Source: a virus (Duplodnaviria; Caudoviricetes). From it: 56,358 nt of DNA. The notes beneath the pieces are model-generated. The model was not told the DNA's origin. It did no database searches and worked only from the letters and a program-made list of their open reading frames with translations. Both the position numbers and the translations under genes were made by a program. The stretch's first letter is position 1. Each line of letters opens with the position of its first letter. The stretch covers positions 1 to 56,358 of IMG/VR virus record IMGVR_UViG_3300036770_007473; one strand, given 5' to 3'. Of the stretch, positions 1 through 56,358 are shown one piece after another.

Positions 1-128
1 GCGAACTCTGCGACCTCCGCTTCGCTCATCCAGTTGAGGGTATCGCGAGCGATCTGCTCCCAGTCAATGATGCCTTCCTCGGCCAGTTCCAACACTCGGC
101 GGGTCATTCGGCGTGATTCGTTGGCCAT
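1..128 (-). CDS. hypothetical early protein (partial, runs off window)
   Basis: Hand-translated: ATG at 128 just after the stop of 131..352; MANESRRMTRRVLELAEEGIIDWEQIARDTLNWMSEAEVAEF, open to the window edge. Confidence 0.7.
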   Translation of the reverse strand, partial: MANESRRMTRRVLELAEEGIIDWEQIARDTLNWMSEAEVAEF

Positions 129-130
129 GA

Positions 131-352
131 TCAACCCCAGTCCTTCTTGTCACCGAACTGCTCGTTGTAGTCATAGCCGGCCATGTAGGCTTCGTATTCT
201 GGGGTACCAGGCTCGACCTGGACTTCCTCGCTGGCGTAACTGTCCCCTAGAAAGTAATGCGGGCGACGCTCGCGATGGTAGTAGGAATCGGCACCGCCGC
301 GGTCAAAAGGACCACCATGGCGGGTGTCGTATTGTGTGATAGTTTCTGTCAT
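131..352 (-). CDS. hypothetical early protein
   Basis: 73 aa ORF with AGGAG RBS, in a tightly packed minus-strand run. Confidence 0.8.
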   Translation of the reverse strand: MTETITQYDTRHGGPFDRGGADSYYHRERRPHYFLGDSYASEEVQVEPGTPEYEAYMAGYDYNEQFGDKKDWG

Positions 353-507
353 CTCACTTCTCCTACGAATTTACGATAAAAAGCGATTTCGATCTCCATG
401 GCTTCACGGAACTCGGGTGTTCCGGGCTGGTACCCAAAGGCCTTGACATTGGCCTCGCATTGGCGGTACATGGGCATCTCCTGTTTCAAGAGTTCTGGTG
501 CGGTCAC
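349..507 (-). CDS. small hypothetical protein (52 aa, not in ORF track)
   Basis: Hand-translated VTAPELLKQEMPMYRQCEANVKAFGYQPGTPEFREAMEIEIAFYRKFVGEVR; GTGA overlap with upstream stop and ATGA overlap with downstream start. Confidence 0.65.
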   Translation of the reverse strand: MTAPELLKQEMPMYRQCEANVKAFGYQPGTPEFREAMEIEIAFYRKFVGEVR

Positions 508-716
508 GATTCAACTCCGAAATGTTCTTTGATCCGGAACATGACTTCTGAGCCAGTGTTGTCTTCCAGCAGGCCATCAGCGATGTCAGCACACTCCCTG
601 ACAATCAACTCGGCGAACTTTTCTACTGCTTGGGCGTCTTCTGAACCTTTGACACCAATCCATAGAAGTTCTTCTAACCCAGACTGCACAGCGAGTTCTC
701 GGATCCGTTCGTTCAT
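504..716 (-). CDS. small hypothetical protein, MNERI...EKFAELIV family
   Basis: 70 aa; ATGA overlap; paralog of 713..916. Confidence 0.8.
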   Translation of the reverse strand: MNERIRELAVQSGLEELLWIGVKGSEDAQAVEKFAELIVRECADIADGLLEDNTGSEVMFRIKEHFGVES

Positions 717-916
717 TCTTTCACTCCAAAACGTCGTTTGATACGACCCTGATAGTATTCAGCATCTTGCCCGTCGTCGTACACTGCATCGATGCATTCC
801 TGCACGATCAACTCAGCGAATTTTTCATGGGCACTGTTCTTGGCACCGTAGAAGTCGCCATCCTCATCACACAGACCACACTCTTTGGCCAATGCTAAAA
901 TCCGTTCGTTCATCAT
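713..916 (-). CDS. small hypothetical protein, MNERI...EKFAELIV family
   Basis: 67 aa; GGAGG RBS; paralog of 504..716. Confidence 0.8.
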   Translation of the reverse strand: MMNERILALAKECGLCDEDGDFYGAKNSAHEKFAELIVQECIDAVYDDGQDAEYYQGRIKRRFGVKE

Positions 917-1215
917 GCTGCCTCCAATTCTAAAACCCGAGCGGGATACTGGATGGAGCCTTCGTATTCCAGTTGGCCGCGCTCGAAGTCTGTGACATAG
1001 TCGTCTGCCACCAACTGCCAGTCCAGGATGTACTCTTCGGTATACTCGTTCGAGTATTCGATCTGGCCGCGCACCTGTTCTACCAACACTCCAGGCGCAG
1101 TCTTGACAGGATCCACTCCCAGGATGAAGTAGTCCTCGCCGCCCTTGAACTTCCAGTAGGGCTCCGCCGGGGTGCCGTAGTTTTCGCGGTACTGTGTGGT
1201 GATCAAGATCTTCAT
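913..1215 (-). CDS. hypothetical early protein
   Basis: 100 aa; AGGAGC RBS directly downstream of a consensus sigma70 promoter. Confidence 0.85.
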   Translation of the reverse strand: MKILITTQYRENYGTPAEPYWKFKGGEDYFILGVDPVKTAPGVLVEQVRGQIEYSNEYTEEYILDWQLVADDYVTDFERGQLEYEGSIQYPARVLELEAA

Positions 1216-1243
1216 GCGTGCTCCTGTTCTTTCACTATACCTA

Positions 1244-1273
1244 ATTATAGCCGAAATTGCCTTTTCTGGTCAA
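1244..1273 (-). promoter_or_regulatory. early sigma70-type promoter
   Basis: TTGACC-N18-TATAAT on the minus strand. Confidence 0.8.
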
Positions 1274-1385
1274 CCAGCACTCTGCGCAGAACCCATGGCG
1301 CATCGATCCTGCTCACAAACCAGGCGAATAGTTTACGATCGCAGTCCTGCAGGAGCAGGCGTGGGTTGTAGATGCCCTGCTCCAC
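1245..1385 (-). CDS. possible small protein (46 aa)
   Basis: GTG right after the stop of 1387..1650; fills the gap but runs across the next promoter. Confidence 0.35.
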   Translation of the reverse strand: MEQGIYNPRLLLQDCDRKLFAWFVSRIDAPWVLRRVLVDQKRQFRL

Positions 1386-1386
1386 G

Positions 1387-1650
1387 TCAGGAACTCCAGA
1401 AAGTTTCGCTACGGGGTGAGGCATAATAAGGTGTGTCGTAGCGTTCCTGGAACTCTTCACCGGTCAAGGCATTGCGGCTGGTGACCATGGTGGCACACAC
1501 ATGGAAACGATATCCCTGGCTGGAAGGATACCGCTTCGAGTACACCTCGTGCAAGGCCCCGCTGTCCGCGGTTGAATGATCCACTTTCCTCACCAATCGC
1601 TCGCCGTTCCGGGTGCGACGGTCTCGCTTGTAAAGTTCTACTGTGAGCAT
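1387..1650 (-). CDS. hypothetical early protein
   Basis: 87 aa; TAAGGAG RBS; ends ...DTPYYASPRSETFWSS. Confidence 0.8.
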   Translation of the reverse strand: MLTVELYKRDRRTRNGERLVRKVDHSTADSGALHEVYSKRYPSSQGYRFHVCATMVTSRNALTGEEFQERYDTPYYASPRSETFWSS

Positions 1651-1660
1651 CAGGTTCTCC

Positions 1661-1930
1661 TTAGGCGAATTCGTAAAATTTCACGGCAGGGTCCAACTTC
1701 TGCAGTTCACGGGCGCATCGCGTGAGCATGCGATACTTGCGGTCCACTGTGGAGCGCGGCAGTTCGCCATCACAGGTGAGGTTCTCAGGGCTCAGGGCAC
1801 AATCGATCTCGTTGGCAATCTCTTGCCGATCCTGGGCATTGTTGAGATCCAGGGGCCGGTTCCGGAACATGGCACGGATGGCATTGCGTTCTTTGACGTA
1901 CTGGGCCAGGGTCACTGAGTTGATGTTCAT
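1661..1930 (-). CDS. hypothetical early protein
   Basis: Start moved to ATG 1930 (AAGGAGC RBS); contains ALSPENLTCDGE. Confidence 0.8.
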   Translation of the reverse strand: MNINSVTLAQYVKERNAIRAMFRNRPLDLNNAQDRQEIANEIDCALSPENLTCDGELPRSTVDRKYRMLTRCARELQKLDPAVKFYEFA

Positions 1931-1959
1931 CGTCTGCTCCTTGTTATCCACTATACCTA

Positions 1960-1989
1960 ATTATAGCCGAAATCGGCATTTCTGGTCAA
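1960..1989 (-). promoter_or_regulatory. early sigma70-type promoter
   Basis: TTGACC-N18-TATAAT; near-identical to the promoter at 1244..1273. Confidence 0.8.
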
Positions 1990-2019
1990 CCGCCCCAAAA
2001 ATGCTAGGTTAGCAAGCAC

Positions 2020-2193
2020 TTACTTTTGGGGCTTTGGACCCACGCCGCAGGCGTAGAAGAAGCGATCACAGTCAAAGCGGCTGTTGGCTTCTTTACAGGC
2101 ACTGGCTACCGCCGTGGCCGCTTGCAGACGGGCGTGGGGATCTAGGATTGAGTCGATGTATTTGGCGAGCAGTTCAAAGTGTTTCCGAGACAT
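2020..2193 (-). CDS. small hypothetical early protein (57 aa, not in ORF track)
   Basis: Hand-translated MSRKHFELLAKYIDSILDPHARLQAATAVASACKEANSRFDCDRFFYACGVGPKPQK; TAGGAGC RBS behind a promoter. Confidence 0.75.
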   Translation of the reverse strand: MSRKHFELLAKYIDSILDPHARLQAATAVASACKEANSRFDCDRFFYACGVGPKPQK

Positions 2194-2222
2194 GCTGTGG
2201 CTCCTATCGTTTATGATGTCTA

Positions 2223-2252
2223 ATTATAGTGGAAACGGGATTTATTGGTCAA
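2223..2252 (-). promoter_or_regulatory. early sigma70-type promoter
   Basis: TTGACC-N18-TATAAT. Confidence 0.8.
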
Positions 2253-2254
2253 CC

Positions 2255-2280
2255 AAAAAAAACCCCGCCGGGGCGGGGTT
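2255..2280 (-). terminator. intrinsic terminator after porin gene
   Basis: AACCCCGC-loop-GCGGGGTT hairpin followed by a T-run on the minus strand. Confidence 0.85.
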
Positions 2281-2298
2281 CATCAGCATCCAGACCAA

Positions 2299-3324
2299 TT
2301 AGAACGTGTGGCTGATACCCACCGAAGTGGTTTTAGGATCAAGTCCCCCGGCTGCTGGAGCAGCCACTTGGCCGGACATGTACATCTTGGCATTGGCTTG
2401 ATTGTCCACGGCAGTATAAGCCGCATACAGAGTGGTGCGCTTGCTAAGGGCCTTGGTCACTCCCAGGGTGTAGCCCTTGCCTTCACCGGCAGTACTCTGG
2501 CTCGCATCCTTGGCCACAGCATATACTCCGTGCAGAGCCACGCCGTTGGCCAAAGGCATGCGCACAGATCCTTGGGTCACGGTGTTTTCAGCACCATTGG
2601 CGTTGTTGACATCGCCGCGACCGTGGGCAGCACCCACTGATACCACTCCAAAATCATAGGAAGCACCGTAGGTGGTAAAATCACGATCTCCTGCTGTGGA
2701 AGTAGCACCCATGGTAGCATAGCCGACGAATGCTCTCACGCGATCTTGGCGATAGGATACCATGATGCCTTTTTGATCACCTGCGGCATCCGTGGTGTCT
2801 CCAGCGGCATTGCCGGAGGCATAGGCGATGTCGGCCTGGAATCCAGAGACCGTGGGCGACAGATAACGGATCACGTTTTTCTGATCGACTCCCAGTTCAA
2901 CTGCGGTGCCATTGATAGCGCGGTTGCCAAAGTTAGCAAACTGGCTCACAAAAGATTCCACATTTTGTGCATCGGTCACGTCACCGCGCCCGAATCGCAC
3001 TTCACCTAGAGATTTTGAAGCGAATCCTACCCAAGCTTCGCGATTGAATACCTCGTTGGTAGACGTGGATCCCATGGTGCCGTTGGAAGCAGCTACCGCA
3101 CCTTCCAACATGAACTTGACTTCAACACCATTGCCCAGATCTTCAGATCCTCGAAATCCCAGGCGGCTCGTGCCCCATGCATTGTTTTGAGCCCGAGTGT
3201 ATGTCTGGGTGCCGTTATTGTGACTCTGGAATCCGGTATCGATCACTCCGTACACAGAAACATTTTGCGCATGCACGGTGTTGATCATACTGCCCAGCAA
3301 AATAGACATTGCTAGTTTTTTCAT
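2299..3324 (-). CDS. Gram-negative general diffusion porin (Neisseria/Burkholderiales type)
   Basis: Signal peptide MKKLA...VHA|Q; motifs NVSVYGVID, SRLGFRGSEDLG, NREAWVG, LSKRTTLYA; C-terminal GISHTF ending in Phe. Confidence 0.92.
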   Translation of the reverse strand: MKKLAMSILLGSMINTVHAQNVSVYGVIDTGFQSHNNGTQTYTRAQNNAWGTSRLGFRGSEDLGNGVEVKFMLEGAVAASNGTMGSTSTNEVFNREAWVGFASKSLGEVRFGRGDVTDAQNVESFVSQFANFGNRAINGTAVELGVDQKNVIRYLSPTVSGFQADIAYASGNAAGDTTDAAGDQKGIMVSYRQDRVRAFVGYATMGATSTAGDRDFTTYGASYDFGVVSVGAAHGRGDVNNANGAENTVTQGSVRMPLANGVALHGVYAVAKDASQSTAGEGKGYTLGVTKALSKRTTLYAAYTAVDNQANAKMYMSGQVAAPAAGGLDPKTTSVGISHTF

Positions 3325-3506
3325 GATTTTTCCTTTCAAGAGATGATTGTTTTTTGCTTGTGAACGATTATTTCACTTACGGAAGGCGTTCTGTAGTAAC
3401 ACTACAGTAAAGACATTGATATGTCAAGCGTCTAGGATGATCCGACGTCGGTCCAATACCGGCGCTGCTGTACTAATTTAGCATGCGATCGATGGGCAGA
3501 ATTTTT

Positions 3507-4550
3507 TTAAAGTATAATGTTAGCCCGAGCTTGAGCCACAGAATACTGGGCATCCTGTAGGTTATTGGCCACGGTGGTATTTGGGTTCACATCAACCAAC
3601 TGAGTGTCTAACTGTATGCCCACTGCGTTCAGCACTGCTATGTTCCTGCCCTCTCGCATGCTGGCTATCACTGCTTGACCAGAAAGAGTGCTGGTATTGG
3701 CCACATTTTCAAAAAACTGTGCTGTGCCGCCTTCGGTGATGTCCAGGCCAAGATCGTGCAGTTGACTGGTCAGACCCAGCACTGTACTGACAGAGTTGGG
3801 GACCAGATTAGCATTGGCCGGATCATTGACCACGTTGCCGATGTCTAAGCCTGCAGCGATACAGTTGTCCACATTGAGCACCAACTGTTGGGCGGTGGCG
3901 TCGAATGCATCATTGGCCAGGGTGGTTTGATTGGCATAGGTTGATGCTATGGTGTTTATCACGGCGTTGGCCGATGCTATGAGATTGCCGAATGCCGCAT
4001 CGATCACATTGCCAAATGATAGATCAGGACCGTAGGTTCCCTGTCCCGGTAAGGGAGCAGGAATGGTGATGGTATAAGTGTCAGGCGGTCCTGTGGTCAC
4101 AGAAGTATAGGCATTGCCCAGGCAGTAACTCATCACGGTATACACACCATTGACAGAGGATGTGGCCGTGCCTCCATTGGCTGTAAGGCCGTCCAGGGCG
4201 CCGATGTTGGCCAGGTCCTGGATCACCTCTGTGGTCACAGAGATAGCAGTGGTAGCAGTGGCACCGGCAGCGATTCCGATCACATCATTGGTGGTCAAGG
4301 TATTACCCGGGCCGGTACCGGTGGCCAGCACATTGCCATAGAAATTGGTGACCGCAGGTGGCAAGGGTTCCGTGAGAGCATTGATCAGACCGAGATCTTT
4401 GTTGCTTTCCAACTGGCTGACTGCGGCACTGACTGCAGGAAGATCTGCGCGGAAGATATCTTTGACTTGGCGCAGGCTACGGCTCAAGGCCTGGTTGGCC
4501 AAGGCCTGATCCGGAGGTATGATTTTTTTCAGTGTGTTATACGTGGTCAT
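3507..4550 (-). CDS. hypothetical, probable virion protein
   Basis: 347 aa, rich in Asn/Thr/Ala; translationally coupled downstream of PAAR and the Gly-rich gene. Confidence 0.75.
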   Translation of the reverse strand: MTTYNTLKKIIPPDQALANQALSRSLRQVKDIFRADLPAVSAAVSQLESNKDLGLINALTEPLPPAVTNFYGNVLATGTGPGNTLTTNDVIGIAAGATATTAISVTTEVIQDLANIGALDGLTANGGTATSSVNGVYTVMSYCLGNAYTSVTTGPPDTYTITIPAPLPGQGTYGPDLSFGNVIDAAFGNLIASANAVINTIASTYANQTTLANDAFDATAQQLVLNVDNCIAAGLDIGNVVNDPANANLVPNSVSTVLGLTSQLHDLGLDITEGGTAQFFENVANTSTLSGQAVIASMREGRNIAVLNAVGIQLDTQLVDVNPNTTVANNLQDAQYSVAQARANIIL

Positions 4551-5620
4551 ACTGTGGCCTCTAGGGGAGGTAGTCCCAATCTCGCTCGCACGATGGGATC
4601 ATCGCCGGTATAGGCTGGAGCATTGGGATCTTGCAGGAACTTCTCGAGATTGGTGTTCACGCTGCTGGCCGATGCATAGACGCCACGCAGTCCGTCGGGC
4701 GTGGGCATGGTCAGGGTGGTGTAACTGTTAGGCAAGATCTTGGCCGGATTTAGTAGATCGGCCATGTTTCCTATCCCGGGTGTGCTCACTCCCAAGATAC
4801 TTTTTACTTGGGTGAGTTCACTTCCTGTGATCTTGGTCATACCATCATATAACAGTTTATTGGCCGAATCGGAGATGTTCGCGAATCCTCCAGATGCCAG
4901 GCTGGCTATGGCTGAACTGTCTACCCCGGCTGAACGCAGGGCGTTTTCTACCCCGGGTATCATGCCGCCCACCGAAGCCAACTGCTTAACTAGAGCCGAC
5001 GGATCTCCAAGGCTAGGCAGATTACCAAGATCGATGAGATTACCGAGGTCGCCAAGGTCGCCGCCCAAGGCACCAAAAGCCTCCGACACTTGGCTGAAAC
5101 TGCCGGTGATGAGGCTGTCCATGCCTCCGGTGATAGATCCAAAGGTAGAACTGATTGAGTCGATGTTGAGGCCACTGTTGATGAATTGGTTGGCCTGGCC
5201 TACGAATCCTTGCGCTGAATTGAATATCTGCCCAAACTGGCTGAGATCTCCAGAACCCATCAAGCCAGAAGCGGTGCTGGATATCAGGCCAGTGAAACCC
5301 CCGTCAAACACACCGCCCGAGGCTATGGGACCCAGGGCCGATGCGAAATCCCCCGGGATGGCATTGGTCAGGGCCGGAAATGCTCCTGCTCCCAGAGTTC
5401 TAAGACTGTCCAAGGTACCACTGCCTAGCACACCTGTGGCTGAAGTCACTATGTTGGAAAACTGTCCTGTGATAGGCAGGCTAGAAAATCCACCCAGGCT
5501 GCTGGTCAGTGCAGAACTCACACCCAGGCTGGAACCCAATCCTGACACAGCGCTGGCACCCGGCAACATGCCAGCACCGGCGATCAACATGGTTGGACTC
5601 AGTGGACCAGCACAACTCAT
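4547..5620 (-). CDS. Gly/Ser-rich hypothetical, probable virion protein
   Basis: 357 aa, strongly G/S/L/A-biased; starts immediately after the PAAR gene. Confidence 0.75.
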   Translation of the reverse strand: MSCAGPLSPTMLIAGAGMLPGASAVSGLGSSLGVSSALTSSLGGFSSLPITGQFSNIVTSATGVLGSGTLDSLRTLGAGAFPALTNAIPGDFASALGPIASGGVFDGGFTGLISSTASGLMGSGDLSQFGQIFNSAQGFVGQANQFINSGLNIDSISSTFGSITGGMDSLITGSFSQVSEAFGALGGDLGDLGNLIDLGNLPSLGDPSALVKQLASVGGMIPGVENALRSAGVDSSAIASLASGGFANISDSANKLLYDGMTKITGSELTQVKSILGVSTPGIGNMADLLNPAKILPNSYTTLTMPTPDGLRGVYASASSVNTNLEKFLQDPNAPAYTGDDPIVRARLGLPPLEATV

Positions 5621-5911
5621 TTATAGTCCCACAATCACATCCGGACTGCCTTGGGCCACAGAGGTGCATGATTTCAGTTTACTGCCCACAGTGGCAGCAG
5701 GCAATCCATTTATGAAAACCGAACTGGAACCTGTGATGATAGGCACAGTGTGCCGAAAGCAGCGTCTGGCTGGCGCGCTGTGAGATGTGCTGAGATCGGT
5801 TACTCTGGCAGCCTTGCGTGAGTTGATATTGACATTATCACTGCCAGTGGCTATGGTGTAACTGCTGCAGTGGGGTACTCCGGCGTCACCTTGTCTTGCT
5901 GCTGCGGGCAT
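5621..5911 (-). CDS. PAAR-domain spike tip protein (T4 gp5.4-like)
   Basis: PAAARQGD, KAARVTD and PAATVG repeats; GSxxVxING motifs; His/Cys candidate metal ligands. Confidence 0.9.
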   Translation of the reverse strand: MPAAARQGDAGVPHCSSYTIATGSDNVNINSRKAARVTDLSTSHSAPARRCFRHTVPIITGSSSVFINGLPAATVGSKLKSCTSVAQGSPDVIVGL

Positions 5912-6101
5912 TCTCTATCTCCATCAATCTCTCAAATCGTGGGACCCATGCTTCTATCTCAGCATGCTGTTCCTCGGTATGCGGGCCCGGCGGGATTTCA
6001 GGACAGAACTCAATTACATGGTCAAACGCTGTCGGTATGTCTTCGAAGCGATCAAACTCATGCAACTGGCCCGAGATCATGATCACGAATCTGTGCGGCA
6101 T
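5886..6101 (-). CDS. hypothetical phage protein
   Basis: 71 aa; FDHVIEFCPEIPPGPHTEEQH; in operon. Confidence 0.75.
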   Translation of the reverse strand: MPHRFVIMISGQLHEFDRFEDIPTAFDHVIEFCPEIPPGPHTEEQHAEIEAWVPRFERLMEIENARSSKTR

Positions 6102-6102
6102 G

Positions 6103-6408
6103 CTAGCCAGTGATGATCTGCTTCCTGACAGGCGCTATGCCCGTAGTGGCTTGGATCCAACTGTCACGCACATCGTCACGTGTTTCCGCGATCATGGCCC
6201 AACTAGAGTTATTTAGCCGCATGTTTTTGTCCATGTTAGCAGAAAACAGCCCGGGCATCATCTGCAGGCCCTGAGGACTCAGCACTGTAAGGATGGGGTG
6301 TTCAATGATCATGTGATCTGCATGGGTTTCCAGCACACGGGCCACGATTTCCTCGCCGGTCAGCAGTTTAAAGGTATAGATAGTGTCTTTTTCTATAGTG
6401 ATAGTCAT
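6103..6408 (-). CDS. hypothetical protein, possible Sm-like beta fold
   Basis: TFKLLTGEEIVARV start resembles small Sm-like phage proteins. Confidence 0.65.
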   Translation of the reverse strand: MTITIEKDTIYTFKLLTGEEIVARVLETHADHMIIEHPILTVLSPQGLQMMPGLFSANMDKNMRLNNSSWAMIAETRDDVRDSWIQATTGIAPVRKQIITG

Positions 6409-6683
6409 AGGGTTCCTGAAGCGAGTGAATCTCTCAGTTCCATTTCGTTGAGTATATCTTCTGTGGTCATCCGGCTGAGACCGGTCCAGCCACCTTCCAC
6501 GAATATCTTACCATCCATGAAGATCTGGGGCACGGTGCGCAGACCCTGGCGCTGGATGAATTCGCGTGCTTCTGTGTCTTGTTCGATGTTGATTTCGCGA
6601 AAGTTGATATTTTTGCTCTGGAGATAGTCTTTGGCCATCACACAGAAAGGGCAGTTGTTTTTGGAATAAATGGTCAACATCAT
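6405..6683 (-). CDS. grx: glutaredoxin
   Basis: CPFC active site, TVPQIF and GG motifs; follows nrdB. Confidence 0.92.
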   Translation of the reverse strand: MMLTIYSKNNCPFCVMAKDYLQSKNINFREINIEQDTEAREFIQRQGLRTVPQIFMDGKIFVEGGWTGLSRMTTEDILNEMELRDSLASGTL

Positions 6684-7807
6684 AATGATAGTCCTGAGAG
6701 AGTGTTGGAGTCTACGTCTTGTATTGTTCCGCCGATGATATAACTGCTCAATTCAACTTCTTGTGGTGCTACCTGTACATCGGCTCCGGCGATCCATTTC
6801 TGCGTCCAGGGCAAAGGATTGGTACCTCCTTTGAATCGACTAGGCAATCCAATGGCGGTCATCCGTTTGTTGGCGATCCACTCGATGTAGTCGCACAGCA
6901 GTTGTTCGTTGAGACCGATCATGCTACCATCGCGGAACAGATAGTTCGCCCAGCGTTTTTCTTGATCTACTGCAGATTCGAACATGTCTTTCATTTCCTG
7001 CTCGGTCTCTGCTCTGATACGCACGTAGTCGGGATCATCCTGTGGCAGCAGTTTCAGTAGTTGTTGGGTGCTGGCCAGGTGGACGTTCTCGTCACGGGCG
7101 ATAAACTTAATGATCTTAGCGTTACCCTCCATCTTCTTGAGCTCTGCGAACGCCCAGGAGCACGCGAAAGACACATAGAACCTGATGCCCTCGAGAACAT
7201 TGACCGAAGCCAAGGCCAGCCACAGTTTTTTCTTAAGTTCGTATTCGTCGACATTGACAGTCTCTCCATTCACGGTGTGATTTCCTGCTCCCAACAATTG
7301 ATACCATCCGCTGTATTGCACTAGATCATCATAGTACTTGGTGATGCCATGGGCGCAGTCGATGATTTCTTCCACATCCAACATTTCATCGAATATACGA
7401 TCTGGATCACTGTACACATTGCGTATGATGTGAGTGTAGCTGCGGCTATGGATGGTTTCGCTGAACGTCCAGGTGGCGATCCATGTCTCCAGTTCGGGCA
7501 ATGACACCACCGGCAAGAAACCCAGACTAGGACTTCGGCCCTGCACCGAATCCAGCAAGATCTGCCGTTTGAGATTGCTGGTAAAGATGTGCTGTTCATT
7601 GGCAGTGAGATCTTTGAAATCTTTGGCATCTCGCAGTACATCGACTTCTTCTGGTCTCCAGAAAAATCCCAACTGCTTGTCCGTGAGTTTGTCAAATTGG
7701 CGGTACTTCATGGTATCGTATCTCTGCATGCCCACGCCACCTTCGGGGTCCAGAAAGGCCAGACTCCGGGTGTGATCGCGATTTTTCTTTAGATTTAGTA
7801 CTGTCAT
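6680..7807 (-). CDS. nrdB: ribonucleotide reductase class Ia beta subunit
   Basis: FFWRPEEV, LLDSVQGR, ETIHSRSY, LEGIRFYVSF, RDENVH, VAPQE. Confidence 0.97.
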   Translation of the reverse strand: MTVLNLKKNRDHTRSLAFLDPEGGVGMQRYDTMKYRQFDKLTDKQLGFFWRPEEVDVLRDAKDFKDLTANEQHIFTSNLKRQILLDSVQGRSPSLGFLPVVSLPELETWIATWTFSETIHSRSYTHIIRNVYSDPDRIFDEMLDVEEIIDCAHGITKYYDDLVQYSGWYQLLGAGNHTVNGETVNVDEYELKKKLWLALASVNVLEGIRFYVSFACSWAFAELKKMEGNAKIIKFIARDENVHLASTQQLLKLLPQDDPDYVRIRAETEQEMKDMFESAVDQEKRWANYLFRDGSMIGLNEQLLCDYIEWIANKRMTAIGLPSRFKGGTNPLPWTQKWIAGADVQVAPQEVELSSYIIGGTIQDVDSNTLSGLSL

Positions 7808-8496
7808 GATTGTGTCTCTCTTGATAGATAGTTAATTATTTCTCTTGCAATGCATTTATGTCCGTATACATTGGGATGATTCTCACAGGGCGACAGATAT
7901 TGATGCTCCTGAGGATATCCTTGATCCACATCAAATCCCAATAGATCGCTGAGACGTGATTGCACTCCAGCTGGCCAGTGATCGACATCGATATCAAAAT
8001 GCCACGGCGCGGTCACTCGAGTCACAGAATTAATCATAATATAGCATTGACCCTGGACCTTCAATAGATTTTGGAGACTCCAGATGGATCTCTGGGCCGA
8101 ATACATCATGTAAGCATAGTTATCTACATCTCGATACCAACGGCTCCATTGATCAGAAATACGTATGTCCTGCCGGTGGTTTTTTTCGTCGATCCAGAAA
8201 TATCTCGTGAAGCTGGGCCACACGATCAAGATCAATTCGTCTTGACAGGGCGATTTCAGATACTGGGAAATGCGCTGTACCAGGTGCTCGGCACTGATAC
8301 CCGGCTCTCCGAAGTTTTTTTCCTGCCATCCGAAGTGTTGAGCCACCAAGGCAGTGAATCGATTTCGCTCGCGGAACGAATCCTGATCCATGGCTTTGTA
8401 CCCCGCGCCCAGACTTTTTTCCAGTTCCGATCCCCAACACCAACTATCACCGAAACAGGCGATGGACTGGATGGTATCAGATAGTGCAACTGTCAC
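7804..8496 (-). CDS. SGNH/GDSL-like hydrolase-fold protein
   Basis: FGDSW block I, NFGEPG block II, C-terminal HPNVYGH; start codon uncertain. Confidence 0.65.
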   Translation of the reverse strand: MTVALSDTIQSIACFGDSWCWGSELEKSLGAGYKAMDQDSFRERNRFTALVAQHFGWQEKNFGEPGISAEHLVQRISQYLKSPCQDELILIVWPSFTRYFWIDEKNHRQDIRISDQWSRWYRDVDNYAYMMYSAQRSIWSLQNLLKVQGQCYIMINSVTRVTAPWHFDIDVDHWPAGVQSRLSDLLGFDVDQGYPQEHQYLSPCENHPNVYGHKCIAREIINYLSRETQS

Positions 8497-10789
8497 AAGA
8501 TTCGTCTGCCCGTAGTTCCGTGTTTGCTGGCTCTGTTGACGCAGATCGTTGATTGATCTGATCTAGATCAATCTCACCGGAGCCGTCGTAGGTATTGAAG
8601 TAGTAGAGTTGTTTGCCGCCATATTTGTAGAACATGATCATGTGCTTCATCATCTCGCTCATAGGGATCTTCTCATCTTCGTAGTGTTGAGGATTGTAAG
8701 AAGTGTTCACCGAGATCCCTTGGTCGATGTACTTCTGGAGGATGGCCATGATCTTGAGATAGCCTTCGGGACTGCGCTGATCCCACAACAGTTCATATCG
8801 ATTTTTAAGGCGTCGATACTCTGGAACCACTTGCTTGAGCACACCGTCTTTTGATTGCTTGACCGAAACATAACTGCGAGGGGGTTCTACTCCATTGGTA
8901 CTGTTTGATATCTGTGCAGAGGTTTCAGCGGGCATCAGGGCCATCAGGGTGCTGTTGCGTATGCCATGCTGGCGTAAACGACCGCGGAGATCCGCCCAGT
9001 CTACTAGATCTTGATGCGGTACCAATTCATCCACATCCTTTTTGTACGTGTCCACTGGCAAGATGCCATCATGGTAACGTGTTTCGTTGCTCTTGGGACA
9101 TGCACCAAATTCCTGAGCGAGATCCACCGATGCTTTGATCAGATAGTAACTCCAGTGCTGGGCCCAACGATCTACCACGGGCAGGGCGGCTGGATCAGAA
9201 TAACAAAGATCGTTCTTGGCCAACCAGTAGGCAAGATTGATGATGCCCACGCCCAAGGGTCGACGATTTTCTGTGGCCATCTGTGCGGCCAAGATAGGAT
9301 AGTTCTGATAACTCAACAAGGCATCCAGCCCGCGCACTGCCAAGGTGCAGGCCTTTTCCATGTCTTCGGGATCTCGGAACACTCCCCAGTTTATGGCGCT
9401 GAGTGTGCAGAGAGCGATTTCTCCGTTGGAATCATTGACATCATTGAGCGGCTGGGTAGGGAGATCGATTTCGCAACAGAGATTGCTCTGGCGAATGGGT
9501 GCTATCTCGGGCTTGAAACTGCCATGGCTGTTGGCATGATCCACGTTCATGAGATACACACGACCAGTGTCCTTGCGTTCTTGCATGAACATAGAAAACA
9601 GTTCCAGAGCCTTGATGGTTTTTTTACGCAGTTTGGTATTGCGTTCTGCTCTCTCATACAGTTCACGGAAGCGATCTACATCGGTATAAAAAGCATCCCA
9701 CATTTCGGGCACGTCGTGAGGAGAAAACAGAGTGATATCACCATTGATCAAGAGTCGCTCGTACATGACTTTGTTGAATTGTACACCATAGTCCATATGG
9801 CGCACTCGATTATCGTCTGTGCCTTTGTTGTTTTTAAGCACCAACAAGTCTTCTACTTCAAGATGCCACAGGGGATAATAAAGTGTGGCGGCACCATTGC
9901 GCACGCCTCCTTGGCTGCACGAGCGGGTAGCGGCCTGGAAAAGTTTGTAGAAAGGTATGACGCCTGTGTGATATGCATCTCCGTTACGGATAGGTGAGCC
10001 TATGGCGCGGATACGGCTCGCGCCGATGCCTATGCCAGCCTTTTGACTCACATACTTCACTATAGAACTGGCCGTGGCGTTGATCGAATCGAGGCTGTCT
10101 CCGGTCTCGATCAGCACGCAACTGCTGAACTGCCGCATGGGTGTGCGCACCCCGGCCATCACAGGAGTGGGCAGACTGACCTGGTGAGTGGAGATAGCAT
10201 CATAGTAGTCCTTGACCCACATCATGCGTGTTTCTCGGGGATAGCGAGAAAACAGAGTGGCCGCTATCAGCACATAGGCCATTTGCGGGGTTTCAAAGAT
10301 TTCTTTGGTCACACGATTCTGCACCAGATACTTGCCTCGGAATTGCTCCATGGCTGCATAGGTCAGGTCTTCGTCGCGATCGTGCTTGACGAAACTGTTG
10401 ATACGATTCCAATCATCCGCATCATAGACTTCCAGCAGTTCTGGATCATAAAATCCTGCGGCCACATTGCGTTTTACTAGATCTAACAAGTGGCAGGGAT
10501 CAAACTGTCCATAGACCTGCTTTCGCAGGTGATAGCAGATTAGTCTTCCAGCCACGTATTGATAGTTGGGAGTTTCTTCCGAGATCAAGTCGGCTGCACT
10601 CTTGATCAGGGTTTCCTGTATGTCTGCGGTCTTGATTCCATTGTAAAACTGCAGGTGGCTTTTGATTTCTACTTCGCTGGCGCTGACGCCGGTGATTCCT
10701 TCGGTGGCCCAAAAAACCACGCGATGTAGTTTTTCGAGATCCAGTGTTTCTTTGTTACCGTCTCTTTTTTGTACTTGTATCTGTGTCAT
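8477..10789 (-). CDS. nrdA: ribonucleotide reductase class Ia alpha subunit
   Basis: N-terminal ATP cone (KRDG), PTPVMAG, FSSCVL, SNLCCEI, LMPAETS, C-terminal CDSC. Confidence 0.97.
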   Translation of the reverse strand: MTQIQVQKRDGNKETLDLEKLHRVVFWATEGITGVSASEVEIKSHLQFYNGIKTADIQETLIKSAADLISEETPNYQYVAGRLICYHLRKQVYGQFDPCHLLDLVKRNVAAGFYDPELLEVYDADDWNRINSFVKHDRDEDLTYAAMEQFRGKYLVQNRVTKEIFETPQMAYVLIAATLFSRYPRETRMMWVKDYYDAISTHQVSLPTPVMAGVRTPMRQFSSCVLIETGDSLDSINATASSIVKYVSQKAGIGIGASRIRAIGSPIRNGDAYHTGVIPFYKLFQAATRSCSQGGVRNGAATLYYPLWHLEVEDLLVLKNNKGTDDNRVRHMDYGVQFNKVMYERLLINGDITLFSPHDVPEMWDAFYTDVDRFRELYERAERNTKLRKKTIKALELFSMFMQERKDTGRVYLMNVDHANSHGSFKPEIAPIRQSNLCCEIDLPTQPLNDVNDSNGEIALCTLSAINWGVFRDPEDMEKACTLAVRGLDALLSYQNYPILAAQMATENRRPLGVGIINLAYWLAKNDLCYSDPAALPVVDRWAQHWSYYLIKASVDLAQEFGACPKSNETRYHDGILPVDTYKKDVDELVPHQDLVDWADLRGRLRQHGIRNSTLMALMPAETSAQISNSTNGVEPPRSYVSVKQSKDGVLKQVVPEYRRLKNRYELLWDQRSPEGYLKIMAILQKYIDQGISVNTSYNPQHYEDEKIPMSEMMKHMIMFYKYGGKQLYYFNTYDGSGEIDLDQINQRSASTEPANTELRADESCDSCTI

Positions 10790-10791
10790 TT

Positions 10792-11223
10792 CTAACCCAT
10801 TAAATGATGTAATGCACGACTATCTAACTGTTGTTTGATTGTGAACTGCTGAGATGTGATATTTAACAACTGGCCGGGGGCCCAATTCAGTATATATTTT
10901 CCCTGGTTCACGAGAACTAAATTGCCCATGTCACTCTGGGTCAGTGTGACATCCTGTACTTGATCTGATTCTATCATGCATATAGTATACAGCATTCCTA
11001 CAGCACGAGCAAGTTCACAGTAGATGTCATCGTGTAATAGTTCCCAGGCAGTGGGCCATTTTTTGCAATCATGCCAATGCAGATAATGGCTGGCGATCGG
11101 GGCGCGGAACCACCAATCATTTATCAATATCAACGACTCCTGGAGATCTGCTTCGATCTGGCAACGATCTCTGAGATCGCTCCAGTCTCTCAGACGTGTT
11201 TCAAAATCGCCAGGCCACATCAA
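10792..11223 (-). CDS. hypothetical protein
   Basis: 143 aa; overlaps upstream stop and abuts nrdA. Confidence 0.75.
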   Translation of the reverse strand: MMWPGDFETRLRDWSDLRDRCQIEADLQESLILINDWWFRAPIASHYLHWHDCKKWPTAWELLHDDIYCELARAVGMLYTICMIESDQVQDVTLTQSDMGNLVLVNQGKYILNWAPGQLLNITSQQFTIKQQLDSRALHHLMG

Positions 11224-12806
11224 GCGAGGTGTGCGAGTGAATATGTCAATGTGGCGGCAGTGCCGGTGTTGGTGGTGGTATAACGCACGCTCACTGTGTT
11301 AGATACCTGTGTCACACTCAGTGTGACTCCGATGTCTATATTTTCGGTATAATCATCTGTGTAACTCAACGTAAGGCTGCTGTCATCGCTGTTCTGCGCT
11401 ACCACTGTCAATGTTCCGTGACGTATGCCACTGTCACGTGTCATGGTGTATGTCATGGTAAATGCACGCACCTGCGTGCTAGAACCAGTGAAGATTGGTT
11501 GTGCAGACTGATTGTTGGCCAAGGTGAATGTACGTCCCGATTCTCTGCTGTAGCGTCCTAATTGCAGTTGGCTGTTGGTGGTAACTACGCCACCAGTGAT
11601 GCTCACAGTGGGATAACTGTTGGTTTCGGTGACCGGGCGCTCAAACATATCGGCCAGGCTGACGTTGTTATCGTTGCCAAACAACACCACTGGAGTAGCG
11701 GCATTACTGGTAAACTGATTGCCTACACCGTAGAACACATTGTAGGCCGTGATATTGAGACTGACATCATCATAGATCACACCTTCGGCGTAGATCGCGT
11801 CAAACATGTTGCCCACGGTACGGAATCCAGTGGCACCACCGTTGACAGGAGTACCGGTACCCAGCAAGATTCCTTGATACAATGTGTTGAAATTACTGTT
11901 GCTCACAGTGACACTTGAGATCTCTTCGTCGGTATTGATACCGTATGTGAGATTGGAAAATCGGCATTTGTCAAAAGTGATCTGATTACACACAAGGCTG
12001 GTACTGCTGTCAAATCTCACACCAGCGATGTTGTCTGTGGCCAGGTCGGACTGTATGTTGGTGGTGGTCAGAGGTCCCACGAAATTCACCGAATCGAAAT
12101 AGCACTGTGTAGCACGGTCCACGAGAAACACATCAGTGACCGGTCCGGTCTGGAAGGTCATGCTAGAGATCTCTATGTTACGAGGTGCGGCAGCGCCATT
12201 GTTACCGATGTTGACACCGGTCTGCTGCAGACTATCTCCAAATCTTGCCACGTAGGCCGTGAGGCTGGAGATGTCCACGCTCTCATCAAGATAGATGATA
12301 CTGCAATCCGCACCTTCGCCCACTAATTTGGCATAGGTGGGGATGATGATAGTCTCTGTCACCTTGTAAGTCCCGGCAGGGAAATACAGAGTGCGGCGGA
12401 TCTGGGTGTTGGTTTCTCTGCAATAGAGTTGATACAGAGCGCGATTGATGGCATCGGTGTCGTCCGCTATGCCGTTACCTACAGCACCAAAGTCTCTCAC
12501 ATCTGCGAAATCATCCAGTTTGGCCTGCACCGTGCGCACCACCGGATCTCCTGGAGTTGGACCGGTCTGGGCACTATAGCCCACCACAGAATCTGAATAA
12601 GTGTAAGAACTCAGGGTGGTAATATCGCTGAATTCTGTGAGTATCTCGGTATTTCCAATCACCGGTGCACCTTCTTGCAAGGTACCGTTACCGATGAATA
12701 GCCTGCGGCTATCAATGGCCCAGCCCAGTTCGGCGCCCGCTAGTTGTGGCAGGTTTTCCTGGAGACCTTTGCGATTGGTGATGCGTGAAATCTGTACTAT
12801 GGCCAT
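11220..12806 (-). CDS. tail/baseplate protein with pectate-lyase-3-like beta-helix
   Basis: N-terminal LPQLAGAELGW..RRLFIG tail-attachment-type motif; VRDFGAVGNGIADDTDAI and LYFPAGTYKV; TAAATA promoter upstream. Confidence 0.8.
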   Translation of the reverse strand: MAIVQISRITNRKGLQENLPQLAGAELGWAIDSRRLFIGNGTLQEGAPVIGNTEILTEFSDITTLSSYTYSDSVVGYSAQTGPTPGDPVVRTVQAKLDDFADVRDFGAVGNGIADDTDAINRALYQLYCRETNTQIRRTLYFPAGTYKVTETIIIPTYAKLVGEGADCSIIYLDESVDISSLTAYVARFGDSLQQTGVNIGNNGAAAPRNIEISSMTFQTGPVTDVFLVDRATQCYFDSVNFVGPLTTTNIQSDLATDNIAGVRFDSSTSLVCNQITFDKCRFSNLTYGINTDEEISSVTVSNSNFNTLYQGILLGTGTPVNGGATGFRTVGNMFDAIYAEGVIYDDVSLNITAYNVFYGVGNQFTSNAATPVVLFGNDNNVSLADMFERPVTETNSYPTVSITGGVVTTNSQLQLGRYSRESGRTFTLANNQSAQPIFTGSSTQVRAFTMTYTMTRDSGIRHGTLTVVAQNSDDSSLTLSYTDDYTENIDIGVTLSVTQVSNTVSVRYTTTNTGTAATLTYSLAHLA

Positions 12807-12831
12807 GTGAGTTTACCTATGTTCTAGGTAT

Positions 12832-13548
12832 TTATGCGTATCTTTGGTAGTATTGCTCTACCCTAGCCCACCAACGATTGCACCATTGATCAAACTCAGC
12901 ACCCTCTACTATCCATTCTTGATACTGAGGTTCTGTGATAGGAATCCCTTGATCGTCGACTTCGGGCTTGGCGCACATCAAGATCACACCACGTCTTATT
13001 TTCGTGCCGTACACTTCGTTGTGCGCTTCTGCGTAGGCCGCTAATTGCAGGAAATAATCTTCGATCCATTCGGTTTTCTTGGGCCGGTTGGTTTGCTTGA
13101 AATCAAGTATTGCATCTTGCCCTTGGTGCACGCCCACACAGTCAGTGGTACCTGCATAAATTGAAGGAAAATACAAAGGGACTTCTGTACCCCAGAACTC
13201 GTCGACCTTGTTTAACCCTTGATTGATAACCACTTCGGCCATGGCATGGCTGGCCCAGCCAAAAGGATTGGTACCCCGATCTTTATGTGCGCCGTTTATG
13301 ACGTAGTGCTCTAAGTAGGTGTGCATCCTGGTACCACGGTTCGCAGCCTCTGTGGTTATCTGTTGGGCTTTTTCGTGACCTACTCTTTTTTTCCAATTTT
13401 CCAACGCGATGCGTTTCTCCTGGGGCTTGGTGCGATCTAGGATGGTGGTGACCGAGGGCAGTTTCTTGCCGTCAGGTGTGGCATAAAGCCGTTGCCCGTC
13501 CACGCTCTCTCTTGTCAGCGGAGCATACTGATATCGTTGTGTGATCAA
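12832..13548 (-). CDS. PD-(D/E)XK exonuclease
   Basis: LPSVTTIL, RGTRMH, AGTTDC, ILDFKQ, QLAAY. Confidence 0.85.
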   Translation of the reverse strand: MITQRYQYAPLTRESVDGQRLYATPDGKKLPSVTTILDRTKPQEKRIALENWKKRVGHEKAQQITTEAANRGTRMHTYLEHYVINGAHKDRGTNPFGWASHAMAEVVINQGLNKVDEFWGTEVPLYFPSIYAGTTDCVGVHQGQDAILDFKQTNRPKKTEWIEDYFLQLAAYAEAHNEVYGTKIRRGVILMCAKPEVDDQGIPITEPQYQEWIVEGAEFDQWCNRWWARVEQYYQRYA

Positions 13549-13874
13549 ACTCGGAAACTTTCGCCGCAGCCGCAGCGATCCTTTTCATTTTGGTTGATGA
13601 ACTCAAAACCTTCATTGAGGCCTTTTTTCTGGTAATCGATGGTCATGCCGTCGAGATATACCAGATGCTCGGGGTTCACATACACACGCACCCCATTGGT
13701 GTCAAAATGTCTTGTGCAGATCTGTGAACCTTGTTCTTTATCCACATACTCCAAGATATAGGCCAAACCGGAGCAGCCCGTGGTGCGCACACCTACTCGG
13801 ATGCCCAGGCCTCGGCCCCGGCGTTCAATGGCCGAACGGATCTTTTCTGCTGCAGAGTCGGTAACTGTGATCAT
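13545..13874 (-). CDS. iscA: Fe-S cluster A-type carrier IscA
   Basis: TTGCSGLAY and CGCGESF. Confidence 0.95.
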   Translation of the reverse strand: MITVTDSAAEKIRSAIERRGRGLGIRVGVRTTGCSGLAYILEYVDKEQGSQICTRHFDTNGVRVYVNPEHLVYLDGMTIDYQKKGLNEGFEFINQNEKDRCGCGESFRV

Positions 13875-14899
13875 AGCATTTCCTTCATCTGCTGTGTCAT
13901 TTCATCCACACCACGATAGGCCAATAGATGTTGTCGATTGTGTTCTAAATCTGACCATAGAGTCTGATATACCTGTTGTGGATCTAACGCTAGCAATCGG
14001 CGACATTGATCCATGGCTGCTGCCAATCGTTGATCGAAATCTTCTATCTCATCATAGGATTCGTCGATCACGCTGCCAAAGGTGCGGAATCCCAGATCTC
14101 TCAGTGTGCGAAGAGCACCAGGGAAAGAATGCACTGCCACAAACACTCTGCGTGCCAAAAGAGGTTTGGCAGTTTTTTCTGACATGAATACGCGATCATG
14201 ATGTGTTTCTACCAGCATGGTGTACCAGGTTTGGTCGTAGATCTGCCAGGGCACGAAGCAGCAGAGGTTCGAGGTCTGGGGCCCATTGAATGATACCTGG
14301 TGACCTTCCATGGAATTATGCATGCTGCCGGCGTTGTAGAACATGGGACTCTTGAAGTCGCCGACATTTTCCACCTTATCAGTATCCATGCCTGTGATCC
14401 ATGGAGTGCCTTGTCCGGTGTAGGATATCAGAGTAGCGCTGTCAAGGTCGGGCCTGGATCGTATCAGATCATAGACCTTGGTGCGAGACGATTTCCTGCG
14501 CCCCAGTAAAAGATCAAACTTGAAAACAGGATTTTTTTGCGACCATGGCGCACAGCGATCTGCATGTGCCACATGACTTTCTACTTCTCGACACCAGTCT
14601 AACCAGAACCAATAAGGTCGCACACGGGCATCAGCATGTATGGTACTGTCCCATAGCGTGATACGGGCATCGTCTGGCAAGTGATCTGGTGATCTGCCTT
14701 CGGTGTCGATCAACCAGATCTTTTCTGCTGCCTGCCATGCGGGCATTTTTTGCAAGATGTCAAAGTCCCAATCATAATCAAAGTCTTTGCCGGGCACCGC
14801 CAACTGCTCTGGAGTGCGGAGCCATATTTTCCATAAGAAAATATTTCTTTGATCCAGGCCTAGATCATTGAACAGCCAATGATCATTGGTCCACAACAT
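13871..14899 (-). CDS. hypothetical glycosyltransferase-like protein (ET...EKT family)
   Basis: LVET...FMSEKTAKPLL...LRDLGFRTF...DESYD; resembles the C-terminal domain of GT10-like GT-B enzymes. Confidence 0.55.
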   Translation of the reverse strand: MLWTNDHWLFNDLGLDQRNIFLWKIWLRTPEQLAVPGKDFDYDWDFDILQKMPAWQAAEKIWLIDTEGRSPDHLPDDARITLWDSTIHADARVRPYWFWLDWCREVESHVAHADRCAPWSQKNPVFKFDLLLGRRKSSRTKVYDLIRSRPDLDSATLISYTGQGTPWITGMDTDKVENVGDFKSPMFYNAGSMHNSMEGHQVSFNGPQTSNLCCFVPWQIYDQTWYTMLVETHHDRVFMSEKTAKPLLARRVFVAVHSFPGALRTLRDLGFRTFGSVIDESYDEIEDFDQRLAAAMDQCRRLLALDPQQVYQTLWSDLEHNRQHLLAYRGVDEMTQQMKEML

Positions 14900-15269
14900 G
14901 TTTTTTCCTGTAATCCTCTATGGCTGCTTTGATCGCATCCTCGGCCAAGATCGAGCAATGGATCTTTACCGGCGGAAGAGCCAGTTCTTCAGCGATTTCA
15001 GTGTTTTTGATAGTCTGTGCTTCGTCAAGAGTCTTGCCCTTAACCCATTCAGTAACCAGCGAACTACTAGCGATCGCGCTACCGCAACCATAAGTTTTGA
15101 AACGAGCATCGGTAATAATGCCATCTTCCACCTTGATCTGTAGTTTCATCACATCACCGCAAGCGGGGGCTCCCACCATGCCCGTACCAATTCCTGGATC
15201 CGTTTTGTCAAAAGAACCCACGTTACGGGGGTGTTCATAATGATCGATGACTTTTTCACTGTACGCCAT
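14883..15269 (-). CDS. iscU: Fe-S scaffold IscU
   Basis: MAYSEKVIDHY, GAPACGDVM, TYGCGSAIAS, LPPVKIHCS. Confidence 0.97.
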   Translation of the reverse strand: MAYSEKVIDHYEHPRNVGSFDKTDPGIGTGMVGAPACGDVMKLQIKVEDGIITDARFKTYGCGSAIASSSLVTEWVKGKTLDEAQTIKNTEIAEELALPPVKIHCSILAEDAIKAAIEDYRKKHVVDQ

Positions 15270-15287
15270 GATTTTCTCCTGTCGTTG

Positions 15288-15316
15288 ATTTTACTACGGA
15301 ATGCACCATCTGTCAA
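15288..15316 (-). promoter_or_regulatory. sigma70-type promoter for iscU
   Basis: TTGACA-N17-TAAAAT; TAAATA late-type motif just upstream (15320..15325). Confidence 0.7.
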
Positions 15317-15322
15317 TGGTAT

Positions 15323-16210
15323 TTAATGTTTTTCTTTTTGTACAAAGTGTAGGCGATGATATCGATCATCAGTTGGGCAGAATTTACACTGCGGTATCAT
15401 GTCATCGATATGTTGGAAAAAGTCGTCACCGCGATCGTCGTACTCATCTATGGCCAAGGGTCGATAGGATCTGATCAGGGCTTTGTCTCCTGGAGAAAGA
15501 TCCAGATCGAACTGATCGTCCAATTCTGAAAAAAGAGCCACGGGACCACAACGATAGATCTTTCCTCGTATGAAATGATAGTTTTTGTGATGCTGGAATG
15601 CACAGATGTCAAATGCCTTTTCTGGAGGACTTTGATGCAGGGTCAGCCTGCCATCGGGCTGGTGGATCAGAGCATTGGGTTTGAACTCGTGCTGATCCCA
15701 GACCTCTACGAAAAACTGTTCATTGTCTGGATCCTGGAATGTTTTGCAACCGCCCAGGCGTGTTTTTGCTGGATCGTCGATCTCGATCACTGGCTTACCA
15801 AAGAATCTGCGTATCTTGTCGTAGATTTCGGATCTCTGATCGAGATCGTGGAGACTCACACCGACCCAGGCGTTGTTGCCCGAAGGATTGTCCGTCATCA
15901 CATGATAGAGATCGGGAATACGATCGATGTAGGTACCATTGGTCAATACCTGCACGCTTTTCTGCCAAACACGATTGAGTCCCAATACCCATTGCTTGAT
16001 ATCCGGATTGAGCAAGGGTTCTCCGCCCATGATCACGATCTGTCCTATGTCTATTTTTTCTGCCCAGGCAGCGATAGTGGATTCGTGATCCTTCCATTTT
16101 TGCCAACCGCGGAAATTGAGATCATTGAATCTGTTGCAACCCTGGCATGCAAGGTTACAGACGTTGGTTATATAGAATTCTAGTTTTGGTAATACCCGGC
16201 GTGTGTCCAC
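15323..16210 (-). CDS. radical SAM protein
   Basis: CNLACQGC, MGGEPLL, VLTNG; C-terminal Cys cluster (CKFC). Confidence 0.88.
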   Translation of the reverse strand: MDTRRVLPKLEFYITNVCNLACQGCNRFNDLNFRGWQKWKDHESTIAAWAEKIDIGQIVIMGGEPLLNPDIKQWVLGLNRVWQKSVQVLTNGTYIDRIPDLYHVMTDNPSGNNAWVGVSLHDLDQRSEIYDKIRRFFGKPVIEIDDPAKTRLGGCKTFQDPDNEQFFVEVWDQHEFKPNALIHQPDGRLTLHQSPPEKAFDICAFQHHKNYHFIRGKIYRCGPVALFSELDDQFDLDLSPGDKALIRSYRPLAIDEYDDRGDDFFQHIDDMIPQCKFCPTDDRYHRLHFVQKEKH

Positions 16211-16554
16211 TATTTGAGAGCACGTTTGGCCATCTGATCCACTGTGAGACGTGCTTGATCCACGGTCATGGTGTCAGTGACAGTTTCGCCGCCACGGAAA
16301 GTGATGGTCACTGCTTCCGGGTCGTTGTCCGGTCCTTCGATATTGGCGATGAGATTGTTCAGCGGCGCTTGCTGGCTAAGAGTTTTGAGTTGCGTGATGG
16401 TGAGAGGTATCTTGAGTTGGTTGGCCAGATTCACAAAAGCCTGACCGGATATGGTTTTTTTGGCATCCACATCATCGGCTCGGCCGCTGAGAAAATCCAC
16501 AAGAGCCATCAAGCGACTTTGATCAACGTCGCCGGCCACTTCTCGGATCAGCAT
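16210..16554 (-). CDS. hypothetical protein
   Basis: 114 aa beginning MLIREV; coupled to the upstream stop. Confidence 0.75.
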   Translation of the reverse strand: MLIREVAGDVDQSRLMALVDFLSGRADDVDAKKTISGQAFVNLANQLKIPLTITQLKTLSQQAPLNNLIANIEGPDNDPEAVTITFRGGETVTDTMTVDQARLTVDQMAKRALK

Positions 16555-17378
16555 TATCTGCGCTCTCGTCCCAGGCCTACAGAGACTTCTTCCTCTTCTT
16601 CCTCGTCGTCAGAGGGTAGATTGGCGTCCAGGCTGAGATCCATTTCTTCTTCGCCGGGCACTGGAGCAGTCGCGGTCATATCAGCTTCTGCGCCGGGTAC
16701 CACCGGAGCCTGGCCAGTGAGCACACCCTGGGCAGATTCCATCTCTGTCTTGCCGGCTTGCACTGCTGTCAGCAGGTTGCTGAGCGCGGCGGATGCCTGT
16801 GTCTGGAACTGGGTGGCCTGATCTACTCCCATGTCGTTCCGGATGCTGTTGACCAGGGCCGGGAGATCTTTGAACTGCATCTCGGAAATGTCTTCCATCA
16901 TGCCCTGGATGCGGTCTACCATGTCTTGCGCTGCCAGCACCACTTGAGCAGTTTGGACTTCGCTTTCTTTGACCATGCGCTTGTGTTTGGCGCTTTCTTT
17001 TTTCATGGCAGCGATTGCAGTCACGGTTTTCTGTTCGTCAGGAGTGAGGTTCTGCCCGCTCTGGGCTTTCTTCATTACTGCCTGTGTTTTGGGATCATTG
17101 ACATCCACGGCCATCACGGTCGCTGTGTCCATTTCGCTGAGCCTCCCGATCAAGGCCTGTTCCAGCATGACCAATTTGAGATAGTCAGGATTGCGTTCGC
17201 TGAAATGCCGGCTCACTGAGGATTTGTGCTCTTGTAGCATACCCTTGACACGGCCCAACATGCGGCGTGCCTGGCTCTCGCTCAGGCGGCGGAAATCCAC
17301 ACGATGACCGAAATATCCGTCCAGTGTTTTAGTGATTTTTTCTGTGGGACGCTGGGCGTCCAGTTCGTGCAGTTTCAT
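16554..17378 (-). CDS. hypothetical, possible prohead core/scaffold-like protein
   Basis: Start at MKLHEL with GAGG RBS and TAAATA upstream; helical composition, acidic C-terminus. Confidence 0.7.
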   Translation of the reverse strand: MKLHELDAQRPTEKITKTLDGYFGHRVDFRRLSESQARRMLGRVKGMLQEHKSSVSRHFSERNPDYLKLVMLEQALIGRLSEMDTATVMAVDVNDPKTQAVMKKAQSGQNLTPDEQKTVTAIAAMKKESAKHKRMVKESEVQTAQVVLAAQDMVDRIQGMMEDISEMQFKDLPALVNSIRNDMGVDQATQFQTQASAALSNLLTAVQAGKTEMESAQGVLTGQAPVVPGAEADMTATAPVPGEEEMDLSLDANLPSDDEEEEEEVSVGLGRERR

Positions 17379-17832
17379 TATTGAATCCTCGTGTTTGCCA
17401 GTATTTAGCAAGATTTATGCATTTGGTCAGGCGGGAATTTAAATCTTTCAATCGCTGTTTGCGTGTTTCCAGTTTGGCCTCTACAGATTCGGCCAGCCGC
17501 AGATCGCGGATCTTGGAGGCTAGATTGCTGCGTGTTTCGAGATCCGCGATCACCAAAGCACGTTGTTGCTCTAATCGGTGTATGTCATCGGCTAGATGCA
17601 TCTGCCCGAGTTTGTCTGCTATACACCATGCCAGAGCGCTTTTTACCATGGTGAATTCTCCCATGGAGTTACCATATCGCAGCACCGATACCGATCCCGG
17701 ATCGCGTTGTATACGATATCGACCGAACACTATGTAATGCCGGCCGTCGGGTATGATGGCTGTGGATTCCAACGCAGGAAGATCGGGGCGGATTATCTCT
17801 TCCAGTCGAGACAGTGCTTGGGCATTTTTCAT
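17329..17832 (-). CDS. hypothetical protein
   Basis: Start moved to MKNAQ (ATGA overlap); coiled-coil-like C-terminal half. Confidence 0.7.
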   Translation of the reverse strand: MKNAQALSRLEEIIRPDLPALESTAIIPDGRHYIVFGRYRIQRDPGSVSVLRYGNSMGEFTMVKSALAWCIADKLGQMHLADDIHRLEQQRALVIADLETRSNLASKIRDLRLAESVEAKLETRKQRLKDLNSRLTKCINLAKYWQTRGFNNETARTGRPASHRKNH

Positions 17833-18092
17833 TTGATGACGTAGACCGCCAGGAGATATCCCACTATGGCCACCAAGGCGCCGATGATACCCATGCCCCA
17901 ACCCATGATCTGGTCCGTACGCTTCTCTGCCATGTTCTGCACCATGTCATGCACTTCGCGGATCACGGCACCTTGCTCTGTGATCTTTTCTTCCACAATT
18001 TGGAATTTTTGCTCAAGAAAGCGATATCGTTGGGCGCACAGGTCCACGTGGGCTTCGAGGCTTTTCTTTTCTAGATCGGTGGTTTCGTTCAT
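17829..18092 (-). CDS. small coiled-coil protein with C-terminal transmembrane helix
   Basis: MNETTDLEKKSLEAHVDLCAQRY...GWGMGIIGALVAIVGYLLAVYVIK; TAAATA just upstream. Confidence 0.75.
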   Translation of the reverse strand: MNETTDLEKKSLEAHVDLCAQRYRFLEQKFQIVEEKITEQGAVIREVHDMVQNMAEKRTDQIMGWGMGIIGALVAIVGYLLAVYVIK

Positions 18093-18099
18093 GACATAT

Positions 18100-18534
18100 T
18101 TAGTCTGGCAGTACCACAAACCAGGTATTGATGTCTGATCCCTGAGCAATCATGCAAGGTTGCACTCCGAGATCTTCGTCTAGCCCTGTGTGCATGGGCA
18201 CACCCTGGCAATCTTGTATCAATGCGCCCACAGGATCCTGGTTGATTTCCAGGGCGCCTGGCTGATCTACCGTGAAATCAAATTGCCAATAGCGTTGGCC
18301 ATCATGCTGCGTGATTTCTGGCCGAGAGATTTCTGTGGGCAGAGTGCGAAGGCTCATTACCGCATTCATGGTTTCCCAATTACGTTGCTTGTTACGACTA
18401 TGATGCCAGGACTGTTCATCGCAGATGTCATCGCCGGCATCGTCCTGGAACGGAATCCTTGCTCTGTTGAAGTGATTCTTGACTCCGGTGGCAGTGATAT
18501 CAAAGCGGGTGCAACATCTGATGCGTTGTGTCAT
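18100..18534 (-). CDS. hypothetical protein
   Basis: 144 aa; TRFDITATG and QRNWET; ATGA overlap. Confidence 0.75.
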   Translation of the reverse strand: MTQRIRCCTRFDITATGVKNHFNRARIPFQDDAGDDICDEQSWHHSRNKQRNWETMNAVMSLRTLPTEISRPEITQHDGQRYWQFDFTVDQPGALEINQDPVGALIQDCQGVPMHTGLDEDLGVQPCMIAQGSDINTWFVVLPD

Positions 18535-19157
18535 TGTGCTAGCCTCACCCGACTGTTGAAACTCAGTACGAAACGTTCACGGCTGCCACGGTAGGGCAAG
18601 GCAGAATGCTGTATACAACTAGGGAATACCACCATCATGCCGGCCTGTGCGTTTATGTCAATGGTATTGTTCACTGTCATCCAGGCCGTACCGGCGTCAG
18701 TATAGGCAGTATCGTAGGGGCGGAAAAAACGGTTGATGCCGTTCTTGGAGGCTATGTCCATGTCTCCACAGTCAAGATAATAGATGGCTGACCAACTGCT
18801 GTTCGAATGTATATGTACATCATGATATCCACCATCTCTGGTGATATGACACCAGGATTCATGCAAGTCAACCGTGATGTTGATACCGGCGGGCCAAGCT
18901 GATCCACAGGCGTGCCGGGCCGCTTGGAAAACACAGTCTCGTGCCCAGGCAGTCCAGGCTGTCACAGCCGGTAAATCCTGCTGCACGAAATCAAACCCGC
19001 TTTCGTAGAGTCCTTGTTTGGCATCGGGTGCCACGCCACTGTGATGCTGCTGCTGTTCGAGATCTCGGCACAGTTGTCGCAGTTCGTCTTGATATCGATC
19101 ATGTTCTGGCCAGGCGTAATAATACATCATCACTGGCCACTGTGGTATAGAGTGCAT
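18531..19157 (-). CDS. putative 2OG-Fe(II) oxygenase (TIGR02466-like)
   Basis: SWCH...YHDVHIHSNSSWSAIYY; GMMVVFPSCIQHS; RFVLSFN. Confidence 0.82.
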   Translation of the reverse strand: MHSIPQWPVMMYYYAWPEHDRYQDELRQLCRDLEQQQHHSGVAPDAKQGLYESGFDFVQQDLPAVTAWTAWARDCVFQAARHACGSAWPAGINITVDLHESWCHITRDGGYHDVHIHSNSSWSAIYYLDCGDMDIASKNGINRFFRPYDTAYTDAGTAWMTVNNTIDINAQAGMMVVFPSCIQHSALPYRGSRERFVLSFNSRVRLAQ

Positions 19158-19177
19158 AATAGACATATTTAACGGCC

Positions 19178-19206
19178 AAAAAAAACCCCGGAACAAATCC
19201 GGGGTT
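19178..19206 (-). terminator. intrinsic terminator
   Basis: AACCCCGGA-loop-TCCGGGGTT followed by a T-run. Confidence 0.88.
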
Positions 19207-19225
19207 GTTTGAGTTTCTGATCTGA

Positions 19226-19720
19226 TTACGAAGTAGCCAGTTTGAAACCTGTATTGGTGACGTCTGAGCCTGTGACATCCACGCCGGTTGTGACACCGGA
19301 CGAAGAAGTGATCTGCACGTTACCAGCGGTGGAACCGTTGGTGATAGCACGGATCTGGGCCTGCAGCGTGGCAGCTGTATAAGCGCCCGAGGGATAGATC
19401 GCATAAGAGATCTGACCGTTGGCATCACCTTGCACTTGGTACATGGCGATGGTGGCAGTCTGCTGGATGTTCTCGTTGATGATCTGAACGAGACCAGGAT
19501 TGAACACTGTGCCGCCGCCGGAGTAGTTGCCCAGCTGGTCACGCAGGTCGATGGCCTGGTTGGAAGTGTTCTGCACTACCACAGCAAAGAAGTCCAGTTT
19601 GGGACCCTGGGGTTGTACCAGAGCAGCAGTAGCACCGATGTTACCGGTCTGTGAACCGTTTTGGATGTCAAGCGCAAATACTGGTTGAGCATCACCGTTG
19701 AATGGATTGAATACAGCCAT
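19226..19720 (-). CDS. hypothetical, probable abundant virion protein
   Basis: Own TAAATA promoter, AAGGAG RBS and terminator; N/T/G/Q-rich. Confidence 0.75.
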   Translation of the reverse strand: MAVFNPFNGDAQPVFALDIQNGSQTGNIGATAALVQPQGPKLDFFAVVVQNTSNQAIDLRDQLGNYSGGGTVFNPGLVQIINENIQQTATIAMYQVQGDANGQISYAIYPSGAYTAATLQAQIRAITNGSTAGNVQITSSSGVTTGVDVTGSDVTNTGFKLATS

Positions 19721-19790
19721 TTTGTTTCTCCTTGGTTAAGTGGGCCGCAGCCCTACTGTTATTTACCAAAAGGATCAAAAAAGTCCTGCG

Positions 19791-21638
19791 CTAGGCTAGA
19801 TCTGGATTGTTTCGGGCAAAGTTGGCGGCACTGAATCTCATGCGATCCACAAACTTCATGCCCTGGCCCACATAGCCTTCGTGTCCGGGCTCGTCGTTGA
19901 TCGAAGCCTCAACATCCAGGGCCTGCGTATCTAATTGGCGCACCAAGTCATTCTTGAGGCTAGATATCTCGAGGAATGCCTGGAAAACCGCGGCCACGGC
20001 CTGCTTGTTCTCTGTGGCCCACTCAAATATTCTGGGTGCCTTGGTTGGTGCCTTCTGCTGTGCCCACTCGCCAAATCCGGCCACGAGGTTTGAATAATCC
20101 CGCGCACGCACCCGGCTGTTGAGATACTGCTTGATCAGCTGCGGCAGATCGGTGATTTTACGGGCGCGTAGTTCTGCAGGGTCGAACAGTCGATCTATGG
20201 CTGATCCGTACTGCGTGATGATCTTTTCCACGTCTTGCACCACTTGAGGTTTGAGTTGGATGGTACGAGGTTCGCGCAGGCTGGGATCCAGGATCAAGAG
20301 GCCGGGACTGTCTGCGAGAGCGGCCGCACGTATGGGTGTGGCCGGAGCACCCGGTTCGCTGAGTGCAGTATGGATCACCACCCCTACTTCGCTGTCTGCG
20401 ATCCTTTGGCCCAGCTCCGAATCCACCGGTACTCGATACTTCACGGTATTGGGTGTGAACTCATAGGCACCCGACTGCACGGGAGGTCGATTCACGAACA
20501 GCAGATCACCCTGGATGTAGCCACGGAAATCCTGCGGAACTGCACGTCTCAACATAGGAAACAGTTTTTTGTAGATGGCCACCAGTTCGCCGCGCTCACC
20601 GCCACGCTGTGCCATGATCCGCTCGATCTGTTCGGGTGATGTGGCCAGGCCATCGTATCCACGGGCCAGAAATCCTGACTTGTCTGTGAGCACAAACTCA
20701 CCCGTGGGTTTGCGGCCAAATATGATGGCGGGTTTTCCGTCCCATTTTACAGTGGTGGTCTCGGGTGCCTTGGCCGCTGCCAAGATGCCCTGCAGAGCTT
20801 GACGCAGTCCTCGGCTGCCGGCATCCAAGACCATGTCTTCGGGATGTTCTATGCGCACACCTTCGAATATGGGCTGCATGCCCTGATTCACGATGCGATC
20901 ACGCAGACGCGCCATCCAGTTCACATCGGTGTAGCCAATGCTTTCGTCCAAGGGCGTGCCTGCACGCTGCATGTGATCGCGGAAGTCGGCCAGTTTGTCA
21001 TCTCGCTTGGGGTCGTTCTTCAGAGCAACCAGGATGCGTTCCACGGACGCGAGATCTTCTCGCGTGGCTGCTGGATTCAACAGCATCTTAGCGATGGCAT
21101 CTGGATCATCCGAGATCAAGTCATTGGTCTCACGATTCGCGATGCCCGAAATTTGATTCAGTTTGTAGCCCATGCTCTTGGCCATTGAGTTGATCAGGAT
21201 GTTGCGTGTGGCACCTTTGTACTGAGATTCCGGATCGCCGCGCAGGATCCATTTCGAAAACTCCGGCTTGGGCAGGAACATGAAATCAGTTTGCACGAAT
21301 CCTCGACCTTGCCGTCCGCCGATGGGCGTGAGCAAGTGCACCGCTGTGCCGCTTTTGCGCACCCATTCGCGAGAATCTTGACCGGATCGCTGTATCTGTT
21401 GGGTCAATTGTTGGTAGAACTGTTCTTTGTCTGTCTTGGTGCTGTCTACTGCCAGATCAAGATCACCCGATGTGGCTTTGAGTCCTGTGCTGCCCAGCAT
21501 GTTGTCCAGCAAAGGCAAGCCGGTCAGACCTTCCAGCCACTGAACCGTGGGCTCTATGTCAGCGAGATTGATGCGCTGGGTTTTGGAATTGCCATCAGCA
21601 TCCTTGAATACGTTGCCACCTTCGTTCAGTATCATCAC
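19791..21638 (-). CDS. Pol-beta-type nucleotidyltransferase fused to ligase-like (KxDG, DUF6267-like) domain
   Basis: GSTG...SGDLDLAVD and QTDFM in the N-half; RIEHPED, KWDG, QGDLLF, EGYV, MKFV in the C-half. Confidence 0.7.
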   Translation of the reverse strand: MMILNEGGNVFKDADGNSKTQRINLADIEPTVQWLEGLTGLPLLDNMLGSTGLKATSGDLDLAVDSTKTDKEQFYQQLTQQIQRSGQDSREWVRKSGTAVHLLTPIGGRQGRGFVQTDFMFLPKPEFSKWILRGDPESQYKGATRNILINSMAKSMGYKLNQISGIANRETNDLISDDPDAIAKMLLNPAATREDLASVERILVALKNDPKRDDKLADFRDHMQRAGTPLDESIGYTDVNWMARLRDRIVNQGMQPIFEGVRIEHPEDMVLDAGSRGLRQALQGILAAAKAPETTTVKWDGKPAIIFGRKPTGEFVLTDKSGFLARGYDGLATSPEQIERIMAQRGGERGELVAIYKKLFPMLRRAVPQDFRGYIQGDLLFVNRPPVQSGAYEFTPNTVKYRVPVDSELGQRIADSEVGVVIHTALSEPGAPATPIRAAALADSPGLLILDPSLREPRTIQLKPQVVQDVEKIITQYGSAIDRLFDPAELRARKITDLPQLIKQYLNSRVRARDYSNLVAGFGEWAQQKAPTKAPRIFEWATENKQAVAAVFQAFLEISSLKNDLVRQLDTQALDVEASINDEPGHEGYVGQGMKFVDRMRFSAANFARNNPDLA

Positions 21639-22327
21639 ACCCGGAATCCAAAATATTTCAACACAGCATCGGCGATGGGATTGCGTGTGCTGCCGGCCAC
21701 CAAAGGTTGATTGGCATTGAGAGCCGTCAACCCCTTGGCGATGATTCCTGCTTGGGTTTGACTCACACCTGTTCGATCTAACATCTGCTGCACGGCAGCC
21801 GTGGCCTGGCTGAGGTTGGCTGGTGCAGCGGCGGGCTGTTGTGTGTTTTTTGCAGCGGGTTGGTTGGGCGAAGCCTGTGGTTGTTGCACTCGGGCAGTGG
21901 CAGAAAGATCTACCAAGCGATCAAAATACTGCTTGGCCGACGCAGGATCACCACGCATGTAGTAACTGGCCACGGCACGCATGTTCTGTTCTAGGTCATT
22001 CTTGACCGTGAGTGCGTTGTAATCTTGATACCTGTTCAGGAGGTTATTCTGCACATAGTCTCGCAGTTCGTCCTGGAACAGGGCCTGATCTACCTGGCCT
22101 TTCTTGGCAGCACCTATCTGGTACCACTTGGCCACCCAGTTGTCCCAGGCCGCTTTGCTGATCTTTTCCAGGGCGGCATCATTCTGTATGGCTTTTACAC
22201 GCTGGGCCGGTGTCATGGCAGCCATGGCAGGATCTTTGCTGGCTGCGCCAAAACGAGCGGACCATTGGTCTAGTAGACCTTCTTTCAAAGGTTCGCTGTC
22301 GTGCAATGTTATCTCATGTATCTGCAT
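21635..22327 (-). CDS. hypothetical protein
   Basis: 230 aa beginning MQIHEI; GGAG-like RBS; Q/A/P-rich linker. Confidence 0.75.
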   Translation of the reverse strand: MQIHEITLHDSEPLKEGLLDQWSARFGAASKDPAMAAMTPAQRVKAIQNDAALEKISKAAWDNWVAKWYQIGAAKKGQVDQALFQDELRDYVQNNLLNRYQDYNALTVKNDLEQNMRAVASYYMRGDPASAKQYFDRLVDLSATARVQQPQASPNQPAAKNTQQPAAAPANLSQATAAVQQMLDRTGVSQTQAGIIAKGLTALNANQPLVAGSTRNPIADAVLKYFGFRV

Positions 22328-22574
22328 CTGTTCTTCTCACTGTGCGGGTAAATTTTGCCGGATCTTTGGTGCGTATGGCGTTCAGCAGTTTGCGCACTAG
22401 ATTTTCTGCCTGCTCCGGAGCATAGGCGGACTCTATCTGTTCTACCAGCCGCACAGCCGACGCGATCACGTTGGAGGCGCGGCTCTCGATGAAGTATCGC
22501 CGATCCAGGTCAGCATACTTTTCTGTGTGTATTGCGTCTAGTTCTTCTAATATGCTGCGGGTACGTTTTTGCAT
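22314..22574 (-). CDS. hypothetical protein
   Basis: 86 aa MQKRTRSILEELD; TAAATA upstream. Confidence 0.75.
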   Translation of the reverse strand: MQKRTRSILEELDAIHTEKYADLDRRYFIESRASNVIASAVRLVEQIESAYAPEQAENLVRKLLNAIRTKDPAKFTRTVRRTDADT

Positions 22575-22639
22575 CGAATCAAGACCTTTTTGTTATTTAT
22601 TTGTTTTTAGAGATATTGCACAATGTAAATATACCTAGA

Positions 22640-23689
22640 ATGCAACAACGAATAATTTCAAGCCATAGCCAATGGCAATCTTTGCAAGAAGTCTGGATAG
22701 GAGGAACGTATCCTGCAGACTTTTACCAACATCTTGGTACCCAGTCCCATGATCTTTTTTCTAAAATCACCGAGATCACTGAGAAGGATTTTGACAGATT
22801 AGCCAAGATACTCACAGATCTCGGAGTAACTGTGGTTCGTCCCTGTTTTGATAGGGTGGACGATTATCTGGATGAACAGGACAATCTCCTGAAACCGCCG
22901 GTGAGTCCTTGCGATATAGCCTTGACACTAGGCGATAACCTGCTGATCATGCCGCAATATCCATCGGGCGTTAATCCATATCAATCAGCCATAGACGCTT
23001 ATTTACTGTGCGACCAAAAAATACATGTCATTGACCGTTCTACTCCCGAGCCATGGGCCTGGATAGTGTTCGCTAGCATGGTGAGATCTGGCAGAGACAT
23101 CTTGATTGATTATATTCCGTCGATTCCAGAATCAAAAAACAATGCATTGCAAGTGGCGCAGGATCTCGCACAGCATTATCGTGTTCATCTCAGTGGTACA
23201 GGGGATCACAACGACGGTGTATTTTGTCCCATCAAACCCGGACACATTTTTAGTTCTCATTATAGAGATATCTACGACCAGAGTTTTCCAGGATGGTCGG
23301 TTTTTCATCTACCCGATACTACACACACAAACATCCAACAACTCGGTACGCATCGCAAATGGTATATCCCCGGAATAGATTATGGGCATTTCAATCAAAA
23401 TATCTTGGATGTAGCCGAGACTTGGTTAGGTGATCCCCGAGAAACAGTGTTTGAAGTCAATATGTTGGTAGTCGATGACCAAAATATTGTGTGCGGAGCT
23501 TATCACGCAGAGGCCTTCCGTTATTTCGAGTCCATTGGCATGACTCCCCATCTGGTAGATTTCCAGTCTAGGTACTTCTGGGATGCTGGCATACATTGCC
23601 TTACCAGTGACATACATCGCAGCGGGCCATGCGAAGATTATTGGCCAGATCGTGGCGCCAATGGTATATACCATATAACCGAATGGTAA
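22640..23689 (+). CDS. amidinotransferase (pentein superfamily)
   Basis: SQWQSLQEVWIG, GVTVVRP, PCD, HNDG, VNMLVVD, WDAGIHCLT (candidate Asp/His/Cys triad); start moved to ATG 22640. Confidence 0.82.
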   Translation: MQQRIISSHSQWQSLQEVWIGGTYPADFYQHLGTQSHDLFSKITEITEKDFDRLAKILTDLGVTVVRPCFDRVDDYLDEQDNLLKPPVSPCDIALTLGDNLLIMPQYPSGVNPYQSAIDAYLLCDQKIHVIDRSTPEPWAWIVFASMVRSGRDILIDYIPSIPESKNNALQVAQDLAQHYRVHLSGTGDHNDGVFCPIKPGHIFSSHYRDIYDQSFPGWSVFHLPDTTHTNIQQLGTHRKWYIPGIDYGHFNQNILDVAETWLGDPRETVFEVNMLVVDDQNIVCGAYHAEAFRYFESIGMTPHLVDFQSRYFWDAGIHCLTSDIHRSGPCEDYWPDRGANGIYHITEW

Positions 23690-23693
23690 TTTG

Positions 23694-24161
23694 ATGCATG
23701 AATGTATAAAAGTGAAGATAGTGCTGACAGCAGAATTCTGGGATCTTTTTCCAATGATTGATTTAATCATTGATGGAATCACAGTTTCACAGCATATTAT
23801 CGATCAAAAAAAATATACAATCGAGGACACGGTTGACCTGGCAATGGATCAACCTCATCTACTCCAGATACGTCGAAAAAACAAATCAGACGATCAATGC
23901 ATGATAGTTGATGGAGAAAAAAAAGATCAATACGTTATCATCGATGAGGTGGTAATCGATGGTATAGACGTGCAAAATTTAATATGGGATCGATGCTGGT
24001 ATGAACCAGAGTATCCAGAGATCTGGGCCGACCAACAAAAAAAAGCCGGCGTGGTGCTTGAATCAAAAGTGATAGGCGAAACATGGTTATCCCACAATGG
24101 TATCTGGAATTTTGAATTTTCAAGCCCTTTTTATAAGTTCGTTATCAGACAATTTGGGTAA
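23694..24161 (+). CDS. hypothetical protein
   Basis: ~155 aa, beta-rich; in the plus-strand operon. Confidence 0.7.
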   Translation: MHECIKVKIVLTAEFWDLFPMIDLIIDGITVSQHIIDQKKYTIEDTVDLAMDQPHLLQIRRKNKSDDQCMIVDGEKKDQYVIIDEVVIDGIDVQNLIWDRCWYEPEYPEIWADQQKKAGVVLESKVIGETWLSHNGIWNFEFSSPFYKFVIRQFG

Positions 24162-24165
24162 TATT

Positions 24166-24999
24166 ATGAGTTGGCAAAAGAAAAACATCACTGAAAAATT
24201 ATGTCCTATCACAGATTATCGCATGAAGTGTTTAAGGGAATCATGGTATCATGGATCTCAGACACAAAAATCCTACAAAGAATTTACAGAAAAAGCCTCT
24301 GAGTGGTTTGGTAGCAGCCGGGTCAATGATCTCCAAGGATGGACATCTCTGCCTTGTATAGATGTGACCATGGGTTGTACACATTACATCGAAAATTTCA
24401 TTCTAAGTCAAGGATGGCATGGATTCCAAATACTCAAAAACGAATATGCTTATTACACACTGATGGGCAAACACGGGGTCGAGATAGATCAACTCGAAAC
24501 CAATAAACCACTGATCATAACTATGCCACATTGGCAATTTTGCGATCTCAGGCCAGAATGGACCGACTTGTTAAAAATCTGCGAACAACGAAACATAGAC
24601 ATACACATCGACATGGCTTGGATCATAACCGCCAAAGACATCTCGATTGATTTTTCTCATCCCTGTATCAAAAGCGTAGGGATGAGTCTAAGCAAATTAA
24701 ACTTGCAATGGAGCCGTGTCGGGTTGAGATTCAGCCGGCAGAAAACCATGGATTCAATCACGATATTCAATGATTATTATCAAGATACCAACACTGTACT
24801 GACTTCTATCGGAGCATATTGGATTGATAATTTCGACCGTGATTACCTATGGAATACCTACGGTCAGGATCATCAAAATCTATGCCAGTCTCTAGACCTG
24901 ATTCCTACCAAGATCATACACGTGGCCCAAGATCTTCAGACTAATAAATCACTGGGCATCGGGCGTATGCTTGGGCAATCTGCTCCAGACAGCATATAG
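24166..24999 (+). CDS. PLP-dependent transferase-like protein (fold type I, truncated)
   Basis: GCT, HIDMAW (DxA), SLSK (Schiff-base Lys position), RVG. Confidence 0.65.
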   Translation: MSWQKKNITEKLCPITDYRMKCLRESWYHGSQTQKSYKEFTEKASEWFGSSRVNDLQGWTSLPCIDVTMGCTHYIENFILSQGWHGFQILKNEYAYYTLMGKHGVEIDQLETNKPLIITMPHWQFCDLRPEWTDLLKICEQRNIDIHIDMAWIITAKDISIDFSHPCIKSVGMSLSKLNLQWSRVGLRFSRQKTMDSITIFNDYYQDTNTVLTSIGAYWIDNFDRDYLWNTYGQDHQNLCQSLDLIPTKIIHVAQDLQTNKSLGIGRMLGQSAPDSI

Positions 25000-25560
25000 G
25001 CTGTACCTGATGATTCCTTCGGGGATGATATTTTGTGTGCGGTGAGGCATCTTGTTATCTCCGGTATGCAGAACCATGTACCCAGAATTATGATTGCTGG
25101 ATATCAACAAGGGCTCTTCCTCTGATATAAAAACAGTTCCTAATCCAGCATTGACATAGAGATAGATTTGCACAGCAACATCAATGTCAGCATTGTCAGT
25201 ATGCCAACCAAGTTCGTACCCTGGTAGATCTTTCCAGACAGATACGCCCCAAAAATTTTTGGGTGGTCCTGAAAAAATTCGATTTATTTTTGGAGTGACT
25301 GCATTGAAAATCTCGTGCAATTCTTCGATGACAGTATCCGGATCCCAGGATATCCTAAATCTCGGTCTGGATTCTTGCTTTTCTACCTTCTGCCAGAAAT
25401 GATCTGGCACCGATGAAACGTATTGCCATAATTTTTCTAGGACCGTTGCATCTAATGCGTCGGATATCACAAAAAGATTTTCTGCGTTGGTGTTTATTTT
25501 AGTGTCGAGAGATTTGCTTAGATGTATTTGATTGGTATCAATGAGACGTTGATCGATCAT
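24949..25560 (-). CDS. putative 2OG-Fe(II) oxygenase
   Basis: WKDLPGYELGWHTD (HxD), distal His in MPHR, RYSLY; start placed 5 nt after TAAATA. Confidence 0.7.
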   Translation of the reverse strand: MIDQRLIDTNQIHLSKSLDTKINTNAENLFVISDALDATVLEKLWQYVSSVPDHFWQKVEKQESRPRFRISWDPDTVIEELHEIFNAVTPKINRIFSGPPKNFWGVSVWKDLPGYELGWHTDNADIDVAVQIYLYVNAGLGTVFISEEEPLLISSNHNSGYMVLHTGDNKMPHRTQNIIPEGIIRYSLYAVWSRLPKHTPDAQ

Positions 25561-25641
25561 ACCAATATTTAACATCCGACATAGATCACAGTAAATATCG
25601 CACAGGTACACAGAGCCAATATCAAAGCGATTTCTGTACAA

Positions 25642-26652
25642 TCACATCTGGCAGACTAGTCTCATGCACTCCCTGGCGTGCGCTTGATATTCAGTGGGTA
25701 AATTATCTATCTGCTGCCGACAGTATTCTAAGAGTGTACCAGACAGCAGCAGATCCCTGTTGTGTCTAAGCCTATCAACCGCCTCGAGTCGCAGAGACTT
25801 GACTCTATCAAGATCACGGAGTAGACGGTGATTGAGATGCAGAGCATACCAGCAGCGTTCCAACACAGTGGACTTGAATTGATATCCGTGATCAATGACA
25901 TCATCAAATATATCAAATCCAAACTGCCTCCAGGTCTCAGCCTGCGCATAACCGCCTACCCAGATTGGAAAATTCAAAGCCAATACGGAAAACACAGTTT
26001 TTTCAGTGAAGATAGATTCAGCAGCGGGCACATAGGTTTCATTGATCAAATTGATACCCGATCTCATGAACATAGATCCCAGCCCTTCATACCAACCTGC
26101 ACGGTGTCCTTTGTGCAGCATATGAGAATCGTCCACTAAGCGTGGTTGGCCGATTACCTTTGCTGGCATCACGATGGGCGATAAAATTTCATTTTTTTGA
26201 TCAGCAGTGAGTGGACACTGCGAACCCAATGCGTCCATTTCAGCAATGATCGCCGACATATCCGTGGAACGACCTAGTCCACTCCAGGTATATTCAAAAT
26301 CGGATAACCCCAGCATTTCCGTCATGCGCAGACACAATGATCTAGTCAAGGTTTTTTTGTTGGCCATGATGCAAAACGCCCGATCGGTATCGAGGGCACA
26401 GTCATCGAAATCACTGACTTGCCACCACGTGCTGGCTTTGAGCGCGAACAAAGGTAGAAAAATACCCTGGATATCCTCAGGCAACGTTTGCTTGACGGTC
26501 ATATGGTCGTTCAAGATCACTGCTGGTTTGCCCCACCTGGTGATGATGTGCTCCACATCCTGAGTGGTGAAGGTATCATACAGATGCAAAAAACATTGTG
26601 TCAAATCCTGATTTTCTTGGAAAGCATTGGTAAGGCTGGAATAGAATTTCAT
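25642..26652 (-). CDS. hypothetical glycosyltransferase-like protein (ET...EKT family)
   Basis: INET...FTEKTV...GFDIFDDVIDHGY. Confidence 0.55.
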   Translation of the reverse strand: MKFYSSLTNAFQENQDLTQCFLHLYDTFTTQDVEHIITRWGKPAVILNDHMTVKQTLPEDIQGIFLPLFALKASTWWQVSDFDDCALDTDRAFCIMANKKTLTRSLCLRMTEMLGLSDFEYTWSGLGRSTDMSAIIAEMDALGSQCPLTADQKNEILSPIVMPAKVIGQPRLVDDSHMLHKGHRAGWYEGLGSMFMRSGINLINETYVPAAESIFTEKTVFSVLALNFPIWVGGYAQAETWRQFGFDIFDDVIDHGYQFKSTVLERCWYALHLNHRLLRDLDRVKSLRLEAVDRLRHNRDLLLSGTLLEYCRQQIDNLPTEYQAHARECMRLVCQM

Positions 26653-28055
26653 GACTGGCGTATCTGTCCTAATAACTGTTTGAGTTTGTTTGACTGTACT
26701 TCTGCTGTGATCCGGCCAGGCTCGTCGGCCACAGTGGCATTGGGTTCATTATCGCTCAGTGTAGATTTGGCCTTGATAGATTCATAGATCGACGGTGCAC
26801 GCTTCTTGAACTCCTGATATCCCTCGTCCTGTGCAAGATCTCGAATCCTGAGGCTTTCGATATCAAATTCCAGTTCCACCTTTTGACCCACACCGCTGGA
26901 ACTCCTGGTCTTCATCAACTGTAGTTGATAGCGTCCGCGCTCGCGCATGGCGCGCGATGTGAAGATGCCAAACACATTGTCTGCTGTGTTGATCTTGGAA
27001 ATACCCCCGGATATGTGACTATGATCGAACTCAATCTCTTCCACCGCGGCACGATTCAATTGACTCGCTGTCACGAACAACACATTGAGTTCTTTGGCCA
27101 GATTGCGCAATTCTTCACTCACATATTTGTCTTTCACGAACAAGTCATTGGGACTGACCTTGGCTGACACCGGCATCAGCAAATCAAGATAGTCGATGCA
27201 CAGGAAATCCGTTTTGACCTTGGTCTGTATTTCCAGTTCTTTGAGATAAGCCCGGATGTCGTTCACAGTCGACTGTGCTGGCATATACTTCACCCGCAGC
27301 CGGCCTGCTTTCTTGGCCATCATTTTCACCTTCATCTCTACGGTGTCAATGTCCTTAAAGATATCTTTGGCCGCTGTATTGGTCATCATTGAATCTATGC
27401 GATAGGAGCACAGGCCTTCGCTCAGTTCCAGCGTGATATACACGCCACTGAGCCCGGCCTGTACCCAGTTCACCGCAAGATTCTGCATGAACAGGCTCTT
27501 GCCTGAGCCTGATCCACCTGCGAAGATCTGCAGTTCGCCGCGATTGAATCCACCGTACAGGAGCTTGTCCAGAGCAGGCCAGCCTGTAGAGTTCTGTCCG
27601 TTGTTGCTCTTCAAGGCCATGAGTCGCGCACGCGGATCATCAAAGTAGTCTGTGCCCATGTCCTTGGTGAGAGAAATCTGTACCGCATCCTTGATCAGTT
27701 TCTCCACAGGGTCAAAATTGCCCTTCTCCAGGAGATCCGCTGATTTCAGGATCGCACGTTCCAGTTCTTGTCTACGGGTGAACGCTTCAAACTCTTCCAG
27801 GAACCAGTCAAAATGTCCTTCATTGAGATCAGGTACTGCAGCCAGTTTCACACCCGTAGTGGCTGAGATCTGCGCCCGGTCCGGCATGGTCTTGTGTTCA
27901 TCGCAGTGTGTTTTTATGAATTCTGCAGCAGTCCGTAGGCTGCGATCAAAGTTGTCCGGATTGAAGATGTTCTGCACTCGCACATAACTCTGTGCATCCT
28001 CCAACATCATCTCCAGGAACAATCTTTGTACGTCGATACTGTAGTCTTTTATCAT
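26649..28055 (-). CDS. replicative DnaB-like helicase (T4 gp41-like)
   Basis: GGSGSGKS Walker A, ITLELSE, IDYLDL, TASQLNR, KTR. Confidence 0.93.
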   Translation of the reverse strand: MIKDYSIDVQRLFLEMMLEDAQSYVRVQNIFNPDNFDRSLRTAAEFIKTHCDEHKTMPDRAQISATTGVKLAAVPDLNEGHFDWFLEEFEAFTRRQELERAILKSADLLEKGNFDPVEKLIKDAVQISLTKDMGTDYFDDPRARLMALKSNNGQNSTGWPALDKLLYGGFNRGELQIFAGGSGSGKSLFMQNLAVNWVQAGLSGVYITLELSEGLCSYRIDSMMTNTAAKDIFKDIDTVEMKVKMMAKKAGRLRVKYMPAQSTVNDIRAYLKELEIQTKVKTDFLCIDYLDLLMPVSAKVSPNDLFVKDKYVSEELRNLAKELNVLFVTASQLNRAAVEEIEFDHSHISGGISKINTADNVFGIFTSRAMRERGRYQLQLMKTRSSSGVGQKVELEFDIESLRIRDLAQDEGYQEFKKRAPSIYESIKAKSTLSDNEPNATVADEPGRITAEVQSNKLKQLLGQIRQS

Positions 28056-28056
28056 G

Positions 28057-29166
28057 TCATCCTCGATAGTATGTATCTATGCCGAGTGCTCGACGCCAGT
28101 TTGTGCCACGGCGTTGATCCAGTCTCTCAAAGTGCTCTATCCATCCGTCATCAGATGACGAAGGCAGCAATAATTGTGCGCGGAGATCCTGCAACACCGC
28201 TATGTTTTGCAGTTGCCGAGTGGCCGCTTGTTTGGCTTCAAATGTGAGTTTGCCAACTTCAAATCCATTTGATGGCTGCCAGCAAAAATCGCTGGCATCC
28301 CCTTCTCGATTGGTTGCTAGATTCTCGCAAAACCATCTCCATAAAGATTCCATTTCCAATACATTGTAACAGCCCACTGTGGCATTGATACCCAGCATCA
28401 CGTTGCTGGGTGCTATGTCTTTGATCAGCAAGATATTTTCCTGCACGGAATTCCAAATAGCCGGGTATCTCACATATTCAAACGCGCCTTCCACTGCATC
28501 CAGGCTGAAATACAGTTTAACCAGTCGAGCCTGCGACCACAGGTCCAGAGTTTCCGAATCTGGCATCTGTGTGCCGTTGGTGTTGTAACTGATTGCGACA
28601 TCCATCAGATTGCCCGTGGCACATATCCGTTGCATCACGATTTTGTGATTGTTGTTCAACAGAGGTTCACCACCATTGAAATGCACGCGTCGTAACTGGG
28701 AGAAATCAACATGATCGATCCAGGCATTGTTTTTTTGATCCTGTCTGCCGAGATTTTCAAGATCATCTCTCCTGACACCGGTCTCCTTGGCCCAGGTGCT
28801 GCTCCATCGTGGTCCGCACATCACGCAAGCTAGATTACAAGCCCAGGTCACGTTGATGTCAAGGCTGGTCAACGATGCCGCAAATTGAGAATCACCATAT
28901 TCATCCAGCACGCTGTGTCTCCGGCTGCGACCACCAAGTGCTTCTATCTGCCAGCATTTACCACACTCGGGCGACGGTATAGAGTTTGCTGATGATTGCC
29001 GCATCCTTTGGAAATCAGGGTCTGACAAAAAAGAGAACGATTGCAATGATGAGACATGAGCCTGGGCCTGACAACAAGCGGCCACGTTGATACTGTCTTT
29101 GTTGATTGGTTCAACATAGAGATTGTGGAAAATGTCAGGACAGTGTGTGCTTGAATCTTTTGACAA
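28057..29166 (-). CDS. radical SAM protein with N-terminal Cys-rich (twitch-like) domain
   Basis: ACC...CGKC, then CNLACVMC, FNGGEPL, YNTNG. Confidence 0.85.
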   Translation of the reverse strand: MSKDSSTHCPDIFHNLYVEPINKDSINVAACCQAQAHVSSLQSFSFLSDPDFQRMRQSSANSIPSPECGKCWQIEALGGRSRRHSVLDEYGDSQFAASLTSLDINVTWACNLACVMCGPRWSSTWAKETGVRRDDLENLGRQDQKNNAWIDHVDFSQLRRVHFNGGEPLLNNNHKIVMQRICATGNLMDVAISYNTNGTQMPDSETLDLWSQARLVKLYFSLDAVEGAFEYVRYPAIWNSVQENILLIKDIAPSNVMLGINATVGCYNVLEMESLWRWFCENLATNREGDASDFCWQPSNGFEVGKLTFEAKQAATRQLQNIAVLQDLRAQLLLPSSSDDGWIEHFERLDQRRGTNWRRALGIDTYYRG

Positions 29167-30133
29167 TTTGTTTCTTTCGGAGTTCGATTTTCACACGCGA
29201 AGTTTCTCTGGATTGCATGATCATCATCGCTGTGGCCAATCTACCGTGTGCCTTGACCGAATCATTGACGTCTTTGATGTGGTCCGGCCATGCAGGCATG
29301 CTCACTGCCCACCCCAGTTCTAGGGCACGATCCACCAGTTTCATGCCGGCAAAGTCTTGATCGGGTACCACGGTTACTTCTTGACCCAGGCTGCGTATGT
29401 GCCTGACCTGTGTATCTGATATCTCAGCATGCAATACCGCCAAACCACCAATGCTTAGAGCATCAAACACACCTTCCATGACCAATACATGTTGCCAATT
29501 GGCACGCTGGAGATCCGTACCAAACACATAGCCCGGTTGCATGTCATGGACGTAACGAGGATTTTTGTCGTCCAAGAACCTCGTGGTATGCCCCACTATG
29601 CGTCCATCATGGGTGAAAGGTATGATGATGCCGGGCCTAGCACTCCACTTCGCAGATGGGCCTGGCGAGTGCATGCCCACAGGATAGTCTCGGGGCACAC
29701 ATCTATCTCGGAGATATTGATAGTGTACCGGAGTATTTTCATCCACTATGATGAATCCTTCGGGCAGTTCACGATCTTCAAATTGGATATCTTGTACTGC
29801 ATTGGCCACACGTTGGCGTTCATCCAGGATACCTTGTACAGATCGATGACGCAGGCTTTCAAGATTGATGCGTTCGATTTCTTCTTGAGGTACACCCATC
29901 CAAGACAACAACCGACGTGCCTTGAATGACAGCGTGCGGCCCTGGATGAATGAAGCAGTGAATCCGCAGTTGAAGCAATGCCACGACCAACCCGAGTCAG
30001 TGATCTTGATACCACCCCTCTGCCGCCGATCCGCGGATTCTCCATTGTGTACACAGCAAGGTGCGTTGACTGATATCCAGCCCGACGCCGTCTGTTTGCG
30101 TTTGGCAGGTAGATAAGCGGAGATATCTAGCAT
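29135..30133 (-). CDS. DNA primase (zinc finger + TOPRIM)
   Basis: APCC...HCFNC zinc site; VMEGVFDA; VPDQDFAG; KDVND; adjacent to helicase. Confidence 0.88.
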   Translation of the reverse strand: MLDISAYLPAKRKQTASGWISVNAPCCVHNGESADRRQRGGIKITDSGWSWHCFNCGFTASFIQGRTLSFKARRLLSWMGVPQEEIERINLESLRHRSVQGILDERQRVANAVQDIQFEDRELPEGFIIVDENTPVHYQYLRDRCVPRDYPVGMHSPGPSAKWSARPGIIIPFTHDGRIVGHTTRFLDDKNPRYVHDMQPGYVFGTDLQRANWQHVLVMEGVFDALSIGGLAVLHAEISDTQVRHIRSLGQEVTVVPDQDFAGMKLVDRALELGWAVSMPAWPDHIKDVNDSVKAHGRLATAMMIMQSRETSRVKIELRKKQIVKRFKHTLS

Positions 30134-30139
30134 CTCGCT

Positions 30140-30168
30140 AGTATAGCGCATGTCGTGGCAATGATCAA
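30140..30168 (-). promoter_or_regulatory. sigma70-type promoter, leaderless primase transcript
   Basis: TTGATC-N17-TATACT-N6-ATG. Confidence 0.6.
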
Positions 30169-30950
30169 CGATATTGGATCAGATCGACATTGCCAGCCGA
30201 GATCTGGAATTCCAGACGGAGATAGGGATGGAATCCAGCCACATTGATCCCGCGCCGCACAGTGGCATCAGAGAAGTCTACAGAGTTCACGGTGTTTCCA
30301 GTGTTGAGATCTTCAAACGGGATATCATACCACAATACGGTGTAGGCCGTGGCATCCGAGGATCCCTGTACTGACAGCGTGCCGGTAAACTCCTGGGTAT
30401 CCAGTTGGAAAGTGGTCAAACGGGCACCTTCAGTGACCAAGGTGCTGGAATAGTAGATGCTGCTGTCTGGTGCTTGGCTGGGTATGGTGAGTTCTTGGCT
30501 GGGCACAAATGCCGGGAAAACCGAATCCACGATGTCGATATCTCCGCGAGCACCAGAATAGTCATCGGTGAGCACGGCCTGATTGAGCACCCCGGATGAA
30601 ATCTCCAGGCTCCAACTTGCGGGTTGTTCCTGCAGGTGGCGTGTTTCAGCCTGGGTGATCGTGACCTTGGCACGACCCAGGGCGTTGGAAAGGCTCACCA
30701 ACTCCTTGGCGTACAGCAAGTTCTCGCCATTCTGGCTGATGATACGGAACGTGAAGGTGGCGCCAGATATGTTCACTGGTTTTTGATCTTGATTCAGGAA
30801 CTGGAACAGGATCACATTGTCCACTCCTAGATTTAATTTTAGATTTTTTGCATACACAGGGTTCCACCTCGCATTGAAATAAGCCCCACTGACATCTATC
30901 AATAAAACTTGTTGTATCTGTTGATATAAATAGGCAGTGGTACTATACAT
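30165..30950 (-). CDS. hypothetical, probable virion protein
   Basis: Start MYSTT with GGAG RBS and TAAATA; GVDNVILFQFLNQDQKPVNI suggests a beta-sandwich. Confidence 0.7.
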   Translation of the reverse strand: MYSTTAYLYQQIQQVLLIDVSGAYFNARWNPVYAKNLKLNLGVDNVILFQFLNQDQKPVNISGATFTFRIISQNGENLLYAKELVSLSNALGRAKVTITQAETRHLQEQPASWSLEISSGVLNQAVLTDDYSGARGDIDIVDSVFPAFVPSQELTIPSQAPDSSIYYSSTLVTEGARLTTFQLDTQEFTGTLSVQGSSDATAYTVLWYDIPFEDLNTGNTVNSVDFSDATVRRGINVAGFHPYLRLEFQISAGNVDLIQYR

Positions 30951-30970
30951 TGGATTCTCCACAGATATTT

Positions 30971-31348
30971 ATGGGCAACAACATCTTCGCACAACTCACT
31001 GAAAAATATCCTTTCATAACTCTTTGCATCTATGCAGGAGTGGAATATGTAGGGATAGTACAAAACAGCGACGATGCCATCACCACCATCTACGACTTCG
31101 GGAACATACAGGATCCCGAAGAAAAGCGTCGTTTTGTAGATCTAGCCAACATCTGGTGGTGGGAGAGCAATCGATCAGTTCCCATAAACATCTTTCTCAA
31201 GCAAGAGTGGGAACCTTTCCGAAACTATCTCCGCACATTCAGCAACAAAGATCTACAAATCATACACGGGCCTGTTTGCAGCCTCGGCAACATTGGGCGT
31301 CGCAAAAACAAACGTAAATCAATCACCCTGGTGCGCCGGATCTCATGA
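30971..31348 (+). CDS. hypothetical protein
   Basis: 125 aa; YVGIVQN, WWWESNRSVPINIFL; basic C-terminus; fills the gap between minus-strand genes. Confidence 0.75.
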   Translation: MGNNIFAQLTEKYPFITLCIYAGVEYVGIVQNSDDAITTIYDFGNIQDPEEKRRFVDLANIWWWESNRSVPINIFLKQEWEPFRNYLRTFSNKDLQIIHGPVCSLGNIGRRKNKRKSITLVRRIS

Positions 31349-31912
31349 TGCTTCATCCAGCAGTCTCATGTGTAGAGATACCAGCATGGCATAGGAAATG
31401 CTGTGTGATTTTTTGAAGGTATATCCACGGCTGTCATCACCGTCCCATACTGAAGCAAAAACTTCCCCCCAAGGACGATTCTGTAGGTTCGCTTTGCCCG
31501 GGCGTATGATCGATATAAAAGCAGCCATCCTGGATATGCTGTCTGGACGCATGGATGCCAAGAGATCTGTGTAGTTGCCTACATGTACCAATTGTGCAGC
31601 CCAGTCTGGTTCTTGCCACAGTTTCTGCCAGGGCACGGGCCTCTGTAAAATCTCTTCGTAGTGCGCAGGACTCTGGATCATCTGATACACAGACATGTTC
31701 AAGAAATCTATCTTGAAATAGCCCAGGGTATCGGCCTGTTCGTATTCGATAGCCGCGCAGCCATTTACAGGGTCTCTCGGAATCTCAGTGACATATATAC
31801 CGGAGTTATGACGGCGCACCTGTCCTTGAACCAGATGTCGTGCGGGCACATGGTCTATCAAGGCCAGCACGCGGTCGCGATCAGCAAAATCGATATCAAT
31901 ATCTGCTGCCAT
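31343..31912 (-). CDS. miniature DNA polymerase III alpha (DnaE)-like catalytic protein
   Basis: ADIDIDF, HNSGIYV, GYFKIDFLN, IIRPG, GYTFKKSHSISY; 189 aa. Confidence 0.8.
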   Translation of the reverse strand: MAADIDIDFADRDRVLALIDHVPARHLVQGQVRRHNSGIYVTEIPRDPVNGCAAIEYEQADTLGYFKIDFLNMSVYQMIQSPAHYEEILQRPVPWQKLWQEPDWAAQLVHVGNYTDLLASMRPDSISRMAAFISIIRPGKANLQNRPWGEVFASVWDGDDSRGYTFKKSHSISYAMLVSLHMRLLDEAS

Positions 31913-32604
31913 CACCAACCCGCCCGTGTTAGCATGTCTCGTATGTATTCTGTGTCTGCAGGATAATCTCGGAATTTCTTCTGCCAAAAATCAGCGTCGA
32001 TATAAGGCCATGTCATAGCCAGTTGTTCTTCATCGAGATTGGACAGGAACTCCGTACCAGAGTCACAGTTGTACAGCACCCAAGCAGAAACACGTCCTGT
32101 GGTCACGGCATAACACACAGCGTTGGTGTTGGCGTACCGCAGGTAATCTCTGTCTGGAGATCCGGTTTCTTCAGCCCAAGAAAGACTGTGTTCCAATGCC
32201 CTGGTCAGGGCATCAGTAGGCTGCTCATCTCTGAGATACTGTGCGAGATACTCCCCGTACACAGAATCTCGGCACCAGTGATCGATCTTGCGGTTCTGCC
32301 GTATCAACCAGTCAATGAATCTTGGCGTGTTCACTGCCCGGATGGCCACGCAATGTCGACCAAATTTTATGAATGCCCGATAGTAAGGACTGCGTGCGAA
32401 ATCATCAAAGGTTTTTAGCCGGGCCGATCCTTGGGTGATCTCATAGAAACGCAGATAGGCTTGCAGTCCCAGGGTCGCTCCTACTTCGTCTCGTTCTTGA
32501 TATCTGCGTTTGGGCTCACAAAGGTGCACCGCGAGACTGCTCTCTCGCTGGAAAGATTTTTCGCAATAACGACATTGGAATTCAGTCTTTGTCTGGGTTT
32601 CCAT
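31912..32604 (-). CDS. hypothetical protein with N-terminal C2H2-like zinc finger
   Basis: FQCRYCEKSFQRESSLAVHLC. Confidence 0.75.
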   Translation of the reverse strand: METQTKTEFQCRYCEKSFQRESSLAVHLCEPKRRYQERDEVGATLGLQAYLRFYEITQGSARLKTFDDFARSPYYRAFIKFGRHCVAIRAVNTPRFIDWLIRQNRKIDHWCRDSVYGEYLAQYLRDEQPTDALTRALEHSLSWAEETGSPDRDYLRYANTNAVCYAVTTGRVSAWVLYNCDSGTEFLSNLDEEQLAMTWPYIDADFWQKKFRDYPADTEYIRDMLTRAGW

Positions 32605-33028
32605 GATCACGCAGATACTGGCGTAGTTCTCGGGGATCGATCAGTTGGCTCAGTGTCTCGATGTCCGAGACCTTCATTGCCGGATAAAGGTCCATCAAGG
32701 CTTTCTTGGTCTGGTTGGTACCACTGTCTTTTTTCTTGGGAGCTATCCACGGATGTCGGTGTGTGCCCATGCCAGGACTCACCGAAGTGGCCATGAGCCA
32801 CTGTAGTTTGGGATGACGGTTTACGGAAAAGAAATGCTTGTTCAATCGCTCATTGGCGGCGATCACATAAAACTCTTGCAATTCTCTCGAGCCTTGCACA
32901 GCAGATCCCCAGCGGATCATGAGATAGTTAGAGAATTTTTTCCGTTCTTCATCCGTAAGGCTGTCATAAAACTCTCGGTTCTTGCGATCAAACTCGGCCA
33001 TTTCATTTTGTATAGAAAGTTTGTCCAC
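32582..33028 (-). CDS. putative clamp-loader small subunit (T4 gp62-like)
   Basis: Size and KKFSNYLMIRWGS...N...HPKLQW...WI pattern resemble gp62-like proteins; replication context. Confidence 0.55.
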   Translation of the reverse strand: MDKLSIQNEMAEFDRKNREFYDSLTDEERKKFSNYLMIRWGSAVQGSRELQEFYVIAANERLNKHFFSVNRHPKLQWLMATSVSPGMGTHRHPWIAPKKKDSGTNQTKKALMDLYPAMKVSDIETLSQLIDPRELRQYLRDHGNPDKD

Positions 33029-33528
33029 TACCACGCCTTGTTGTAATCTACTATTTCACAATTGCGACTGATGTCTTTGACAAAATACACGCATTCTGGT
33101 TCTGGATCGTTGGATATAGGAACTGCCAGCATCTGCCCATTTTTAAGTTTGGGTGCGTACCACGTGACTTCGTGATACACATCGACGATCTCGATGTCAG
33201 GGAAACTGGGACGGAAACTGGTCAATGGGTTGAACTGGAAGGCCTTAAAGCCCCGATCGTTGATCGATGTCAATGGCAGCATCTCTAGATCTCCCAGGTC
33301 GGGTTCGCCGATCAAGATCTGCCAGTCCACTGGCATCTTGATTTCCTGCTCACCGACTCGAAGCACCAGAGCCGGACTGCTAAAACTCTCAAGGAAGATC
33401 AAGGGTATGTAGTGATAATCTGGGTTAGCAGGATCGCTGTTGTCTAGTATGGCGAATCTCATATCATCCACTTCCTCGGGTAAATGATCCAGATCGTAGG
33501 CTGTGTTGTCAAGTGTCAGTATTCTCAT
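33028..33528 (-). CDS. hypothetical protein
   Basis: 166 aa; first gene behind a perfect promoter. Confidence 0.8.
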   Translation of the reverse strand: MRILTLDNTAYDLDHLPEEVDDMRFAILDNSDPANPDYHYIPLIFLESFSSPALVLRVGEQEIKMPVDWQILIGEPDLGDLEMLPLTSINDRGFKAFQFNPLTSFRPSFPDIEIVDVYHEVTWYAPKLKNGQMLAVPISNDPEPECVYFVKDISRNCEIVDYNKAW

Positions 33529-33534
33529 TGATTA

Positions 33535-33563
33535 ATTATAACTTTATATTCTCGTGATGTCAA
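33535..33563 (-). promoter_or_regulatory. perfect-consensus sigma70 promoter, leaderless transcript
   Basis: TTGACA-N17-TATAAT-N6-ATG. Confidence 0.88.
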
Positions 33564-34237
33564 GGCTTGCTGTTTTTTAAGTGGTGCAAACATTCGTAAG
33601 CAAACTGTTCATGCACGGATGAATCTTTAACGTGGAAATCTGGAGCATCCGCGGAGAGGTCGCTGTGTGCCCACAGATCTGTATGCAGGCGATGGTCAGC
33701 ATACCTTCCTAGATCGTTAACTAGAAAGTTAGCGGACAATGTTCGATCAATGTCAGATTGGGGGAGTCCGCCCAATGTGAAACAGAAAGGAATGCCCATC
33801 CTATCGAGGCGGAACAGCATGTTTTCAACAGTAAAGTAGTTCCTTAGCAAATCGAAATCGTCACTGTTGACCAGGGTGGTAAATCTAGTCCAGATATCAA
33901 ACAACGGGCCCTCTGACACCCGACTGGTCGTGGTATATCTCCTGAAATTATAATCAACGATATCCTCGTGACTCATGATGTTACCAATCCTGGCACAAGG
34001 ATCATGGTCTATTTCAAATCTCTGTGGCTCAGTAAACAACAGTATCACAAAATCTGGTCGGAATCTCAGGCCCTGCCTTAGTTGAAGATCGATCATGGCA
34101 TTGGTGCTGCCACCCATGGCAAAATTGATCACTTCATGATCTGCGCTGTGATTCAGTATTTTTTCACTCCAATGTAGATCTGGAAATCTGGCATCTGTGG
34201 TAGCATGGCTGGGTCCTACTATCAGTATTTTCGTCAT
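33560..34237 (-). CDS. SGNH-like hypothetical protein
   Basis: ILIVGPSH, NFAMGGSTN, C-terminal FH; ATGA overlap. Confidence 0.6.
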   Translation of the reverse strand: MTKILIVGPSHATTDARFPDLHWSEKILNHSADHEVINFAMGGSTNAMIDLQLRQGLRFRPDFVILLFTEPQRFEIDHDPCARIGNIMSHEDIVDYNFRRYTTTSRVSEGPLFDIWTRFTTLVNSDDFDLLRNYFTVENMLFRLDRMGIPFCFTLGGLPQSDIDRTLSANFLVNDLGRYADHRLHTDLWAHSDLSADAPDFHVKDSSVHEQFAYECLHHLKNSKP

Positions 34238-34839
34238 TTCTGTGATCCTGAGTTGATCATCGTTGATAAAATCTGGCTCACACGATTGTTGCCTAAAAGA
34301 TCCAAGTGACATATATCTCCCGGATGTTTGTTCCAGATTTTATGGAAGTTGACTAGGTTACCTCGGAAATCGTAAAAGCCCGACCATTCAAAAAAAGTTA
34401 TGTGTGTCACTGGGTAGTCGTTGGTCAACTGATCGATTTCTTTACAACAATAATGGTGTACAAATCTTTGGTAGTCAGGGTCATAGATATATCTAAAATA
34501 ATCCATCAATGATTTTGCCGCTGGTAACGAATCAGCCTTGCTTTCGGCATCCGCCAATATTACGTCACTGCCTTTGTATATGTGCCCGTTGGGATACAAC
34601 GGGTTGGTTTCACAATGCAATCGATAAGGACTGGTATGACAAACGATGATATGATCAAAATTTTCCAGCATCGTCTCTTGTAGCGACTGCAATATCTTGT
34701 ATTCGCCAATGCCGGGCCTCGAAATGTTGGTTACCTGACAATTCCGTGCTAACTGGTCGGGCCAACCTTGCCCTTGGCTCAGATGGCCGCTGGCAAAACT
34801 ATCACCAGCGATCAGAAGACGAGTCACTTTTGCATCCAT
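34234..34839 (-). CDS. SGNH-like hypothetical protein
   Basis: LLIAGDSF, NISRPG, CHLDLLGN. Confidence 0.65.
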   Translation of the reverse strand: MDAKVTRLLIAGDSFASGHLSQGQGWPDQLARNCQVTNISRPGIGEYKILQSLQETMLENFDHIIVCHTSPYRLHCETNPLYPNGHIYKGSDVILADAESKADSLPAAKSLMDYFRYIYDPDYQRFVHHYCCKEIDQLTNDYPVTHITFFEWSGFYDFRGNLVNFHKIWNKHPGDICHLDLLGNNRVSQILSTMINSGSQK

Positions 34840-36290
34840 TCCAGGCGTTCATGTGTGAAGGGATAGCGGGCTTCTTTGTAGTAGGCTTTGCGCTTGGTGA
34901 GATGTCGCTTGGCGAACTTGCAAGTAGAGGTTATGTCCCAGATCTGAACAAAGTCTTTGTCCTCTGCCTTGCGAATTCCGCGTCCAATACTTTGGATAAC
35001 CCTGACGAAACTCTTTCCCGGCTCCAGCAGAACAAGATTAAATATCCTAGGTATGTTAATGCCAACAGCAGCCACCCCGTATGTTGCCACGATGATCTTA
35101 TCTGTTGCTTCAGCCACTTCATCATATTCATCTTGTCGATCCTTGGCTTTGGTAGCCCCAGATACAAATACTGCACGATCTCCCAACCTCGAGACCAGTT
35201 CCTGACCTGCGCCAATGCGATCTACCAGGACCAGAGTATTTCCGGTCTTATTGACTTCGGCGATCACTGATGCAATGGTATCCAGGCGACCCGATTCTTC
35301 TAAGAGATATTTAAGTTCGCTCTGATAGTTCGTGTACTCTACATGGTCTACCAACTGCACTATGTTCACATGGCACTGTGCCAGCACACCACGATCCTGC
35401 AGTTCGGCCGCGGCCAATCTTGACACTACAGGTCCCAGGCTTACATGTATGGCTTGGAATTCAAAATCTTCTTTGGGCACGGTTCCGGTAAGACCCCAAC
35501 GGATAGGCACTTGCGACATCACGCCGGTGAGCAGGGTTTTCAGCGCATCAGCCTTGGCCATGTGTACTTCGTCCACGATCACACACACCACGTCCTCCAG
35601 GAACTCACCAATGGTGATGTCTGCTGATTGGTTCTTGGTGTTCTTAAGCAACACGTTGAGACTCTGCCAGGTGCAGATAGTGTGCTGTCGGCCAAACTCT
35701 TTGCGATCCCCAAAAAACACACCGGTGTCCAGGCCGAGATTTACATAGTCCTTTTCAGTCTGCGTCACGAGGCTCTTGTTGGGTACGATCACGATGGATC
35801 GACCATAAGGTGTCACAGCATGGCTTAGGGCCGCGGTCATCACGGTCTTGCCTGCCCCTGTGGCCACTTCTTGTATGCACTGTGGATTGGCCAAGAAGTT
35901 GTTGACGATCTCTATCTGATAATCACGTAATGTAACAGGTTCGCCGGCCTGAGGGTGTCCTCGGGGCCAGGCATATTCACTAAAGGTGTCTTCGGCCACA
36001 GGAGAGAACTCGAATGTGGTACTATACTCGCGCTGGTCATCCAGTTCGATGTCGTAATTATATTCTTCCAGGATGGGTATGATCTCGGGCAGGAGATTCA
36101 CGTAGGTGCTGCCACCCAATTGGAAAAAACTTATCTTGCCATCCCATCGTCCCAAACGAACTGCTGGAAGGTATCGGGCATAGGGCACATCGTATTTGAA
36201 TCGATTGACCAATGTTCGTCGAGCATCGAGTTCCAATCCCTCGATCTTGACATTGACTTCGTCGCGGATGATTAATCTTGCCTGTTTCAT
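34824..36290 (-). CDS. uvsW: SF2 DNA helicase, UvsW-like
   Basis: LRDYQ, ATGAGKT, DEVH, GLTGT, QSIGRGIR. Confidence 0.88.
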   Translation of the reverse strand: MKQARLIIRDEVNVKIEGLELDARRTLVNRFKYDVPYARYLPAVRLGRWDGKISFFQLGGSTYVNLLPEIIPILEEYNYDIELDDQREYSTTFEFSPVAEDTFSEYAWPRGHPQAGEPVTLRDYQIEIVNNFLANPQCIQEVATGAGKTVMTAALSHAVTPYGRSIVIVPNKSLVTQTEKDYVNLGLDTGVFFGDRKEFGRQHTICTWQSLNVLLKNTKNQSADITIGEFLEDVVCVIVDEVHMAKADALKTLLTGVMSQVPIRWGLTGTVPKEDFEFQAIHVSLGPVVSRLAAAELQDRGVLAQCHVNIVQLVDHVEYTNYQSELKYLLEESGRLDTIASVIAEVNKTGNTLVLVDRIGAGQELVSRLGDRAVFVSGATKAKDRQDEYDEVAEATDKIIVATYGVAAVGINIPRIFNLVLLEPGKSFVRVIQSIGRGIRKAEDKDFVQIWDITSTCKFAKRHLTKRKAYYKEARYPFTHERLEWMQK

Positions 36291-36296
36291 GTTGTG

Positions 36297-36325
36297 ATTG
36301 TACAGGCTTTATTTACAAAAGTCAA
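36297..36325 (-). promoter_or_regulatory. sigma70-type promoter, leaderless uvsW transcript
   Basis: TTGACT-N17-TACAAT-N6-ATG; TAAATA within the spacer. Confidence 0.75.
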
Positions 36326-36354
36326 AAAAACCGGTGCCGTTTTAGGGCACCGGT
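36324..36354 (-). terminator. intrinsic terminator
   Basis: ACCGGTGCC-loop-GGCACCGGT followed by a T-run. Confidence 0.85.
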
Positions 36355-36407
36355 GTCAAAAACCAGATCACCTAGGAGCTAGACTAAGCGAGTGATCCGG
36401 GCACTGC

Positions 36408-37427
36408 TCAACCGTGTCGCATGCAGGTGCTTTCGGCCAGCGCCTGCCAATTGGTGCCGATCTTGGTCAAATCCGCAATCTTCAGCGCCATGCGCAGGCT
36501 GATCTCACGCAACCTGCTGTGATTGTCCTGCATGAACTGCACGATTTCTTCACCCTGCTGGGGAGTGAGATCATAGTCCTGGAACAGATCACCTTTGCGG
36601 AAAATCTGTCGGATACGCAGGATCTTGTCGCGTGTAGTGTCCAGAGTGAGATCCAAGAAGTGGCATCGACTCTGCAGGGCCTCCAAGTGGTCCTGAAGTT
36701 TTTTGCTTTTGAGGTGATCGAACTTCAAGTTCGTGATAAAAATCACCGAGCCCTTGAAGTCGAACGCGTCTGGCACACCCTCACGGCGCAACATGGATGA
36801 ATCGGCATTCCAGTGGATGCGACGCCGCTTGCCAGAGTCCAGGGCGGCTTTGAGGATGTTCAAGGCAACATCATCCAGCAGGATCGAGTCGCAATCGTCG
36901 AACACCAGGACGTTCTGCGGATCTGAATTCTTGTACAGGGTGCAGTACAATCCGATGGGTGTCATGGCACCCTTGATCACTTGGTACTTTACCTTGCGGC
37001 TGGAGATCTTGTCAAACATGCCAGCCTTCTCTAATTGATACTCCACGCCGTAGGATTTGCCTACTCCGGGAGGGCCCACAACAATCATGGCACGGATGTC
37101 GCCGGCGATGGCTGCTTTGGTCATGTCGTCCAGGATCGAGAATCGTTGCTCGATACGATCCATGACCTGTTCATCGGTCTCTTCGGGTTTGATGAATTCC
37201 ACGACTTTGTCTTGCTTGATCACTTGCCGATCTCCTGTGATTTCGATGTCATCGATTGAGTCTACACGGATACGGATCTGCTCGGGCATACCCGGAAACA
37301 CTCCGTCATTACTTACCACGATATTGCCACCTTTGGAATCTGTCTGGAAATCGCGCACCAAGGTGAATTTCATACCACTGACATCTTGTCGACGATATTC
37401 GCCGTTACGGATCAGTACTTGTGTCAT
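36408..37427 (-). CDS. P-loop AAA-type ATPase
   Basis: GPPGVGKS, VLVFDDCD, IFITN, ALQSR. Confidence 0.88.
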   Translation of the reverse strand: MTQVLIRNGEYRRQDVSGMKFTLVRDFQTDSKGGNIVVSNDGVFPGMPEQIRIRVDSIDDIEITGDRQVIKQDKVVEFIKPEETDEQVMDRIEQRFSILDDMTKAAIAGDIRAMIVVGPPGVGKSYGVEYQLEKAGMFDKISSRKVKYQVIKGAMTPIGLYCTLYKNSDPQNVLVFDDCDSILLDDVALNILKAALDSGKRRRIHWNADSSMLRREGVPDAFDFKGSVIFITNLKFDHLKSKKLQDHLEALQSRCHFLDLTLDTTRDKILRIRQIFRKGDLFQDYDLTPQQGEEIVQFMQDNHSRLREISLRMALKIADLTKIGTNWQALAESTCMRHG

Positions 37428-37457
37428 TGCTAGGCTCCTATGTGTTATTGTCTAACT

Positions 37458-37486
37458 ATTATATGAAATTGGCAATTTTTGGTCAA
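37458..37486 (-). promoter_or_regulatory. early sigma70-type promoter
   Basis: TTGACC-N17-TATAAT. Confidence 0.82.
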
Positions 37487-37614
37487 CCACCGCGCAAACA
37501 CACTATGTTAGTGCTTACCAACCTACGGATCCATGATCCTGGACCTGGGTTATACGCCGTTTAGTGCTGACCTGGGCTGCTGCCAGGGCGAGACACCCTT
37601 TTGTCGCAATCTTA

Positions 37615-37643
37615 ATTCTATATGCATGAGATTTTTTAGTCAA
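37615..37643 (-). promoter_or_regulatory. sigma70-type promoter
   Basis: GGTTGACT-N17-TAGAAT, same flanking pattern as the other early promoters. Confidence 0.65.
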
Positions 37644-37647
37644 CCAC

Positions 37648-37675
37648 AAAAAACCCTGCTAAGGGCAGGGTTTTT
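37648..37675. terminator. intrinsic terminator, potentially bidirectional
   Basis: A-run, CCCTGC-loop-GCAGGG, T-run. Confidence 0.85.
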
Positions 37676-37690
37676 ATGACTAGTTTTTTG

Positions 37691-38239
37691 TCAGATACCG
37701 GGAGAACCTTGTGCTGGCAGCACAAAGTCAAAACCCAGGATTTGTCCAGGCTCGAGATTGAATGTCCAACCTGTGAACGGATTCGGAAAACCAGTGGTGG
37801 CATAATCTGCTGGGTTGCAAATTTGCCCATCGATGGTGAAATTGCTACGCAGATCAGTAAGGGTATCATCTATGGCATCGGCGCTGCTGATCGACCAACC
37901 ACCTTTTGCTTGCACATCCAGTTGCATTGCCTCGGGGGCATCTGCTGTGGTACCTGAGTTGTAATAAACCAATTCTTCTTGGGTCAGTAATGGATTCGGT
38001 CCAAGAAGATAGTTGGTCTGGACCATTCCCACAGTGATGGAGCCACTGTTTGATATCACTGTCATGGTATGACTAGTGTCTTGTGTAATGTCAGCGTCAA
38101 TGGTCATTGTGGCTATACGTGACGTTGAGCCGAGGTCAGTGCCGGAACCGGGACCATTGTAAACAATATTATCATCGATCGTGACTGTTATATTGGCCCC
38201 AGTTGCTATGCCACGCACTGCTATTATTCTGTCTGCCAT
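37691..38239 (-). CDS. hypothetical, possible virion protein
   Basis: Own TAAATA, AAGGAG RBS and terminator; T/G/N-rich. Confidence 0.75.
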   Translation of the reverse strand: MADRIIAVRGIATGANITVTIDDNIVYNGPGSGTDLGSTSRIATMTIDADITQDTSHTMTVISNSGSITVGMVQTNYLLGPNPLLTQEELVYYNSGTTADAPEAMQLDVQAKGGWSISSADAIDDTLTDLRSNFTIDGQICNPADYATTGFPNPFTGWTFNLEPGQILGFDFVLPAQGSPGI

Positions 38240-38288
38240 GTCAATTTACTCCTTGTTTGGTGGTGTGTAGATTATTTATCTTGCACGA

Positions 38289-39059
38289 TTAAATCCAATT
38301 GGCTTTCACCACCGAATCCGATATTTCATGGGGTTTCGGATATCCATGGAAAATCATCACGTGCGTGTGGTTATCCAATACCGAACCTGCGCCGGGTCGC
38401 GCATATGTGCGATTTTTCATGTCCATACCACCGTCCTTGACCTGCCAGCGCCAACTCTTGACCAGGCCGGGATCTATGAATCTAGTGTCTTTTTCAGTGA
38501 GAACTGCGCTGAGATAGTCCTGGTCACCGTGATAGAGCCGAGTGATAGCATGGATGTTCTTGTCCCGAAAATCCTGCCAGATCCAATCGTAACGCACGGT
38601 ATCCCATAGCATCACGCTAGAGTTGATACCTTTCCAGTTAGGGCGCCATAGATGTCGGAAATCCCGTATGGTCCAAAAGTATCTGGGTTCCAGTCCGGTG
38701 ATCCAGTCTATGTTACGCACTATCACAGTATCCAGATCGAAATACAGCACACGCCCTTGTATTTGTCGGCTGTCAAACATCTGCATCTTGTACCACCATG
38801 CTCGTTTACGCCCAGCCATACCGGGCCAGTCTTCCAAGATGTGTTTGATCATGGTGGCCGGCACCGGGCGATCATGCTCAGTAAAAACATGGAAACGTAT
38901 TTCTGAGGTAAGATGCCTGTGTACCATGTTGTAGAGTTTTTCCACATACTCCCAGGCATAGAGATCGCCGTGGATCACACAGGCCACATCAAGCACAGCA
39001 GCGGCACGCTGTCGTTCTTGGCGTGCCAGGATGCGTTGCTGTTTGCTATCCACGATCAC
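38289..39059 (-). CDS. glycosyltransferase (GT-A, GT8-like)
   Basis: WWYKMQMF, LYFDLD, NSSVM, GDQDY, FHGYPKPH. Confidence 0.8.
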   Translation of the reverse strand: MIVDSKQQRILARQERQRAAAVLDVACVIHGDLYAWEYVEKLYNMVHRHLTSEIRFHVFTEHDRPVPATMIKHILEDWPGMAGRKRAWWYKMQMFDSRQIQGRVLYFDLDTVIVRNIDWITGLEPRYFWTIRDFRHLWRPNWKGINSSVMLWDTVRYDWIWQDFRDKNIHAITRLYHGDQDYLSAVLTEKDTRFIDPGLVKSWRWQVKDGGMDMKNRTYARPGAGSVLDNHTHVMIFHGYPKPHEISDSVVKANWI

Positions 39060-40515
39060 TCCACCATGGATATCGCTGTATCACTGCCAGAACTTTTTCT
39101 GGATAATTGGGCTCTACCAGAGTAGTGGCACATTTGTGATTGACCGCGAGATCTGCCCGATTCTGAGAAAAATAGTCATACACTTGATCCGCATCTCTGT
39201 GCTGTGTTTCTATGCAGCTCACGACCTTGCTCTTGATGCTGCCTTCGTCCCCCATCCATCCCCAATGCCAGCCCACATTGCCTTCGGTCCATACACAATG
39301 GCTGCGATCTTTCTTTTTTTGCGCGGTACCTACACCTGCCATGACGCCTTTATAGAGTTTGCAAGGATCCTGGAAATGGCGTTTCTTGGCCACCACATTT
39401 CCGGCCCAGTTCCTGTTGAGTTTCTGGTCGAATCTGTGCATGTACATCTCCAGGCTGCAACTCACAGGGCGGTCGCTTCTTTCCAACTGCAAAAATATGT
39501 CCGACACTCGGTCAGGGTCCAGTATTTCGTCGAGATCACTGTGCATGACTATGTCATCATCGTTACAGTCCGCATAACCCTCTGCTATCGCGGCACGCTG
39601 GCCATTTTCGATGTCCCAGTTGCTCCATCCTTCTGGCACATCCAATTTTATCACTTTCAATCGATCTCCGAGATGCGCATATCTCTCGATGTTGTCAGAG
39701 AGATTATAAGGCTTGGGCAATCCACTGAGTGTGCGATTGCCTTCGCACACTACCCAGCGATCCACCCAGTGTTTGGTGAGATCTATGCGCAGATCTAGCA
39801 TGTCGAATTCGTTATTAAAAAGAAAAGTATCAATTATCATAGGTCTTCCTAACCAATATCTTATCACGTCAGGATGGTAGAGATTGTTCCATGGTTTGCG
39901 ATTGCCGCTGCAAAAAAGTATGGCTGCTTCACCATTGGTGCGTTGCCGCCTGAATCTATCTGTGCGTATGGTACTATCTATGACATCTTGTATGATGCCA
40001 TGTGATTTGCTCGCTGCCACAAACGCTTGCTCTACTCCTACGCGATCGTGCCCTGGCGCATTGTTGTAGACTTCTATCCAGTGTTCAAATGGTTTGCTGC
40101 AAAATCGTTCCCAGATGTCACTGTGGTCGCCTTCCCAGTACATGATGGCAGAACAACTGATGTCACCACGCCAGGGATCGTTGCTCATCAAGAAACTGTG
40201 TCCGCGGCATTGCTCGATGAGATCAGCAAAATCGTCCACGATCAGCATGTCGAGATCGATGAACAGAGTACGACCAGTGAATCCGTGCTCTGCTCTGTGT
40301 ATCTGTATTTTCTGCCATGACTTCCAGCAGTGTTTGCGATCGCCGATGATGTCGATCAAGGGTCGGGTCTCGCAGAATTCCAGTTCAGCATCTGTCACAC
40401 ACACAAAACGGAACGGCACAGAGAGATGCTGTGTGATAGCATTGAGCATACGGCGCACTACATCTGGTGTCCATCCTGCCGACTCATTGACCTTGAGCAG
40501 GGTCACGATAGTCAC
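39046..40515 (-). CDS. fused GT8-like + GT17-like glycosyltransferase
   Basis: N-half FVCVTD, WQK, LFIDLD, RKPW; C-half MIIDTFLFNNEFDML, SDLDEI, GWHW; start uncertain (GTG 40515 chosen). Confidence 0.75.
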   Translation of the reverse strand: MTIVTLLKVNESAGWTPDVVRRMLNAITQHLSVPFRFVCVTDAELEFCETRPLIDIIGDRKHCWKSWQKIQIHRAEHGFTGRTLFIDLDMLIVDDFADLIEQCRGHSFLMSNDPWRGDISCSAIMYWEGDHSDIWERFCSKPFEHWIEVYNNAPGHDRVGVEQAFVAASKSHGIIQDVIDSTIRTDRFRRQRTNGEAAILFCSGNRKPWNNLYHPDVIRYWLGRPMIIDTFLFNNEFDMLDLRIDLTKHWVDRWVVCEGNRTLSGLPKPYNLSDNIERYAHLGDRLKVIKLDVPEGWSNWDIENGQRAAIAEGYADCNDDDIVMHSDLDEILDPDRVSDIFLQLERSDRPVSCSLEMYMHRFDQKLNRNWAGNVVAKKRHFQDPCKLYKGVMAGVGTAQKKKDRSHCVWTEGNVGWHWGWMGDEGSIKSKVVSCIETQHRDADQVYDYFSQNRADLAVNHKCATTLVEPNYPEKVLAVIQRYPWWSDRG

Positions 40516-40522
40516 TGCATCA

Positions 40523-41167
40523 TCAGAACTGGTAGATGATCTGGTAATGGTCATAGACAGGCAGGATGTTTTTCGATTCCAGGTACTCCACGATGCAACG
40601 ACCCTTTCCAGTCCTTCGACCGTCGTTGGCAAAACGAGCATTGTCATCGATGGCTACCACTGTGCCCGGGCGCAGGAAGGGCTCAATGGTCTGGAATTCT
40701 CTGAGATGGTGCTCAGCGCTGGGAGTGTCATCTTGCCATTTGACATCATAACTGTCAAGATAAAAAAGATCTATCTGATCGAGATCTGGTTGTTGCTGGA
40801 GCCAGGCCACACTGTCGCTGCAAAATACCGAAAATCGATCGCAGGAGATATGCTGCCGGGCTCGCTCACAGGCATCTGGGTTGATATCCACACTGCGCAC
40901 CCATCCGCCGGCGATGTCCACAAAAGATGAAAACAACACCGCGCTTTGGCCGTCTTTCCAGTTTCCAGGATCTCTGCAGGTACCAGTCTCGATGATATGA
41001 TATTCCGATCGCGGATTTTTTAACAGGAGGTCAAACATCAGTCGGAATCCATCGATGCGTTGGCCTAATCCGGGCCGCAGTCCTCGTTTGGCAGCATGCT
41101 TGTCTGCTGGTATTCGTTCGGCCAACAAGGGCGCAAACTGTTCCTGATACACACTGCGCCAAGTCAT
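40523..41167 (-). CDS. class I SAM-dependent methyltransferase
   Basis: IIETGT, SVDI, DLFYLDS, VAIDD; ATGA overlap. Confidence 0.8.
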   Translation of the reverse strand: MTWRSVYQEQFAPLLAERIPADKHAAKRGLRPGLGQRIDGFRLMFDLLLKNPRSEYHIIETGTCRDPGNWKDGQSAVLFSSFVDIAGGWVRSVDINPDACERARQHISCDRFSVFCSDSVAWLQQQPDLDQIDLFYLDSYDVKWQDDTPSAEHHLREFQTIEPFLRPGTVVAIDDNARFANDGRRTGKGRCIVEYLESKNILPVYDHYQIIYQF

Positions 41168-41733
41168 CGTGGATCCTGCGGTTTGGTCACTATCCAGCAT
41201 CGCCCACTCTTGGACACACGAACTTCCAGTGGACGGAAAAAATCTTCTACTGCTCGGCACACTTCTGGCCAGCCTTTGGTATAGTCGTCCCCGCCAAAGT
41301 GCCGGCCTGGTCGGACCTTGGGCCACCATGCTCGGAGATCTTGCATCACGGCATCGTAGGTGTGTCCAGCATCAACATAGCAAAAATCCACTGAACCGTC
41401 GACGAAGCGGTCAGCTGCCTGCCAACTCTGAGATTTTATCACAGTGATCTGATCACGTATGGGTGAGATATTCTTGTGGAAATCTTGCTCCAGTGTCTGT
41501 AATTCTTGCCATCCTTGATGTTCCACTCCGCCGTCCCAGGTATCCACGCAGAAAAAAGGTCCCAGTTTGCCGCGGTTGATGAGTTCTACCACACAATAAG
41601 CCGCGCTGCGACCCATCCAAGAGCCCAATTCTACCCAGGTGCCGCCCGAAGGAAATCTTTCTATGGCGAGATCCAGCATGATGGTATTTCGATGGCTCAT
41701 GAAGCCTTCTACATCTTGATAAAAATGTTCCAT
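41164..41733 (-). CDS. class I SAM-dependent methyltransferase (Methyltransf_24-like)
   Basis: VELGSWMGRS, VDTW, YVDAGHTY, GDDY. Confidence 0.85.
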   Translation of the reverse strand: MEHFYQDVEGFMSHRNTIMLDLAIERFPSGGTWVELGSWMGRSAAYCVVELINRGKLGPFFCVDTWDGGVEHQGWQELQTLEQDFHKNISPIRDQITVIKSQSWQAADRFVDGSVDFCYVDAGHTYDAVMQDLRAWWPKVRPGRHFGGDDYTKGWPEVCRAVEDFFRPLEVRVSKSGRCWIVTKPQDPR

Positions 41734-41740
41734 GATTTGA

Positions 41741-41768
41741 TATTTACCATAATCTGCGCCTATAAATA
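41741..41768. promoter_or_regulatory. back-to-back T4-late-like promoters
   Basis: TAAATA on minus (41741..41746) and TATAAATA on plus (41761..41768) between divergent genes. Confidence 0.65.
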
Positions 41769-41773
41769 TTTCC

Positions 41774-42544
41774 ATGAAAACCATCGTTCTTGTTACCGGG
41801 GGGTTCGATCCCATCCACAGCGGACACATAGCATATTTCAAAGCAGCACGAACACTGGGCGACATGTTAATTGTCGGCCTCAATAGTGACGAATGGCTTG
41901 AGCGTAAAAAAGGTCGTGCGTTCATGCCATGGAATGAACGGCTATGCATAATCAACAACCTTGCCATGATAGACGAGGTTTATACCTTTGACGACGAGGA
42001 CGGATCTGCACGGCAGTTCATACATCAGGTCCGGGCACATTATCCCGATGCACGACTGGTGTTTGCCAACGGCGGAGATCGCACAGATAAAAATATACCC
42101 GAGATGGATGTGGGTGATCCCAACATCACATTCGAATTTGGAGTGGGCGGATCTAACAAAGCCAATTCCAGTTCTTGGATATTGGAGGAGTGGAAGGCAC
42201 CGCGCACCCGCAGGACCTGGGGATACTATCGTGTGCTGTATGAATCTCCAGGAGTGAAAGTCAAAGAACTCACAGTGGATCCGGGTGCGTCGTTGAGCAT
42301 GCAGAGGCATCAAGATCGACGAGAATTCTGGTTGGTCAGTTCCGGAGAAGCCACGGTATACAGCCTCAACAGATCCACCGATGCAGAGTTACTGGGCCGC
42401 TACAGTTGCCACCAATATCTACACATCGGCCTGCACGAATGGCATCAGTTAGTGAACGAAGATCCCAATCCTCTCAAGATCGTGGAGATACAGTACGGAG
42501 ATCGCTGCGAGGAAGAGGATATAGAAAGAAAGTTTTTGGGATGA
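41774..42544 (+). CDS. cytidylyltransferase-like domain fused to mannose-6-phosphate isomerase-type cupin
   Basis: TGGFDPIHSGH, GLNSD, ANGGDR, NSSS; then WGYYRVL, LSMQRH, EIQYG..EEDIER. Confidence 0.88.
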   Translation: MKTIVLVTGGFDPIHSGHIAYFKAARTLGDMLIVGLNSDEWLERKKGRAFMPWNERLCIINNLAMIDEVYTFDDEDGSARQFIHQVRAHYPDARLVFANGGDRTDKNIPEMDVGDPNITFEFGVGGSNKANSSSWILEEWKAPRTRRTWGYYRVLYESPGVKVKELTVDPGASLSMQRHQDRREFWLVSSGEATVYSLNRSTDAELLGRYSCHQYLHIGLHEWHQLVNEDPNPLKIVEIQYGDRCEEEDIERKFLG

Positions 42545-43227
42545 AACCCATTCCTGTATTCGTGGGCTATGATCCCAGAGAAGCCATAGCCTATCATGTG
42601 TGTACCAACAGTATCATTCGCAATGCCTCGGCACCAGTGGCCATCATACCCGTGGCCTTGAACCTGTTCCAGGACTATGAAGAAACACATGGCGACAACT
42701 CAAATCATTTCGTTTACACACGTTTCTTGGTACCACATCTCATGGGATTTTCGGGCCGTGCTATATTCATCGACGGTGACATGATCGTGCGCGGAGACAT
42801 AGTGGAACTCTACGACAGTTTTGTCCTAGGCAATGACGTGGCCGTGGTCAAGCATGATTACAAAACACGAATGCCGGTGAAATACATGGGCGCTCCCAAC
42901 GAAGACTATCCGCGCAAAAACTGGAGCTCGGTGATAGTCTGGGATTGCCAAACCTACACCAATCGCAAACTGACACCGGAATTCGTGCAATCGCAGCCTG
43001 GCAGTTTCTTGCATAGATTTAGTTGGATCCCGGAGGATCGTATCCAGGAATTGCCCGCAGAATGGAACTGGTTACCCGACGAGTACGGTGCCAATGCCGA
43101 TGCCAAACTCTTGCACTACACTCTGGGTACACCCTGTTTCCATGAGTTCGCCGACACTCCGCAAGGGGATCTCTGGCACCGAGAGCGCATACTCACAGAG
43201 TACTGTCAGCAGAGCGGCATCAGATGA
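42541..43227 (+). CDS. glycosyltransferase (GT-A)
   Basis: VFVGYDPRE, FIDGDM, YPRKNWSS, WN, HYTLGTP. Confidence 0.82.
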   Translation: MKPIPVFVGYDPREAIAYHVCTNSIIRNASAPVAIIPVALNLFQDYEETHGDNSNHFVYTRFLVPHLMGFSGRAIFIDGDMIVRGDIVELYDSFVLGNDVAVVKHDYKTRMPVKYMGAPNEDYPRKNWSSVIVWDCQTYTNRKLTPEFVQSQPGSFLHRFSWIPEDRIQELPAEWNWLPDEYGANADAKLLHYTLGTPCFHEFADTPQGDLWHRERILTEYCQQSGIR

Positions 43228-43766
43228 AGAAAAAACATCTCGGTGGACACATGAATATCACAAATTTAGATGCTCCTGTGTTTGAATTCCTGGTAAGCAA
43301 TTACCATATCACAAGCATGGTCGATATTGGCTGTGGCCCGGGAGGTATGAAATCGATGGCAGAAAATTTCAAGGTTGACTGGTTCGGTATTGACGGAGAC
43401 GAATCCATAATTTTCCACAGTGATAACACTCGTTGTCATGATTTTTCCACTGGAATTCTTGATCTGGATCTGACTTTTGATCTGGCATGGTCGGTAGAAT
43501 TTTTAGAGCATGTGCAAGAAAAATTTATTCCAAACTTCATGCCGCTATTTTCCAAATCAAAATATGTCTTGATCACAGCAGCGTTGCCTGGTGCGCCCGG
43601 ACATCATCATGTGAACTGCCAGACAAATGATTATTGGATAGAAATTTTTTCAAGCCATGGATTTCGATATCAGGAACAACAGACATTGCATCTGAGATCT
43701 ATCAGCGAAATGAGAAAAGAGTTTTTTAAAAAAAGCGGGATGTTTTTTATTAAGGATAATTCTTAA
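43224..43766 (+). CDS. class I SAM-dependent methyltransferase
   Basis: VDIGCGPG, GIDG, DLAWSVEFLEH, GHHHVN. Confidence 0.85.
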   Translation: MKKKHLGGHMNITNLDAPVFEFLVSNYHITSMVDIGCGPGGMKSMAENFKVDWFGIDGDESIIFHSDNTRCHDFSTGILDLDLTFDLAWSVEFLEHVQEKFIPNFMPLFSKSKYVLITAALPGAPGHHHVNCQTNDYWIEIFSSHGFRYQEQQTLHLRSISEMRKEFFKKSGMFFIKDNS

Positions 43767-44554
43767 TGACTGATTGGATTTTCCTCAGCAAGGGTGGAGC
43801 CGATCAATATATCAATCAATTTGCCGCTGGTAGTGGAGGCTGTGTTACCAACACGGATAATTTTGAATATGAATTCAGTGATCGACCCATCGTGCTGAGA
43901 GGCATCCTAAAACACAAAATCATGCAGCGTTGTTGGCAAGATCATAGAGATTTTTACTACATGGACACAGGGTATTTTGGTAACGGTGTCAATAAACTCT
44001 ACCATCGTATAGTGAAAAATGACCTACAACACGGAGATATCCGACCTAGGTCCGCTGATCGATGGAATTCTTTGCGCATCTCTTTGCCCAAGAAATCAAG
44101 GAAAGGACGACGCATAATCGTGGCGGCACCAGATGAAAAACCTTGTAGATTCTACGGCATCGATCAGCAGACCTGGATACGAGATACTGTCGCCGAACTG
44201 CAGAAACACACTGATCGGCCCATAGTGGTACGTGAACGTGCGTCACGACGTATCGATCGTGTGCAGCATGATCCTCTGCGTGCAGTGTTACAGGACGACG
44301 TGCATGCCTTGGTTACGTTTAACAGCAATGCAGCCGTAGAAAGCATACTGGAGGGAGTACCGGTGTTTGTCACAGCGCCCACACATGCAGCCGCTGCCGT
44401 GGGCAATAGAGATCTTTCTCAAATTGAAAATCCCGCATGGCCTGATCAAGATAAATTATACGCATGGGCCTGCCATCTGGCCTATGGCCAGTTTCATGTT
44501 AATGAGTTGAAAAATGGCACAGCCTATAGGATATTGAATGAAGATAATTGTTAG
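43766..44554 (+). CDS. GT-B protein, capsule-synthesis (KpsC/KpsS)-like
   Basis: YMDTGYF, TDRPIVVR, VTFNSNAAVESILEGVPV. Confidence 0.6.
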   Translation: MTDWIFLSKGGADQYINQFAAGSGGCVTNTDNFEYEFSDRPIVLRGILKHKIMQRCWQDHRDFYYMDTGYFGNGVNKLYHRIVKNDLQHGDIRPRSADRWNSLRISLPKKSRKGRRIIVAAPDEKPCRFYGIDQQTWIRDTVAELQKHTDRPIVVRERASRRIDRVQHDPLRAVLQDDVHALVTFNSNAAVESILEGVPVFVTAPTHAAAAVGNRDLSQIENPAWPDQDKLYAWACHLAYGQFHVNELKNGTAYRILNEDNC

Positions 44555-45569
44555 TCTAGCCAGCGGAGCCAACAACATTGAACGGGATGTCATGCGCAAG
44601 TTCTACTGTGGCATACTGAGGTACTATGCTAGAACCACTGGTCTACCACTGCGAGGAGAGAAAAAAACCATCGATTGGGCTCTGGGTAAACAGTACGGTA
44701 TTGATCTCAGACTCAGTTACGACATCGACCCGGGCTCGTGCGATATCGCTGTACAGTTTGGTGCAGCCAAACCTCGAGATCAAGAACATCATGTGGTCAG
44801 ACAAAATCTAGCCAAAGGTGCTACTCATCTCATACACATAGAGACACCTTTGCTGGGACGTCGCATAGTGCAACGCAATCAACACGAGTACTACCGCATC
44901 GGAGTGGATGGATTTCTCAATGGATCGGCACGATTCCATCCTGAAGACACGCCTTTAGATCCTGATCGGTTGGATCAAATGCAGAACGATCTTGGTGTAC
45001 AATTTATCGGATGGAAAAATCATCAGCACGGTTCTGTGCTAATCCTCACCCAACTCATTGGCGACGCCAGTCTCAGAGGACAAAATCACAGTGAGTGGGT
45101 CAGCGATACAATCAAGGCCATACGATCTATCACTGATAGGCCCATCGTGGTACGCACGCATCCTTCTATGTCTGCCAAGGCTCGCCAGGAATTTTTTTCA
45201 GGGCTAGATTCGCTGATCATGTCTAATCCAGCGAATCTTACCTGGAGTGATGGATCACAGGTACCTCTAGCCCACGATCTTGATCAAGCCGGCATCTGCG
45301 TGACTTACAGCAGTGGCAGCACCATAGACGCTGTATTGGCCGGTGTGCCCTGCATTACCATGGATCAGGGCAATCTTGCCTATCCTGTATCGGAATGGGA
45401 TATTCAAAATATCGCCGCACCTTATACGGCCAAAAATAAAGAGATACGAGATTGGCTGCTGAGGCTGGCCTATAGCCAATGGAATCTAGAGGAAATTGCG
45501 CAAGGGCGTGCGTGGCAACATGTGATAGACATCCTGCAGGAACAGAACATAGATTTGACCAGATCATGA
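44538..45569 (+). CDS. GT-B protein, capsule-synthesis (KpsC/KpsS)-like
   Basis: Q..GDAS, RPIVVRTHP, TYSSGSTIDAVLAGVP. Confidence 0.65.
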   Translation: MKIIVSLASGANNIERDVMRKFYCGILRYYARTTGLPLRGEKKTIDWALGKQYGIDLRLSYDIDPGSCDIAVQFGAAKPRDQEHHVVRQNLAKGATHLIHIETPLLGRRIVQRNQHEYYRIGVDGFLNGSARFHPEDTPLDPDRLDQMQNDLGVQFIGWKNHQHGSVLILTQLIGDASLRGQNHSEWVSDTIKAIRSITDRPIVVRTHPSMSAKARQEFFSGLDSLIMSNPANLTWSDGSQVPLAHDLDQAGICVTYSSGSTIDAVLAGVPCITMDQGNLAYPVSEWDIQNIAAPYTAKNKEIRDWLLRLAYSQWNLEEIAQGRAWQHVIDILQEQNIDLTRS

Positions 45570-46519
45570 AAGTGATAAGTTATCTGGCTACACTGCCGCA
45601 AAAACTTTTATCTACGCAGAGATCTGATGCACCAAAAATACAGACTTTGCAGAAATTTGTGCAAGGTGTGTGCGTGGTTGGTGATCAAGGCATAGTGTCT
45701 GCTGACATGCAATACCAGGATTGCGATGTGGCTGTGATGTTGGGTTGGGTGCATGAACATGGAAAATCTGCTCCGCATCTACAGTTTCGACAAGATCTAC
45801 TGACTAGACAACAGCAACGCGGTGGTCGTGTGGTCATTGCCGACAGCAACTTATTTTTGTATGCCAATCTCGACAACCCTCACCGGATCACACGCTACAG
45901 TTTTGACGGAGTGTTCCCTGACACCGGTGAATACTGCGACACCGAGCCAGATCCCAGACGGTGGCAACAGATAAAACAGACCATGAGCGTCGATCTCAGA
46001 TCCTGGCGCGATCAAGGAAATCATATACTGATGTGCCTACAACGCGACGGAGGATGGAGCATGGCTGGATTCAGCGTGGTAGACTGGGCATTGATCACTG
46101 CCAAACAGATCCGTCAACACAGCAATCGACCCATCAGGATCCGTCCTCATCCTGGTGACAAGAAAGCCGGCAGATACTGTCGAGACATCCTAGAATTATT
46201 TGCGAAACATGGTATTCAAAATGTGTCATTGAGTGACAGCAACACTGCCCTGACCAGAGATTTTAAACATTGCTGGGCCATGGTATGCCACAACAGCAGC
46301 CCCGGTGTAGCAGCTGCTATCGAAGGCATACCAGTGTTTGTGACCGATCCGATGCGTAGCCAGGCACGAGAGGTGGCCAATACTGACATTGCCATGATAG
46401 AAAATCCGCTGCTACCGGATCGAGATGCATGGATACAGCGCATCAGCCAGTTTCACTGGAGTTATGCAGATCTCGAATCGGGTGCTTGCTGGCAACACAT
46501 GAGGAAATGGGTACGATGA
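45566..46519 (+). CDS. GT-B protein, capsule-synthesis (KpsC/KpsS)-like
   Basis: RPIRIRPHP, HNSSPGVAAAIEGIPV; ATGA overlap. Confidence 0.62.
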   Translation: MKVISYLATLPQKLLSTQRSDAPKIQTLQKFVQGVCVVGDQGIVSADMQYQDCDVAVMLGWVHEHGKSAPHLQFRQDLLTRQQQRGGRVVIADSNLFLYANLDNPHRITRYSFDGVFPDTGEYCDTEPDPRRWQQIKQTMSVDLRSWRDQGNHILMCLQRDGGWSMAGFSVVDWALITAKQIRQHSNRPIRIRPHPGDKKAGRYCRDILELFAKHGIQNVSLSDSNTALTRDFKHCWAMVCHNSSPGVAAAIEGIPVFVTDPMRSQAREVANTDIAMIENPLLPDRDAWIQRISQFHWSYADLESGACWQHMRKWVR

Positions 46520-47238
46520 ACATAGATGTGATAACCAGTTTCAACCAAAAATATTTTGATATAATTGGTAACCGATGTGTATCTACTTGGTTGAAACATT
46601 GGCCTCGTGACATGATACTGACCTGTTATGTGGAGAACATGCGCATCCCTAATCTTACTCGCACGCGCCAAATTGAGTTTGACCAGTTGGGATCACATTA
46701 TCGAGATTTCCAAGCTGCGCCGGTCAAAGGTCGTGTGCATACCTTTGCCAAAAAAGCGTTTTCGGTGATCCATGCTATGCACCACAGCAGCGCAGATCGA
46801 ATCGTTTGGCTGGATGCAGATGTGCTGACTCTCCGTGCAGTTGATCGAGTCTTGTTAGAACATATCATGCCCGATGATGTTGTGAGCACTCACATGGGTG
46901 TGACCTATAGTGCAGATGGGCGAGGCCGGCCTGGCTCATGGTTGGTGCCCGAGACCGGTGTGTTTGTGCTTAACACGCGACATGAAAGATTTTGTGCTTT
47001 CCGTGATGAGTACACCAGACGATATCAAGATCAAGATTTCGTAGGCCTTAGACGCAGTTACGACAATGATGTATATGGTGCAGTGATCACCAAACTGGAC
47101 ATTCCATCACTTGATCTCTGTGCCGATCTCAAAAAACCCTATAAAACTCCTCTCAAACACACTGTGTTAGGAGAGTATCTACATCACTACAAAGCCAAAC
47201 ACAGCAAAGATCACTTTGCTGCCACAGCAGACCAGTAA
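46516..47238 (+). CDS. nucleotide-diphospho-sugar transferase (GT-A)
   Basis: VITSFN, FAKKAF, WLDAD, ETG, HYK. Confidence 0.72.
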   Translation: MNIDVITSFNQKYFDIIGNRCVSTWLKHWPRDMILTCYVENMRIPNLTRTRQIEFDQLGSHYRDFQAAPVKGRVHTFAKKAFSVIHAMHHSSADRIVWLDADVLTLRAVDRVLLEHIMPDDVVSTHMGVTYSADGRGRPGSWLVPETGVFVLNTRHERFCAFRDEYTRRYQDQDFVGLRRSYDNDVYGAVITKLDIPSLDLCADLKKPYKTPLKHTVLGEYLHHYKAKHSKDHFAATADQ

Positions 47239-48047
47239 CTCTCATTGCGTGCCACGATGAGATCTCGTGTGTCGCTGTGACCTGCGTCTTTCCTGCGTCC
47301 TTTGAGATGATCTAGATATGCTCCCCATGGAGTGTTGATCAAAGGGTGCCCTTCACCTTGTTTTGAGAATCCTTCGGTCCAGTTGAGTTGGCGCCATGCA
47401 GGAAACTGCTGCTGCACACGTTCTCTGACTCGATCAAACACCCAGCAGTCATTCCACTCAGACATCTCAAAGATCGAGCCATCATCATAGGCTGCCTGGA
47501 ATTGTTCTACGAAACTCTGCGTGGCTTGATAACGTATGTTCAAGGCATAAAGTCCGCATTCAGTAAATTTCTTAGCACGTCCCAAGAAAGCGATACCGTA
47601 GGCATCGGGTATCTGGCTGGCAATGAAATCTTCAGTGATGGGGCTATGACATACCATGTCGGCATCCATCCATAGCATCACTTCCCCGGCATGATTGCGG
47701 GCATGATGGCATACCGCGTAGACTTTATGGCTGAATCTGATAGCGTCCCAGCGGAATCCAATACCGGGCTGTTTGCCTTTCTTGTCTGCTGGACCCATGG
47801 CCACTTGACCTCTTGCCTTGGGATCGTTGCCCCATCGTTGCTTGAATGCAACCAACTCTGGAACAGTGTTATGGAAATCCAGCACATGCAAGCGTGGATG
47901 TTGTTGTTGGATCTCACAATCTTCGGCATAGACCCAAAGGTGTATGCTATGGGGCCAGTTTTTTAGAAAAGTGTCGATCATGCGGCTTCCGTACCTATCA
48001 TATCCGCTTTGATTGAATGTAGTGACCACAGAGAATGTCCTGCTCAT
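47211..48047 (-). CDS. nucleotide-diphospho-sugar transferase (GT-A)
   Basis: VVTTFN, FSHKVY, WMDAD, ECG, HLKG; paralog of 46516..47238. Confidence 0.75.
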   Translation of the reverse strand: MSRTFSVVTTFNQSGYDRYGSRMIDTFLKNWPHSIHLWVYAEDCEIQQQHPRLHVLDFHNTVPELVAFKQRWGNDPKARGQVAMGPADKKGKQPGIGFRWDAIRFSHKVYAVCHHARNHAGEVMLWMDADMVCHSPITEDFIASQIPDAYGIAFLGRAKKFTECGLYALNIRYQATQSFVEQFQAAYDDGSIFEMSEWNDCWVFDRVRERVQQQFPAWRQLNWTEGFSKQGEGHPLINTPWGAYLDHLKGRRKDAGHSDTRDLIVARNESYWSAVAAK

Positions 48048-48088
48048 GATTGTCCTTATAATAATTACTGTATGGGATATTTAACACG

Positions 48089-48934
48089 ATGAGATTTGGT
48101 CTTTTCCATAATTTTGGAGCCAAAAATAGCCAGCCAGTATTTGACAGTTTCCGCAAAGGATTGAACGCGCTGGGTTTTTTTCATGAGTCGCATGACATGA
48201 CCGCGGATGTGGCAGTGATCTGGAGCGTGCTCTGGTCCGGCACCATGCGTCACAATCGTGATGTATGGTCGCACTTCCGGCAGCAAAACAAACCTGTGAT
48301 AGTGATTGAAGTAGGCATGCTGCAGAGAGGGCATACCTGGAAAATGGGTGTGAATGGCACTGGATCATATGCTTACCACGGACAGGGCCTGGATCTATCG
48401 CGTCCCACAAAACTGGGCCTGTCGCTGCAGCCATGGCGATCCACAGGAGATCGTATCGTGGTCTGCGCTCAACGCACAGAAAGTCTGCAATGGCAAAATC
48501 AACCTTGTGCAGAACAATGGTTATCAGATGTCAGGAACAGATTGAGATTATACACCCAGAGACCTTTGGTTCTGCGTACACATCCTCGACAAAAGATCAC
48601 TCCCCCGTCGGGATATATTCTGGAATCGCCACGGCCTGTGACCGGTACCTATGATGATTTTGACTTTGCAAAAAGTCTCTCAGATACCTGGGCAGTGATC
48701 AATCACAACAGTGGACCCGGTTGCCAGGCTGTGATCTCGGGAGTACCCGCATTCGTAGATGCCAGTAGCCTGGCAGCCTCTGTGGGCAACCTTGACCTGT
48801 CACAGATCGAATCTCCCGTGATGCCTGATCGAGGATCGTGGTTCATACGGCTATGTCACACTGAATGGACTGTGCAGGAGATAGCCACCGGGTGGCCCAT
48901 ACAACGATTACTTCCGGGGCTGCAAGCGATCTAG
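48089..48934 (+). CDS. GT-B protein, capsule-synthesis (KpsC/KpsS)-like
   Basis: IEVG, RPLVLRTHP, HNSGPGCQAVISGVP. Confidence 0.62.
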   Translation: MRFGLFHNFGAKNSQPVFDSFRKGLNALGFFHESHDMTADVAVIWSVLWSGTMRHNRDVWSHFRQQNKPVIVIEVGMLQRGHTWKMGVNGTGSYAYHGQGLDLSRPTKLGLSLQPWRSTGDRIVVCAQRTESLQWQNQPCAEQWLSDVRNRLRLYTQRPLVLRTHPRQKITPPSGYILESPRPVTGTYDDFDFAKSLSDTWAVINHNSGPGCQAVISGVPAFVDASSLAASVGNLDLSQIESPVMPDRGSWFIRLCHTEWTVQEIATGWPIQRLLPGLQAI

Positions 48935-49885
48935 ATCTGCGTCAACCATGTCTCGCACCATCTGTTCAAATGTGGTCTGAGGTTTCCATCCCAACAGTTC
49001 GCGAGCACGGCTGCTATCTCCACAGAGACTGTGTAGTTCTGCTGGTCTCTTGAATCTGGGGTCGCTTTTGATATATCGTTCCCAATCCTCGATACCTGCA
49101 TGGCGGAACGCAGTATCCAACAACTCGCGGATGGTGTGCTGTTCTCCGGTAGAGATCACATAGTCTTGGGCCTCTGGCTGCTGCAGGATCATCCACATGG
49201 CTTCTACAAAATCTCCCGCAAATCCCCAGTCTCGTCGGGCGTCAAGATTGCCCAAGGTGATACTGTCGGCCAGCCCTAGTTTGATCCGTGCCACACCATC
49301 GGTCACTTTGCGTGTGACAAATTCTCGGCCTCTCAGAGGCGACTCGTGATTGAAAAGTATTCCAGAACAGGCATAGAGACTGTAACTCTCACGGAAGTTC
49401 ACCGTGATCCAATGTGCATACAGTTTGCTCACTCCGTAAGGACTGCGGGGATGGAACGGGGTATTTTCGTTCTGTTGGCCTCCGGTGCTGTTGCCATACA
49501 TTTCCGAGGTACTGGCCTGATAAAAACGAGTTTCGGCAGAGTGCTGTTTGATAGCATTTAGTATGTTCAACGGCCCCATGGCATTGACTTCGGTGGTCAA
49601 TTTATTGAGATCCCATGAAATGCCCACAAAACTTTGAGCGGCCAGATTGTAAAACTCTCGAGGACGGATGGTCTTCATGAGATGGTTCATGCAACCATCA
49701 TCTGTGATATCTCCGGTTATGAGTTCGACATCATTCTCGATGCCCAGCCATCGGAGGTTGTCAAGATTGGGATTGCTGTATCTCTTGACCAATCCATAAA
49801 CGTGATAGCCTTTTTCCAGCAGTAATTTTGCCAGATAAGGTCCGTCTTGTCCGGTCATGCCTGTGACAAAAGCAGTGGGTTTCAT
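48908..49885 (-). CDS. gmd: GDP-mannose 4,6-dehydratase
   Basis: TGMTGQDG, NLAAQSFV, QASTSE, PRSPYGVSK, FNHESP, RDWG. Confidence 0.95.
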   Translation of the reverse strand: MKPTAFVTGMTGQDGPYLAKLLLEKGYHVYGLVKRYSNPNLDNLRWLGIENDVELITGDITDDGCMNHLMKTIRPREFYNLAAQSFVGISWDLNKLTTEVNAMGPLNILNAIKQHSAETRFYQASTSEMYGNSTGGQQNENTPFHPRSPYGVSKLYAHWITVNFRESYSLYACSGILFNHESPLRGREFVTRKVTDGVARIKLGLADSITLGNLDARRDWGFAGDFVEAMWMILQQPEAQDYVISTGEQHTIRELLDTAFRHAGIEDWERYIKSDPRFKRPAELHSLCGDSSRARELLGWKPQTTFEQMVRDMVDADLDRLQPRK

Positions 49886-49936
49886 GTTGTCTCCTGTTTA
49901 GTCTATGTATCAAGACCGGCAGGTTGCTCAAAGATT

Positions 49937-50707
49937 TTACTGCTGCGCCAGACTGGTAAGGCTACGATCCACCCAGGGCAATACCAAATCTCTTTGCCGC
50001 AGATACCCGTGGCGCTGCACGCTCTGCGCTGCAGATTCTGGCAGGAGACCTAGATCGCATAGATCATACCATCGAGTGGTCTGCGGATCCAGCGGTGCGT
50101 GATCGCTCTTGTAGACCACGGCATGGAGCCATGGATCACCAGGATCTTTTTTGAAGAACCCACCAGCACAGTCCCATCCAGATACAGCCAGCACGTGTAT
50201 GAGACTGACCATGGTCCAGTTCCAATAACAACCATCCAGTTGATCGAACGCCTGCACACGACCTTCAAGGTTGGTGGTCTGGGGCAAGATCAGTACCATC
50301 ATGGCACCTTTTTCTGCTACCTGCCACCAGTTTTTCAATGTGGCGAAAGGATCTATCACATATTGGAAAGCATCGTGACACCATATGATATCGAATTTTT
50401 TCTTTCCTACCAGCAAAGGCTGTGTAAAATCCTGCGGATGATAACTGATATTACGATGACGCTGCGCAGCACTGATCTCAGACAAACGATCGATACCGAG
50501 ACACTTGATATTGAGAGGTCGAGGTGTTTCATCTCGAGTAGTACGTGAGGCCCACCACTCGAGATCTCGACCTCGGCCGCAACCCATGTCTATCAGAGTC
50601 TTGATACTGCCCATGAAATCGTCAAATTGATACAGAGTTTCCAGGGTCTGGAGACTGTGTGCATGGCTCTCGTCATCGTTGGTAAAAGGTCTATATGGTT
50701 TTGACAC
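49937..50707 (-). CDS. class I SAM-dependent methyltransferase
   Basis: IDMGCGRG, GID, FDIIWCHDAFQY. Confidence 0.8.
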   Translation of the reverse strand: MSKPYRPFTNDDESHAHSLQTLETLYQFDDFMGSIKTLIDMGCGRGRDLEWWASRTTRDETPRPLNIKCLGIDRLSEISAAQRHRNISYHPQDFTQPLLVGKKKFDIIWCHDAFQYVIDPFATLKNWWQVAEKGAMMVLILPQTTNLEGRVQAFDQLDGCYWNWTMVSLIHVLAVSGWDCAGGFFKKDPGDPWLHAVVYKSDHAPLDPQTTRWYDLCDLGLLPESAAQSVQRHGYLRQRDLVLPWVDRSLTSLAQQ

Positions 50708-51704
50708 GCTGTATTATCTCCGGCCAATGTGACATCCTGGCATTTTTAAACTCAAGCAGTCGAGCATTATTTCGTTCTAGTCTAGGAAATATCTGTTGAT
50801 AGAATCGATCAATTCCTGCTGTATGTATCCCGTCGATGGCATGGTCCAAGGTATCTAACATGTCTGCAAGTCGCAGCCCTGGATCCTGTATGGTATCGTA
50901 TGCATGTTCCAGCAGGAGATCGTCAAACACATCAAAGCCCAAGGATCTCACATCTGCTACCAACCCTGGAACTGACCACCATATGGGAATCTGATGCCAG
51001 GCAAAGCACTTGAAAGTTTTTTCAGTGATGAATCTTGTGCGCCAACTAATTTCAGTGCAGGGCTCCTGATTGCTGGTTTCTGACACAAGATTGATCATGC
51101 ATCGGAATATGTCATGGTTCTGGGCACGGTGCTGCTGTTCTCCTGGCACAGGGCCGTCGAGCAGTACCGGTATAGTGGTTTGTGCGATGGGATCATATCC
51201 TGTGTAGTCAATCATGGATGCATAACTCACAGTGTAAGTGTCTGTACCGTGACGTTGTCTCAGTTCGCGGAAGAGATTCGCTCTTTGTGTGCTACGTCTG
51301 CGCATGAGACAAACAAACGCTCGATCTCTCGTGATGTGTTTCCAGTCTATTCCCAGACCTAGCACATGGCTAAACCAGCCAGCATGATCGATCATCTGCC
51401 AGGGCCAGGAAACCGATTTTATATGAGATGGAGGATCGTCGAACACATTGTTCAAGAAGATCGCGCGGGCAGGATCAAACCAGGCTTCTTGTGCCAGGCT
51501 TTGTGTCACTGCCCGGAACTCTTCGGGGCCGTGACCTTCGAAAAGGCTGTCGAATATCACACGGCGATGAGATAAATCCTCCAGACGTAGCATACCTGCC
51601 GTCACGACGTGGTCAAATTGAGATTTCACCGTTCCGGCACGTATTTCTTCTATGTTAAAAAACGCCAGCTTGCAGCGTACTAACCCATGCCAACGATCAA
51701 TCAC
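50691..51704 (-). CDS. hypothetical glycosyltransferase-like protein (ET...EKT family)
   Basis: LVSET...FITEKTFK...LGFDVFDD...HAYD; start uncertain (GTG 51704). Confidence 0.55.
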   Translation of the reverse strand: MIDRWHGLVRCKLAFFNIEEIRAGTVKSQFDHVVTAGMLRLEDLSHRRVIFDSLFEGHGPEEFRAVTQSLAQEAWFDPARAIFLNNVFDDPPSHIKSVSWPWQMIDHAGWFSHVLGLGIDWKHITRDRAFVCLMRRRSTQRANLFRELRQRHGTDTYTVSYASMIDYTGYDPIAQTTIPVLLDGPVPGEQQHRAQNHDIFRCMINLVSETSNQEPCTEISWRTRFITEKTFKCFAWHQIPIWWSVPGLVADVRSLGFDVFDDLLLEHAYDTIQDPGLRLADMLDTLDHAIDGIHTAGIDRFYQQIFPRLERNNARLLEFKNARMSHWPEIIQRVKTI

Positions 51705-51709
51705 CGAGG

Positions 51710-52162
51710 TCAGACCTGTACGTCTTCCATTCCTGCAGTACGTAGGCGCACGATGTGTCCGCTCATCCAACTCTTGGAGTCCAGACCTTTCATGATACCT
51801 AACCAACGATTACGCAACAAGGCCACTTCGTTGATTATGGTCTCAAAATCGATCACTTCGTCTTCGCCGTCTACATATTTTTCAGCATCGCGTGCTGTGA
51901 GCGCTCGGGCATAGTTTTCCAGATATTTCTGGAAATGCCTGCGGCGTATCTTCCTGAGTTGGAGATTGAGATAATTTAACACAGCTTCGATTTCCTGCAA
52001 CTGATTAAATCTATGTTCGGTGATGCCCGGCAACTCTTTGATGTTGACTTCTACATAACCGCCAATACGACATTCGCGCTTGGCTTGCTCAAGCTCGTGT
52101 TCGTAGTGGGCTATAAAATCCGGAATAGTGCCCAGGTCAGAGATGACACGGTTATACCACAT
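51710..52162 (-). CDS. uvsY: recombination mediator, UvsY-like
   Basis: 150 aa helical protein with RDAEKYVDGE; downstream of uvsX. Confidence 0.75.
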   Translation of the reverse strand: MWYNRVISDLGTIPDFIAHYEHELEQAKRECRIGGYVEVNIKELPGITEHRFNQLQEIEAVLNYLNLQLRKIRRRHFQKYLENYARALTARDAEKYVDGEDEVIDFETIINEVALLRNRWLGIMKGLDSKSWMSGHIVRLRTAGMEDVQV

Positions 52163-52164
52163 GA

Positions 52165-52410
52165 TCAGTAATCGTCGCGATCAGTGTCTTCGTCATAGTC
52201 CTCTAGTTCTTCTTCGTCGGTGTCATCGAGATAAGTCTGTAAGGCACGCTTAACGTCGTTATCGCCTTTGAAGGCTGCACGTATGCCTTCTGCATCATAG
52301 TCGTTGTCGATCAACACATTGACCAAGGCATCTGCTGCCTCGGATCGGTCGGGAGCACTCAAAAAACGACGGAGTTCCGTCCATAAATCATAGGCTACAT
52401 CAAGAGACAT
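52165..52410 (-). CDS. hypothetical protein with acidic tail
   Basis: 81 aa between uvsX and uvsY. Confidence 0.75.
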   Translation of the reverse strand: MSLDVAYDLWTELRRFLSAPDRSEAADALVNVLIDNDYDAEGIRAAFKGDNDVKRALQTYLDDTDEEELEDYDEDTDRDDY

Positions 52411-52412
52411 CT

Positions 52413-53474
52413 TTATTCCCCCTGAGGTTGGGTGTCGGAAGTACTTACCTCAGTCTTCTGATTTTGGAAATCTGCCATGACCTTGTCCAGGCATCCATCT
52501 TCGTTTGATTCCCAGGCCTTGCGGAACTGTTTGATGATTTCGCCATCTGCGGTGGTAAATGCCAGGCGGTTGCCATCTTTCTTCAATAGACCTTTCTTTT
52601 CAGCCAAGTCAACCAGACCAGAATAAGGACTCATACCTGTGGAATACGGAATCTTGACTTGCACACCCTCAAAGGGTTTGGCATATCGAGTTTTCATTAC
52701 TTTACAGGCTGATCGAATGCCCATGACATCTGAGATCTTGTTGCCGTCCTCGTCTTCCTTGAGCTTGAGTTTCTTCATGGCCACAACGATAGAACTGGCA
52801 TAGATGAAGCCTTGTCCGCCTGAGATCTTGTCGTCGGGGTCAAACATGTCCTGGCTGGCATAGGTATGATTGGTACACACCATGCCCACACCGTAGGCTC
52901 CAAACATGTTCACACAGTTACGAACCAATGCAGTCAAACTCTTGGCCTTGCGACCCAAATCACCTTTCATGTCGCCGGCTTCAAACTGGTTCACATCTGT
53001 GGGTGTAAGCAACATGCCTACTGAATCGATCACGAACAGCACTTTGGGGCGCTCGCCATCGGGCAGAGCCTTGTATTCTGCCATGAACGTAGAGATAGTT
53101 TTGGCCACATCATCTACCATGGCCATGCTCAGTTTCAGTAGTTTTGATTCATCTGTGCTTACGCCCAGAGCATGCAACCAAGTTTCGTCCAAGGCATTTT
53201 CTGTGTCGATCAATACAACAAAGATTCCTTGTTCCTGGGCATGTTTTACAATGTTACCGGAACAGATATACGACTTGCCGGCACCGGATTCGCCAGCGAA
53301 CACTGTGACTTTGCCAAGAGGAATTCCTCGACTAAAGTCGCCAGAAATTAGATAGTTCAAAGCATAGTTGCCTGTGGAGATCCAGTCGGTGGGATCGTTG
53401 AAACCGATTGAAAGTCCATCGATTGATTTGGTAATTTCTTTTCGGAATTTACTTACGTCGAAAGGTTTAGCCAT
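52413..53474 (-). CDS. uvsX: RecA/UvsX recombinase
   Basis: ISTG, GESGAGKS, IDTE, VIDS, TNH, SGG. Confidence 0.92.
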   Translation of the reverse strand: MAKPFDVSKFRKEITKSIDGLSIGFNDPTDWISTGNYALNYLISGDFSRGIPLGKVTVFAGESGAGKSYICSGNIVKHAQEQGIFVVLIDTENALDETWLHALGVSTDESKLLKLSMAMVDDVAKTISTFMAEYKALPDGERPKVLFVIDSVGMLLTPTDVNQFEAGDMKGDLGRKAKSLTALVRNCVNMFGAYGVGMVCTNHTYASQDMFDPDDKISGGQGFIYASSIVVAMKKLKLKEDEDGNKISDVMGIRSACKVMKTRYAKPFEGVQVKIPYSTGMSPYSGLVDLAEKKGLLKKDGNRLAFTTADGEIIKQFRKAWESNEDGCLDKVMADFQNQKTEVSTSDTQPQGE

Positions 53475-53494
53475 GTATCACCTATTAAATTGAA

Positions 53495-53521
53495 ACCATG
53501 GGAGACGGATGCTCCCATGGT
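53495..53521 (-). terminator. hairpin between gp32 and uvsX (weak terminator or stabiliser)
   Basis: ACCATGGGAG-N7-CTCCCATGGT 10-bp stem with only a short T-run. Confidence 0.55.
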
Positions 53522-53533
53522 GCTCCTTATATA

Positions 53534-54538
53534 TTACTGTTTGTTCTGACGAGCACGGATCATGGCCAGGATGTCTTGCGCATTCTGGCCACCGGGAGCA
53601 GCAGGTTTGGCCACAGGGGCAGTGGCCACTGGAGCATCCTCTTCGTCGAAACTGGAGGCAGCAGGTGCTGCCTTGGCTACAGGGGTGACCGACACCGGTG
53701 CTGCCTCCTCATCTACAACGGGCGCCGATGAAGATGAAGCAGATGGAGCCGCTACGCCGGCCGGTCGAAAATATTGACCCCAACGATCGGGATCATAAGG
53801 TTTGCCGTCCACAGAAGCCTCGAACATCTCTTTCATCACACGGAGTTCGACTTCAGTGGGTTTCTTGGGCAGGAATTCAGCCAGGGTAAACAGACCATGT
53901 TGGGCCAGGGCCGCTTGTTCCTGCTCAGTCAAGGCTGTTTCTTTCCGACTCCATTTGGAGGTGCTGTAGTCAGCATAGCCACCCTTGGAGGTCTTAGTGA
54001 TACGGAAGTCCAGGCCACGCATGAGATCGGTTGGCAGTTCTTCCAGTTCGGGATCCATCAGGGCTGATTTGATCAGGGTAAAGATCTGCGGACCAATGAT
54101 GAATCTACGGATGGGATTTTCCGGAGTGCGATCTTCGGTAAGAGGGTTCTCACGCACAAAACCCTGCATGATGTATGAACGCTTTTTCCAGTACTTACGG
54201 CCCATATCTTCCAGGCTCTTGTCCTTGAACCATGTGCGAACTTCGGCCAAGATCGGGCAGGCCTCGCCCCACATTTCTACGCAGGGCACTTGCACCTGTA
54301 CCTGTTTGGAATCCATTTCGCCCTTGACGCCTGCGAATGGCAGTTTGATCATAGCGCGTTCGGCCCAGAAGAATGTGTTTTTTGCATCGCCATCGGGCAA
54401 GAAACGCAGCGTGGCTGAGTGCCCTTCGTCCATGTTCCAGTGGGGGTAGATTGCGTTGTCGCCGCCAGTTTGATTGTTGCCGCCTTTGTTCGACTCAGCG
54501 GCTTGGAGTCGAGCGCGGATTTCTGCTAAAGATGCCAT
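53534..54538 (-). CDS. single-stranded DNA-binding protein (T4 gp32-like)
   Basis: LRFLP, C...CPI, YWKKRSY, GLDFRITK..GGYADY..SKW; upstream of uvsX. Confidence 0.85.
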   Translation of the reverse strand: MASLAEIRARLQAAESNKGGNNQTGGDNAIYPHWNMDEGHSATLRFLPDGDAKNTFFWAERAMIKLPFAGVKGEMDSKQVQVQVPCVEMWGEACPILAEVRTWFKDKSLEDMGRKYWKKRSYIMQGFVRENPLTEDRTPENPIRRFIIGPQIFTLIKSALMDPELEELPTDLMRGLDFRITKTSKGGYADYSTSKWSRKETALTEQEQAALAQHGLFTLAEFLPKKPTEVELRVMKEMFEASVDGKPYDPDRWGQYFRPAGVAAPSASSSSAPVVDEEAAPVSVTPVAKAAPAASSFDEEDAPVATAPVAKPAAPGGQNAQDILAMIRARQNKQ

Positions 54539-54663
54539 AGTATGATTGTCCTTTCGTTGCCTATGTTTACTACTTGCCTAGTGTACTACTTGCCTGTTGT
54601 GTACACTCATTGCTGAGTATACACGATATTATTTAGCAGAGTCAACAAACTCTGCGGATTTTT

Positions 54664-56052
54664 TTATCTAGATTTTGCCAATTCCAAAAGACGTCCTAGA
54701 TGTCGCTCTATGCTTTCGCTGCTCATATTGCTGGGACGTGTCATCATCACGCCATCCACATCTAGGTCCTCGCCTACACCTACTTCTGTGCCCACGGCCG
54801 AGTCTGGCTCTGGTTGGAAATCAATATCCAGTCCTAACTCTGCCAATCTGGCCTGCACCAAAGGTCTGGCATCGGCGTTGGGATCCTGTTGTGCCAACTT
54901 GGATAGGTCATCAAACAATTGGTCATCGCCCACGAGATCGTACAGTTGTTCGGTGGCATTGGTAGCATCGGCACCCACGGGCAAAGGACGTGACATCAGT
55001 TCCTGCAGTTGGCGCATCTCGCGTGGATCATCGGGCAGAGCCCAGGTTCCTTCTACCAAATCATCCGCCCATTGTTCGAACATCTCAGACTCTGCAGCAG
55101 AAGATCGGTCTGAGATCGCGCTGGCTGCTGCACCCGCGGCTATGCGTGCCAAGATAGGCAAGGCCTCTTCGATGCGCTGATCCAGACTCTGCTCCAGGAA
55201 CATGTCTCGGATGCTTTCTGCTGTGACTTCGCTGTCTGTGAACGCAGCAGGGTCAAAATTCTCTCGCTCTTCATGATAACCTCGCTGGCTGATCATGCGT
55301 TTGGCTTTGGCTTTGAGATCCTGGTAGTGGCGTATGGCCGATTCAACCAGACTCTGTGTGTCATTATCGTATTGTTTGTTCCGGGCCGCACGCACGAAAC
55401 GTGCTAAGGTGCTCATCTCTGCTACCATCTGCGTGATATGTTGCCCGAACGCATCATAAGGTGTGCCACCTTCAGCACAGTGGCGGGCCATGGCTTTGCC
55501 GGCCATGAGATTCTTGAAAGGCAGAGGAAATCTAGCGCCTTCATCGGTTTCAACAAACAATCGATCTATGTGTCGAAAACGTGCATCACCTTCGCCCAGA
55601 GTACGATCATGTTTGATCACCAGTTTGGTCTTTTTGGGCTGGTCGCTGTAGGAAACTTTGCGTGTGCCGTAGTAGCCCTCAAACAGGCCTTCTCGGATAG
55701 CGGCCATGCCTTGCATGGTGTACTTGAGACGATTGAGGTTTTGCGGACGGAACGTCAGTAGATTGCTGGTGGCAAATTTCTTGATCTGATTAAGGAACTC
55801 ATACCATTCTCGACGATCGTCGCTCTCCATGGCCCGGCCGAGGTTATCGCCAAAATACATCTCCAGTTCGTTGTCTGAATTGATCAGTAGCACCACTGTG
55901 CCGTAGTTTTTGTCCTGGGTTTTCCAATCAAAACTGAAAAGTTCTGCTTCGGCAGGATCCATCACGGCCTTGCCCTTGCTGTCCAGTATTTCTGGATCAA
56001 AATCACGGGTGACCAGGAGATTGTACAAGGAGTTAGCGGCGGTGTTTTCCAT
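54664..56052 (-). CDS. hypothetical, probable head-associated protein
   Basis: 462 aa directly after terminase; TAAATA 6 nt before ATG; several (L/I/V)xE-G/S sites. Confidence 0.7.
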   Translation of the reverse strand: MENTAANSLYNLLVTRDFDPEILDSKGKAVMDPAEAELFSFDWKTQDKNYGTVVLLINSDNELEMYFGDNLGRAMESDDRREWYEFLNQIKKFATSNLLTFRPQNLNRLKYTMQGMAAIREGLFEGYYGTRKVSYSDQPKKTKLVIKHDRTLGEGDARFRHIDRLFVETDEGARFPLPFKNLMAGKAMARHCAEGGTPYDAFGQHITQMVAEMSTLARFVRAARNKQYDNDTQSLVESAIRHYQDLKAKAKRMISQRGYHEERENFDPAAFTDSEVTAESIRDMFLEQSLDQRIEEALPILARIAAGAAASAISDRSSAAESEMFEQWADDLVEGTWALPDDPREMRQLQELMSRPLPVGADATNATEQLYDLVGDDQLFDDLSKLAQQDPNADARPLVQARLAELGLDIDFQPEPDSAVGTEVGVGEDLDVDGVMMTRPSNMSSESIERHLGRLLELAKSR

Positions 56053-56061
56053 ATCTTTTAT

Positions 56062-56358
56062 TTAGCCGAGGGTCATTACAAACGGCAATGGCTCGATGAT
56101 GCTTTCGTTGTGATCTCGCATGTGCGTGTCTAGTTCGGCATGATAACTCTGCAGGATCTGCAGCATCCGTACCACCAATATAGTGGCCATCACGAGATCG
56201 TCTGTTTCTCCGATCTTGGCTGCATAACTGATACCTGATGCCACGAAAGATTTCAGTTCAGTGACGAGATTTGGGCTGTTGATGCGCATCTTGCCAGTTT
56301 CCACGAGATTTTTGAGCTTGGCGCAGGCAGCGAGTTTGGGTTTGTGCGTGGTATTGAA
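56062..56358 (-). CDS. terL: terminase large subunit, C-terminal nuclease end (partial)
   Basis: KLAACAKLKNLVE...ELKSFV...ETDDLVMA, typical of the T4 gp17-like C-terminus. Confidence 0.85.
   Translation of the reverse strand, partial: FNTTHKPKLAACAKLKNLVETGKMRINSPNLVTELKSFVASGISYAAKIGETDDLVMATILVVRMLQILQSYHAELDTHMRDHNESIIEPLPFVMTLG

Follow-up and report, generated by a model that had tools for sequence, protein, structure and literature searches.

A covarying anti-RBS hairpin at the 3′ end of an early AAA+ ATPase unit in uncultured giant phages and its probable role in limiting translation of the same message

The ATPase transcription unit and its 3′ end

The window analyzed here is the whole of a 56,358-bp IMG/VR viral contig, estimated to be 16% complete, whose gene content includes ribonucleotide reductase, a DnaB-like helicase, primase, and similar genes. 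Because related contigs reach up to 345 kb at 99% completeness, we take the window to be a fragment of a giant-phage genome. The element under study belongs to the transcription unit of an AAA+ ATPase gene, and all of its features lie on the minus strand, as follows.

37458 to 37486, minus strand: early promoter of the ATPase unit, of the sigma-70 type (TTGACC, 17 nt, TATAAT; 11/12)
37430 to 37440, minus strand: 5′ partner, the ribosome-binding region TAGGAGCCTAG (Shine-Dalgarno [SD] sequence AGGAGC), which covaries with the 3′ loop in relatives
36408 to 37427, minus strand: AAA+ ATPase gene, 339 amino acids (phrog_1250, homolog of T4 NrdC.10; AAA+ fold with an N-terminal beta domain)
36363 to 36400, minus strand: display hairpin, 9 bp including one G.U, with stem covariation in 25 sequences
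36372 to 36384, minus strand: 3′ partner, the core GTCTAGCTCCTAG of the anti-RBS loop, with one copy per genome
36358 to 36362, minus strand: short U-run after the display hairpin (5 in the window, 3 or 4 in most relatives)
36323 to 36354, minus strand: intrinsic terminator that closes the unit, with a GC-rich stem of 9 bp and a T7 run

The ATPase matched phrog_1250, a family without an assigned function, strongly (E of 4.8e-87) and the Pfam AAA family weakly; there was no match in NCBIfam and none below an E of 0.17 in a sequence search of the PDB. Its relatives number at least 594 viral contigs, and homologs were found by tblastn in 1310 cultured-phage records, the T4 counterpart being nrdC.10, which is labelled “unknown.” The predicted structural model (pLDDT 82) consists of an AAA+ core and an N-terminal beta domain, and Foldseek matched it to generic AAA+ proteins only, with NorQ and CbbQ giving the best TM-scores. 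Just upstream of the ATPase unit, likewise on the minus strand, lie genes for a 256-amino-acid PHROG glycosyltransferase (38289 to 39059) and a 533-amino-acid protein with a glycosyltransferase family 17 domain (39046 to 40647; E of 4.4e-16).

Transcription of the ATPase unit probably starts near 37451, the 5′ partner stops 3 nt before the ATG at 37427, and the gene ends with a TGA stop codon at 36410 to 36408. A sequence-only reading of this DNA had described a 9-bp stem with a 20-nt loop between this stop codon and the terminator, and we found it at 36400 to 36363, with the 5′ arm CCGGATCAC at 36400 to 36392, the loop TCGCTTAGTCTAGCTCCTAG at 36391 to 36372, and the 3′ arm GTGATCTGG at 36371 to 36363. 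The strong terminator (36354 to 36330, with its T7 run) follows 8 nt after the hairpin. RNAfold folded the display hairpin into a stem of 10 bp with an energy of −16.0 kcal/mol (z = −1.88), with 9 of 200 shuffled sequences folding as well, and the 96-nt 3′ region as a whole had a z of −2.77. A search of both strands of the region from 36200 to 37600 against Rfam yielded 0 matches at E values up to 10, and a blastn search of the element region against cultured phages yielded none. The U-tract of the terminator (36323 to 36329) continues into the −35 TTGAC (36320 to 36325) of the next promoter (TTTTTTTGACT), an overlap that is kept in most relatives. We also considered an antisense small ORF on the plus strand behind an RBS-like sequence and rejected it, since there is no start codon at a usable distance and the 5′ part of the loop varies in both sequence and length.

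The sequence-only reading had further proposed that the loop can form 10 bp with one bulge on the ATPase's own RBS. This duplex was confirmed, with blocks of 7 and 3 bp flanking a single bulged C (TAGGAGC-C-TAG, 37440 to 37430), and the minimum free energy (MFE) fold of the predicted 1127-nt mRNA holds the pairing, with 10 of 11 nt paired. Among nine predicted full-length mRNAs folded, the window's included, six had the SD paired with the 3′ loop; the MFE folds that show this pairing open the stem, the combination of a closed stem with loop pairing being a pseudoknot, which lies outside RNAfold's model. The sequence TAGCTCCTAG occurs once in the window. Ranked by energy against 37,556 windows of 26 nt, the window duplex (−13.8 kcal/mol) is within the top 2.8%, and the loop pairs better with the RBS at 1930 (−16.1). 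In the window by itself, the match between loop and RBS is within chance; it is the comparative data that exceed chance.

The promoter of the ATPase unit is one of a set. TTGAC-N-TAYAAT promoters occur 6 times in the window versus 0.12 expected, and four of them carry TTGACC, with −35 hexamers starting at 2252, 1989, 1273, and 37486. Each of these four leads to an AGGAGC and then to a gene start (2193, 1930, 1215, and 37427, respectively), exactly as had been claimed from the sequence, and the remaining plausible SDs in the window, those of internal genes, are GGAGA or GGAGT, in line with the companion claim that they differ. Across five large relatives, GGAGC is the SD at 35 of 50 promoter-proximal genes. 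The early promoters (1215 to 2260 and 37427 to 37490 of the window, minus strand, and loci L082 to L131) have in common an extended −35 region, GGTTGACCA, and a leader that ends in AAGGAGC. The C of this motif cannot pair with the usual 16S tail, and it is kept even on genes whose RBS does not track the loop.

Other promoters in and around the unit have a different layout. Two on the minus strand, TTGACT-17-TACAAT (36290 to 36325) and TTGACA-17-TATAAT (33528 to 33563), have an ATG 6 nt past the −10 and no SD, and thus the helicase gene (start at 36290) and a 166-amino-acid ORF (start at 33528) look leaderless. Among 71 relatives, 36 have an ATG 5 to 9 nt past a −10 at the gene that follows the ATPase terminator. 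Five loci (L063, L067, L071, L073, and L080) carry a second consensus promoter ~120 nt upstream of the ATPase promoter, with an ATG after 6 nt, a very short frame, and no SD, which may represent a leaderless mini-ORF or a small RNA.

Conservation and compensatory change in relatives

For comparison, we took the best 80 of the at least 594 relatives' loci, in which the ATPase is preceded by the same promoter type. An anti-RBS element (the complement of the locus's own RBS core, followed by a T-run) was found at the end of the ATPase unit in 67 of the 71 loci with data, a count based on searches tied to the SD core and the following T-run; one of the 67, L036, is probably a chance match, and L030, scored as being without the element, does have the hairpin. 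L017, L036/L037, and L081 lack the element. Its location between the last stop codon and the predicted terminator in the window is the one common to the 67 relatives.

The element comes in three arrangements. In the first, which is that of the window, a hairpin with variable arms carries the invariant loop core GTCTAGCTCCTAG; in the second, GGTAGCTCCTG stands directly 5′ of a hairpin; and in the third, GATTGCTCCG precedes one hairpin and a second GCTCC or GCTCT lies in the loop of another. In at least 14 loci, one or more small ORFs come after the ATPase, linked to it through stop-start overlaps (TAAGATG, TAATATG), and the element then stands at the end of the unit, directly before the terminator and 200 to 1400 nt beyond the ATPase stop codon. 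Such inserted ORFs, some of them hydrophobic, were seen in L053, L054, L057, L060, L061, L066, and others, TGATATG being a further form of the overlap, and the overlap of their starts with the preceding stop suggests translational coupling to the ATPase.

Sense-strand copies of TAGCTCCT number 52 across the 80 loci versus ~7 expected, and the 13-mer loop core is single copy in four genomes, one of them complete. In 25 aligned hairpins, TAGCTCCT and the G that follows it are invariant, with conservation of at least 90% for GTC and for the A of TAG. Among eight cultured phages with a homolog of the ATPase, seven (T4, KVP40, Acinetobacter phage Stupor, Escherichia phage EcS1, Klebsiella phage ValerieMcCarty03, Vibrio phage D510, and Cronobacter phage LPCS28) have no anti-RBS match of at least 9 nt after the homolog. 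In Pseudomonas phage PA5oct (L132, 2650 to 2680), the 3′ arm of the first hairpin, ATGCTACT, complements AGTAGCAT between the SD and the ATG; this 8-nt match inside a stem arm is weak evidence.

The stem of the display hairpin varies in a compensatory manner. In the alignment of 25 hairpins, 9 of 10 stem pairs have changed on both sides, and there are 39 double-change cells versus 8.9 ± 2.4 in shuffles (0 of 500 reached the observed value, in a statistic that ignores relatedness); 90% of the stem cells are paired, versus 20 to 50% when the partner is slid along. Read on the mRNA strand, 26 distinct hairpins contain 216 Watson-Crick pairs and 19 G.U pairs, with no A.C at helix ends, which indicates that it is the sense RNA that folds. 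Conservation of the loop motif GCTCCT and covariation of the stem downstream of the ATPase in relatives had been set beforehand as a check on the proposal, and both were observed.

The loop also covaries with the ATPase RBS. Nearly all relatives have GGAGC as the core of this RBS, and their exact RBS-loop runs are 8 to 12 nt long and cover both SD and spacer. Within this frame, the two partners change together, as in GGAGCTA/TAGCTCC versus GGAGCAA/TTGCTCC and in the following pairs.

RBS AGGAGCTAG with 3′ element CTAGCTCCT
RBS GGAGCTAA with 3′ element TTAGCTCC
RBS GGAGCTATA with 3′ element TATAGCTCC
RBS AGGAGCTATA with 3′ element TATAGCTCCT
RBS CGGAGCAA with 3′ element TTGCTCCG
RBS TAGGAGC-AGACTA with 3′ element TAGTCT-A-GCTCCTA, 13 bp with a bulge

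Two divergent clades have replaced both partners. One combines AAGGAGCCAACC-ATG with the hairpin loop GGTTGGCTCC (pair GGAGCCAACC/GGTTGGCTCC), and the other combines ACGGGGCTAGAAACC-ATG with the loop TTTCTAGCCC (pair GGGCTAGAAA/TTTCTAGCCC), in which the SD core itself goes from A-U to G-C. Over 56 registers, offset −1 is UA in 31, AU in 7, and CG in 5; offset 2 is AU in 52 and GC in 4; and offset 5 is AU in 35 and CG in 9. The pair types interleave on a quick ATPase tree, which argues for several independent switches.

On average, an RBS fits its own 3′ region better than it fits those of other loci, with a mean longest run of 7.50 versus 6.16 nt and a mean ΔG of −14.65 versus −12.51. None of 10,000 permutations reached either value, a figure that is inflated by relatedness, which the permutations ignore. 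The automatic choice of terminator was wrong at L057, L066, L072, and L073, an error that lowers the own-pair scores and so works against the hypothesis, and an exact longest-run scan over 2.5 kb downstream was noisy from A/T-rich chance matches. The blocks of the RBS-loop duplex contain 13 G.U pairs versus 461 Watson-Crick pairs, and A.C is common among the first flanking mismatches (30 of 120), so that the G.U and A.C counts for this duplex carry no strand signal.

A second sample was built from 80 loci around the most divergent member, and there the element is missing or unrecognizable in 54 of the 77 evaluable loci. A distant clade making up 16 of the 80 loci (among them L160, L162, L163, L167 to L169, L174, and L182) has partners unrelated to those above, TGTTGAAAGGC standing at the RBS and GCCTTTCAACA at the 3′ end, the latter in an unstructured A/U-rich stretch 4 to 5 nt before the terminator. 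The finding of an unrelated pair in this clade implies that what is conserved is the principle and not merely a sequence.

The target of the loop and the probable effect of pairing

The proposal that had been drawn from the window was one of early shut-off through base pairing, by a 3′-UTR-derived RNA or by long-range contact. The pairing itself is strongly supported at the ATPase RBS, where changes occur on both sides, but the part of the proposal that made it a switch for all early genes found no support, since the other early RBSs do not track the loop. In four of five large relatives, the longest exact loop match among early RBSs is that of the ATPase, with runs of 9, 9, 8, and 9 nt versus at most 7 nt for the other early RBSs of those four genomes. 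In the clades with a GGTTGGCTCC or TTTCTAGCCC loop, promoter-proximal genes other than the ATPase carry unrelated RBSs such as AAGGAGCCTGC, AAGGAGTT, and AAGGAAC or are leaderless, and these RBSs have 6 nt or nothing in common with the loop complement. Pairing with other genes' mRNAs was thus not conserved in these two divergent clades. The ortholog of the gene at 2193 shows the same behavior, with the RBS GGAGCCACAG under both loops, CTAGCTCCTAG and TTGCTCCG. The ATPase RBS alone tracks the loop, and we conclude that the conserved target is the ATPase message itself.

These observations bear most directly on the idea that the hairpin and terminator are released as a stable small RNA whose loop shuts off AGGAGC-type early mRNAs in trans. 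The succession of a hairpin and a terminator is the usual small-RNA architecture, AGGAGC stands at all four TTGACC-promoter genes of the window and GGAGC prevails at promoter-proximal SDs in the large relatives, and in the window's clade several early RBSs (GGAGC-N-AGAC) pair by energy about as well as that of the ATPase or better, as at 1930 in the window and, at −19.4, in L113 and L126. The limitation of covariation to the ATPase RBS, the poor match of the other early RBSs in the two divergent clades, and the constancy of the 2193 ortholog under two loops all speak against it, as does the fact that the element is single copy and always attached to the ATPase unit; we therefore regard a trans-acting RNA as unlikely. 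A core 6-nt match between the loop and the other early RBSs does persist in the window's clade, where a side effect on other early messages is possible. As a speculation confined to that clade, a stable phage small RNA, released with a loop complementary to the consensus early leader (AGGAGC-N-AGAC), might silence the ATPase and all host-polymerase early messages; if this long shot were true, leaderless genes such as that of the adjoining helicase would escape, and the giant phage would possess a translational switch from early to middle genes made of RNA alone.

We favor instead, with a probability of roughly three in four, an anti-RBS module that works as RNA from the 3′ end of the early ATPase unit, in which pairing between the 5′ UTR and the 3′ UTR of one mRNA would limit its translation. 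Partners that are complementary and are kept so by compensatory change, a fixed position at the end of the transcript, and a strand-specific covarying stem are what the loci have in common. The unit would be organized as promoter, 24-nt leader, ATPase (with small coupled ORFs in some relatives), display hairpin, and terminator, and the single-stranded loop would pair with the SD and spacer of the same message, either within one molecule or between two copies. Pairing would become possible when the 3′ end has been transcribed and would then occlude the 30S site, as is to be expected from a duplex extending over the SD and on through the spacer to the start codon. Such occlusion would cap the duration or the frequency of translation of each ATPase mRNA, and the paired RNA may in addition form a double-stranded target for RNase. 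The effect would thus probably be one of repression rather than stabilization, exerted in cis and timed by synthesis of the 3′ end.

Complementarity and covariation do not by themselves reveal the sign of the effect, and pairing of the two ends could act positively or as storage, protecting the message from 5′-end-dependent or 3′ exonucleolytic decay or, as in hok, silencing it until it is processed. There are precedents for both: according to excerpts of the cited work, a 14-bp pairing of the 5′ UTR with the 3′ UTR of Bacillus subtilis hbs modulates RNase Y cleavage (PMC5737220), and the tac/fbi pairing of hok stabilizes a closed, inactive full-length mRNA until 3′ processing (PMC9841398). 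In the phage unit, however, the duplex lies on the SD and spacer themselves and not on a separate leader element, so that blocked initiation is the direct expectation, and the loci show no sign of a processing step that would release the RBS; we consider a positive or storage role improbable.

Compensation between RBS and loop would look the same if the two were co-evolving inverted DNA copies, such as protein or recombinase sites flanking the ATPase unit as an invertible segment. This is very improbable, however, since the 3′ copy sits in a covarying hairpin with G.U tolerated on the mRNA strand only (19 G.U, 0 A.C), one copy is an SD and the other lies in a 3′ UTR, single-nucleotide bulges set the copies apart (TAGGAGC[N]TAG versus CTAGCTCCTA), and all loci with upstream sequence have the promoter and RBS directly upstream of the ATG, with no inverted state. 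Finally, although the hairpin is followed by TTTTT and the window's RBS match is within chance, a plain tandem terminator with a loop resembling an RBS by accident is hardly credible, because it is the loop that is invariant and the stem that varies, because the loop of 14 to 21 nt and a U-run of only 3 or 4 in most relatives depart from the short loop and U-tract of ~7 to 8 of a terminator, and because the element still complements the RBS in sequence types that are unrelated to one another, so that the comparative data contradict the counter-case named in the sequence-only reading (an unconserved loop in a plain tandem terminator).

Comparison with known systems

Literature searches (supplements aside) found no published description of this phage anti-RBS element. 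The enterobacterial CpxQ, SroC, and DapZ RNAs are trans-acting small RNAs derived from 3′ UTRs that regulate the mRNAs of other genes. The phage element resembles them in combining a 3′-UTR hairpin and terminator with a conserved seed but differs in that its only covarying target is the parent gene.

Closer parallels are found among messages with long-range contacts of their own, here drawn from excerpts of the sources. In B. subtilis, anti-SD-like 8-mers located hundreds of nucleotides downstream repress initiation and promote decay (PMC12697547, a preprint). The likeness lies in pyrimidine-rich sequences that pair with an RBS from far downstream; as excerpted, however, the B. subtilis work describes a general experimental effect of sequences that are depleted from genes, whereas the phage sequence is conserved and tuned to its own RBS (PMC12697547). 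The hbs mRNA of the same organism is likewise joined by a long-range pairing of ~14 bp between its UTRs, but in the excerpted description that pairing modulates a leader site for RNase Y and leaves the SD uncovered, showing that UTR pairing can tune RNase access instead (PMC5737220). In hok of plasmid R1, pairing of the 5′ and 3′ ends silences the full-length mRNA once the 3′ end exists, which is the logic that we propose for the ATPase message. The 3′ fbi of hok nevertheless pairs with the 5′ tac, the SD being masked indirectly by another box, and hok is activated by 3′ processing and has an antisense RNA, Sok, by the excerpted account (PMC9841398); none of these features was seen in the phage element.

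The best match is icaR of Staphylococcus aureus, in which, according to the excerpted report, pairing of the 3′ UTR with the SD blocks initiation and yields an RNase III substrate (PMC3868564). In both systems, the 3′ UTR holds an anti-SD motif directed at the SD region of its own mRNA species, and for icaR, too, pairing in cis or in trans between copies is left open (PMC3868564). Three features that mark an icaR-type cis element are found in the phage element, namely, a site in the 3′ UTR of the same unit (within predicted transcript limits), complementarity to its own SD, and compensatory change. The two have no sequence relation: the icaR motif as excerpted is UCCCCUG in a 3′ UTR of >100 nt, whereas the phage has a 13-nt loop in a 3′ UTR of ~85 nt, with the motif displayed in a hairpin loop or beside a hairpin, immediately ahead of the terminator of a phage early gene. 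The phage case is also known from comparison alone, with far more covariation than in the icaR excerpt.

If our reading is correct, the NrdC.10-type AAA+ ATPase stands out as a protein that these phages keep at a tightly controlled dose, and the element would offer an unusually clean natural test case of a 3′ tail that times or caps the translation of its message and a compact (~40-nt), portable part for self-limiting expression. Taken together, these results suggest that a large family of uncultured giant phages applies icaR-like logic to one of its early genes, a view supported by many independent compensatory changes that include a change in the SD core and the complete replacement of both partners.
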